From positions 157,544,001-157,608,000 of the forward strand of contig NC_086097.1 of the NCBI RefSeq assembly GCF_963921235.1: DNA of 64,000 nucleotides. Reading direction: 5' to 3'. Positions 1 through 64,000 of this stretch are shown in pieces. Origin of the DNA: Mobula hypostoma (Eukaryota). Every line of letters starts with the position of its first letter. The first letter of the stretch is position 1. A program made the position numbers and the translations under genes. The notes beneath the pieces were generated by a model. The model was not told where the DNA came from. It did no database searches and saw only the letters and a program-made list of their open reading frames with translations.

Positions 1-110
1 CAATATCGCCCTATACCCAATCCAAGTAACATATTAGTGAATCTCCTCTACAATTCTTCCATCACAATCACATCCTTCCTCTAGTGCCATCCAAAACTGG
101 GTGCATTGAG
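1..110 (-). mobile_element. Old CR1 LINE remnant (RT C-terminal region)
   Basis: GTGAATCTCCTCTACAA...CACATCCTTCCT...CCAAAACTG resembles the antisense CR1 segments at 12930-12995 and 46100-46170. Confidence 0.5.
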
Positions 111-408
111 CAACTTGCATCATTCCAAAATATTCTATTTTTTACCAGCATAGAAAAGTAGGGCTGAATCGCCTCTTCCTGTGATGTGAATTTCTAACAT
201 CCTAAGATAATTGCATGATAGAAAGAGAACCAAAGGGAACTTAGTTCTGTTGTTTGTTTTGTGAAGAATACATATTCATTGAAACATTGTTTGTCTTAAT
301 GTATGGTTGCCCCCATGCCATAAGACAACAATCTAGACTTTTCTCCAGCCCTGCTTGTTATTCGCCAATCTATGGCACAAGACCCAGCTCCAGAACCATC
401 CAGCAAGA

Positions 409-509
409 CAGTGAGTGGCAAACAGGCCTCAGGAGGTGGAAACATTGAGTGGCAACCAGGCCTCAGGAGGTGGAAACAGTGAGTGGCAACCAGGCCTCAG
501 GAGGTGAAA
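409..509. repeat. Minisatellite, 3 x 34 bp
   Basis: CAGTGAGTGGCAA(A/C)CAGGCCTCAGGAGGTGGAAA at 409-442, 443-476 and 477-509, near-identical, no spacers. Confidence 0.95.
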
Positions 510-1223
510 GCCGGTAGGTCACCATGAATTTTCCAGTGGGCTTTCAGACAGCTCAGAGCTGTCAAAAACCTTAATAACTGGTTTTAAATATCTCTGAAAA
601 TTAGAGATGTTTAAGAACAGATCAAATAGATCAAAAACAGACAAGTAAATAGATATTTAATAAAGCATAAATAAGCAAACAATTATTATTTATTAAGATT
701 TATTAAATACAATTGAAAAGGTAGAAATTAATTATAAATAACAACTGATGGGAAAACAAGTTTCTAGTCGCAGGAATGAATGTTTCAGCCAATGCCTAGT
801 TTATGCTATTACGATTTATGGATTGATTACAAACATAGCAGTTTCCAAATGAAAAACTGACAACCACAGAGCAAAAGCTATAAAACAAAATCCCAAAGAT
901 TTATCTCTGTGCATTAATACTACAAAGGTTAGGATAAAAATAGATCTTTGATTGCTTGGTGCTTACCAGTAGCTATAGGTTATACTGATGGAATATCTTT
1001 AAGAGAATACAATGGATAGGCAACACTAATGCACATTTGGGTGTCAATCAAAAACAAATTTTCATCCAGTTATGTTTTATGGACAGCATTAGTGATCTAA
1101 GGACAGACTGGCATACTTGAATAATAAGCAGAAAAGAAAACTTGTCTTCTTATGATGATGTATGCTAGTTGACAAACTAGTCTCTTGTGGAAGCTTTACC
1201 TCAAAAATGGCATACAATGGATG

Positions 1224-1851
1224 AGAATATAGAAGCTAGCATGTAATGCTGAGGCTTTATAAGACACTGGTGAGGCCTTAATTGGAGTATTGTGGGCAGC
1301 TTTAGGCTTCTTATCTAAGAAAAGATGTGTTGACATTGGAGGGGGTTGAATGGAGGCTCACAGAAATTATTCCAGGATTGAAAGGTTTATCATTTGAGGA
1401 GTGTTTGATGGCTCTTGGCCTGTTCTCACTGGAAGTCAGAAGAATGAGTGGTGGCGGTGGGGGGGGGGATCTCATTGAAACCTATCAAAAGTTGAAAAGC
1501 TTTGATAGAGTGCATGTGGAGAGAATGTTTCCTGTGGTGGGGGAGTCAAAGACCAGAGGACGCAGCTTCAGAATAGAGGGACATCCATTTATAATGTGAT
1601 AAGAAGAAATTTCTTTAGCCAGAGAGTGGTAGATCTGTGGAGTTCATTGCCACAGGCAGCTGTGGAGGCCAAGTAATCAGGTATATTTATGGCAGAGGTT
1701 GATAGATTCTTGATTAGTCAGGGCATAAAGAGATATGGGCAGAAGGTAAAAGATTGGGGCTGAGAGGGAAATAGATCAGGTATGGTGAAATGGTGGAGCA
1801 GACTCAAAGGGCCAAGTAGCCTAATTCTGCTCCTGTATCTTATGGTCTTAT
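1224..1851 (+). mobile_element. 5'-truncated CR1 LINE (RT C-terminus + 3' UTR)
   Basis: ORF 1327..1599 (LFSLEVRRM..GDLIETYQ..MFPVVGESKTRG); ends in a TCTTATGGTCTTAT tail. Confidence 0.92.
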
Positions 1852-2230
1852 TGTCTAGGTGTTCGACTGGCAATAATTATCACCCAACTTTTGCTCAGTG
1901 CTATCTAGAACAAGCAGTTTATAACATTAAAATATATTCTGTAGCTGACACAATAAATAGTATGACAACATTGCTGTATTATTAAATGAGTCACTGCTTG
2001 TTTTCTTTACTGCAATCATTCTGTGGTCACAAAATACTGATTTCTACAACATTCATTGCTACAAATTTTGTTGTATGATATACTGTATGTGGTGCATAGT
2101 AGAAATACATGAACAGTGAATACGGCTGAGAATATCTCTGGAGAATTGTTTTATGTGATGCTGTACGCATTCCTTGCGTTACTGCATTAATCATTTCAAT
2201 CCTTTAGCTGCAATATGAAGGGAATAAAAA

Positions 2231-2708
2231 GCCACCCTCAGGGTGGAGGAGCAACACCTTATATTCCATCTGGATAGCCTCCAATCTGAAGGCATGAATA
2301 TAGATTTCAACTTCCGGTTAAAAAAATTACCTCTCACTTCCCCCTTCTTCTATTCTCCACTCTGGCTTCTTACTTCTCCTCACCTGCCTATCATCTGCCC
2401 TGGTGCCCCTCCTCCTTCCCTTTCTTCTATGGTCCACTCTCCTCCCCTATCAGATTCCTTCTTCTCCAGCACTCTACCTTTCCCTCCCACCTGGCTTCAC
2501 CTATCACCTTCTAGCTATCCTCCTTCCCCAAACCCCACCTTTTTATTCTGGCATTTTCCCCCTTCGTCTCCAATCCTGAAGAAAGGTCTCGGCCCAAATT
2601 GTCAATTGTTTATTCATTTCCACGGGTGCTGCCTGACGTGTAGAGCTCCTCCAGTATTTTCTGAGTGCTGCTTTGGATTTCCTGCACTGCAGAATTTCTT
2701 GTGTTTAT
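2231..2708 (+). mobile_element. Penelope-like element 3' end with decayed hammerhead motif (2572-2607)
   Basis: EEQHLIFHLDSLQSEGMNIDF end of the GIY-YIG domain, pyrimidine-rich UTR, CTGAAGAAAGGTCTCGGCCC motif, terminus CTGCAGAATTTCTTGTGTTT. Confidence 0.9.
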
Positions 2709-2904
2709 AAATGGCAAAAAACTGTGACGGGTGACTTTTATAGGGCAGAAGTCTTCAATCTAAATGTGAAGATTTAGTAATTTTTTTGCCATCTAAGGTT
2801 TCTTTTGACACTTTTTTTCAATAATCACTATTTGCTTCCAGAATGAGCCTACATTTTTAATCTATGCACTAAGGAATTTGTGCAGCATTTGTGTTGCTCT
2901 ATTG

Positions 2905-3669
2905 ATATTCACAGATGACATCACTGTTATTAGTAACATCTCTGAAGGTGATGCAGAGACCCAGTGGAGTAAGATAGTTCTGCTGGTTGAGTCATAACTG
3001 CAACTTTATAATCAATACAAGACAAAAGAATTGACTATGGACTTCAAGAAGGAGAAGCAGGACTCAACAGTCATCATTGAGGGGCCAAAGTTGGAAAGGT
3101 CGAGCAGCTTTAAATTCATGGGGTTAACACCTTGGAGGATCTATCCTGGGCTCAACACATCATTGCAGGCAGCCACACCAGTGGCTCCACTGTTTCAGAA
3201 CCTTAAGGAGATTTCAGATGTCATGAAAGACTCTTATGAATTTCTATACATGTGCGGTGGAGAGCATTCTGACTGGAATGGTGCCTGTATGAAGACCCCA
3301 ATGCACAGGATCTCAAGAGGATGCAAAAGGCTGGTAGACTCAGCCACTTGAATGTGTACAACCCTTCCCACCATCAAGGACAACTTCAGGAAGCGGTGTC
3401 ACAAGAAGGCAGCTTTCATCACTGAGAACTTTCACCAGCTCGGGCATGCCCTCTTTTTGTGAGTGCCGTCAGGGAGGATGTACGGGAGTCTGAAGACCCA
3501 CACTCAATGATACAGTCAGTCCATGAATCCATGAACACCACTTAGTTTTTCCTTTTCTTGCATTATTTATTTATTTTGTAAATGATAGTAATTTTATCCC
3601 TTGGCTCTGCACTGCTGATACAAAACAATGAATTGCATGCCTTATAATAAGCCTGATTCTGATTCTGAT
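2905..3669 (+). mobile_element. Rex1/Babar LINE 3' fragment
   Basis: ORF 3031..3351 (MDFKK..VIIEG..ERSSSFKFMG); (CTGATT)n tail at about 3652-3669. Confidence 0.8.
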
Positions 3670-4904
3670 CTTGGTAAAGTACCAAACATTAAATTAGAAA
3701 AGTATCAGTAAACTTACTTACTCTGTGAATTCTATTGCTGTGTATACTTCCTGAGTTCATTCATTTCCATGCAATGGATCAAACAGATCATAAGTCCCCT
3801 ACTCTCCCCAGATCAGCCACAGTGACAAATCATATATCTTCTACTCCATACTACATGAGAGGCTGTGTCAGAAACAGTGGAGGGAGGGAGTGTACAATTG
3901 GAGTCTATCAGAACAGCCATGTTCAAAATGGAGGAACAGGTGGGGCCGAGTTCAAAATACTTTTTTTTAAGTAAAAGCTTTGCATTTCTAATTGATAAAT
4001 TGTTGGTGGGAGCATTTGTAGTATTACAACTTACATACCAAAATCAGAGCAATTTTAGTATGGATCCCATTTCACACTTTACTGCAAAAGATTATAATAA
4101 CGGATTAAACTTTAATATTTAAATTACACGGTGAGACTCATGAAATAAAAACTTCTAAAAGTTCCTGTAATTTATAGAATATCTTCTGCTGTTGCCAAGT
4201 GTTTCAGGAAAATCCATGCAACTTTTTGACTGCTGTAGAATATGGCTGAGTACTCAAGATGAAGACTAATTCTAACCTTCATTGGCCCTCTCCAGCCCTG
4301 CAATATCTAGCTATCATTCATTCAATACAGTTTTACATGTGATGAGATGAAACATAGATGCTAAGACTAAATTATCCCAAGCTGTATTACCTTGCTTTCT
4401 CTTGCATAAGGAAAAAGTGTCATATATTTAGTGGCGTGATGCTTGCTTAACCCATTTTTGATGTAGATTCCTGGTCCAGGGATTATGTGACAGTGCAGAA
4501 GGACATCACGGTCATGCTTACAATGGAGACTAAAGAACACAATTACCTTGATTGTATTTAAATAACTTCTGATGAAAATGTAGGATTTACGGTTGCTTGG
4601 AGAAGACAGGATTAAGGTTAACCTACACATTAAGGGACTTCTGGCAGAGCTGTCTGAGTTGAAAGAGTAGAAGTGGTCATTTGAGCAAGAACTAGTAATG
4701 TAGCATGCTCAAGTGATAGGGGAAAAGAAATGATCGGACAACTAATGCAATGTGACTTTACAAATGAAGAAGTACCACTTCAGATGATCTTGCAGCCAGT
4801 GATGCAAAACTGTGAAATAACAATGAAGCTGCTCCCGCTCCACTGCCCTGCCTGTCATTCATTTAGTGCACTATCAATCTGTTTGTTTATTTATCCAGGT
4901 ACAC

Positions 4905-5136
4905 CATGGAATGCTGCCTAGAAAGCCCTGATTTAACCCAAGCCTAATCACAGAACAATTTACAATGACCAATTAACTGAACAGCCTGTACATCTTTGGA
5001 CTGTGGGAGGAAACCACAGCACCTGGAGAAAACCCATACGGTCACAGGGATAACACACGGACTCTTTACGGACAGCGCTGCAAATTGAACCCGAGTCGCT
5101 GGCACTGTAAAGCGTTGTGCTAACCACCATACCACC
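4905..5136 (-). mobile_element. tRNA-derived V-SINE (HE1-like)
   Basis: Minus strand shows a tRNA-like head (TGGTGGTTAGC..GGGTTCAAT) and V-domain GGTTTTCTCCAGGTGCTGTGGTTTCCTCCCACAGTCCAAAGA..TTAATTGG. Confidence 0.85.
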
Positions 5137-5391
5137 CAATCAAGGAGAAAAATTACACAAGTACATAATAAATTAATGAAATGTCAATTACAATTCTAAG
5201 AGCAAAATTGCCATGATAGTTTTGGCAATTTACTGCTTGCTACACTGTCATTTTATTCCAAATGTAAATTATTTACTGCTTTATATTCACACTTTCTTCC
5301 ACATATAATCAAAAAAACACAAACTCTTACAATGCAATATAGGATCTTTCCCTCTATAAATGTACACTATTATTACAAAGCTTGCACGGTT

Positions 5392-5600
5392 CATTTCAAA
5401 CTTCAAAGTAAAATTTATTATCAGAGTACATACATATCACCACATACAACCCGATATTCTTTTTCTACGGGGATGCTTAGCAAATCTATAGAACAGTAAC
5501 TGTAAACAGAATCAAACTGTGCAAATGCAAATATAGATAAATAGCAATAAATAACGAGCATGAAAAAACATGATAAAGAGTAGTTAAACAGAACCATGAC
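5392..5600 (-). mobile_element. Rex-type LINE 3' UTR/tail fragment
   Basis: TTCAAACTTCAAAGTAAAATTTATTATCAGAGTACAT matches the tail of the Rex1 fragment at 31645-31696. Confidence 0.7.
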
Positions 5601-5721
5601 ATGACTTCATTTTCTGCTACTGCACGAAACTGGAATTGCAAATGTAATGAGGAATAAAATACACTGAAGTGTACTTTGCATTTGACAATACTTAAGAAGC
5701 ATCACAGGAAAATAAATTGGG

Positions 5722-5990
5722 CACCACTTCACTGCCCTGAAGTTACTCCCTCCATCACCAGGACAAACAGGCTCCAGTAGGTATTACCTAACAAAACACA
5801 GTACATTACAAATTTGAAACATATTCCTGTTGTGTCATCATCATTGGCTCTAAATCCTGCAATACCTTAGTCAATGACACCATTATGTACTTTTACCCTG
5901 CAAACTACAGCAGATTGAGATGGCAGCTTTCCACCAATGCCAAAGACATTGGGGATTAACAATAAATACAAAATGACCCATTTAACCTTT
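5722..5990 (+). mobile_element. Ancient LINE (CR1/L2 group) 3' remnant
   Basis: TCTAAATCCTG..GGCAGCTTTCCACCA..ATTGGGGATTAACAATAAAT; related antisense copy near 40115-40290. Confidence 0.5.
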
Positions 5991-6865
5991 GTCCCATGAA
6001 AGAGTTTCAAGATAGTAGTAGCCAAACACAAACCAATGATTTGACCAGTTACTCTGATGAAAGTTTCTAAATTGCATCATTAATCCCAGTTTATCCACAA
6101 TTAGAAGGGATTAAGTAATACATTACAAGCACATAAATTTACCTTCATTCAGCTATATTTGCCACTTTGCTACAAAGAGCAGAAATAATTTCTATTAGTT
6201 GGCAATCATGGTCAATAAAAGAAAGGGCAATTTTGAAATAAAACACTGTTTCTTTACATGATTTTTTAAAAATAGGTATTTGCCTTCCAGTCAGTAACAG
6301 CACAACAGTTAATGGCTAAGAGTTTCAGACACAAAACCAGAGAGACTTTAATCTGTGTTAATTGTTGCCAGCAATACCAAGCATGCAAAACAAAATGATG
6401 GTGGCATATAGCATTCACTTTGCAGTGTTAAGTAAAACAAATCATGGTGCAAGTGTGTAAATTGTTTCCTTTGTCCTCGTTAAATGCATCAACTGAACAT
6501 TAATTTGTTGAGGAGTATATGAATGGAACTTTTGCGTTGGATGTTTCAGAAATATTTACTTACAGCCTGCAAATTCCAATCAGCATGTTACACTTTCTTT
6601 TGTTCTTCTAGTTTTCCCCAGGCCTCCCCTGATGATATCAATTTACAATCAAGTGTGCTTCTTCAAACACCAATTAGTTTTCATTCCTTTTCCCTGCTGA
6701 GCTAGAAAAGCTGGAAGAATTGCTACTGATGTACTCAATTCTGTTATTGCCAGGCATTGATGTTTGCACATGCTCAGTCTGGCATCACTACATAGTGACC
6801 TGGGATAAGCGCCCTGGCTATATTTCCCCCTCTTCAAGCAAGTATTGGCAAGCTTAACAGTTAAC

Positions 6866-8597
6866 CATACAAATACTGGAGGAACTAAGCAGGTCAAGCA
6901 GTATCCATAGAAATGGACAAACAGTCAACATTTTGGGCTGAGACCATTCTTCAGGACTGGAAAGTAAGGCAGAACATGCCAGAATAAAAAGGTGGGGGGG
7001 GTGGGGGAATGAGGTAGAAGGTGATAGGTGAAGCTAGCTGGGTGTGAAAGATACATGGCTGAGAGAAAGGAATCTGATAGGAGAGGAAAATGGACAATAG
7101 GGGATAGGGAAGGAGGAGGAGCACCAGGGAGACGTGACGGGCAGGTGCAAAGAGGGGAGGGGGAGGGAACTTTTTTTAATGTGAAGGAGATATCAATATT
7201 CGCATCAGGTTGGATACTACCCAAATGGAATATAAGGTGTTGCTCCTCCACCCTGAGGGTGACCTCATCAAGGCACAAGTGCTTGTCAAATTCATCAACT
7301 TTGCCTTCAACTTCCACCCTGCCCTTAAAATCACCTAGCCTATTTCTGATACTTCTCTATCCTTTCTTCATCCCTCTGTCTCCATCTCTGGAGGCAAGCT
7401 GTCTACTAACATCTTTCGTTAACCTACCGATCCCACGGCTTTCTTGATTATATCTCTTCCCACAGTGTCTCCTGTAAAAATGCTGTTCCCTTTTCTCAGT
7501 TCCTTCTACTGTGCTGCATCTGCTCCCAAGATGAAGCTTTCCTTTTCAGGACATCAGAGATGTTCTCCTCCTTCAAAGTAATAGGGTTTTCCTTCCTCCA
7601 CCATTGATGCTGCCCTCACCTGCATCTCCTCCATTTCCTGGACATATGTGCCCACACAATCTTACCACTTCCTTCGCAGTAATAGAGTTAGTCTTGTCTT
7701 TACCTACCACCCCATGAACCTCCACACCCAACACATCATTCTCCTCCATTCCTGCAACCTCCAAGGGGATTCTATCACCAAACACATCTTTCCTCTCTCT
7801 CACTCTCCACTTTTCACTGGGATCACTCCCTCCATGATTCCTTCTCCATTTGTCCCTCCCCACTAATCTCCCTCCCAGTACTTATCCCTGCAAGTGGCCA
7901 AAGTGTTAACCCTGATCATTCACCTCCTCCCTCACCTACATTCAGGACCCCATACTATCCTTCGGAGTGTGGCAACACTTCACCTGCAAATCTGCTGGGT
8001 CGTCTATTGTATCCAGTGGTCCAAATGTGGCCTCTACTCTATTGGTGAGACCCATCGTAAATTGGAAGACCACTTTGTTGAGCACCTCTGCTCCACCTGC
8101 CAAAAGTGGAACTTCCCGGTGACCAAACCTTTTAATTCCTTTTCCCATTCCCGTTTCGACATGTCAGTCCATGGCCTACTTTTGTGCCATGTTGAGGCCA
8201 CCCTCAAGGTGGAAGAAAAACATCTTACATTCAGTCTGGCTAGCCTCCAAGCTTATGGCATGAATATCAATTTCTCCTTCTGGTAAAAAAAGAATTCCTC
8301 CCCCTTCCCTTTTCTTCTATTCCCCACTCTGACCTCTTATCTCTTCTCACCCACCTATCACCTCCCCCTGGCGCCCATCCTCCTTTCCTTTTTCCTATGG
8401 TCCACTCTCTTCTCCTATCAGATTCCTTCCTCCTTCCCCTCCCCCCACCTTATTATTCTGGCATCTTTCCCTTTCCTTTCCGGTCCTGAAGAATGGTCTT
8501 GGCCTGAAATGTTGACAATTTATTCATTCCTGCCTGAATGTTGGGTTCTTCCTGCATTTTGTGCTGAATTTCATCATCTGAAGAAATTCTTGTGATT
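6866..8597. mobile_element. Penelope-like element with inverted 5' arm (arm 6866-~7278 minus; body ~7280-8597 plus)
   Basis: Plus-strand RT C-terminal remnants and GIY-YIG (ORF 7894..8286 VVYCIQWSKCGLYSIGETHRKLEDHFVEHL); minus arm repeats EEQHLIFHLGSIQPD and the UTR; decayed hammerheads at 6922-6959 (-) and 8482-8516 (+). Confidence 0.9.
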
Positions 8598-8620
8598 ATG
8601 AGTTGGCCACCAGGTACTTC

Positions 8621-8960
8621 AGGCTGTGGTAGCATAGTGGTCAAATTACGAGAGTGATATTCAAAACCTGAGAGTATTGATCATGAAATATGTTCAAATT
8701 ACACTGTGGAAGCTGGGGAGTTTTAATTTAAATTTTAACGATCCAATGTCAGTAAAAATGGCAGAAATTGACTGGATTGTAGTAAAAACCCATTAGCTCG
8801 TTATTGTCCTTCAGGTTATCTGTTATACTGATTCAGCCCAAGAGTGATTTTATACCTGCCTACCAATGTGTTTGGCTTTTAGTTACAATCAGAAATGGCC
8901 AAGAAACCACTCAATTAAGAATTAATTATGAATGGCAGTAAATATTTGCCACATTCTCAG
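8621..8960 (+). mobile_element. Old tRNA-derived SINE of chondrichthyan type
   Basis: A-box-like GGTAGCATAGTGG, B-box-like TGTTCAAAT, body GGATTGTAGTAAAAACCCAT..TGTCCTTCAGG; related minus-strand remnants near 36040-36200 and 38430-38600. Confidence 0.6.
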
Positions 8961-9317
8961 AGCAAACAGATGAAGGAAAAGCACATGTTTGTTAAGCCAG
9001 TCTGATCTGAGAGCTTCTAAACAGGATGGCCAAGTTCCCAAACAAATAGAGAAATTAATCGTAAACCATTTGGAAAGGATATGGCTTTCCTGTAGCCTGA
9101 AAAATATAGGCAAGATTTTATAGAGTCATAGAGTTATACAACATAGAATAGGCTCTTTGACATGCTTAACATGCTAACCATTAAGCCTATGTATACTAAT
9201 CCCATTTGCCTGCATTAGACCCATTTCACCCTAATTCTTCCCTATCCCATAAACTGGTTAACTGCCTTTCAATGCTGAAATTACATCTGCCTCTATTATT
9301 TCCACTGGCAGCTTGTG

Positions 9318-10178
9318 GGTGGAACTATGAAGGTGCTCAACAGCGACTCCTTTGATCTCATCTGTGGAAACAACATAACTTCTAACTTTAATGTCTCTCT
9401 TTTTCCTTTACAAGGTTGATGGGGTTCTGTCGAGGACCCTAACCTGGAGCTACACAGACTTTGTCTTTTGCTGCGGAGGGACCCGTTCCTGAGGGGTCAC
9501 GACTGGCCATTTTTCAATATCCCTAAGATGTGGCCTAGAAGGTGATCGCGCCTTCGGAGTTCCTAGGTTTTGCAGCACTGGCGACAAGCAACTCTATGAT
9601 GGTGTTGCCAACTGAAGTGCTGTGGGAGAAAACGGAACATTGGGAACAGCGGAGCGGCTGTTGGGGTCTCTGTATTCTGCGAATCGTGTGCTCTCTCATT
9701 GATGGGAGAGAGTTTGTTGCTGATTCCTGAGTTGGAGAACTCGGGGTGGGGGGGGGGAAAGAGTGATGTAGCAGACAGTTACATCATAATCAGTGAGTTA
9801 TTTGTCTTTGCTGGTTTCCCCACTTGCTGTAAAAGGGGGCACCTCTCTGCCCCTTTATTAGGAAGAGAGGGAGCCTGTGGTGTGTTGAATCTTTGGGTGA
9901 ATGATTAGTTTTTGTTGTTCTGCAGATCATGGTCTTTCTTGGGGACTTTGCTATTGATTGCTTGGTGGGTGGAGAGTGCTGGTGTTTGTTTTGCTGAAGT
10001 CAGCAGGGGAGGGGAGGGCCATTGCTTTGCTGCTTGTGTGGGGGAGAGGGGAGTAGGGGGTTTGGGGGATCTAACATTTTTACTGTCACTCATTCTTTGG
10101 GGCATTCTGTTTTCGTGGATGTCTGCAAGGAACAAGAATTTCACAATGTATATTGTACACATTCCCTGATATTAAATG
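9318..10178 (+). mobile_element. Unclassified non-coding interspersed repeat with Rex-like 3' end
   Basis: No credible ORF; 3' end GTGGATGTCTGCAAGGAACAAGAATTTCA..ATTAAATG resembles 29925-29995 and Rex-type tails. Confidence 0.55.
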
Positions 10179-10658
10179 GATCAGTGCTGGGTCCATTGTT
10201 ATTTGTCATCTATATCAATGATCTGGATAATAATGTGGTAAAATTGGATCAGCAAATTTGCTGATGATACAAAGATTGGAGGTGTAGTGGACAGTGAGGA
10301 AGGTTTTCAAAGCTTGCAGAGGGATTTGGACCTGCTGGAAAAATGGGCTGAGAAATGGCAGATGGAGTTTAATACAGTCAAGTGTGAGGTATTGCACTTT
10401 GGAAGGACAAACCAAGGTAGAACATACAAGGTAAATGGTAGGGCGCTAAGGAGAGCAGTAGAATAGAGGGATCTGGGAATACAGATACAAAATTCCCTAA
10501 AAGTGGCGTCACAGGTAGATAGGGTTGTAAAGAGAGCTTCTGGTACATTGGCCTTTATAAATCAAAGTATTGAGTATAAGAGTTGGAATGTTATGGTGAC
10601 ACACATAAAAGTTGCTGGTGAACGCAGCAGGCCAGGCAGCATCTGTAGGAAGAGGTGC

Positions 10659-10694
10659 AGTCGACGTTTCAGGCCGAGACCCTTCGTCAGGACT
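10659..10694 (-). ncRNA. Minimal type I hammerhead ribozyme motif (intact)
   Basis: Reverse complement reads AGTC CTGACGA AGG-GTCTCGG-CCT GAAA CGTC GACT. Confidence 0.85.
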
Positions 10695-11315
10695 AACTGA
10701 AGATAGAGTGATTAAGGGATTTGAAAGTTGGAGGGGGAGGGAGGGATCCAAAATGATAGGAGGAGACAGGAGGGGGAGGGATGGAGCCAAGAGCTGGACA
10801 GGTGATAGGCAAAAGGGATACGAGAGGATCATGGGACAGGAGGTCCAGGAAGAAAGACGGGGGGGGGGGACCCAGAGGATGGGCAAGGGGTATATTCGGA
10901 GGGACAGAGGGAGAAAAAGGAGAGTGAGAGAAAGAATGTGTGTATAAAAATAAGTAACAGATGGGATACGGGGGGAGGTGGGGCATTAGCAGAAGTTAGA
11001 GAAGTCGATGTTCATGCCATCAGGTTGGAGGCTACCCAGACGGAATATAAGGTGTTGTTCCTCCAACCCGAGTGTGGCTTCATCTTTACAGTAGAGGAGG
11101 CCGTGGACAGACATGTCAGAATGGGAATGGGATGTGGAATTAAAATGTGTGGCCACTGGGAGATCCTGCTTTCTCTGGCGGACAGAGCGTAGATGTTCAG
11201 CAAAGCGGTCTCCCAGTCTGCGTCAGGTCTCGCCAATATATAAAAGGCCACATCGGGAGCACCGGATGCAGTATATCACCCCAGTCGACTCACAGGTGAA
11301 GTGTTGCCTCACCAG

Positions 11316-11621
11316 GAATCGGCTGGGGTGATATACTGCGTCCGGTGCTCCCGATGTGGACTTTTATATATTGGCGAGACCCGACGCAGACTGGGAGACC
11401 GCTTTGCTGAACATCTACGCTCTGTCCGCCAGAGAAAGCAGGATCTCCCAGTGGCCACACATTTTAATTCCGCATCCCATTCCCATTCTGACATGTCTAT
11501 CCACGGCCTCCTCTACTGTAAAGATGAAGCCACACTCAGGTTGGAGGAACAACACCTTATATTCCGTCTGGGTAGCCTCCAACCTGATGGCATGAACATC
11601 GACTTCTCTAACTTCCGCTAA
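11316..11621 (+). pseudogene. GIY-YIG endonuclease domain of a Penelope-like element (5'-truncated, open frame)
   Basis: GVIYCVRCSRCGLLYIGETRRRLGDRFAEHLRSV..PVATHFN..LEEQHLIFRLGSLQPDGMN: VIY..YIG motif with CxxC, conserved R, H, E and N. Confidence 0.93.
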
Positions 11622-11916
11622 TACCCCACCTCCCCCTCGTACCCCATCTGTCACTTATTTTTATATACACATTCTTTCTCTCACTCTCCTTTTTCTCCTT
11701 CTGTCCCTCTGAATATACCCCTTGCCCATCCTCTGGGTCCCCCCCCCACCTTGTCTTTCTTCCCGGACCTCCTGTCCCATGATCCTCTCGTATCCCTTTT
11801 GCCTATCACCTGTCCAGCTCTTGGCTCCATCCCTCCCCCTCCTGTCTTCTCCTATCATTTTGGATCTCCCCCTCCCCCTCCAACTTTCAAATCCCTTACT
11901 CACTCTTCCTTCAATT

Positions 11917-11952
11917 AGTCCTGACGAAGGGTCTCGGCCTGAAACGTCGACT
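11917..11952 (+). ncRNA. Minimal type I hammerhead ribozyme motif (intact; predicted cleavage after C11948)
   Basis: Stem I AGTC/GACT, core CTGACGA, stem II AGG/CCT, GAAA, palindromic ACGT stem III, GTC cleavage triplet. Confidence 0.87.
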
Positions 11953-12448
11953 GCACCTCTTCCTAGAGATGCTGCCTGGCCTGCTGCGTTCACCAGCAAC
12001 TTTTAAGTGTGTTGCTTGAATTTCCAGCATCTGCAGAATTCCTGTTGTTTATGTTATGGTGAGGTTGTATAAGGCATTGGTGAGGCCAAATTTGGAGTAT
12101 TGTGTACAGTTTTGGTCACCAAATTATAGGAAGGATATTAATAAGGTTCAAAGAGTGCAGAGAAGATTTACAGGGATGTTGCTGGGACTTGAGAAACTGA
12201 GTTACAGAGAAAGGTTGAATAGGTTAGGACTTTATTCCCTAGAGCATAGAAGAATGAGGGGAGATTTGATAGAGGTATATAAAATTATGATGGGTATAGA
12301 TAGAGTGAATGCAAGCAGGCTTTTTCCACTGAGGCGAGGGGAGAAAAAAAAACCAGAGGACGTGGGTTAAGGGTGAAGGGGGAAAAGTTTAAAGGGAACA
12401 TTGGGGGGGGTGCTTCTTCACACAGAGAGTGGTGGGAGTGTGGAATGA

Positions 12449-14325
12449 GACCTTAAGACCATGAGACAAAGGAGCAGAAGTCAGCTATTCGGCCTATCAA
12501 GTCTGCCCCGCCATTTTAGCATGAGCTGATCCATTCTCCCATTTAGTCCCACTCCCCCGCCTTCTCACCATAACCTTTGATGCCCTGGCTACTCAGATAC
12601 CTATCAATCTCTGCCTTAAATACACCCAATGACTTAGCCTCCACTGCTGCCCCTGGCAACAAATTCCATAGATTCACCACCCTCTGGCTAAAAAAATTTC
12701 TTCACATCTCTGTTCTGAATGGGCACCTTTCAATCCTTAAGTCATGCCCTCTCATACTAGACTCCCACATCATGGGAAACAACTTTGCCACATCTACTCT
12801 GTCCGTACCTTTCAACATTCGAAATGTTTCAATGAGATCCCCCCTCATTCGTCTAAACTCCAAGGAATACAGTCCAAGAGCGGACAAACTTTCCTCATAT
12901 GTTAACCCTCTCATTCCCGGAAACATTCTAGTGAATCTTCTCTGTACCCTCTCCAATACCAGCACATCCTTTCTTAAATAAAGAGACCAAAACTGCCCAC
13001 AGTACTCTAAGTGAGGTCTGACCAGCGCCTTATAGAGCCTCAACATCACATCCCTGCTCCTATACTCTATTCCTCTAGAAATGAATGTCAACATTGCATT
13101 CGCCTTCTTCACCACCGACTCAACCTGGAGGTTAACCTTAAGGGTATCCTGTACGAGGAATCCCAAGTCCCGTTGCATCTCAGAACTTTGAATTCTTTCC
13201 CCATTTAAATAATAGTCGGCCCGTTTACTTCTTCTGCCAAAGTGCATAACCATACACTTTCCAACATTGTATTTCATTTGCCACTTCTTTGCCCATTCTT
13301 CCAATCTATCCAAGTCTCTCTGCAGACTCTCTGTTTCCTCAGCACTACCAGCCCCTCTGCCTATCTTCGTATCATCAGCAAACTTAGCCACAAAGCCATC
13401 TATTCCATAATCTAAACCTTTGATATACAACGTAAAAAGAAGCAGCCCCAACACGGACCCCCGTGGAACACAACTGGTAACCGGCAACCAACCAGAATAG
13501 GATCCCTTTATTCCCACTCTCTGTTTCCTGCCAATCAGCCAACGCCCTATCCACATATGTAACTTTCCCGTAATTCCATGGGCTCTTGTCTTGTTTAGCA
13601 GCCTCATGAGTGGCACCTTGTCGAAGGCTTTCTGAAAATTCAATATACAACATCCATTATGGCTCCCTTGTCTAGCCTACTTGTAATTTCCTCAAAAAAT
13701 TGTAATAGGTTTGTCAGGCAGGATTTTCCACTAAGGAAAGCATGCTGAGTTCTGCCTATCTTGTCATATGCCTCCAGGTACTCCGTAACCTCATCCTTGA
13801 CAATCGACTCCAACAACTTCCCAACCACCGATGTCAAGCTAACAGGTCTATAATTTCCTCTTTGCTTCCTTGACCCCTTCTTAAATAGCAGAGTGACATT
13901 TGCAATCTTCCAGTCCTCTGGAACCATGCCAGAATCTATCAACTTTTGAAAGATCATCGCTAATGCCTCTTCAATCTCCACAGCTACTTTCTTTAGAACA
14001 CGAGGGTGCATTCCATCTGGTCCGGGAGATTTATCTACCTTTAGATTATTCAACTTCCTGAGTACTTTCTCTGTCGTAATTGTGACTGTGCACACTTCCC
14101 TTTCCTGCCACCCTTGAGAGTCCGGTATACTGCTGATGTCTTCCTCAGTGAAGACTGATGCAAAATACTCGTTCAGTTCCTCTGCCATCTCCTTATCTCC
14201 CATTACAATTTCTCCAGCATCATTTTCTATCGGTCCTATATCTACTCTCACCTGTCTTTTACTCTGTATATACCTGAAAAAGCTTTTAGTATCCTCTTTG
14301 ATATTATTTGCTAGCTTCCTTTCAT
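12449..14325 (-). mobile_element. Young 5'-truncated CR1 LINE with near-intact RT (one frameshift)
   Basis: ORFs 13640..14251 (KSPGPDG, NYRPVSLTS, SCLTNLL) and 12702..13643 (FQKAFDKV, PRGSVLG, FADDTK); tail at about 12449-12467. Confidence 0.96.
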
Positions 14326-16322
14326 GCTGTCAGATGAAGTGGTAAATGCGGGCTCACTTTTAACATTTAAGAAAAACTTGGATAGGTACATGGATGAGAG
14401 TTGTATGGAGGGATATGGTCCAAGTGCAGTTCAATGGGACTAGGTAGAAAAATGGTTTGGCACAGCCAAGAAGGGCCAAAAGGCCTGCTTCTGTGCTGTA
14501 ATGTTCTATGGTTCTATGGTTCTAATTATTGTTCGATGTGACCACTACCCTCTGTGCGAAACATACACTCATATCTCCTTTAATTATCTCTCCTCTCACC
14601 TTCAACATATGCCATCTAGTTTTGGACTCCCCCATCCTAAGAAAAACACTCTATCCACTCCAACTATGCTTAACATAGATTTATAGACCTCCATAAATAT
14701 GGTCACCATTCAGCCTCCTACATTCCAGAGACGATAAGTCCAGCCTATTCAATCTCTTTTAAATGCATTTCCTCTCACTTATCTGGATTAAATTCCATTT
14801 ACACCATTCCGCTCAACTTTCCAAGTGATCTATGTCTAATTTCACTGGAATTGAAAAGACTGAACCAGGACACATTAAGACATAAAAGTTTGAGATGAAT
14901 CTTGAGGCCATATGCTGAGGGATTGTTCCTATCAACTGTAAAATGTGGAATTAGATGGTAAAAGCATGCTCATTCCTGCTTCTATTTTTGTAGCCGTGCC
15001 TCATAAGCATCAATGGAGCTGACAGCTTGGAAGGTTTTTCTCTTCCAGTTCATTTTATTATATTTGAACTAGAGTTCACTTTTAGCATGGAAACCTATTT
15101 TGTGCATTTAATGCAGGTCCTTCCAAGTTGTACTTGCAACAGCTTATGAGAGTGATGCCAATCTTCTCCTCAAGTTCACCCCATGGGAACCTAATATGTA
15201 GCGATTTTGTGCACATGTTATTCAGAAGATTGTATTTAAGATTACTTCTGCCGACAGCAATATTAAATTTAACAAGAAATATTTAATCCATTTTAAGGGA
15301 AATATATTTATAGCTTGCTTTTAAATAGTTTTATTGATACCAAAAAGATTCTAATATTATACAGTACACTGTTTTTTGTAGATTCATATGATAGTGCAAC
15401 TGTGCAAAATTAAGTTGCCAAGGTCAAATTGGTAAATGAGTGAAGGATTTGAATTCGACAATACACCAATGATTACTCTATTTCTGACTGAATATCAGAT
15501 AAGCAAATATTATCTATGAAACTAAATCTCCATACAGTATAAGTAAATACTTTCAAACGATTAAGTTAATCCAATCTCACAGTAATTGGTGAACAAATCT
15601 GTTGCAATCTATGATATATCTAAATCTGTGGATTGGATTAGAGTATCATAATCCACAGCTACTTTACCAGAAGACTCCATACAGTATTTATTGATTTGTG
15701 CTATCTTCTAAACTAAATTGTTAATTTTATTACCTGATCATCTTCCAGCAATTCTTGTAAAATCATTAAATGTAAAAGCATTCTCAAGCAGTAATTATGC
15801 ATGGTTTGATTGTCCAGAAAATTACCCACATAACACATCCTCCTGGAGTTTTATGGTACCGACAAAATAATAAATATATGTACTCCTTAAGGAAAACTGT
15901 AAATTATTGTAGATTTACCAATATGTGAGTCGGTTGCCTTTAAATTATTCCAAGTTATCCATCATTCTTTCCATCAACTAAACTTCCAAAATGTATAATT
16001 TTCCCTGTTTTTCTTCTTCGTATGTACTTGCCTGGAAAACCTTGCTTATGTTTTAATAAGTTTCATTGAGGTATAGTTAACAAATTTGCCTCTACAGCTA
16101 AAGAAGGATATACCCTCAATAGTCCAGGGAAGGTTCACGAGTTGATTCCTGGGATGTGAACAGACAATATGTTGAGAAGTTGTTTCTTTCAACTGCAAAA
16201 TGTGCAATTAGGTGGCAAAGGAGTTGGTCATTTGGGACTGAAATAGGAACAAAAAATCTCTATCCAGAATTCTATACATTAGAATGCCTTAGATTTCCAG
16301 CATCTGAACATTTACAAGTGAT

Positions 16323-16497
16323 CACGAGGAATTTTGCAGATGCTGGAAATTCAAGCAACACACATCAAAGTTGCTGGTGAACACAGCAGGCCAGGCAGCA
16401 TCTCTAGGAAGCGGTACAGTCGACGTTTCGGGCCAAGACCTCTTCCAAGAGATGCTGCCTGGCCTGCTGCGTTCACCAGCAACTTTGATGTGTGTTG
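16323..16497. mobile_element. 175-bp Penelope-terminus hairpin insertion, 14-bp TSD
   Basis: TSD CATTTACAAGTGAT at 16309-16322 and 16498-16511; 56-bp inverted arms 16356-16411 and 16442-16497; half hammerhead in the loop. Confidence 0.93.
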
Positions 16498-17167
16498 CAT
16501 TTACAAGTGATTCAAGGTTTGGAACACTAAAGGAATGAGGAGATATTGAAATCAGGCTGGAAGAAGAGCTGAGAGATAGAATTAGCCATTACTTTATTCT
16601 TGCCTCTATTTTATCTATTACAATTCAATGGAGCTGACAAATCTGATTTGTCTCCACACCTGTGGTCAATTGCAAGATCCTTAATAAAGCCCAATAACAG
16701 CAAGTAATTTAATTAGGCAACTCAAACTTAAGCCTATGGCTTGAACACATGACTATCACACAAAATAAGGCATTGCCAACTGAGCCAACAAAACAATTTA
16801 AAAGATAATCACTTACATTTAAACTAGTTCAAGGCTACCAGTCTGAAGCTGCAACGATGTGTTTTCACTCATTAAAAGTCTGATCCCTGTTCTCTAGAAC
16901 CTGGATGACCATATTAGCTTAAATCTGTATTTGTCCCTGCACAACAGCATACTCAATGACACCAGCCTACTGAGAATGCACTGCAGTGTAAAACAGGGGA
17001 ACAAAAATATAAACCAGGACATCAAATCATGATGATAACAGTATAACCTTGCATGCTTACTGTCATATCACCACAACAAACTAAAACTAACGTATGTGAT
17101 CTATTTCTTTTTCCATCTGCTCTGTTCCTATCAGCAGAATGAATAGTTATTAAAAGAAGGAACAATA

Positions 17168-17468
17168 ATGCCACTGTAACATAGAGGTTATAGTGACACC
17201 ATTACAGCTCGGGGCATCTGGAGCTCACGGTTCAATTCCAGTGCCATCTGTAAGAAGTCTGTATGTCCTCCCTGTGGAATGCATGGTTTTTCCCCAGGTA
17301 CTCGGGTTTCTTCCCACAGTCCATAGATATAATAGATTGGTTAATTGGTCATTGCAAATCATCCCGTCATTAGGGTGGGGGTTAATTGAGTTTGTCGGGG
17401 GTTGCTGGGGTGGTGTGATTCAAAGGGCCTATTAGAGCCTACTCCACACTGTATCGCTAAATAAATAA
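17168..17468 (+). mobile_element. V-SINE (HE1-like) with CR1-like tail
   Basis: B box GGTTCAATTCC; V-domain GGTTTCTTCCCACAGTCCA..GGTTAATTGG; ends CTGTATCGCTAAATAAATAAA. Confidence 0.85.
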
Positions 17469-17593
17469 AAGAAGGAACAAAAGTGTACAATATTAGAGCA
17501 AACTGCAAACAACTAGAAGCAAAAAATCTATCTTGACCAAATAAAAAAATAATGATTTTTGTTAGTTCAGTATCTTCAGTATAACTAGATTCT

Positions 17594-17695
17594 CCTGTCC
17601 CGAGGAAGGGCCGTGGCCCGAAATATCGACTATACTCCTTTCCATAGAAGATTCCTGGCCTGCTGAGCTCCTCCAGCATTTTGTGTGTGTTTCTT
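17594..17695 (+). mobile_element. Penelope 3' terminal fragment with decayed hammerhead
   Basis: GTCCCGAGGAAGGGCCGTGGCCCGAAATATCGACT..CTGCTGAGCTCCTCCAGCATTTTGTGTGTG. Confidence 0.85.
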
Positions 17696-19764
17696 ACGCT
17701 GAATTACTTGACCAAAGGCTGTAATCTATAGGTTTTAAGACACTATCAGAGTCAAATGGTATTGGGAATCATAAAGTTTTAGACCTTGTGGGGCCAGAGG
17801 GTATTGGGATTAGGCAGAAAGGTATATGAGGAATGGGCTCAGCAAGGATCTGAAAGAAGATTGTGGATCCATGTGGTCCATTTCAATTTCTATTTGTTAC
17901 ATTTTTTTTCATGGCTAGAAAGAATAAATAATAAAAGGAAGGAATAAACTTAGGTGCAACTTTTTTTCATGTTTCCAAATTTATCCATCCCAAAAATTCC
18001 CTTCATTGGAAGATGGGAACAATCTTGAAAAAAATAATAATACTAAATTGAGATTGGAAATGAGAAGAAAAAAACAAATAATAGGAGATAGATATATTGT
18101 GTGGTTCAGCTAATTTACTGGAAATAATATTCAGAGCTTTCAAGTACTTGACGCTAATTTTCACTTTTAAGTTCTAACATTGCAGCACAATCATTTTTGT
18201 TTCAATAGCTAGAAATATGGTTCTCCTTCATTATCTCTACTATTATAAGTCAGTGTTTCTAGATCAAATAATTAATTCTTGTTACAGCCTTTTCTTAAAG
18301 TTTAATATTAATATTAGAGATCAATAATAGAAATTAACTGATACTGATTTTTCAAACAAAATTTATTAAAACCATAAGACCATAAGACATAGCAGCAGAA
18401 TTAGACCATTTGGCCCATTGCATCTGCTCTGCCATTCCATCATGGCTGATTTATTATCTCTCTCAACCCCATTCTCCTGCCTTCTCTCAGTATCCATTGA
18501 TGCCCTGACCAATCTCTATCTTAAATATACCCAATGAGTTTGTCTGCATAGCCATCTGTGGTAATGAGCTCCAAAGATTCACCAGCCTCTGGCTAAAGAC
18601 ATTTTTCTTCATTTCTGTTCTAAATGGATGTACCTCTATTCTGGTCCTAGAGTCACCATATAGGAATATCCTCTCCACATCCACTCTTTATAGGCCTTTC
18701 AATATTCAATAGGTTTCAATGGGTGCCCCCTCATTTTTCTAAACTCTTGTGAGTATAAGCTCAGAACCATCAAACACTCTTCATAAGTTAACACTTCCAT
18801 TCTTGGAATCATTCTTGTGTTCCTCTTCTGAATCCTCCCCAAAGCCAGCATATCTTTTCTTAGGTAAGGGGTCCAAAACTACTCACACTGCTTCAAGTGT
18901 GGTCTAACCAATGCCTCATAAAACCTCAGCATTACATCCTTACTTTTGAATGCCAGTCTTCTCAAAATGAATGCATTTGTCTTTCTTACCACCAACACAA
19001 CCTGCAAGTTAACCTTTAGGGAATCCTGCATGAGGACTCCCAAGTCACTTTGCACCACTGATTTTTGAGTTTTCTCCTCATTTAGAAAATAGCCCACACC
19101 TTTATTCCTTTTACCAAAGTGCATAACCATATACTTCCCTACACTATATCTCACCTGCTATTTCTTTGCCCATTCTCCCAATCTGTTTAAGTCCTTCTGT
19201 AGATACCCTGCTCCCTCAATACTATCTGCTCCTTAATTTATCTTCCTATCATGCGAAAACTTCACCACAAAATCATCAGTTCCTTCATCCAAATCGTTGA
19301 CATAAAACAAGAAAAGAAGTGGTCCCAACACTGACCCCTAAGGCACACTACTAATCACCGGCAGCCAACCAGGAAAGGTCCCCTTTATTCCAACTCTGCC
19401 TCCTGTCAATCAGCCAATCTTCTATCCAATCTAGTACCTTTCCCATATTTCCATTGGCATTTATTTTGTTAAGCAGCCTCCTGTGTGGCACCTTGTCAAA
19501 GGACTAATGAAAATCCAAATAAACAATGTCCACTGACTCTCCTTTGTCAATCCTCTCTGTTTTTTCCTCAAAGAATTTCAACAGATTTGTCAGGCAAGGG
19601 TTCCCCTTTAGCAAGCCATGCTGACTTTGGCCTATTTTCTATTTTGTCATGTGTCTCCAAGTACACCAAAACCCCATCCTTAATAATAGACTCCAATATC
19701 TTCCCAACCACTGAAGTCAGGGTAAGAAGCCTATAATTTCCTTTCGACTGCCTTCCTCCCTTCC

Positions 19765-20516
19765 CAGACATCCCACCTCTCCCGGAAGTTCCGGGAGTCT
19801 CCTGCATATTAATAGTGGCTCCCTGATGCCCGCAAATTATATACAATATCACGGAAATCAATTTTTTTGACAGCGAGCATGCAAGTGAGAAAGAGAGAGA
19901 GAGAGAAAGAGTACGAGAGCGACCATGAGAGAGAGAGTGCGCGAGTGAGAAAGCGAGAGATAAAGCAAGTGCGCAAGCGAGAGCGCGCGAGAGCACACGC
20001 GAGACAGTGCGAGAGCAAGCGAGTGACGAGAGAGAGAGCGCGAGCGAGAGATAAAGTGAGACCGCGAGCGAGAGATAAAGTGAGACCGCGAGCGAGAGAG
20101 AGCGAGAGAGAGCGCGAGAGCGACCACGAGAGAGAGAGAGCATGAGCAAGAGAGAAAGGGAGAGAGACAGTGAGAGCGCACCATGGCAGAGTGTTCCAAA
20201 AAAGAGAATATAAAACGTACGTCACCCCAGACTACCCTAAAGCGTACCCCTGTCTAATAGGGGTCAAAATAATGACAGTGTTGTTCGCTGCACTGTTTGC
20301 ATCAGTGACTTTTCTATTGCCCATGGTGGGTTAAGACTGTAAATGTAAAAGACATGTTGAGGTGAGTTTAACAGGTATCATTCATTCATTAGCGTAGCTA
20401 ACTTTATTTAGACTAACTGGCTTGCTGCTATGGAGCTACTCTATTGCAGACATCCCACCTCTCCCGGAAGTTCCGCGAGCCTCCCTGAAATGAGTTTTTG
20501 CAGGGTGGGATGTCTG
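19765..20516. mobile_element. Non-autonomous DNA transposon (MITE), 13-bp TIR, 6-bp TSD
   Basis: CAGACATCCCACC at 19765 and GGTGGGATGTCTG ending 20516; CCTTCC at 19759-19764 and 20517-20522; the host CR1 rejoins across it. Confidence 0.9.
19872..20180. repeat. GA-rich, CpG-rich low-complexity repeat inside the MITE
   Basis: (GA)n interspersed with GCGCGA; tandem 24-mer GCGAGCGAGAGATAAAGTGAGACC. Confidence 0.92.
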
Positions 20517-21810
20517 CCTTCCTAAAGAGTGGAGTGACAATTTTCTAGTCCTCTGGAACTATTCCAGAATCAATGATTCTTTAATGATCATTACTAACGC
20601 CTCCACAATCTCTTTAGCTACCTCTTTCAGAACTCTGGTTTGTAGTCCATCTGGAGCAGGCAACTTAGCTACTTCCAAACTTTTCAGCTTCTCAAGTGCC
20701 TTCTTCTTAGTAAAAGCAACAACATTGCCACCATTGTTTCTGGCATTCTGTTACTGCTTTCCACAGTGAAGACAGATGCAAAATACAAAGTGTACTTAAG
20801 AAGTTTGTCTGCTATGTCTTTGTCCCCATTACTACCATTATAGTGTATTTTCCTGTCTGATATCCATCCTTGTCTTTCTTTTTACTCTTTATATATCTGT
20901 AAAAAATTCTTGTATCCACTTTTATTTTATTGGCTAGCTTACCTTCAAATTTCATCTTTTCTATCTTCATGGCAATTTTAGTTGCCACGCATTGTTTTTA
21001 AAAACTTCCCAATCCTTTACCTGCCCACTAATTTTTGATATATTATATTCCCCCTCTTTTGTTTTTACATTGTCTTTGACTTCCCTTGTCAGCCAAGTTG
21101 TCTCATCCACCCTATACAATACGTCTTCTTTGGGATGTATCTTTCCTGCACCATCTGAATTGCTCCCAGAAACATCAGCCATTACTGTTCTGCCACCTTC
21201 CCTGCCAGTTTCCCCTTCCAATCAACTTTGGCCAGCTCCTCTCTCGTACCTCTGTAATTTCCTTTACTCTACTATAATCTGATTTTAGTTTCTCCTTCTT
21301 AAACTGCAGGTTGATTTCTATGATCACTGCCTCTTAGAGGTTCCTTTATCTTACACTCCCAAATCAAATCAGGGTCATTACATAATATTCAGCCAGAATT
21401 ACCATTCCCGTAGTGGACTCAACTACGAGCTGCTCTAAGAAGCCATTCTGAAGCATTTGCAACTTCCCTCTTTGGATCCTAACTTACCTGCATACTGAAA
21501 TCACCCATGACTTATACAATATTGTGCTTTTTACATGCCCTTTCTATCTCCCATTGTAATTTGTAGCCCACATCCAAGCTATTGTTCGGAGGCCTGTATT
21601 TAACTCCCATCTGGGTCTTTTTAACCTTGCAGTTTGTTCTTACCCACAAGGATTCTACATCTTCTGATCCTATGTCACCTCTTTCTAGGGATTTGATTTC
21701 ATTTTTTATGAACAAAGTTATCTTACAACCTTTGTCGACATGCCTACCCTTGGATGTTAAGCTCCCAATTATGATCTTTTATCAGCCGCAATTCAGCGAT
21801 ACTCACATCA

Positions 21811-24800
21811 GATTCAAGTTCAAGCTTATTGCCATCTCACTGTACATATATATTACCAAACAAAACATTGTTCTTCTGCACCATGATACACCCACACAGC
21901 ATACAGGTATATCACGCATAGCAAATAACCCAAAATATTATTCTATAAATAAGTTAATAAAATATAATTCAAAATATATGTAGTAAAATGCAGCACAGCT
22001 AAACAATAAACAATTCGCTGTCCTAGTGATGAGACCTCGGTAGTGGCAGGGTATTCATTAGTCTCACAGCTTGAGGGAAGAAGCAGTTATCCAGTCTGGC
22101 AGTCCTAGTCCTGATGCTTCTGTACTTCCTTCCTGATAGTTATGGGCCAAAGAGATTGTGCATGGGTGGCAGGGATACTCAACAATGCATCAGGCCCTTC
22201 ATCTGCAATGCTCCCAGTTCATGTCACAAATAATGGGAGACCCCAACGATCCTCTAAGCAGTTTTTCTTCTGTCCTCTGTAGAATCTTGTGGTCCTATGC
22301 CTTGCAATTTGTGTATCATACAACGTTGCAGCCAGACAGAACACTCTTGATGGTGCTCCTATAGAAAGTTGTTAGAATAGGGGCGGGGAGCCTTGTATAC
22401 CTCAATCTCCTCAGAAAGTGAAAACGCTGCTGTGCTTTCTTCACTAGTGAGGAGGTGTCGTGGGTCCACATTGGACTGTTGGTTATGTGCACACCAAGGA
22501 GCTTTGTGCTCTTCACTCTCTCTAAAGCAGAACCATTGATGTGCAATGGAGAGTGATCAACCTGTGCCTTCCTAAAGTTCACATTCCTCTCTTTTATTTT
22601 TTCCATGTTAAACTCAGGTTGTTGTTCTCACACCATTTGACAAACCTCTCTACCTTCTCACTGTATGCCAATTTACTATTGTTGCTGATAAGGCACTGTG
22701 GTATCATCAGTGAACTTGATGATGTGGTTTGAGCTGGATTTGGTAGTACAGTCATGAGCCAACAGCAGGCTGTGTGCACAGCTCTGGGGAGCACCAGTGT
22801 TCAGCGTGATGCAGCTTGAGATATTGCTGCCAACTTGGACTGACTGGGATCTTTCCAAGATCAAGTTACAGAGGTCTGTTGAATCCTGTTGAGAACAGAT
22901 TACCCACCAGCCTGTTAAGTGCCAACTGAAGTTGATTAACAATATCCTGTTGTACGAAGCATCATTTTCTTGGTGGGACAGGAAGAAATGCAGGCTGAGC
23001 CAATGGCATCATCAGTGGATCAGATTGAACGGTAAGCAAACTGAAAAAGGTCCAATGTAGCTGGAAGGTGGGATTTAACACAATCTATTATCAGCCTCTC
23101 AAAGCACTTATGGATTGTTGAAGTCAGTGCCACTGGACATGAATCATTTAGGCCAGTTACTGTTGCTCTCTTGGGCAATGGAATGATGGCTGCCTTGAAG
23201 CCTGCAGAGACAGAGGACTGTTTCAGACAGATATTAAAGATGTCTGTTTCAACCTCTGTTAGCTGGGCCGCACAGTCCCTCAGCACCTGACCAGGTATGT
23301 TGTCTGGACCTGCGGATTTGCTTAGTTTTATCCTAGCTAGGGTCCTCTTCACTTCTGCTGTGGCCAGACAGGGGTCCCTGTTCCTCAGGAAGAGAAAGGG
23401 CTTTCCTCAATGTCACATCGTTCAATTGGTCAGATCATGCATGAAATGCATTCAGCCTATCAGGAAGGGAGGTGTTGCTGTTGTTGATGTGCAGGATGGA
23501 CTTGTAATTTGTTATGGGTTGTGTCCCTTGCTACATGCACCACATGTTCCTGGTGTCATAAAGGTGTCTGTGGATTTTCCGTGCACACTCACATTTTGCC
23601 TTTCTTATGGCACAGGAGAGCATGACTCTCGCTGACCTTAGAGTCATGTTATCCCCTGATCTGAAGGCAGTGTCCTGATCTGCAAGCAGTGCACAAACCT
23701 CTGCAGTCAGCCATAGTTTCTAGTTTACCCTGTCAGTGTAGTGTTGAATCACGGTAACATCCTCAATGCACTTTCCTGCACAGCCATTCACCGAACCCGC
23801 ATATTCATCAATGTTGACATGATGATCATAGGTAGACGCCTCCCTGAATCTGCTCCATGCTTTCGAAACAGTCCTGCAGCACGTTTTGGCCAGGTCCTGA
23901 TCTCCCTGTTTGACTCATTTAACTAGGGATTTGCAAAATGGATATGTGGTCTAGGTATCTGATGTGAAGGCAGGGGATAGCCTCATAGGCTCCCTGAACA
24001 TTGGTATAAACGAGGTCGAAAATATTCTCTCCTCTGGTTGCAAAGTTGACATGCTGTTAGAACTTTGGCCAGGCTGTTTTCATGCTGGGATGATTGGGGT
24101 GAGTGGCTTTGAGGTTGCAGATTGCACCACTGAGATCCTGCACTGTTTCCCCAGCACTAGCACGGGGAGGAGGGGCATGTGAGCAGTAATAATCTTAATG
24201 GCAGTTAACTCCCTCGGTAAGTAGAAAGTCCTGTACTTCATCATTAAAAACTCTGTGGTGTGCAGTGGGCCATTACTACCAAGGCGTTCACACACCAGTC
24301 CATATTGATGTAGACACAAGGCCTCCTCCTCGGTCTGGCCAGAAGTCGCAGCATTCTGTCTGCCCAAAAGCAGGTTAGACTTTCTGGTTAGATGGCCAAG
24401 TCTGGAATGGTGTCTTGAAGCTACGTTTCTGTAAGGACAGATGTGCAACAGTCCCTCATCTCCTGCTGATCTAGTCGCAGATGCAGGTAATCCAGTTTAT
24501 TTTCTCATGATTGGATGTTAACAAGTACAATTGACTGAAGCACAGACCTGTAGGGATCTGCTTTAAGTCTTCCTTTAATACCGGCACGCTTACTGCATTC
24601 CTATATTCAAGCGCACTACACCCAACGGCCACTTCCCTGAGTAGCTGTAGTAGACATTGGCACGGAGCAAGAGCCTGCTCTCTGTGTTAGTTCATAACTG
24701 CACAGCACCTTCATCATTCTGCTCTCTACCGAGGTACACTGGCAAAGTTTAGAGTTCTTAATATTCAGCTGTGCTTTTCAGTCATAGAAAAGATGAAAAA

Positions 24801-24851
24801 GACAAGAAATTTCACCATTGGTTGGAGCTAGTGTGCATCCGTGTGCACCAC
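21811..24851 (-). mobile_element. Near full-length degenerate Rex1/Babar LINE
   Basis: RT pieces KSAGPDNIPGQVLRDCAAQL..PVALTS..KCFERL..QFAYR (23020..23352) and KKAQQRFHFLRRL (22316..22606); APE remnant FYLPRELTA; CTTGAA-type tail at 21811; CATCA duplicated at 21806-21810 and 24852-24856. Confidence 0.9.
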
Positions 24852-25301
24852 CATCATACCTGCCAATCTCTAACTGTGCTACAAGATCATCTACATGATT
24901 CAGTATACTGTGTGCATTCAAGTATATAACACCTCCAGTCCTCTATCACCCTTTTTGATTTGCCCCCCCATTAAACCTCATTTCATCCCACTTTTTGCAA
25001 TTTTGCTCTATCATTTGTCTGTCCTTCCACACAGTCTCACTGCATACTGCATCTACTTGTATACCAACCGCCCTTCCCTCAGCCCTAACACTCTGGTTCA
25101 CTTCCCCCTGCCAAATTAGTTTAAGTTCTCCCCAACAGCCCTAGCAAACCTGTCTGCAAGAATATTGGTCCCTTTCAGGACCAGGTGTAACCTGTCCCTT
25201 TTGTACAGGTCATACCTTCCCGAGAAGAGATCCCAACGATTCAAAAATCTTAAACCCTGCCCTTTGCACAAATTCTGAAACAATGATAATAACCGTTGAA
25301 T

Positions 25302-25420
25302 CACAAACAAGAGAAAATCTGCACATGCCAGAAATCAAAGTAATACACACAAAATGCTGGAGGAACTCAGCAGGCCAGGCAGCATCATTGGAAAAGAGAA
25401 AGCAGTCGACGTCTTGGGCT
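25302..25420 (-). mobile_element. Penelope terminal fragment
   Basis: ACAAGAGAAAATCTGCACATGC..AAAATGCTGGAGGAACTCAGCAGGCCAGGCAGCATC..CAGTCGACGT. Confidence 0.88.
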
Positions 25421-26774
25421 TGGGTTAGAGCCAGAATAGACATGATTGAATAATTAAAAGCCACTACAGTTCTGTATCTGCATTATCAGTAACATTGGAA
25501 GCTCTGTTGATAAGCAATGCCAAAAACACGTTCTAAAAATATCTTTTTTCATTTAAGAGACTTGGAGAATGTGCTAAGAAAGAAAATCGTACTTCGTTAT
25601 CAGTGTAAGTTCTGCTCAAAATGGTGAACTAAAGACAGTCCCCAATGGTAGACAGCATCCGCACTCTAGCACCTGGGAGGCAGCACACCATTCTAGCTGC
25701 AGAATCTCCTGTCCATTCCCTCTAACTATCACCTGAGCCTCAGAGTCTTGCTGCTGCTGCGTCCCAATAGGTCATCTTCCAACCCCGCCCACCCCCCCCC
25801 CACATCAACTTGCCCTCAGCAGTATACAAAAGGGTATAGTTGTTGCTGAGGGGAATAGCCACAGGGGAACCCTGCACTGTCTGCTTTCCACCCACTTCTC
25901 CTGGTGGTCACTCAAATACCATCTGAAGTCTGCACTGAAGCTTCCCACTTCACAAATATTAGCCACCCTTCTGAGATTTTCCTGTATTCTCTGTTTTAGG
26001 CTTTGTCCCTTTTAGTTATAGATTTAGTCAATGTAGAAGTTGCCAAAATATCATAATTTGTTGTCTGTTCCCAATTGCTCCTGAACTGGGGAGAGAGTAA
26101 GATTCAACTGCAGAGACAGGACAGGAATCACTGTCTCCCTGATGGTCATACAATAAATAATTAGTCAACTAGTCATTGCATTAATTAATCTTCATTGATT
26201 AGTCCCCTGAAAACCCAGTAATAATATGGTGAAAACACTTGTGCCAGAGAGCTATGAGAACTATAGATCCAAAGCAACAATTTTCTCCCAAGCAGACGAC
26301 ACTTCTCACATGTCATATATCAAACTGTTCACGTAGAACAAATAGAAGGTTTAGGAATATACTTTAAGGTGGGAGGACAATTTAATTAACACTCTAAAAA
26401 AGGGAACATGAATCCTATGTTTTATAAATAGACACATTAAGCATAAAAGCAGACAAATAATTTGCAAGTCCACATGTAGAGAATGGTCAGGTTATGGATG
26501 AACTACTTTGCGGAAAATACCATAATCATGGCAAGGCAGCCCAGAGGAGTTAGACTTAAAGGCACTTGAGGTATCAATCATTTCGAAACTGAAAATAAAG
26601 GAATTCTTCAAAGCTAAAAAATAGAGTAAATCTCATCGATTGTAAATCTACTTCTTGTACATAAGAAATATAAGGGTATAAGAGCAGAAGGAATGGTCAC
26701 AAGAGTAGAATAGAAAATATTCCTCTTAGTCAATCATAGGTAGGACATGGAGCACCCAATAAATGAAAAATAAA

Positions 26775-26957
26775 AAAATAAACTACTGGAAGAATTCAAC
26801 AGGTCCAGCTGCTTCTATGGAGGCAAAAGAATGATGCTGGGTCTCTCCTGAAATGTTCAGAATCCCCTTAACTCCAAAATTCTAGTTGACATGCTGAGTT
26901 CTTCCAGCAGTTTATTTTTATTGTAAATTCCAGGATTTGCAGTTCCTTGTGTCTCTA
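26775..26957. mobile_element. Old Penelope-terminus foldback
   Basis: AAACTACTGGAAGAATTCAACA pairs with TGCTGAGTTCTTCCAGCAGTTT; full terminus on the right only. Confidence 0.65.
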
Positions 26958-26965
26958 GAATGGTT

Positions 26966-27620
26966 AGGGGGAGGAGAAGATGGTGACATGACGCAGCGTG
27001 CACGGCCTCTCTGGTGATGAATATCTGTTATCTGTCAAGTAGGAGGCCGCGCACAATTCTGATTTGATGGAGGCAGACGTGAGAGCACGGAGGAACATCT
27101 GGTGAAACTTCTGAAATGCCTCTTTCGCTGCCGCTGCTACAGTGTGAAGCAAAATCTCCGGAGGGAAGACCCCGAATCCTTGGCTTTGCCTGTTGCTTGG
27201 CGGCCGGGGCCGGGGTCGAAGCATTCAGCACAGATGGTGCTCAGTGTCAGAGGCTCGAAGTTTTCAGACGGACTCAGAGTCGGACTGTCGTCGGGTGCTT
27301 CCAGGATGCTGCATTGGCAAGTTTGCGGCGCTGGAAGCTCATGGCAGGGAGAGTTTATCCCTTCTACCATCTGTGTGAGATGTTGGGGCTATCGGGACTT
27401 TGAGACCTTTTTTTACCATGCCCATGGTCTGCTCTTTATCAAATTACAGTATTGCTTTGCACTGCTGTAACTATATGTTATAATTATGTGGTTTTGTCAG
27501 TATTAGTCTTGGTCTGTCTTGTGTTTCTGTGATATCATACTGGAAGAACCTTGTATCATTTTTTAATGCATTCATTTCTAAATGACAATAAACGAGGACT
27601 GAGTGTCCTCATAATCTAAA
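26966..27620 (+). mobile_element. CpG-rich non-autonomous retroposon-like repeat
   Basis: Starts GGGGGAGGAGAAGATGG; CpG-rich 5' half, T-rich 3' half, AATAAA and TAATCTA end; sharp compositional borders. Confidence 0.6.
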
Positions 27621-27715
27621 AAAATGTAAAGTTTGAAGAAAGAGGTGAATTAATTTATGAAAAATAAATGTATTCTCTATGAATAGGAGAAGAGTGGGAA
27701 CATTATCGGTCAGGC

Positions 27716-27960
27716 TTTTCAGACTCGGTTTCAGATTCATTTATTTATCACATGTACATCAAAACATGCAGTGAATTGTGCCATTAGCGTTAACAACCAA
27801 CACAACATGTGGGGCAGCCCACAAGTATTGCCACATATTCCAGTGCCAACATAGCATGTTCACAATGTTTTGCTGAACAACACAGAACACAACAAAACGA
27901 AAGAGCAAAACAAAACCTTTTCCTCTCTCCCACTCACCTACCAACCCACCATGGTGTTCA
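27716..27960 (-). mobile_element. Retroposon 3' fragment with Rex-type (TCTGAA)-like tail
   Basis: TTCAGACTCGGTTTCAGATTCATTTATTT..CACATGTACATCAAAACATGCAGTGAA. Confidence 0.55.
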
Positions 27961-29439
27961 TAGTTGTGGAGCATCGATAATGGATTGAATTACAACATAT
28001 GGTGTAAAATTACATAATATTTTAACTATTCAATTGAATTTTGCCTTCACCATGATTTTCTCTCCATTGAATTGGTAATAAAACAAATTATCTATTATAG
28101 GGAGTATTAAATGTTTTGCTGTCACAAAAGAATTATTATCACATTCTCTGGAATCGCCAACTATATAATCCAATGCCATTTAAATAACACCAGAAGTAAT
28201 CAAACATTTCAATATAATACAAATTTAATGCTAATAGGTTAGTCTATAAAATGTAAACAGAAGAGCATATAACTCAATGCATACTTTTATGACAATGTAT
28301 TCCACCCCCCCCCCATACTTTTGAAAGATCCAGCTTTCTATCATTTAACCAGAAAATAACCTTCACATTTATATAAAAGGAATTGGCTTCCTGTATTCAA
28401 CAAAGAGCAAAAACTCTTCTGGGATTTTTTGACTCACAGCCTGAAGACTTTTTCTGCTTCTGAGTGTATTTCAGTAAAACTGTCAAATTGAGGTCATCAT
28501 CAGAGCAATTTCCAGACCAGAAAAAAAAAGATCAAGGTTCACCTAATTCAAATTTGATTGTCATCTTAGTTACACAATGCAATGAAATTGGAGTTGTTGA
28601 CTAATCATAGCAATCAATATCTATCAATTAATCTACAACACACAATAAAGTCATTAAAATTCAAGTGATGGACAGTCTTGGAAACCATAAGTAAAAATCA
28701 ACTATTTCCTCTCAAGAGCACAACAATTACTACATCATGCCTGAAATTATTCATGAAATATGTCTGAAAAGTTTCATTTGCATATAAATGCATCAATATT
28801 ATCAGCATTGTTTCCCTCTGGAGAGCCTATTCTATAGATTTAAAGCTTTCCCCTGGAAATATTGCTTGTATGCTTTAATTTTGAACTTGCCATTCATGTA
28901 TCACCATTAACAGATAGGAAACTAGCACAAAGGGATTAAAGAGGGAGAATAAGGTATTATGAAAGATCTAAATGTTGTACAATTTAGTGGAGAACATTGG
29001 AGCCTTGGCAGCTGAATTGGAGGAAGCACAAGACACTGAATTTGGAGGATAATAGAATATGTTGAAAAACCTGAAGAAGATCAACTTACAACTAAGTGAC
29101 TCTTGTTTAGAGTAATTCTAACAAAAATGCTAATTCTTAAAACATGGGCTACTTCTTGTCCTTTAATTTTTCCCTTCTGGCGAGCCACAGCAATGTTTTA
29201 CTAGTAGCAAACGAAGCTACTAACTACTCTATTAATCACCCTTTTTCTGCACAACAAACAATGCAATCAACAGCCTCTACCTACACTTTTGGAGTCGAGC
29301 TTTTGACTACCTGTATGACCTGACATTTTTGCGATCTTCTGGGGATTTGGTGAACTGGAATCTTTAAGGGGCAGTATAGTTGTGGTGGGATGACAGGTAC
29401 AGGCTGAATTGAGGTGAGGAATGAGATGATATTTAGCAA

Positions 29440-29995
29440 CTTAAGTACCAGACCAGATTGAAAAGATCGGGTGCAGGCCAAAACAAGGCTGTGGGGCCTG
29501 GGCCCAAGAGCAAGGAATTACCTGACATTTGGCCATTTCTGGAGCAGACCTGAGGCCAAACTGAAGTGGTAGGGCCTATGCCTAAGAGCAAGTAATGGGC
29601 TGATGTTTGACCGATTTAAGTACAGGGCCAGATTGAAAAGGTAGGGTGTTGTAGCCGAAGGCAAAAGATGGACCAGTGCTCAGCTCACTGCTCCATAAGG
29701 CTTGCTCATCTCTGCACTGAAATGAGGCTGCGGCCAGCAACTAATGGGCCTCTGGATCGCCTGCAGCAATGAACTGTCTTCGTGGCTGTGGACTCACTTT
29801 CATGAACTTTAGTTCTGAGTGTTATTTGTTTACTTTTTATTGTTTGCATGGGACTTGTGCTTTTTTTTAACACATTGAGTGTTTGACGGTCTTTTTTAAT
29901 AGGTTCTATTAAGTTTCTGTATTTTTGTGGCTGTCTGCAAGAAGACAGATTTCAAGGTAGTGCTATTTTGCTAATAAATCTACTTTGAACTTTGA
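29440..29995 (+). mobile_element. Non-coding retroposon with Rex-type 3' tail and degenerate internal repeats
   Basis: Repeated CCAGATTGAAAAG and CCxAAGAGCAAG units; ends AATAAATCTACTTTGAACTTTGA. Confidence 0.65.
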
Positions 29996-31644
29996 GGTGC
30001 TTGAGTTGGCAAATATAAATCAAGAATCGAACATCTTTCTCTCCAATTAAATTGCTACTTTTCCAAGTGGCCCTTCTTAGAAATAAAAGTTAATGCCAGG
30101 CACTTTCTGTATCCATGAGGATATCTCATATTTTAGCCTAGACCATTTAATGTACATCACCAGAGGCTGATAGGTTAAAGTTCACTTTCTGTCTGATGCT
30201 TTGAAATTCTAATAATAAATGTGGCACCAAATTATTCAGCCTATTTGAAATCGGCACGAGCTATAATGTGGCATAAACATATAATCTAGGGCAAAGCACA
30301 AAGTGGACTAGTTAAGGACTTGAGAAAGTGATGAAATGCATTATAAGCAGAAGGTGGAGAAAGCTCAGTATTTATACACAGAATGTCCTTATTTCTCCCA
30401 CAATAAAAACTGCTCAAAATATAAACTTTGAAAAATAATAAGATAGTTAAAATTTAAAAAATGTTTCAAGCTGAATAATGTTCTTGGAGGATTTCACAGA
30501 TTTAGATTAGGATCCCAGTTTGGTTAAATAGAAAATAATGAGAAACTTGAAAGGACCAAGTCATGTCGCAATTTTATTTTGTTGACTCCAACTCCCATAG
30601 TTTTAGAACAAACAGGTATGAAGAGTATAGTCAATTTTTCTCATGTTCATACAGGCACGGACAAGTGAAGACTTGCAAATTGTAATTTCTATTATGGATG
30701 TGCTGTAGGGCATGTTTTGAACAACTGAGTCAAATAAATAGAAATTTTCTTTAAATAAGCAATTTTGAGGAGCTGAAAAACCTTGCAGTTACACATACAG
30801 ATTCTTAAAGGTATTATGCTAAGTTTTGTTATCCAGTTGCAAGGAGACTCCATTAATTGGCAATTCAGACCAAAATATTGCAATGGGAATGTGGCAAAAG
30901 CCTTTCAAATCTTGAGCCTTTCTTAAATTTTAGAGAGCCATGTTTTGGTCAGAATGCAGAAAACGAATGGGATTGAATAGTGAGTGAATAGAGTAAGTCA
31001 GGAAAGATTGATCAAGGATATTGTGTTTGCATTTTAAGAGGCTGTAGGTTTTCTGACCAATTGAATGCTTCATCCAAAAGGAGATTGAGGTTGAGTAAGA
31101 ATTTTACTTCATTTATATCAAGATTTATAGGGGATTCTAAAGTTGGAGTGTAGTAAAGGTCAACAAGAATCAGTACTTGGGCTTTTCCTTTTTGTAATAC
31201 TGTAAATACTTTTGATTTAGATCTAAATACATGGAAACAAGAGGCAAAATGATACTGTAATTACTGTGTGCTTTATAGGGAAGACAAAAGCTTTAGATTG
31301 CAAATTGAATGAGATGATCTGGTCAGTTTGGGAGAAAAATATCAATTGCAATTTAATGTAAAGATGTGAGGTAGCACATTTGAGAAGACATAACAAGATA
31401 AGAAAATAATTAAATAACAAAACGTTGAAGAGTTGAGGAACCTTGGTGTAAGTACTCACAGGTCCTTGAAGGTATTAGCTTAGTTTAATAAAGTTGTTAA
31501 AAAGTGGCATGTATGGCACTTCCTTATATTAGTTGGGACAAATAAGAGCAGGAGCACTAAGTCTAGTGTACTTCGACCAATGCTTCAGTATTATGTTCAT
31601 TTCAAGTTTCAAGAATTACAGGAAGGATTGGATTGCATTAGAAA

Positions 31645-32585
31645 AGTTCAAAATAACTTTATTAGCAAAGTACATGTATGTCACCATATACAACCCTGAA
31701 ATGTATTTTCCTGTGAGCGGTTGAGGAAATTTGGTATGGGCCCCCAAATCCTAAGAACTTTCTACAATGGCACAATTGAGAGCAACCTAACTGGCTGCAT
31801 CACTGCCTGGTATGGGAACTGTACCTCCCTTAATCACAGGACTCTGCAGAGAGTGGAGCGGACAGCCCATCGCATCTGTAGTTGTGAACTTCCCATGATT
31901 CAGGACATTTACAAGGACAGCTGTGCAAAAGGGCCCATTGGATCACTGGGGACCCAAGTCACCCCAAACACAATTTATTCCAGCTGCTACCATCCGGGAA
32001 GCAGTACCACAGCATAAAAGCCAGGACCAAAAGGCTTCAGGATAGCTTCTTCCACCAGGCCATCAGACTGATGAACTCATGCTGATTTGAGTGTACTCTA
32101 TATTACATTGACTGTTCTATTTATTATAAATTATTATAAATTACTATGATTGCACATTGCACATTTAGATGGAGACGTAATGTAAAGATTTTTACTCCTC
32201 ATGTATGTGAAGGATGTAAGAAATAAAGTCAATTCAATTCAATAAATCCATAAGAGAATAATAACCTTAACAGAATCAATGGAAGACTGCACCAACTTGG
32301 GCATTTAACCAGTGTGCAAAAGACAACAAACTGTGTAAACACAAAAAAGAAAGAAATAATAGTAATAAATAAATAAGCAATAAATATCCTGAACATAAGA
32401 TGAAGAATCTTTGCAAGTGAGTCCATTGGTTGTGGGAACATTTCAATGATGGGGCAAGTGAAGTTGAATGAAGTTATCCCCTTTGGTTCAAGAACCTGGT
32501 GGTTTCAGGGTTAATAACTGTTCCTGAACCTGGTGGTGTAATTCCTGAGGCTCCCGTACCTTCTTCCGGATGGCAGCAGGGAGAA
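31645..32585 (-). mobile_element. Rex1/Babar 3' end (minus) split by a plus-strand Rex1
   Basis: LLPSGRRYGSLRNYTTRFRNSY at the end of ORF 32511..32804; tail AAGTTCAAAATAACTTTATT at 31645. Confidence 0.8.
31697..32242 (+). mobile_element. Rex1/Babar 3' fragment
   Basis: ORF 31721..32017 (RKFGMGPQILRTFYNGTIESNLTGCITAWYGNC); AATAAAGT(CAATT)n tail. Confidence 0.92.
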
Positions 32586-33442
32586 CGAGAAGAGACTTAA
32601 GAGCATGTTATCAGAACTTAAAAATTGTAACAATGAGGAGTGTGAAGTCTGACTGAAGCTGTTTAGAAATATTTCAGGGGAGTGGAGAACTTGTACATCT
32701 AAAGAAATAATACAATTGGAGAAACAATTACCAACCGTATAACTTTTCAAAGAGGGGGAATAATAGTTTTTAAGAAAATAAATTTGTTTGTACATTTTTA
32801 CCAAGCCCCTTTGAATAAATTAAGTCAATACAAGGATATACTTGGATACATTTATATGACAATAACCAAGTTAAGCTGCTGGGAAAAGCATATTTCAGGA
32901 GAACCTTTGAGCAAATCTAAGGTCAGCCAGCACTGCCAACAAAGATTGGAAGTAAAATCATCCAACTTATAGGTGAAGTGGCACAACAGAAAATCAAATC
33001 ACAAATTCAGCCTCGGTCACACTAAGCAATAAAAGTAAGAGGCATGGCTACAGTGAGATAAAGAGAGAGAGAGAATAGGAGCAATGGGAATGCTCTCCTG
33101 GGGGATGGCATGGACCAGCTGGTCTTCTATGGTATGAAAAATAAGTTTGAGTAAATGCATCAACTCTTGAAACTCTATTCAGAAATATTTATTAAATGCT
33201 TACTAAGTTTTTATTCATGAGCAGTGTTAATTAGATATTGTTCTTCAGTTCATCTGTGGAACATGGTAAATAGTTACCATGGCTTACCTTTGCATATCAA
33301 CTTTAATCCCTCTAACTAATTTGTTTTATATTGAGTAGACTCAAGAACCTGAATAACTTGTTTGTGCTCTGTCAGCAAATTGAGTAAATGACATGTTCAT
33401 TTTTAAAACCTATGGATATGTGTAGCCTCAATTAAGCAGTTC

Positions 33443-33997
33443 AAATGAGAAAATCTGTAGATGCTGGAAATCTGATTAATACACACAAAATGCTGGAGGA
33501 ACTCAGCAGGCCAGCGACATCTATGGAAAAGAGTAAACAGCCGGGGTTTGGGGCCAAGACCCTTCATCAGGACTGAAAAGAGACATGAGGTCAAAGTAAG
33601 AAGGTGGGGGATTAGGAGAGGAAGAAGTACAAGGTCGTGAGTGATAGGTGAAACCAGGATGGGGTGGAGGAGAGAAGGAACAAGCTGGGAAGTTGATTGG
33701 TGAAAGAGATAAAGAGCTGGAGAAGGAGAGGACAGAGGGCCATGAAAGAATGGGAAGGGAGAGGAGAACCAGAGGTGGGCGATGGGCAGGTAGATAGATA
33801 AGGTGAGAGAAGGAAATGGGAATGAGGAATGGTGAAGAGGAACAAATTGAGGGGGAAGATGGTTACTGGAAGTTCAAAAAGATCAATGTTCATGCTATCA
33901 GCTTGGAGGTACACAGACGGAATATAAGGTGTTGCTCCTCCAACCTGAGTGTGGCTGCATCGCAGCAGTAGAGGGGGCCTTGGACTGACATGTCGGA
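33443..33997 (-). mobile_element. Penelope-like element 3' end with hammerhead remnant (33538-33575)
   Basis: GIY-YIG C-terminus (LQADSMNID), purine-rich plus strand, CAGTCCTGATGAAGGGTCTTGGCCC on minus. Confidence 0.9.
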
Positions 33998-34789
33998 TAT
34001 TACTTGCTTTGATCTAAAATATTACTTGCTTTGGTTAAAGAAAGTGGAAGGACATATTGTTTTTTCCCCAGAAATCCAGAAGTAGTTCAGATTGGAAAGT
34101 ATAAACAAGTCTCATGTTATAAGTTACCGCATCTTCCACTCAACCAAATGTCAAAAAGAAATAACTGGTTTTGGAAGTTATCACTGCAGTTAGTTTTGGC
34201 GTAGTCAAATTTAATATGAATACTTTAGCATTCATAGGAATTTAGAAGATTGAGAACTGTCATACAGATATATTACATGTTTATCCATTGATGGTACCGA
34301 AAATCCTCTCTAAAAGAGCTATTTAGAGATTTAAGACACTAAAAAATTCACAATTCAAGATGTTATGATGATGAGACCAAAGCTTAAATATTTCAGTGCT
34401 GCTATCAGAGGAAAATATATGTTAGGATGAATGTTAGTGCTTGTGAGCTGTTGCGAATTAACAATATCAATTATTCATAGCTCATTTGATTATTTCTTTT
34501 CATGGACACATTAGAACACTTTGATAAAACAGTGTGGCAAGAAGTATAATTTCTTAACCAATTGACCATTGTCATTGCTGACAATAGTTCTTGACTTCTA
34601 TTGATCAAACAGTATTTTTGTTTTATTTAATTGTTAGCCAATAAAGTACCTTTTGACTAATCAGATATAGTATCAGTAGCCAATTCATCAAATTGAAAAA
34701 CTGTTCCCCCAAGCATTTATGCTTAGGAACATATCTAGGTAACAAATCCCATTGTCTGATAAGTTGATTGCTGCTAGCACTTAAGAGCC

Positions 34790-35810
34790 TTAGAGTTATA
34801 GAACAATATCTATACAGACAAAGATTTTTCAGCCCATTGAGTCTATGCCAATTTTCTGCATTCAGCCCATATCCTTCTAAGCTCTCCCCCTCCATGTCCC
34901 TATCCAAGTGTTTCTTGAATGATACAATTATACCTGCCTCAAACACTTCACCTGGAAGTTTATTTCATACACTCACCACCTCAGGATGAAATGGTTACAC
35001 CTCTGGTTTCTTCTGAATCTTTCCCCTCTCACCCTAAATTTATGCTTTCTAGTTTTGTCTCCCCTATCCTTACTGTGCCTGTCATAATTTTTACAAGTTC
35101 ACTAAGGTTGCCCCCATTCTCCTACCTTCCAAGCATTGAAGACCAAGCCTGGCCAATCTTTTCCAAAAACTCAGCCCTCTAGTCCTGGCAACATTCTTGA
35201 AATCTTTTCTGCACTCTTCCCAATTTAAACACATCTTCTCTTTAATATTGTAATCAAAACTGTACACAGTACACCAAGGCCTCACAAATAACTTATACAA
35301 CTGCAACATAATGTCCAAACTCCTAAACTCAATGTCCTGACTAATCAACACCAGTGTGTGAAAAGTCTTTTCCACCATCTCTCTACCTGTGATGTTGCTT
35401 TCAATGAACTTTGCATTGATACTTCTAAATCCTTCTGTTCCATTATACTCCCTGGTACTGTACTATTCACGGGCTTACATTGGTTTGACTATCCAAACTG
35501 CAACACCTTGCACTTAACTGTATTGAACTCCATTTGCCAGTCCTCAGTCCACTTTCCAAACTGAAAAAGATCCTCTTCTCATCTATGATAACCTTCTTGG
35601 CTATCAACATCTCTGTCTTTGTCTTCTGTGAAAATACTGATCAAGCCTGATGCGTTCACATTCAAATTATTTATATAAATAATTATTAACAAGCGTTGCA
35701 ATACCAAGTCCTGTGGTACACCCCTGGTCACCTACCTATATTCCGAGAAACAGCCTTCACCCACCACCCTCTGCTTTTTACTTCCAAGCCAATTTTGAAT
35801 CCACTTTCTG
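34790..35810 (-). mobile_element. Degenerate CR1 3' fragment
   Basis: ORF 35091..35378 (ISQDIEFRSLDIMLQLYKLFVRP); AGAGTTATAGAAC tail. Confidence 0.85.
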
Positions 35811-38800
35811 CACATATTTCAAATTTTCCACATCTGCAGTCATTGGCTTTTTATTTATATCCAGATTAAGTTATGCACAGGAGTGAAGAGGAAAGAACAG
35901 TAGCCTTAAAATTATATCAGAAGTATTAACAATAGCAACTTTGGTACAAGCGTTTTACATAACTCTGCTTATCTTAAACGAGCCAATGCCTATGCAAAAG
36001 AAAGAATTAATTCCAATTATGTTGGTGTGATGCGCAGTATTTGTTGCCTTTCCTTAATTGCTATTTCGTAATTTGGAGTTAACCAGATAATACAGAATTG
36101 AAGACTAGAGCAAGTATGCATGGTTGGGTCTTTCACTGAAAGATACCGATGAGCCAGTTGGATTTTGCAAAAACCCAGGAGTTTAATGGACTCTTTCCAG
36201 TATCAACTCACAAGTTATTAAAACACAAGGATCCTGAAAAGCAGAAGGACACAAAGCACTCAACTAATACTTAATTCAACTTATCAAAATAGAGTTGCAG
36301 ACTCATAAATCTTGTGTTTTCTGTTCATTAGATTCAGCTCAGTATTCCATTGGAATTGTCAAATTCCATAACTTCCAAGGCGAAAGTGGTGTCAGAATAT
36401 AATATCACTATAGAAGATTATAGAGAATGAACATCAGAAATAGAGATTAGAATTCAATCTCATAAATAAGCAGAATTACATTATGGGTTGTTCTTAAAAC
36501 TCAGAGGCATCAAAAGAGTTTCAGGGATTTTTTTTAAACAAGTGACCAAAATAACAATAAGAGATCAAAAAACAGGAATGTTAACAGACCCAAATTAGAA
36601 GAATTCACAGTAGCTGAGAACAGCCTGCCACTTTGTACTAAGACGTGCATACAAATCATTATCACCTCCACACTTAGCTTGTAATTGCTGTAACTGACAG
36701 TCACCAGAAAATTCATACATACAGCTCTCAGCACTTTTTCTGGGAAAAAGTCATGCAATGAACATAATATAGTAATGCTTCAGCCTACATCTCAGTAATG
36801 AACATAATATATGACTCAGAAATGAAGAGTGGAGTGATGATATGCATCTATGTTCTTATAAAAGATAATCAATGAACCTATCTGCAAGGTCAGAGAAAAG
36901 TTAGACGTAAATTTCAGTACAATCTTGAGCAATATGAAGATTTTGCAATATTGTATATTTATATATTTATTATGGGATTAGAAATCATTTAAAAATACCA
37001 AGTATTTGATTTTAGGAAACTACCGGACCAATTTTCCTCTCAAAGTGTTTCCTATGAGCAAGGAAACTTTAATTGTCTTAAACAAAGGATAGAAAATGAG
37101 AAAAGGAGACCTAGAAAATGGTTTTCAAAACGTTTGAGGATTTTGTGGTGATCTTCTGAGAAGGAAATGGGGAGAATCAAGCTGTTGGCCTTGCTCTAGC
37201 CTCTTTAATAGACCTTCCTAAAGGTACACACACTTACAACAGTAAGTAAGTTCTTAGATTTTGCATTCTAACTCCTTCAGGTTAAAGAGGCTGAAGGGGT
37301 ATAAGATACAAAGAAATGGAAGAACTCCCAATCCTACTTACCAGGCTATATTTAAAAAGCATTTAAGCCATATCAGAAGCACAATATAGTCGTTCCGAGG
37401 CATAATAAAGTCTACTGGAGATTATTCATATATCAAGAGTAAAGATTTTGAAACGAGATTAAAGAAGTTGTGGCTTATCGATGGTAAGAAATTTATAAGT
37501 GATTGAAGCAGTGTCTTGCATATGTGATTTTTTTTTACAAGGAAAAGCTGAGGTAACGAAGTCATGTTTAAAAATGGGAAGTTATGAACTGGTTGAAATT
37601 GTTGTCTACAAGCAACATACATCTTGTGAATACATTACTAAGAAAAGACACCAAAACAAATACCACAAGAAGTCTCAGGACACAATTCATGAAACAAAAT
37701 AAATTGAATGGTATTACTAAGGAAGAAAACAAATGAGATCAGTCAATACTAATATCTTATACTGTGATCAATTAAATCCACTTGCTGAATCTGTGAAAGC
37801 ACGTGTACTGAAATGCAGTTCTGAGGAGAAAAAGCAAATGGCATGGTTCTCAACTTTCATTATTTGTACAAATACAACAAGTCAATAAAAGTATTTCAGT
37901 GATTACAGTATTAGAATTGGAAATTCAGAATTTACTTTTAACCAGTATGGGAATGTAATGAAACAACAGAAATGTGCAACTTTCAACATGAAGTGTGTCT
38001 CATCAAAAAACTTTAACACGTACATGCTGGCTAAATTCACTAAGATTATTTGTTCATAAAACCATATGCTTTGCACTGGTTAAGTCTTTAAGATTAGCAC
38101 TGGCAAATAGAATATTTTCCTCTTTGGCATTCAATCTCAGTTCACATGTAAGAAGAAACATCAACTCCATCCTCTGAAGAGTAATTACTTTGCATTGATA
38201 TTACGAGCATACCTGATGATATAAAATACAAAAAGCAAAACTGCAAAGCAAGACATGTGAATTCAAAGTTGATCTATTTCTTAGTTCACTCAAAAATACT
38301 TGCACGAGTATGGGAACCAGGGCAAAACGTTGTCCTACTCTCATTTTCTTCTCTTTTTCCCTACCTCTAAATGTTTTTTTTTTGGGACATAAATAGCAGT
38401 AAGACAGCATTTAAGGTCATTTGAAATGTCATCAAGGAGATTAAATATTGAGTGAGTCATACACACCCACAGTCACTGAATAGAGAAAGCAATCTCTTTT
38501 TCTTGAAGGACACTTATAATCACCTGGGTTTTCATAATTATCCAACAACTTTCATTATACTTGGGTCACTATTCCAAAATGACTATCACAACAGCAGCAG
38601 CTAGGATTGTTTATGAAAAATCATTACAAATGGTACCAATGCATCATCACATTTAAATCAATCTCCACAGGTGACAAACCTATGGACATCTAAAAATTCT
38701 CTGTTATGATTTGTGATGTTATTTAAGACAGCTAATTAGATTATTGTCCAATAATTCACAACTAATATCTCAGACAGTAAATACCTAAAGACCTGTGTTC

Positions 38801-39339
38801 TCTTTCAATATAATGGTACTGCCACAATTATAAAAATCTATAAACATATAAAAATTTTATTGCTATGCTGCAAGTAGTTTAAAGCTTGTCACTCGTCATG
38901 AGTGAAAGCAAAGCAGAGTAAAATTATTATCTAACTGCAAGGCATCAGAACTGATTTTCTTCCTGCTAATTTTCTTCTTCCTCTTCTGAAGATGTTTACT
39001 CAAGCTGCACTGAAGTATAGAATAGAGGACACCATTCTACCTTCAGGCCAATTCTGCTTCTGTGAACAACTCATGTCTAATTTTCTGTCCTTTCCTTATA
39101 GCTTATTTTGGTAATTTTGCATTTGCTTTATTATATATGTAGATTGTGGTACCTCAGCCAAAATGACCATTATTAAAATTATTTATGATGAAAACACCTC
39201 CCACGGCCAATTATGGACACCATTGTCCATCTTTTCAAAATATGGGTCTTGTTATCAGGTAAAATACTTGTTCATCTCCCTAAATATCCTTAAAATGAAA
39301 ACAGCGAGGTATATCCTTTAACCCTTGCAGTGTTTCTAG

Positions 39340-41430
39340 TGAAGATAATCCACAACGTTTGATCATATGCAATTTAAGGAAAAATACAGGTGGAGCTGTA
39401 GCCCGAGCTTTTCCTGATGTTGGAGGCTATGGGTTTGGGAGGTCATGTCGGAGTCACCTAATTAACTCCAGTGCATGCTGTAGATGATGTAGACTGTAGT
39501 TACTGAATGGAATGTGGGTTTACGGTTATGTTTGGGGTGCCAATTGATGGATTGCTTCAGGATTGTTTGTATTGGATCTCTTGTATATCCTTGGATCTTT
39601 ACTCAACCAAACAACTGGAAAATATTCTTTCATACTTCTGACTTGTACCAGTTAGATGGTTTAAAGAATTTGATGATGTTGGGTGACTCACCAAATGATA
39701 TCCAACTTCTGATCTGCCACAGTCATCGTTTCTGATTCAGTTGAGTTTCTGATTGATGTTGGTCATCAGGATGTTCATGGTGGGGAAATCAGCAACATTA
39801 ATGCCACTCAATGACAAGGATAAGTGGTCACATTCTCTCTTGTTAGAGAGAGTCATTGTCTAGTGCTTTTGTAACTACATGTAACTTATCTGCCCATTCC
39901 CGAACGTGCTCTAGGCATTGTTATATTGGATAAGAACACAGGCTGAGGAATCGCAAAATGAACATTGTACATTCGTCAATGAACATCTCCACTTCTGATC
40001 TCATGATGAAGGGTAGGTAATTGACAAAGCAGCCAAGATTGGTTGGGACTAGAACAATTATCTGATGAACTCCTGCCATGATGGCTTTGGGCGAGGAAAG
40101 AAGGAGAGATACTATTTTAAATTTGCTTATTAGGACCTGGGAATTCCTTCGATTTCCCAGTCATAAAAGCCTCGAGAATGTGGTGCATTGCTGCTTCGAG
40201 TAATGTCAGTCCATCTAGTGGTAGAACTTCCATCGTGCTGCTAGAGGAAGAGTGCCAGGATTTAGAACCAGTTCTGATGAAGGATTGGTGATATATTCTC
40301 AATTAAATATAGTATGTGACTTGGAGGAGAAACTGCAGAGCCTGCTGCCCTTGTCCTCCTTGTTGGAAGACTTCAAGTGTTTTGCAGATGCTGTCATAGT
40401 GGTCCATAGGCTCCGCTGTGTTCAATGCTCTCTAACACTTCTTGATATCATGTACACTGAATCAAATTACCTTAAACCTGTCTTCCTCAATGGTAGTGAT
40501 GTCAGGATCATCCAATTGGCATTTCTGACTTTCATGTTAGATCCCACCATCATTAAGAATCAGAATGATTTTCAGCTTCCTCCTTTCATTGCCTCTTTAA
40601 TTTTCCAAGATCTGATACAAACGTAGTCATTCGATCAATTTTTTCATTGTGAAAATTCTTAGCTGTCTTCGTCACATGCTATACTCGCTGTTCAGTATAT
40701 GTGTAGTACTGTCTGCAGATTGGCACCTTAGTTTTGGGTAAAGCTGCATCCCTCTTGGCATACCATTCTGCATTCATTAAACTACTGGTGATCACCTAGC
40801 TTGACTATAAAGGCCTGTTGATGCTCCATCATGCCACTGACACCTTCTTTTCAGATGCCAGATATGCTTAAAATCTATCCCAATTAACACAACTATAGTG
40901 CTTAACAACAAGAAAGAAGGCTTTTATGGGACTGTCTCTCCAAAAGCATTATACAGTGATGGGTTCAGATGCATCCGTGTAGTTAAATTGACGACAACAA
41001 GATCACATAGGTTTATACCTTATGCTGGTTCATTTCCCACCTGCTGCAGAGCCTTTATGGCTTGGCCAGCTCAGTCAATGAAGTTTTTCTCTGTGATGGT
41101 CACTGAAGTCTCCCGACCATACTTAACAAGTCCCTGCTACTTTCTGCCCTGAATCCACACATGGTTCCATGTGAAGAAACATGGAACCATCGGCTGAGGG
41201 AGAGTATCAAGTGGCCTTTAAAAGCGAGTTTTCTGAACTATGTCTAATCTGATTCAATGAGACTTCAGGAAATCAGTTCTAAGGACTGAACATAACTGTA
41301 TTAACACACTCTGGTGCTTGTGTCCTGCTGGTGATTGAGGAATCCGGCATGTTTCCTGTAAACACAGATATGTGAGGTTAGATTATTATTAATCTGTGGG
41401 ACAGTCCTCCAGACGCGACACCAATCCCTC
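39340..41430 (-). mobile_element. Highly decayed ancient LINE (CR1/L2 group) fragments
   Basis: Patchy RT-like antisense remnants; segment 40115-40290 related to 5722-5990. Confidence 0.45.
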
Positions 41431-41439
41431 ATATTTCTG

Positions 41440-41990
41440 ACTCAGAATTTAGTGTATCAGAATTTGTTGCCTAGGTTGAGGTGTCTTAGAACACTTGGAT
41501 AGAAGCTGTCCTTGAGCCTGGTGGTACATGCTTTCAGGGTTTTGTATCTTCTGCCCAATGGAAGGGTGGAAAAGAGAGAACGTCTGGAGTGGGTGATTTT
41601 TTTTATTATCCTGGCTCCTTTACGGAGGCGGTGATAAGTATAGATAGAGCCCGTGGAAGAGGGTGCTGCTTTTCATGATGTGCTGAGCTTTGTCCACAAC
41701 TCACTGAAGTTTCTTGCAGTTACACGCCAGAACAGCAGCCATACTAGGATGTGATGCATCCAGATGGGGCATTTGTAAAAATTGGTAAGGGTTGATGGGG
41801 ACATGCCTCCTGAGGAAGTAGAGACATTGGTGAGCATTCTTGGTCGTGATATCTACATTGATGATATTCACTCCCAAGAACTTGAAACTCTCAATACTCT
41901 CAACCTCAGTATCACTGATGAAGGCAGAAGCACCCACCCTCCAGAAGCCAATGACCAGTTATTTTGTTTTGCTGCCACTGAGGGTGTTGT
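41440..41990 (-). mobile_element. Rex1/Babar 3' fragment
   Basis: ORF 41701..41937 (EVESIESFKFLGVNI..KNAHQCLYFLRR). Confidence 0.82.
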
Positions 41991-42409
41991 CATGACACTT
42001 TGAGAAGATGCTGACAAATTATTAAAAGCAAGAATGATGGAGATAATAGATATGATGATAAATGATAAATAGGACATAGTAGAAGGGCTGACAATGCTTC
42101 GAAAGTTGCATGATCTGGATGACTTGACTCCCAGTGAACTAAGTAAAGCGCAGAACTGTATAATGAAACATTTCCCATAGACCTCCAAATGAGATAGGGC
42201 AGGAGGCTAATAATTGAAAATTGTGACAGTCTTACTTAAGAAATACTCTAATGGCACTGAAATGATTACAACTGATTAGTTTAACAACAATGGTGGACAA
42301 GGTTTGAGAAACAACAGCAGGAAAGAATTGATCAGATTGATCAGAATTGATTGGAGCAATTTCAGAGCATCAAACACAAAATGATAGGGCAACTAAACAC
42401 ATCCAGAAT

Positions 42410-42545
42410 GGCCTGATGAAGGGTTTCAGCCCGAAATGGTGATTGTTTATTCCTCTCCATAGGTGCTATCTGGCCTACTGAGTTCCTCAAGCTTTTTGTG
42501 TATGTTGTTCTGGACTTCCAGCATCTGCAGGATCTCTTGTGTTGA
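42410..42545 (+). mobile_element. Penelope terminal fragment with hammerhead core
   Basis: CTGATGAAGGGTTTCAGCCCGAAA at 42413-42436, then the terminus CTTCCAGCATCTGCAGGATCTCTTGTGTT. Confidence 0.88.
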
Positions 42546-42825
42546 TGAAGCAGTTTCAATTTGTTTAGGGAAAGCCAGCAAGAACCTATAAATAATATTT
42601 GACTCCCCTGATTGATTTTTTTTATGATTAAGTATCAAAGATCGGTGATTAATGAATACAATGAGGGCCGCCAACATACTTTTTATGAAAACATTTGAAA
42701 AAGTGGCACATAAAAGGCTTAGCAGGCTGAATCATGCTGATCATCACTGGCATTCAGCTAATGGAATGGGAATGGGAAGATCAGTAACAGCTTGGATAAA
42801 AACTGGAAGCAAATTACATATTTAT

Positions 42826-43097
42826 TTTTATTTTATTTAGCGATACGGCGCGGAGTTAGCCCTTACAGCCGTTTGAGTCATGCCACCCCAGCAACCCCTG
42901 ACAAGTCTAATTAACCCTAACCTTGTCACGGGACAATGACCAATTAACCTACCCGGTAGATCCTTGGAAGGAAACAGGAGGACCTAAGGAAAACCCAAGC
43001 ATTCCATGGGGAGGATGTACAGAGACTCCTTACAGACCAGAGTTGAACTCTGGCCTCCAGAATGCCCCGAGCTGTAGTAGCATCATGCTAACTGCTA
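42826..43097 (-). mobile_element. V-SINE copy
   Basis: Antisense homolog of 17168-17468 including the (TAAA)n tail. Confidence 0.8.
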
Positions 43098-43124
43098 TTT
43101 ATCAAGTAGTATCTTTAGTTATTT

Positions 43125-43365
43125 ACTTTTGAGATTTAGCACAGAGTAGGCCCTTCCGGCCCTTTGAGCCATGCCGCCCAGCAACATCTGATTTAACCCT
43201 TGCCTTTAAAATGACAGATTAACCTACCGACTGGTAGGAGGAACTGGACTGTGGGAAGAAGGTGGAGCAACTGGAGGAAACCCACGTGGTTACGGGGAAA
43301 ACATACAAACCCTTTACAGACAGTGGCAGGAATTGAACTTGGGTTGCTGATACTGAAACTGAAAA
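43125..43365 (-). mobile_element. V-SINE copy
   Basis: GGACTGTGGGAAGAA..CTGGAGGAAACCCACGTGGTTACGGGGA antisense V-domain; AGGAATTGAAC B box. Confidence 0.82.
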
Positions 43366-44434
43366 CAAAGACTGGTGGAGTGACAAATATTATACAAACA
43401 AATGTGAGGCAATGTATTTGGGCAGAAGGATTGGGGAGAGGTAATAAAGACACTGCATAGTTCTGAGAGATTGTGCAGAAATATAGAGAGCTGGGGGTTA
43501 ATGTACATAGATCTTTGAAAATGGCAGGATACAATAAGAGAGTAGTTATCAAAGCATCTGGTATCTTAGGTTTCATAAATAGAAATATTGAAATCAAAAA
43601 TAAGGAAATCATAGCTGTCACAATTAGAATATTGTACAGATATAGTCATTGTATTTTGGAAAGATCTGAAGATTCTTGAAGAATTTCAGAGAGGACTTAA
43701 CTCAAGGATGAGAAAATCCAAGTAGATGATTAGTTAAAGGAAAATGGAATTGGTGTCCATTGCAGAAAGAGGCTGAAGGGAGTTTTAATAGCAAATCAAT
43801 GTTACTGCATGTTATGTCTAAATAAGACTGACAAAATGATGGTACAAAGATCTCAGAAATAGATTTAGGGTTTTGGGCAAGAGATACCGAAGAATGTGAG
43901 TGATGACCTGGACACAAGAGATTCTGCAGATGCTGGAGTAACTTGGATCTCACTACCCGTGAAGGTCATGGAAGTAGAAAATAGGAAGGTTATTGAGGTA
44001 AATAAACTTACTGGACTATATAAACATTTAAGAAAATATTCAGATTCTGAGTCCCCACAGTTCATTTCAGTGGTGTTTCAAAGATTTGTACACTGGATGA
44101 AGAATTTTCTATGCACCTCAGTGCTGAGTGCTTAATCCTTGAGTTTGAAACTGTTAACCAAGTTCTAAACTCCCTTACCAGACAGAATATCATCTCTATT
44201 TGCATAATGTAGCTTAATAGTCTTTATAGTTCAATAATTTCAACTTTCTTTCTTCTAAATTCTAGAATTTAATCCAATTTTGTGTGATACATCCTTAAAC
44301 AACAACCTCACTTCCATGCCACGCATTCACACCACCATTTCAGGAATCAATCTGGTGAATGTCATTTGAATGCCCTCAATTGTGTTCTTCCTTTGGTAAG
44401 GAGATCAGATCTGCACACAATATCGAAAGCCCAA

Positions 44435-44645
44435 ATAAAACTGCAAATGCTGGAACTCTGAAATGGAAACAGAAAGTGCTGGAAACACTCAACAGGTCAG
44501 ATAGCATCTGTGGAAAGAAAAAGAAAAACATAGTTAATTCCTCATGTGGAAGATCCTTCCTGAAAGGATTAGAATGATTTTCCTTTGACCTAAAATATTA
44601 AGTTCTGAGTTGCTGTCCAACCTACTGAGTGTTTCCAACATTTTA
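44435..44645. mobile_element. Old Penelope-terminus foldback
   Basis: AAAGTGCTGGAAACACTCAACAGG pairs with CCTACTGAGTGTTTCCAACATTTT; full terminus on the left only. Confidence 0.7.
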
Positions 44646-44669
44646 TTAAATCCTTGCACAATATTTCTA

Positions 44670-44877
44670 ATGCAATCTACTCAACATGCTGGAAGAACTC
44701 AGCCAGTCAGGCAACATCCATGGAAATGAATGAACAGTCAACATTTCAGACTGAGACTCTTCATCAAGACTCAGGATCAAGGATCAGAGTAAAGGTCTCA
44801 CCCTGAAACATTGACTGTTGAGTTCCTCCAGCACTTCGTGTGTGATGCTCTGGATTTCCAGCATCTGTAGAATCTCA
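44670..44877. mobile_element. Penelope-terminus foldback with two opposed hammerhead remnants
   Basis: Minus AGTCTTGATGAAGAGTCTCAGTCTGAAATGTTGACT (44736-44771) and plus AAGGTCTCACCCTGAAACATTGACTG. Confidence 0.8.
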
Positions 44878-45359
44878 TAGTATCTGGAGACCAAGTTGTT
44901 GTACAAATACAATTCATCACCTTTACTCTGGACTTAAATCCTACAAATAAAAAAAACAACAAACTATTTTGTCTAATTGCTTGCCGTATCTGTTTATTAA
45001 CTTCCAGTGGCTTGTGTATAATGCCACCTACATTTTAATGTGACACCATTTTAAAAACCTGCTTTTCCATTTTTCTACTAAAATAATAACTTCACATTTT
45101 TCCATATTGTATTTGGTCTACCATCGCTATCTAATTTACTTAACATCTCTATATCCTTCACAATGAACAACTCACATTTTCCCACATTATACTCCACCCA
45201 TGTAAGTTTGAAAGGTGACAATCTGTGAATCCATAACTGCTTCTTGCAGAACCTTGGGAGGCTGACTATCAATTGTGGGTGATTTACTGACTCTTATGAT
45301 CTCTAATATTTATGACTTACTACTTTCTGATCCTCATTGGCTCATAAATCTGTGAGACT

Positions 45360-46277
45360 TCACTCATCTCAGCACTAAACTGACTGCAGCTGCGGCCTGC
45401 AGCAATCGATAATTGCCTCAGTGCTAAACTGGCTCCATGGCTGTCAGGCCTCGGGAATGGGCACAGAACTAAACTGGCTCCTTGGCTGTGCACTTACTTT
45501 CAGGGACTCTGTGGTCATGTTCTGTCAATTATTTGCTTGCTTTTTTTTATTGTTTGCATAATTTGTTCCTTCTTTTCGCACATTGGGGCCATTGTGGAGT
45601 GGGAATTTTCATGAACTCTATTGTGTTTCTTTGTTTTTTGGATGAAGCATAGAAACATAGAAAACCTACAGCACAATACAGGCCCTTCGCCCCACAAAGT
45701 TGTGACGAACATGTCCCTCCCTTAGAAATTACTGGGCTTACCCCATAGCCCTCTATTTTTGTAAGCTCCAAGTACCTATCCAAAAGTCTCTTAAAAGACC
45801 TTATCGTATCTGCCTCCACCACCATTGCTGGCAGCCCATTCCACGCACTCACCACTCTCTGCAAAAACTTACCCCTGGCATCTCCTCTGTACCTACTCCC
45901 CAGCACCTTAAACCTGTGTCCTCTTGTGGCAACCATTTCAGCCCTGGGAAAAAGCCTCTGACTATCCATATGATCAATGCCTCTTGTCATCTTATACACC
46001 TCTATCAGGTCACCTCTCATCCTCCGTTGCTCCAAGGAGAAAAGGCCGAGTTCACTCAACCTGTTTTCATAAGGCATGCTCCCCAATCCAGGCAACATCC
46101 TTGTAAATCTCCTCTGCACCCTTTCTGTGGTTTCCACATCCTACCTGTAGTGAGGTGAACAGAACTGAGCACAGTACTCCAAGTGGGGTCTGACCAAGGT
46201 CCTATATGGCTGCAAGATGATGTATCACAAGGCTGCATATAGTATATATACTGCGATAATAAATGTACTTTGAATTT
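45360..46277 (+). mobile_element. Non-coding Rex-tailed retroposon (family of 29440-29995) split by a CR1
   Basis: Repeated CTAAACTGGCTCC..GGCTGT units; resumes TGGCTGCAAG..AATAAATGTACTTTGAA after 46207. Confidence 0.6.
45648..46207 (-). mobile_element. Young CR1 3' fragment
   Basis: ORF 45547..46137 (ERVQRRFTRMLPGL..LGLFSLEQRRMRGDLIEVYK); (CATAGAAA)n tail. Confidence 0.94.
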
Positions 46278-46319
46278 TAATTCCAGACCTGTGGTTCTCC
46301 ACTTTTTCAGGGTGTTCTT

Positions 46320-47190
46320 CAAAGAAGTCATGCACAAAAATACATCTGCCATTTCCTTATTCCCCACTCCTAGTCTGTAAATGACCAGCATTCATGTTAA
46401 CTATTTTTTTCATCTGTTTAGAAAATCTTAGAGCCTGCTTCTACTCTCAGATTTGACTTTCGCTTTCCTTATCAATACCTTGGTCCTTCTTTGCTGATTC
46501 TTGCAATTTTCATACTCCGTAATGCTTACATTCTTTTCTTTGGTCCAATACTATCTTTACCTTCTCTTGATACCCACAATTAGACTATTTCACCTGTTGG
46601 GTTTTAATACCATAAAGAAAAATAGATTGTAAATCATACATTATTTTTTAAAGTTTTAGCCATTGCTTGTTTACTGTCAAGATTTTTAGTGTGGTTTCCC
46701 AATCTATCATAATTCTTGTCTCATAATTCTATAGTTCACTATGCTGAGAGCTTAATTTCATATTGGATTTTTAATGACTTTCAGTTTTGAAATAAAACTC
46801 TATTGTTTTGTGATCAATCATTCCTAAACACTCAATGACTGCCCAATAATAGTTCTACTTTCTCATTGCAAATACTAAATTCTGAAATAGCCTGCTTCTT
46901 TGTTGTTTTTTCAACATACTTATCTAAAAGAATCCTTTTAGCTTATTAGCACCAATTAGCTTGCCCGGCCTCTATGAAGATATAATTCCCCATAATCACT
47001 GTATTGCTCTCGTTCCCTATGCTTCTAATTTCTTGATGTACAGTATATCACCTCTATATTAGCATTATCGTTTGGAATCTATGAACAACCGACAACAATG
47101 TTTTTCCCCTTACATTGTTTCCTAGATTCAGCCAACTGATTCTACTTCTTGAGTTTCTGAGCAATGATCCTTTCCCTTGACTCTATCCAA
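46320..47190 (-). mobile_element. Ancient CR1 remnant (APE/tether region)
   Basis: TCTGCCATTTCCTTATTCCCC..; ATATAATTCCCCATAATCAC, antisense of VIMGNY (GDF-like motif). Confidence 0.5.
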
Positions 47191-47520
47191 TCTTAAAACT
47201 TTTCTTTCTTTGTGACAGCTCTTAAGGTTAGTTTCTATAGGGATAGGGTGGGAGAATGGTTCCCTCCAGATTGTTCTGCTGAGAGCTGGCATGAACTTAA
47301 TGGACCAAATGGTCTATTTCTATATTATAGTAACATTATTACATGGCAACGTGGTACTTTTAATGCAAAGACTGATCATCAACGATAAAGATGTATGAGA
47401 AGCCAGAATTTTGAAAGGCAATTTTCTGCAAGGATTAGTATGATCACAGTGACTTGGTGAAAGTTTGTGCATCTTTGATTTTGAGTGATGGCACAATGTG
47501 CTCCACAAACTGATGGTTAC

Positions 47521-47898
47521 CTAGGTCAATGATCACTGTGCTTGTGTCCACCCATCCGCCAAAAGCAGAAGTAGAGAGATCTGCCACTGAAGAGGCAGAC
47601 ATCAAGATGTCAGGTTGGTTTCCATGGTAGCAGCAATACAAGTTTGGGTGCACCATTGAAGTTGGGCTGCATCCAGATCTCACAGTACAGTCATAGCCAG
47701 CTCCTGCTTGTGAAGCCAAGCTATTTCTAAAGGATACATTCTCACTAAAATGCTGCAATAATGATGCGATCTGCGATGTCTGCCATATAGCCAGTAAATT
47801 CCTTGCATAAATCAGTCTGTCACATGGAGCACCATCAACAATTGACCATACTGCACAACGCATGACCTCTTTAACCACTTGGTTTTTGTTCCAGTCAA
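47521..47898 (-). other. Candidate internal coding exon (378 bp, phase 1-1), product unknown
   Basis: Lies in non-repetitive ORF 47444..47917; acceptor TTTGCAG| at 47899-47900 and donor AG|GTAACC at 47519-47520; no recognised homology. Confidence 0.3.
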
Positions 47899-50800
47899 CT
47901 GCAAAGTGTTGTATCACACAATAAATTCACTGTAAATGTTATTGGCAAACACAGGTGTTCTGAGATACAGGCTTAAAGTAATAAGACTACAATGCATGGA
48001 ATTTAAATAGGATTTTTTGCTCAATCATATTTTAAGAGAAAAACAGCAATGATAATAATATGTTAGAGGGAAGGAAAGTGAAGGTTACAGAAAATGACTT
48101 CAAATAATAAACACTATGCAATTATAAAATAACTGACAGATAATAAATATAACGCAAGACAAGATCATTACATATAGTGTACCCCAAAGATCAGCAATAA
48201 CATACTATTATTTCCAACAAATCAATAAAGTAACATGACCTAGATAATTCATCTGTGAGAAATTGAAATGAAGCTGATTTGAAATGTATTTCAAAGCTAG
48301 TATTTTGCAGACCACAAAAATAATGACTTGCTGACCTTTTTTGGTATGGTTCTGATCTTTGATGTGCAATCCTCTGATTTGGCTAATAAGAAATTTCACA
48401 TTAACTCTGCCTTGCGCTTTATAAAGCAATCATCGACTGCGAAAATTGAAAGCTTCTTCATGCTGTGCAGCGACAGGAAAAGGTCACATGACTGTATTAA
48501 AGACAATCAATGATTTCATCCTTGCCTCCATTAATTTAAAGAAACAGTATCACATTTATGTTAAACTACATGGCAAGATTTGTGTGCATTGTAATATTCA
48601 ATATATCTCAAATGTCATTCTGCATAACTCTCCACAGTTTGACCTTTAGTAGAATATAATATAATATTGCTTACAGCTCCCTGTAGAGTATCAGAAACAG
48701 AACATGATAAGAGGAAACTGAAATTCCTCATGCTAAGAAACTTGCAAAAAATAATTATTGACATGTAAGAAAATCGAAATAACAAGAGAGAACAGTTTAT
48801 GACCATTTTGTCATGCAGATTCTCTCCTTGATAATTGCAGCTCTGACAACAAAAAATAAAATAGAAAGATTTGTGAACTGGCATGGAAAAGTTTAGCCAG
48901 TGCTTATTAAAATGTTGTTAAAAGGCAATGATCACAAAAATAAACAAAATCACACAGGTTAGGTCATTAGTTAAATGCATTTATGCTTAAAAGTAACATG
49001 GTCATCCAGGAGATAGTTGCACAAGTAAATCACTATATTTGGCTATGCTTTGATACAGAAACATCACAACAATGTCACACTTTAAAGGTTCTTCACGGGA
49101 CATTCCAAAGTCAAGAAAGGTGATGTATAAAGTTGAGTCTTTGGTACTTAATGATGGTATATTTTAAAGAACGTACTTCATTCTTAACTTTCAGTCTTGA
49201 AATATGAGAAAATAAAAGACTAATATTGAAAGCGCAGAAAGTTGATTTTATCCCCAGTCTAAATTTTCTTAAATCCGCATTCTCAAAATCACCTAGCATC
49301 ATCACCTTGGATCTATTTGCAGCTATTCTTCAACATATGCAATGATTTGTAAAAATATGACTTTTTTTTCTAATTGTGAGATAAGTTGATTTTGGTCTTT
49401 TGTATAAAGTCAACAAACTACAGGAATATGTTAGCTTGTAATCATTCACGAGTATTATTTCCCTTTACATAAATAAACTTGTACATGAGCATTGTGCATG
49501 GACATAGTGAAAGTGCAAATTACAGCACATCAGGATAATTAGTAGTACACTACAGCCGTTAGCAAGATCCAGCTGTGAAGGAGAGCACTCCGTATATGCA
49601 CTCCTTCCACACACACAGAAACATTGCCTTGTTATTCTGATGTCTTGCACTGGGTGTACATACTTCAATGCCTTCCTTGGTATATTCTCAAAATTGCTCC
49701 TAAACCAAGCTGATGTGCTCAGGTTAGCTTTATGGTGCCTTTTCCTGCCAAACACAGCAGAATAATCCATTTCTTTAGTAATGGGGATGTGTAAATGTGT
49801 ATATGCTGTTCGTATACTGTATTTAAGGTGGATACTTCTGTTTATTTTATATTATGAATGTAAATGTATCATATTCTATTTCATGTGTAGTCTTAAGTTA
49901 ACTTTGTTGGCAATTGAAGACAGAATGCCCTGGTGCAGAATAAAAAAGCCCTCAGTGAGAGAGAGATGGGGGCTACCAGGATTTCACACGGGACAAGAAC
50001 AATATGGAATTATAACTATATCTTCTGGTAGATGTTTTTTTGTAAGTATTGAGAGTTTTCTTTTCACTATTTTTACTAATTTTTGTAAGTTTGATTTTTG
50101 ATGCATCTAATAAACAGACTTGCACTAAAGTGCTAAGCGACTCTAACCCATTTTCCCTTTGGTCATAACCCATGGACCTAATACTAACAAACACTAAAAA
50201 CACTTTATCTATCAAAATCTTTCCTCCGACCTGTTCATTTATTTTGCTACGAACGCTGCACAGTCTATATGATTTATTCTGTGAACCTGTTGCTGTACTC
50301 CCACTGAATACCATTTTTAACTTGAAATCCAAGGCTTGCAAAGATTCAGACAGGACTATTCATTCTTGCAACAGTCCCTCTCCATTATAATGAAGATCTA
50401 TTTGCATAGTTCTGCTATTTGTTGTTTGAATATGTTTTCAGAGGAAGATTCTTAATATTTGTGTCAGTATATCATTTGTTTATTTGCATACTCGCATTAA
50501 AAATTATATAGTGCACATGTTTTGTGCTGTAATGTTTCGGTTGCATTCTGTTTTTAATTTGATGCTTCTCTAAATCATGTAGATTATTTTTCTCTTTCTT
50601 CTGAGCTTCCTTTCATCTTGGATACCATGCGCACCACCTGGGTGATATACTCCCACACATGGCTCATTATCTGCTTATTTGAGACTGCTCCTCGCCCACC
50701 AATGTGTCACTGCTATATTTCACTGCAACTTCCATAATAAAAATTCAACTGTTTTTTTTCTGTTTTTCTCTGCTACTGTTCAAATGTTTTATGTAATCCC

Positions 50801-51024
50801 TGTGGTCTCCACACGTGCTTTGATAAATCTTGGGAGATTTAAACTGGCTTGTTAGTTGCTTCAAAAGTGGTTAAAGATCTTGGTTACAGAAACAATCCAA
50901 TCGATTCATATATTTCATATGATATGAATTAATGTTTTTGCCGATTCATATTATAGATTCAATGTTACATGTTAAAGGCCTTCACTCCTGACTTTGGTAA
51001 TTAAACATATAAATTATATTCGAA

Positions 51025-54000
51025 TAATACAAAAGTACAGCACAGAAACAGGTCCTTTGGCCCAAGTAGTCCATGCTGAGCCATTTAAACTGCCTACTCA
51101 CATCAAACTGCGCCGAGACCATAGCCCTGCATACCCCTACAATGTGGGTACCTATCCAAAATTCTCATAAACGTTGAAATCAAGCTCACATGCACCACTT
51201 GTACTGGCAGCTCATGCCACACTTTCAAGACCCTTTGAGTGAAGAAGTTTCCCCTCATGTTCCCCTTAAACTTTTCAACTTTCACCTTAACGAATGACCT
51301 CTAGTTGTAGTCTCACACAACCGTAGTGGAAAAAGCCTGTTTGCCTTTACCATATCCATACCCTTCATAATTTTGTACATTTCTATCAAATCTCCCCTCA
51401 ATCTTCCTAGGAATAAAGTCCAATCCTATTCAATCTTTCTTAAAACTCAGATCCTCCAGATCCAGCAATGTCCTTGTAAATTTTCTCTTTTCCCTTTCAA
51501 CCTTATTTACATCTTTTCTGAAGGTAGGTGAACAAAACTGCACTCAATACTCCAAATTGGGCCTGGCCAATGCCTTATATAATTTCAACATAACATCTAG
51601 TCACCCGGACTCAATACTTCGATTTATGTAGGCCAATGTGCCAAAAACTTTCTTTACAATGCTATCTACCTGTGAATTAATGAATTACGGACCTGTATTC
51701 CCCGATCCCTTTGCATTACTGCATTCCTCAGTGCCCTACCGTTCACTGTGTAAGACATACCCTGGTTGGTCCTATCGAAGTGCTACATTTTGCACCTATC
51801 TGCCTTAAATTCAATCTACCATTTTTCAGCTGAGTTTTCCAGCTGGTCCAGATCCCAGTGCAATCCATGCAAGTCTTTCTTGCTGACCAGTACACACTGA
51901 ATCTTCGTGTCATCTGTAAATTTGCTGATCCGGTTTACGACATTATTATCCAGATTGTTGATACAGATGACAAACAACAAAGACTCCAGCACTGATTCCT
52001 GCAGGACTTAACTAATCACATGCCTCCAACCAGAGAGGCAACCACCCACTACCACACTCTGGCTCCTCCCACAAAGCCAATTTCTAATCGAATTTACTAC
52101 CTCATCTAGAATGCCAGTAACTGAAGCTCCTTAATCAACGTCCCAAGCAGGACCTTGTCAAATGCCTTGCTAAAGTCCATGTAGACAACATCCATTGCCC
52201 CATCTTCATCACCTTCCCTGGTAATTTCCTCGAAAAGCTTTGTAATATTGATTAGACATGACCAACCACACACAAATATCCAGTCCCTTAGAGTACCTTC
52301 CAATAACTTTCCACTACTGATGTCAGGCTCACCAGCCTATAATTTCTTTGTTAAATTTTAGAGCCTTTCTTAAACAGCGGAACAAAATTGGCTATATTCC
52401 AATCCTCTGGTATCTCACCTGTCACTAAGGGTGATTTTGGAATCGATTGTTAGGGGTGAGATTACCAAGTACCTGTAGGCACATGGCAAGATAGGCCAAA
52501 GCCAGCATGGTTTCTTGAAAGGAAAATCCTGCCTAACTAACCTACTGCAATTTTTTGAGGAAATTACAAGTAGGGTAGACAAAGCAGATGCAGTAGATGT
52601 GGCAAATGAAATACAATTTTGGAAAGTGTATGGTCATGCACTTTGGCAGAAGAAATAAATGGACAGACTATTATTTAGATGGGGAAAGAATTCAAAATGC
52701 AGAGATGCAAAGGGACTTGGGAGTCCTTGTGCAAGATACCTTAAAAGTTATCCTCCAGGTAGAGTCAGTTGTGAAGAAGGCGAATGCAATGTTGGCATTC
52801 ATTTCTAGAGGTATAGAATATAAGAGCAGGAATGTGAAGTTGAGGCTCTATAAGGCACTCGTGAGACCACACTTGGAGTATTGTATGCAGTTTTAGGCTC
52901 CTTATTTTAGAAAGGATATACTGACATTGTAGAGGGTTCAGAGAAGATTCACGAGAATGATTCCAGGAATGAAAGGGTTACCATATGTGGAATGTCTGGC
53001 AGCTCTTGGTCAGTATTCCCTGGAGTTCAGGAGAGTGAGGGGGGATCTCATAGAAAGATTCAGAATGTTAAAAAGCCTGAACAGATTAGATATGGCAAAG
53101 TTACTTCCCATGGTAGGGGAGTCTAGGACAAGAGGGCATGACTTCAGGATTGAAAGACGTCCATTTGGAATGGAGATGTGGAGAAATTACTTTAGTCAGC
53201 TGGTAGTAAATCTGTGGAATTTTTTGCCATGAGCGGCTGTGGAGGCCAAGTCTTGGGTGCATTAAAGGCAGAGATAGATAGGTTCTTGATTAGCCAGGGC
53301 ATTAAAGGCTATGGGAAGAAAGCAGGGTAGTGTGGATGACTGGAAGAATTGGATCAGCCCATGATTGAATGGCGGAGCAGACTCAATGGGCTGAATGGCT
53401 TACTTCTGCTCCTATATCTTACCGTCTTATGGTCTTATTTAATTACCTCTGCTAGGGCCCCTGCAATTTCTACATTTGCCTTCTGCAGGGTCCGAGGGAA
53501 CACCTTGTCAGGCCCTGGGGATTTATCCACCCTAATTTTCACCAAGACAGCAAACACCTTCCCCTCTGTAATCTGTCTAGGGCCCATGAAGTCGATGCCG
53601 CTTTCTTTATTTCTATAGACTCTGTGTCCATCTCTTGAGTAAATATAGATGCAAAAATTGCATTTATGATCTCCATTATCTCTTTTGGTTCCATGCATCA
53701 ATTACCATTCTGATCTTCCAGCGGACCAATTTTATCCCTTGCAATCCTTTTGCTCTTAACATATCTATGGAATCCCTTTGGATTCTTCTTCACCTTGCCT
53801 GCAAAGGCAAACTCATGCCTTCTTTTAACCTTTTATGATTTCTTCCTTAAGTGTTCGCTTGCATTTCTTACATCTCCTTTATTTTCTTAACCAGGGCCTC
53901 AAAATATCTCTTAAAAGCCAAGTTTCCCTACACCTGTTGGCTTAACCTTTTATTCTGACAGGCACATATAAGCTTTGTACTCCCAAAATTTCACTTTTGG

Positions 54001-54750
54001 AGGCCTCCCTCTTACCAAGTACACCTTTGCCAGAATACAGCCAGTCACAATCCACACTTGCAGATCAGTTCTGATACCACCAAAATTGGCCTTTCTCCAG
54101 TTTAGAATCTCAACCTGCAGAGCAGATCTATCTTTTCGCACATTTACTTTGAAACTGATGGCACTGTGATACAAAGTGTCCCCCTGCACAACCTTCTATC
54201 ACCTGCCCTGTCTTATTCCCTAATAGCAGATCAAGTATCACATACTCTCCTATTGGAACTTCTACATACCAGTTAAGAAAAGATTCCTGAACACATTTGA
54301 CAAACTCAGTTATCCCATCTAGTTCTTCTACAGTATGGGGGTCCCAGTCAATATGTGGAAAGTTAAAATCACCTGCAATAACAACCTTATGTTTCTTGCA
54401 ACAGTCTGCTATCTCTCTACAAATTTGTTCCACTAAATCCCTCGGAGTGTTGAGTGGTCTATAATATAGCCCCATTAACAGGGCCATACCTTTCTTATTA
54501 CACAGTTCCACCCATAATAATTCACTAGAAAAGTTCTCTAGTCTACTATACAAGTTTTCTAGTCTGTCTTCACTGAATACTGCCATGACCCCTCCTCCTT
54601 TAATTTGTCCCGCTCTGTCAAAAACAATGGAACCCTGGAATTTTGAGCTGTCAATCCTGCCCCTCCAGCAACCAAGTCTGGCTAATGACTACAATATTAT
54701 AATTCCAGGTGTTGTTCCATGCCCTGAGCTCATCTGTATTTTTCAAATTC
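51025..54750 (-). mobile_element. Long degenerate CR1 LINE (APE + RT + 3' UTR) split by a plus-strand CR1
   Basis: APE ORF 54128..54586 (LWVEL, GLYYRP, GDFNFPHIDW, LDLLL); DKSPGPD in 53435..53701; MDVVYMDFSKAFDKV in 52106..52303. Confidence 0.92.
52438..53437 (+). mobile_element. CR1 3' fragment with internal deletion of the RT core
   Basis: GKSCLTNLLQFFEEITSRVDKADAVD joined directly to WQMKYN; ORFs 52597..52896 and 52957..53232; TCTTATGGTCTTAT tail. Confidence 0.92.
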
Positions 54751-55242
54751 ACTACATAGACACAAAAGCATTAAAATAGGAGCCAAGCAGGCCATTTGAC
54801 CACTTGATCCTGTTCTGACATTCAATATCATTCTGGATGAATCAATGTAATCATGCTCATGACATTCAAGTTTACAACCTGATTCCAGTTTCTTCCCATA
54901 TTCCTTGATCCTTCCAACCTTAAGAATTATATCCAATTCATTTTTGAAAATATTTAATAATTTTCCTTCAATTGTTTTCTGTGGGAGACAAAATAGCTCC
55001 TAATATCAGTCTCCAATAACTTATCTTTTATTCTTTGACTATATTATCAAAATATGTGTCTGATTGGTTCTATTCAAGAATGGGTACTATTTAAATCCTT
55101 GACCTAAGAGTTATAAAGAAATGTTACATAAACCTAGATATGTTCCCATGATCTTGAAGGCAATAATGGGATCTAAATGAACATGTAGAAATACAGGATA
55201 AAGATAAAGAAACTATTTCTCTATTTAGAGGATCTAGACCAA

Positions 55243-55530
55243 GTTGCTGTTGCTCAATTGAATTCACTCTAACTTACTGACTTTCGGAGGTTCTGGGTTC
55301 AAGTTTTGCTTCACAATATTAAGCACAGTGACACAGAGAGGAAATTCTGATCTGTTGTAAGTCCTTTTTTCAGATGAGATTTTAAACAAAGTGTTCTCTG
55401 CTTTTTCAAATGGATGTGAAAGATCCTATAGCACTACTGAAGAGCAGCATAAAATTAATCTTTAGTCATTTCATATTTTCAAGCAAAAATTCTTAAACAG
55501 ATTAATGGGCTGTTATTATATTATTGCTTC
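55243..55530 (+). mobile_element. DeuSINE-family SINE (SacSINE1/AmnSINE1-like)
   Basis: B box GGGTTCAAGT; Deu-domain-like TTTCAGATGAGATTTTAAAC..TGGATGTGAAAGATCCTATAGCACTA..GAAGAGCAG. Confidence 0.7.
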
Positions 55531-56979
55531 TCTAAAAATGGAGGTAGAAGGACCTACCAGTGAGATGAAAGTCATCATAATCTCAGGCTGGCTTCTGTAG
55601 ATGGGTGTTTTAAATATTGCTGGACTAAGCCCTCACTCATCTGCAACAGCCAGCTCCAATCTTTGAAGTCACACAATTACTAAAGTATATATTCACACTA
55701 AAATATTATTATGGCAATGAGAACTATTCATTGCTATTTTTGAAAAGAGTGCTTTGAAATAATTCACATCCATACTGAAAGGACATGGAAAGTACCATAT
55801 GAATTCAATTTTGTATTGCAACCTTAAAGAACGTTCTATTGAACTCAGAATGCAGTTTTTCAGAGGATAGATGTAATATGGAACTCTTTTCCCAAAATAT
55901 TGTACATTCCAGATTGAATGAAAGTTTTGGATCAGCATTTTTTCATTAGGTATGGATATCAATGATTATGGAGGAAAAACTGGTGGAAGGAGTGATAGAT
56001 CAACTTTGACTCAACACATAAGGGCATAAATGAACCCGATTTCATAAGTCCAGTGACTAAAACAGCTCTTCAATCAAGAAGTATATTTGTGATTGTGTTA
56101 TGCTCAAGCCATGAAAGTCTATCAAAACCTATCAACTGTCAAACAGACTTACATTCTACATGCTCTGTGCCACCTAAATCAAAAATTAATGAACAAAATT
56201 ATGTTGTTGAATAAAAGAAAAAAGCAGAGGAACTCAGTGAGTCAGGCAGCATCTGTGGAGGAAAATAGAGACCTGAGAGTGTGCAGATACTGAACTCTTG
56301 AACAAAAAAAACCCAAACTGGTAGAGGAGGCTCATTGGATTTTTCAGTTTTAATCTGGTCCATGTAATCACAAAACAAAAATAGAACAGGACAATGAGGG
56401 AAACGATAATTAGAGTTCTAATTTATATATTATTAACTGAATATATAAAGATAAATAATGAGCTTGAAGAAAGCTAATGCTACATGATATGAACAGTTAA
56501 ATCACATATGAGTTCTATCCTTCTCCTCAACCACTTAAATTCCTTTCTTTCTGATCTTCATTTTAAAGGCAGTGTGTTAGATATAACAGCATGCCAGCAT
56601 TTCACAACTTCAAGTTATATAAACCCAAATTATTCTAAGTATATGTGGGTGGAGAGAACCTGGTTTGCCAATAGAAAATACACCCACCAAAATGATTATA
56701 TGTTCTGCCAGTGGGTGGACTCTCTACTAAATGTATCTACTCAGAAAAATGTCCTTTTAATTAAAAATGATGTTTAATAGTCAGTTTACAGATTACTTTA
56801 TAACAGAAGCACGTCTATTACTTCAGTTTAATTACTTTGTCTTGGAAATAAGTACGTAAGTAATAATAAACAGGTCCTGTGTTGAAAAATCATCAACTTG
56901 CCCATTGTGACATGTCACTAGGTTCATGCTCAGTCTATGCTGAGTTAACTGATCTTCATAGGATCATCAGTCAGAAAGG

Positions 56980-57285
56980 TCCCATAAACAGTAATATGAT
57001 AATAACCAAATAATAAGCTTTGTTATGTAGCGATGTTGAACAGGGAATAAATGTTGGTCATGTCACCAAAGAGAGCTCTTCTGCACATTTTTAAATAATG
57101 TGCTGGATATTTAAAGTATACCCATCAGGATAGATGAAACTTCTTTTTGAAATTTTGCACAGAACAGACACTGACATTGCTGTACTTTCAGTAATCAGCC
57201 TGAATTGTCAGCATAGATCTTATGCTAAGGTCACTTGACTGCGATCTGAAATTACATCTTCTGACTCAATGCAATGAAGCTAACT
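56980..57285 (-). mobile_element. DeuSINE-family SINE (decayed)
   Basis: CCCATAAACAGTAATATGATAAT..GGGAATAAATGTTGGTCA..TGTCAGCATAGAT, antisense to the Deu domain and head. Confidence 0.6.
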
Positions 57286-57313
57286 ATTCAATTCAATATG
57301 TTTGCATAATTAT

Positions 57314-57680
57314 CATAAGACCATAAGACATAGGAGCTGAATTAGGCCATTTAGCCCATCGAGTCTGCTGCACCATTCAATCATGGCTGATCCTTTTTTT
57401 CCTCCTCAGACCCACTCACTGACCTTCTCCCCATAATCTTTGATGCTGTGGCCATTCAAGAACCTATCAATCTCTGCCTTAAATGCAGAATTAACCTGCC
57501 TTAAGCAACTGCCCGTGGTAACAAATTCCACAAATTCACCACCTTCTGGTGAAAGAAATTTCTTCATATCTCTGTTTTAAATGGATGGCCCTCTATCCTG
57601 AGACTGTGCCTTCTTGTCCTAGACTCCCCCACCAAGGGAAACATCCTTTCCTCCTCTACTCTGTCTAGGCCTTTCAACTT
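57314..57680 (-). mobile_element. CR1 3' fragment
   Basis: CATAAGACCATAAGACATAGG tail followed by antisense CR1 3' UTR. Confidence 0.92.
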
Positions 57681-57776
57681 TCATAATATTTTCTTTTTTT
57701 TTTTGCCTGTTACTTTCTAGATGTGTTGGCATAAGGAAGGTTTATCTTGTGCAAAATACATAAGACCATAAGACTA

Positions 57777-58871
57777 TGTAGCCAGATGACGGTTAAGTAT
57801 CATTTATTACGGTTAAGGTGTACTTATGCTTCACCCTGGTAATGCTAAAATATAATGCCTGAGCCTTTAAGAGAAATCAGTGACATCATTATGCACGTGT
57901 GGAATAGAAAAAGAGTTGCAAAGTTCTGTAATGAATGTCAACTGCGGGTCGTATAGTGAGGAAAGGTGAATAATATTTGATAATATCCATGTAAATTCAT
58001 TTATACTTGTTTGTAAATCTTGAATATCAATAATTTGACATGTTTTACATGTGGGTGCTTTAGATTTTCGTGAGTAAGGTATCAGCAGATAGCATATTTA
58101 TGTAACGTTCCTTATCGGCCTAGTAGGTTAGTCTTTCAATTTTACGACACAATATATTGTAAAACTTCTAGTAAAAATTTATTTTGTCTAACTTTATTTT
58201 TTCATGATTGAATGTGAATGTAACGGAGCAATTTCAATGTGTTAATCTCTGTTTATGTAGCATGAGTGAGGAGAACTCGTTTCAGGGTCTAGCCTATACA
58301 TGTTTGGAAGTTAAGCATGTACGTGCCAAAGTGAGTATACTCCTTAGTTAAGTTGAAATGTATTTATTCATATTTTTGATGTTGTGTGTAAGGTACAGGG
58401 CTGGTGAGATTCTAACATTGTTTGTATTTTGTTTTAGAATTGCCACTACCGTATTGGTTTCGTATATTTTGTTATATTTATTTTCATACTGCATATGTAA
58501 CAAGAGTGTGGACCGAAATTAAGCTGAAATTGTAACAGCGGGAACTGTTTTTATAAGAATTCATCTTGTTGTTTTTATTCTGCATTAAAATATCTAAAAC
58601 AGATAAAAGATTTAAAGTGTTTGTTATCCTGCGTGTGTATTTTTCCCCAGGCTACAAAAACCATACAATTACTGGAGTGATTGACAGCCAAAAGGGATGA
58701 AGAATCCCTTTGACACATATCAACCAATCTGATCAGATGGTATGGAAGTAGATTAGTTTTGAATTCAGGACATAGCGTAGGGAAATTAGCACACAATTCA
58801 GCATGCCTTTGTGTTAAAACTTTTGTATATTTATTAGGTATTATTTCTCTTTATCAATGTGTGTTGCCACA
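57777..58871. mobile_element. Unclassified ~1.1-kb element with TGT...ACA ends
   Basis: TGTAGCCAGA at the left and TGTTGCCACA at the right (7/10 inverted match), CTA on both flanks, T-rich interior with more CpG than the flanks. Confidence 0.4.
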
Positions 58872-59202
58872 CTAGAAGGAATGCAAAATGTAGTGGACAC
58901 TGGAAATCTGTTAAAGAAACAGAAGCTGCTGGAAATCCTATCAGCCTGAGATGTCTTTCTTCACAAAGGCTGCCTAATCTGTTGAGAAGTCCTTGAAATG
59001 TTGTGTTTTTGCATTGCTACACTTGTCCAGCTGCATACTAAAATAAAATTGTTCGTAAGTGTCAGATTCATTCACTCAGCAGCTGATGGGAGTCCAACTA
59101 CAGTGATCTCCAGTTCCATTCAGCCAAAATAATATGGTCCAATGGTTCATTCAAGACAATCCTTTCTCTACCATGACAAAATCTAGTCAAGGAACTCTGA
59201 AC

Positions 59203-59712
59203 AGAACAACACTCACAACATGCTGGAGGAACTCAGCAGGTCGGCAACGTTTCAGGCCGGAACCCTTCATCAGGACTGAAGAGGGAAGGGGCAGAGGCCC
59301 TATAAAGAAGGTGGGGGGAGGGTGGGAAGGAGAAGGCTGGTAGATTCCAGGGGAAAAACCGGTAAGGGGAAAGATAAATGGGTGGGGGAGGGGAAGCAGG
59401 GAGGTGATAGGCAAGAAAGGTGAAGAAGGAATCGGGGAAAGCACAATGGGTTATAGAATGAGGTGGAACCATGAGGGAGGTAGTAGGCAGCTGGGGGAGG
59501 GGGCAGAGTGAAACTGGGATAGGGGAAGGGATGGGAATTACCAGAAGTAGGAGAATTCAATGTTCATACCAAGAGGCTGGAGACTACCTAGTTGGTACAT
59601 GAGGTGTTGCTCCTCCAATCTCAGTTTAGCCTCATCATGGCAGTAGAGGAGGCCATGTATGGACATATCTGAATAGGAATGTGAAGTAGAGTTGAAGTGG
59701 GTGGCAACCGGC
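59203..59712 (-). mobile_element. Penelope-like 3' fragment with hammerhead core (59242-59278)
   Basis: Minus AGTCCTGATGAAGGGTTCCGGCCTGAAACGTT; GIY-YIG C-terminal remnant 59555-59712. Confidence 0.9.
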
Positions 59713-60109
59713 AACTCTAAACAGAATCTTGAAGTCTAATTCTTGGGCATTTCGATGTTGACAACGGAACTTTTCTACTCTTCCCAAAAATGAATCCGTT
59801 ACAGATAATATGCACAAGTGCTTTCTACATCTGTTTGCCCATTCACAGCATTAGTTCAATCTGTGAATAGGAAATTTGTTTATTGTCCAGATCAGGAGCA
59901 ATGCTGTTCCAACTTGCCTCACTGGATCCAAGAAAATAAACACCAAGACGTAATCCAGGAAGGTTTTGATCTCATCAGAAATCACAAGAGGGTACTTTTT
60001 ACTAGTTGAGAGTGGGTTCTCATCTTAATTAGTGCATCTTAGATATCTATTATCCTTATGACATAAGAAATTACCACAAGGTCTACTCACTGCTATGGTC
60101 TTGCTAATC

Positions 60110-60715
60110 TTAAGTATATAGCAAGAATGTGATGCTAAGGCTTTATAAGGCACTGGTGAGGCCTCACCTTGAGTATTGTGAACAGTTTTGTGCTCCTCAT
60201 CTTAGAATAGACGTGCTGGTATAGGAGAGGGTCCGGAAGAGGTTCACAAGGATGATTCCAGGACTGAAAGGGTTATCATACGAGGAACGTTTGATGGTTC
60301 TGGGTCTGTACTTGCTGGAATTCAGAAGAATGAGAGGGGATCTCATTGAAACCTTTCAAATGTTGAAAGGTCTAGACACAGTAGATATGGAAAGGATGTT
60401 TCCCATGGTGGGAGAGTTGAGGACAAGAGGGCACAGCCTCAGGATAGAGGGGCGCCCTTTCAAAACAAAGATGTGGAGAAATTTCTTTAGCCAAAGGGTG
60501 GTGAATTTGAGGAATTTGTTGCCACATGCAGCTGTGGAGGCCAGGTCATTGGGTGTATTTAAGGCAGAGATTGACAGGTTCTTGATTGGACATGGCATCA
60601 AAGGTTGCGGGGAGAAGGTCGGGGACTGGGGTTGAGGAGGAGATAAAAAAAATCAGCCATAATTGAATGGCAGAGCAGACTCGATGGGCCAGATGGCCTA
60701 ATTCTGCTCCTATGC
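60110..60715 (+). mobile_element. CR1 3' fragment
   Basis: ORF 60252..60635 (GLSYEERL..EFRRMRGDLIETF..RNFFSQRVVN). Confidence 0.94.
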
Positions 60716-61293
60716 CTTCAGAATCCAGAAACACAGATATGGAGCCATCAGGTTAGTATAGATGGAGGAGGGGAACTGATAGTGAGTCCAATCAGTGTGC
60801 CAGATCCTGTATGAATTGACCTAATTATTCCTTCTGGGTGGTTAACTTTTCCCATCACTTCCTTTTATTTTTTTCCAAACAATGACGAAAGGCGATGAAA
60901 CTGAAAAACCAATTACCTGTCTTGTCTTCACAGATACTCAGTGATCTGCAGGTATTTCCAACATATTTTGTTTTTATCCCCTATACCAGTGATTTATAGA
61001 TATACAATTGTGCTTTATTTCATATGGCCATATATTTCGTCACATAAATTTAACTAGTTTAAGACCCAGAATGGCATAAAGCCAATCAAATACCAGAAAG
61101 TCCAAATGAATAAAAAGGCAACAGTGAGTATACAGCTAATAAAATCCGACACAAGTACTTTTCATCCAAGGATTGTTTGTAAAAACAGAGCAGGTCAACA
61201 AAGTGCACATCTAACCAGAGAGGATGTGTCCTAAATGTGTTGTTTATGAAAGTTCTTGACATAATTGTATCCAACTTATCCTATCATATTAGG

Positions 61294-61478
61294 CACAAGA
61301 GATTCTACAGATGCTGGAAAAGTTGAGCAAAACACAAAGAGCTGAAGGAACTCTGCAAATTAGAGGGAATGTATGGAGGAAAATAAACTGTTGTCAACTT
61401 TTTAAACTGAGACTCTTCATTATTTCCCTCCATAGATTCTGTCTGACCTGCTGATTTCCTCTATCATTCTGTGTGTTT
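61294..61478. mobile_element. Old Penelope-terminus foldback
   Basis: Full terminus CACAAGAGATTCTACAGATGCTGGAAA on the left; inverted arm ends TTCCTCTATCATTCTGTGTGTTT. Confidence 0.7.
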
Positions 61479-63059
61479 ATCCTGTTATCTTGCAACTTTG
61501 CACAAAATAAAAATGATTATATTGAAATGAATATTGAACTACCAATCTGAACAGTGTATTGTCACATAAGGAATACCAGCAACGAGCCAGTCTAAATTTT
61601 AGCACAGGCTAAAACCACATTCCTGAAACGGTTAAAAATAGTCTAAGTAATTATAAGTGTATGAGGATAGGATTTCAATTAAAGAAAAACTACTTGACGA
61701 CAAAACTGCACAGTTAATCAATCACCTTATTAACCTGTCCATGGACTTGAGATTCTGCCTTCCTGAACTGAAACCGTAAGCTCTGCCTTTCCTGAGTATG
61801 TTCACTTCATGGTGTTTTAAAGACCAATGTTGCACTTGTTTAATCTTTATCACTTGGAATTGTAACTCTGACAAATTTTGTTCACAGGGATTTTTTTGCA
61901 TTTAGAATGAAAGAAATGGCACAGTAATTGTTTACATCCTCTGGACGGTTTATGATGAGCATTCATTTTGTGAAAGAGAGCTACTGAATTACCAAGCAAG
62001 AAATAATTATGCTGAATAAACTAATGGTGAGAGTCATTCGATTGGTAATGCAAGCAAATTCAGAAAATGAATAGCCACTGAATGTTACTGCCAGGAACTC
62101 CATCAAAGCATGAGACCTGCATATTGGCCTACAGCTTCTATAAACAAGCAAGTACTGCAAAGGTGACTTGAATCTTAATAAATATAACAAAGAAAGAAAA
62201 CCAAAGTTATTTTTATTTGATCAGGATGGAGTACCTCAGTGTACTGTAGAACAATTATAATATTACATTCAACTTGGTGAATTTCAATTCTTCCAAGCCA
62301 CAAATAATTAACATTATATGAACATATCAAAAGAGTTAGAATATACTGGGTCCAAGAAAAAAGTCCTTGGCTTATTATGAAAGATCAGATAATGGACAAG
62401 AACATTAAAGGTTCAAGGCTTGAAGCAACGCATACTGAACACTTGTGATTCCCCCAATCACAAGGGAAGACCAGAAAAACAAAACTTTCCTAAATTCAGA
62501 CAAAATTAATGCACCTGGAAAAAGAGATTTGAGGAAGTTAATAAGTGAAGAAGACTAGAAAGGTGACTTTGTGGAACAGTGATTATTCCTCTTAGAGAGC
62601 TGTTGGATTCTGGGAAACAGCAGAGGTGAAAAGTGCTAAATTCTGTCCCCAACCCAGCAAAGAAAACAGAACCACTTTCATTAAAACTTTGATAATCTGG
62701 TATGCTGTTGGCCAGAAACACTGATCATTTAGAGTTTGGTTAATTTGTTAGTTCTGAGCAAGGGTCGGGGTCTGGAATGTGAACAGGATGTGTAGCTGAA
62801 GTTAATCTTTTTGTCTAGCTGAAACATACATATTAAAACCTACCAGGTCATATTTTCCTACTAGCTCCTTTAAAGTCACTGGAAAAAAAAACATTTTCTC
62901 ACTATAAAAATGTGAAGCTGAAGTGTTATAAACAGGTGTAATTTTCAACGGTTCAGAAAATTGTGAATCTGACAGAAGCAAAGTCAAGAAGGTGCTGGAT
63001 TATAAAATAAACTGCTGAAACTTCAAGCATTCATGATAAAAGTACAGAAGAAGGAATTC

Positions 63060-64000
63060 GCATGGATTCCAGTTATGCCTGCCTGTTTTTCGACTACATG
63101 GAACAGTTTATGTTCCAAGCCTACACTGGTGACTATCGTGCTCTTTTCCTATGCGACGATGACTGAATTGGTCACCCATGGGGAACTCGTTGACTTCATT
63201 CACTTTGCCTCCTTCTTCCATACTGCCCTCAAATTTACCTGGTCCATTTCTGACACTACCTTCGCCTTTCTCCACCTCTCTGTCTCCATCTCTGGAGACA
63301 GCTTATTTATGGATGTCTGTGACAAACCCACTCTCACAGCTACCTGGAGTATACCTCTTCCTACCCTGTTACTTATAAAAATCCCATCCTCTTCTCTCAA
63401 TTCCTCCATCTCTTCCGCATCTGCTCTCAGGATGAGGCTTTTCATTCTAGAACGAAGGAGGTGTCCTCCTTCTTCAAAGAAAGGGGCTTACCTTCCTCCA
63501 CCATTAATGCTGCCCTCAACCGCATCTCTTTCATTTAATGCATGCCTGCTCTTACCCCATTCCCCCACCACTCTACCAGGGACAGGGTTTCTCTTGTCCT
63601 CACCTACCACCCCACCAGCCTCCACGTCCAGCACATAATCCCCCGCAACTTCCACCATCTCCAACCAGATCTCACCACCAAACACATCTTCCCCTTCCCC
63701 CACTTTCTGCTTTCCGAAGGGATCTCGCCCTACCCGACTCCCTTTTCCATTTGTCCCTCCCCACTGATCTCTCTCCTGGCACTTACCTTTGCAAGCAGAA
63801 CAAGTGCTACAGCTGCCCTACACCTCCTCCCTCACTACCATTCAGGGCCCCAGACAGTCCTTCCAAGTGAGACGACACTTCACCTGTGAGTCTGTTGGGG
63901 TCATATACGGTGTCTGGTGCTCCTGGTGTGGCCTTCTGTACATCAGTGAGACCTGATGTAGATTTGGAGATCGCTTCGCCAAGCACCTATGCTCCATCTG
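63060..64000 (+). mobile_element. Penelope-like element RT C-terminus and GIY-YIG (frameshifted, runs off the window)
   Basis: ELVDFIHFASFFHTALKFTWSISDT..FLHLSVSISGD; DRVSLVLTYHPTSLHVQHII; GVIYGVWCSWCGLLYISET at 63898-63955. Confidence 0.92.

What the first reader, a model, noticed from the sequence alone, without database searches (positions are those of the whole stretch)
11917..11952. Intact minimal hammerhead ribozyme in the Penelope 3' region, present twice on opposite strands
Seen: AGTC-CTGACGA-AGG(GTCTCGG)CCT-GAAA-CGTC-GACT at 11917-11952 (+), with an identical copy at 10659-10694 (-). All catalytic-core nucleotides are present (CUGANGA, GAAA, GUC triplet), with a 4-bp stem I and a 3-bp stem II. 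Stem III is only the loopless palindrome ACGT. Established: Penelope-like elements carry such minimal type I hammerheads, and versions with a palindromic, loopless stem III cleave as dimers. Inference: this is a potentially active self-cleaving RNA about 100 nt from the element 3' end, on the GIY-YIG sense strand, that needs a partner copy to fold. It is invisible to the ORF track and probably uncharacterised in this lineage.
Basis: partly seen in the sequence, partly recalled or inferred. Interest (0 to 1): 0.78.

Follow-up and report, generated by a model that had tools for sequence, protein, structure and literature searches.

The report
Penelope hammerhead, copied mostly uncut
The 36-base motif is a real example of the tiny hammerhead ribozyme motif already known from Penelope-like jumping genes, present in tens of thousands of copies in this genome; the two copies here are mirror arms of one broken insertion that could not help each other fold, and copies across the genome tend to start just before the motif rather than at its predicted cut site, so the element likely copies itself mostly from uncut RNA.

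Summary
Observation confirmed: identical 36-mers at 11917-11952(+) and 10659-10694(-). They are the minimal type I hammerhead (min-HHR) of a young Neptune-like Penelope element; the exact 36-mer occurs 32,886 times in the genome. Corrections: (1) stem II is better read as unpaired A plus GGGU/GCCU, and stem I has a fifth U.G pair; (2) the two copies are arms of one inverted, 5'-truncated insertion (12-bp target duplication, 38-nt tail) inside a CR1-like LINE, an arrangement already published; one strand's RNA holds only one sense hammerhead and a read-through RNA is predicted to fold into a ~700-bp hairpin; (3) functionally the motif lies 61 nt upstream of the next ORF's start, and same-strand partners exist in full-length tandems 3.5 kb apart. 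Cleavage is untested. Added result: in 100 arms chosen without regard to the hammerhead, 12 start at the foot of stem I (0.7 expected) and 2 at the cut site; none of 13 long copies starts at the cut. Templates were therefore mostly uncut. This scan had already noted that pile-up in this genome and others; I found it independently and did not find it in print. New member of a known kind.

The parts
11916..11953 (+). Minimal type I hammerhead motif: stem I 11916-11920/11949-11953 (outer pair U.G), CUGACGA 11921-11927, unpaired A 11928, stem II 11929-11932/11937-11940 with loop CUCG, GAAA 11941-11944, palindrome ACGU 11944-11947, predicted cut after C11948
   Evidence: matches the consensus in PMC4209133 supplement
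10658..10695 (-). Mirror copy of the same motif in the inverted arm (36-mer identical)
11319..12050 (+). Right arm: 5'-truncated Penelope-like copy (end of GIY-YIG coding region to stop at 11621, pyrimidine-rich 3' region, hammerhead, first codons of the next ORF, tail)
10600..11318 (-). Left arm: inverted 5'-truncated copy, 30 nt longer at its 5' end and lacking the 38-nt tail; 28 differences in 694 aligned columns from the right arm
12013..12050 (+). 38-nt 'tail' present on one arm only; family 3' ends cluster at +60 to +73 and +100 to +102 from the cut site
   Evidence: PMC11167929
10588..10599 (+). Left copy of the 12-bp target-site duplication
12051..12062 (+). Right copy of the 12-bp target-site duplication
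12009..12011 (+). Position of the ORF's first in-frame ATG in full-length copies (+61 from the cut site in 3 of 3); GTG in this copy
11916..11918 (+). Family-wide pile-up of 5' ends of inserted copies (-32 to -30), inside a YYAGTC motif that resembles both an initiator and a splice acceptor (motifs recalled)
10200..12450 (+). Host: degenerate CR1-like LINE reverse-transcriptase 3' region interrupted by the insertion; the reading frame continues across the target site (CR1 label recalled from the protein's look, not tested by tree)

Best explanation
The motif is the minimal hammerhead carried in the terminal repeat of a young, very abundant Neptune-like Penelope retrotransposon, and the two copies here are passive by-products of one inverted insertion; the ribozyme is predicted to cut only weakly, with a second same-strand copy or the element's protein, and most RNAs that were reverse-transcribed were likely uncut. 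Shown: the family unit is about 3.5 kb with one 1043-aa RT + GIY-YIG ORF that starts 61 nt after the cut site; full-length partial tandems hold two same-strand hammerheads 3499-3519 nt apart; copies end at two sites about 65 and 102 nt after the cut site; 5' ends pile up at the foot of stem I. From published work on an Anolis element: reverse transcription starts internally at the two tail sites, the hammerhead is protein-assisted, and uncut RNA is the main substrate. Inferred: an alone RNA folds into an inactive rod (GACG of the core pairs with CGUC), the ACGU palindromes of two copies must pair for activity, and many template RNAs begin at about 11917, most likely because the pLTR promoter starts there, so that run-off copies give the 100-135-nt stubs. 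At this locus a read-through RNA from outside would be predicted to anneal arm to arm and bury the motif.
For: Family and anatomy. Copy number: 32,886 exact 36-mers, 95,951 matches to a downstream anchor, 49 of 100 anchored arms with intact core, stems and palindrome. Five subfamily consensuses keep the motif while the upstream region and the linker after stem I differ; the only stem changes are one-sided and keep pairing (C-G to U.G in stem I, G-C to G.U at 10.1-11.1); contigs from runs of other organisms break homology at 11917 and 11953. Inverted pairs are common: 37 of 100 arms in 19 divergent pairs against 1 convergent pair. Whole insertion folds with 1388 of 1452 nt paired. 5' ends: 12 of 100 at -32 to -30 against 0.74 expected from flanking rate, 2 at +1 against 0.31; several stubs have their target duplication directly against the stem I bases; 0 of 13 long copies start at +1 and 12 of 13 run across the upstream cut site. 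Literature: PMC4209133, PMC11167929, PMC8557442.
Against: No cleavage or RNA-end data for this family (contigs only). No two-sided compensatory change among the five subfamily consensuses, and the 55 nt after the hammerhead are just as conserved, so conservation does not by itself prove selection for catalysis. There is a small excess of junctions at the cut site genome-wide (541 at +1 against 327 at -7 and 161 at +12), which allows some cutting. The young subfamily has U at 11.1, departing from the G10.1-C11.1 consensus. The start-site reading is not shown: no excess of G before -31 junctions (9 of 50 by eye), and 10 of 13 long copies reach upstream of -31.
Confidence: 0.8

Rival explanations
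1. One reading: this locus itself makes an active self-cleaving RNA, the second copy supplying the partner.
For: All core nucleotides intact; thousands of identical copies could supply a partner in trans; an RNA starting at 11917 would escape arm-to-arm pairing and is predicted to form stems I and II (P about 0.7).
Against: The mirror copy is antisense in the same RNA; read-through RNA is predicted to be a long duplex; the nearest same-strand core matches are a degenerate one at 8486 and one about 14 kb upstream; published min-HHR monomers showed no cleavage and dimers little; no evidence this locus is transcribed.
Confidence: 0.07
2. The motif is kept mainly as a structural or protein-binding signal (or promoter/splice element) and catalysis no longer matters in the young subfamily.
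For: Templates mostly uncut; G10.1-C11.1 changed to G.U in the most amplified subfamily; monomer prefers an inactive rod, -11.0 against -7.0 kcal/mol; core mutants did not affect insertion in vitro for the Anolis element; Naiads thrive without it.
Against: Every core position and the palindrome are unchanged in five subfamily consensuses; G.U at 10.1-11.1 also occurs in published min-HHRs; small excess of junctions at +1.
Confidence: 0.25
3. The 5'-end pile-up does not mark a transcription start but arises because a 5'-to-3' exonuclease trims RNA to the foot of the hairpin, or because the cDNA lets go or folds back after copying stem I.
For: Peak sits exactly on the stem foot with shoulders on both sides; 6 of the 12 ends at -32 to -30 are inversion junctions; 16 of 100 listed +1 junctions read as stem I microhomology joins (by eye); similar rate at the upstream hammerhead of long copies (2 of 10).
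Against: The cDNA is not predicted to form stem I (-2.6 kcal/mol structure without it); an RNA hairpin blocking the enzyme would stop it at the 3' foot (+5), where there is no peak; with upstream sequence present the stems are predicted mostly unfolded (P 0.03-0.12).
Confidence: 0.35
4. Copies that start at the motif come from spliced RNA, the pyrimidine tract and AG of stem I being an intron end as in Drosophila Penelope.
For: Pyrimidine tract plus YAG precedes the core in all five subfamily consensuses; in D. virilis the intron end maps to the 5' end of helix I.
Against: No shared exon upstream of these copies; stubs such as L107 and L112 have element-derived A or G directly after the target duplication, that is, unspliced bases; peak is at -32 to -30, not at -29.
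Confidence: 0.08

Closest known systems
Minimal hammerheads (min-HHR) in pLTRs of metazoan Penelope-like elements (Cervera and de la Pena 2014, PMC4209133)
   Same: Type I, CUGANGA plus one unpaired base, GAAA-C-G-U-H with no loop 3, U-rich upstream, short helix I, mass dispersal as single truncated copies, dual copies on opposite strands
   Different: Helix II is short (4 bp with two wobbles) and 11.1 is U in the young subfamily; at least 32,886 identical copies against about 4,000 and 9,000 motifs reported for coelacanth and Xenopus; no shark, Callorhinchus or Leucoraja entry in the searchable supplement (one file not searchable)
PAc (Poseidon) element of Anolis carolinensis (Frangieh et al. 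2024, PMC11167929)
   Same: Hammerhead at the pLTR/ORF junction; two 3' ends defining a tail inside the ORF start; uncut RNA as main template
   Different: There the ORF starts in stem II, here 61 nt after the cut; this family has the CX2-5CxxC linker of Neptune/Nematis; activity tested there, not here
Insertion architecture of endonuclease-bearing PLEs (Craig et al. 2021, PMC8557442)
   Same: Partial tandems, adjacent inverted 5'-truncated copy, 30-40-bp tail at one end
   Different: Nothing essential; the 5'-end pile-up at the hammerhead edge is not in the passages read
Non-LTR retrozymes (bioRxiv 10.64898/2026.07.22.740005)
   Same: Type I hammerheads related to pLTRs
   Different: Retrozymes are tandem non-coding repeats; this is an inverted fragment of a coding element

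Membership tests
Metazoan PLE minimal hammerhead | Core CUGANGA, GAAA, NUH | tested here: met
Metazoan PLE minimal hammerhead | Unpaired nucleotide between 9 and 10.1 | tested here: met
   A11928; register preferred by energy and by C11.1 in older subfamilies
Metazoan PLE minimal hammerhead | G10.1-C11.1 pair (consensus above 80%) | tested here: inconclusive
   G.U in this copy and the young subfamily; G-C in all five older consensuses; G.U also in some published members
Metazoan PLE minimal hammerhead | Palindromic 15.2-16.2, no stem III loop | tested here: met
   ACGU
Metazoan PLE minimal hammerhead | Located in both pLTRs of a full RT-EN element | tested here: met
   L064-L066, two same-strand copies 3499-3519 nt apart
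Metazoan PLE minimal hammerhead | Covariation in stems | tested here: inconclusive
   two one-sided pair-keeping changes, no two-sided change among five subfamily consensuses
Metazoan PLE minimal hammerhead | Self-cleavage as dimer or with protein | not testable with these tools
   no assay; no raw RNA reads
EN+ Penelope-like element | Single ORF with RT and C-terminal GIY-YIG | tested here: met
   1043 aa; RVT_1 E 5.8e-5 (below curated cut-off), YIDD, GIY-YIG E 3.1e-5
EN+ Penelope-like element | Partial tandem pLTRs, inverted 5'-truncated partner, 30-40-bp tail | tested here: met
Neptune clade | CX2-5CxxC linker between RT and EN (shared with Nematis) | tested here: met
   motif at residue 910; PMC8557442 passage
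Neptune clade | RT phylogeny with reference Neptune elements | not tested
   no reference sequences fetched, no tree built
Rfam hammerhead families | Covariance-model score at gathering threshold | tested here: not met
   expected for a motif without stem III (inference)
Non-LTR retrozyme | Tandem non-coding repeats, each with a hammerhead | tested here: not met
   inverted pair of coding-element fragments

The most novel reading that the evidence does not exclude
The tens of thousands of insertions are a fossil record of the element's RNA in living germline: most short copies are run-off products of an RNA that begins at the first base of hammerhead stem I, where the element's promoter starts, so the ribozyme is the 5' cap-proximal structure of the mRNA, sits 61 nt before the start codon, and is cut in only a small minority of packaged RNAs. 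The ratio of ends at +1 to ends at -31 (roughly 1 to 6) would be an in vivo measure of Penelope hammerhead cleavage.
Probability: 0.4. Interest if true: 0.55.

Novelty: new member of a known kind. Interest (0 to 1): 0.27.

Why it matters
The motif itself is ordinary for this class of element. What the family offers is scale: the role of hammerheads in endonuclease-bearing Penelope elements is stated to be unclear (PMC8557442), and a young family with about 10^5 ends lets one read where template RNAs began. The ends agree with the one in vitro study (uncut RNA is the main substrate) and argue against ribozyme cleavage as the step that makes the retrotransposition template. They give a precise, testable position for the RNA's 5' end.

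Tried and rejected
Rfam: no hammerhead at either threshold. RNA evidence: no RNA holder listed; 22 runs, all contigs, and contigs cannot show ends or strand, so nothing is concluded on expression. First 5'-end tally came from loci chosen for the intact 36-mer and is biased; it was replaced by the downstream-anchored sample. The per-position decay test uses the same biased loci and is not used. Descriptor search gave 147 hits in 1.23 Mb against 0 in 5 shuffles, but most regions were chosen for the motif, so it shows only specificity; 146 of 147 are this family, so it gave no distant relatives for covariation. A shared upstream exon or a separate non-autonomous family behind the -31 starts: not found. 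Cap-derived G at the junction: no excess (by eye). cDNA hairpin through stem I: not predicted. RNAcofold of two copies gave an extended duplex, not a double hammerhead, and cannot represent that fold. Apparent shared 5' end at 11309 was an artefact of the query's own inversion. Lunse et al. 2017 (PMC5785218) is not held; known only from titles and review passages. Figure S2 of PMC11167929 (coverage of genomic copies) could not be seen and may already show 5'-end clustering. Pfam scan of 29 of the window's 62 frames found only LINE RT/endonuclease pieces and one weak ALKBH8_N hit; whether the locus lies in a gene is unknown.

Full report
Observation. The core pattern occurs twice in the window and never in 100 shuffles. 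Rfam has no matching family.

Structure. Stem I is AGUC/GACU plus an outer U.G (11916/11953). Stem II is better drawn as unpaired A11928, then GGGU(CUCG)GCCU: -2.3 against -1.1 kcal/mol, pairing probability 0.96 against 0.02. This matches the published min-HHR consensus, which has a base between positions 9 and 10.1 and a G10.1-C11.1 pair (PMC4209133; main text parts 1-2 of 4 and supplement file 2 part 2 read). Five subfamily consensuses built from 68 of 146 older copies all have C at 11.1, and 16-49% of depth in four public runs has C at 11940; the young subfamily has U. The isolated 38-mer prefers an inactive rod in which GACG of the core pairs with CGUC (-11.0 against -7.0 kcal/mol for the open form). 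With upstream sequence the stems are predicted mostly unfolded (P 0.03-0.12); starting at 11917 the rod forms (P about 0.7).

The locus. The two copies lie in the arms of one insertion: 10600-11318 (-) and 11319-12050 (+), 28 differences in 694 columns, flanked by a 12-bp duplication at 10588-10599 and 12051-12062. Only the right arm has the last 38 nt. The insertion interrupts a degenerate LINE reverse-transcriptase frame that continues across the target site (the CR1 label is recalled). A transcript through the whole insertion is predicted to pair 1388 of 1452 nt, each hammerhead base with its mirror. So the second copy is an antisense strand, not a partner. In the window plus 20 kb each side the other same-strand core matches are a degenerate one at 8486 and two about 14 and 22 kb upstream.

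The family. The genome (3.48 Gb, 200 contigs; organism not identified) has 32,886 exact copies of the 36-mer, control 0, and 95,951 matches to a 33-nt anchor downstream of it. In the first 100 anchored arms on contig C1, 32 have the exact 36-mer and 49 have core, both stems and palindrome intact; 37 arms form 19 divergent pairs within 4.5 kb, against 1 convergent and 7 same-strand pairs. Walking upstream gave three full-length partial tandems, L064-L066, each with two same-strand hammerheads 3499-3519 nt apart and an ATG 61 nt after the upstream cut site. The L066 ORF is 1043 aa with RVT_1 (E 5.8e-5), YIDD, a CX2-5CxxC linker and GIY-YIG: Neptune-like by the linker (PMC8557442 passages), clade not tested by tree. 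3' ends cluster at +60 to +73 and +100 to +102, the two-site tail explained by internal start of reverse transcription in the Anolis element (PMC11167929, parts 1-2 of 4 read). The motif's working place is thus the pLTR/ORF junction.

Conservation. Core, palindrome and stems are unchanged across the five consensuses while the upstream region and the linker after stem I differ; changes are N7, loop II and two one-sided pair-keeping changes; there is no two-sided change, and the next 55 nt are equally conserved. Contigs from runs of other coded organisms lose homology before 11917 (X9, X17, X19) and behind 11953 (X1, X9, X17). This supports a selected unit but does not prove catalysis.

Were templates cut? 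If cleaved RNA were copied, insertions would start at +1 (11949). In the 100 arms chosen by the downstream anchor, 12 start at -32 to -30, 17 at -36 to -28, 2 at +1, and 29 run beyond the measured range. Against a flanking rate of 0.33% per base, 0.74 are expected at -32 to -30 (Poisson P 3e-11; window chosen after seeing the data, one 3-Mb stretch, paired arms not independent) and 0.31 at +1 (P 0.04). Several stubs have their target duplication directly against stem I bases, so these are true ends. Genome-wide counts of junctions (three non-matching bases, then 27 matching) were 161 at +12, 541 at +1, 327 at -7 and 3,443 at -31. At least 16 of 100 listed +1 junctions are inversion joins through stem I microhomology. 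Of 30 loci holding the ORF start, 10 are long copies; with L064-L066 (picked as the longest of 30 hits), 12 of 13 run across the upstream cut site, two start at -30 and -26, none at +1. Templates were therefore mostly uncut, as found in vitro for the Anolis element, whose hammerhead cleaved only with protein and whose core mutants still inserted.

Why -31? Most likely the RNA begins there (about 45%): YYAGTC in all five consensuses fits an initiator (motif recalled), PLE promoters lie in the pLTR (PMC2377424 and PMC6765202 passages; in D. virilis the start is about 120 nt further upstream, before an intron), and internal priming at +65 or +102 on such an RNA gives exactly the stubs seen. Against: no cap-G signal, and most long copies reach further upstream, which requires read-through templates as well. 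Exonuclease trimming to the hairpin foot or cDNA release (about 35% together) and splicing (under 10%) remain.

What is known. Min-HHRs in pLTRs, their mass dispersal, dual copies on opposite strands, silent monomers and weak dimers are all in the 2014 paper. The inverted-plus-tail architecture is standard. One cartilaginous-fish genome is covered in a 2026 retrozyme preprint (part 1 of 5 and passages read). PMC6155905 and PMC6466107 were seen as passages; Lunse et al. was not available. I did not find the 5'-end pile-up in seven paper searches (listings only unless named above); unseen supplements (PMC11167929 Fig. S2, PMC4209133 file 1) may bear on it. This scan's own notes report the same pile-up in this genome and in others; I had measured it before that look-up, and those notes are not independent support.

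Verdict. Real feature, new member of a known kind; the locus itself is unremarkable. Interest 0.27, carried mostly by the family-level evidence on uncut templates.

Noticed in passing
window 16313-16512: Second, shorter inverted insertion of the same family with a 14-bp target duplication; it has C at 11.1 and both arms start inside or after the hammerhead, so neither has the CUGA box.
   Followed up: partly
window 2574, 6882-7004, 8483, 17597, 25305-25419, 33448-33574, 42412, 44441-44873, 59247-59317, 61295-61418: Older, decayed copies of related subfamilies with remnants of the same hammerhead and tail.
   Followed up: partly
L214-L243: Of 30 loci that hold the ORF start, 20 stop within about 190 nt after it, many at 114-187 nt, suggesting further minor start sites of reverse transcription inside the ORF; 765 genome-wide matches against 95,951 for the terminal anchor.
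   Followed up: no
window 12009-12011; L064-L066: The first in-frame start codon is ATG in full-length copies but GTG in many others including this one; a second ATG lies 27 codons further on.
   Followed up: no
listing: A recurrent inversion junction (10 of 100 listed) joins an arm starting at -1 to an arm starting at -31, both breaks in stem I.
   Followed up: no
L009, L084, L092, L116 and window 10588: Several insertions sit in the same kind of LINE 3' region as this one; may only reflect that LINE's abundance.
   Followed up: no
L011 and L019; L152 and L096: Pairs of loci sharing flanks as well as the insertion (L011/L019 98.6% over 3.2 kb), that is, duplicated segments; a caution for counting copies as independent events.
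   Followed up: no
window 19881-20188: Long GA/GC-rich low-complexity tract.
   Followed up: no
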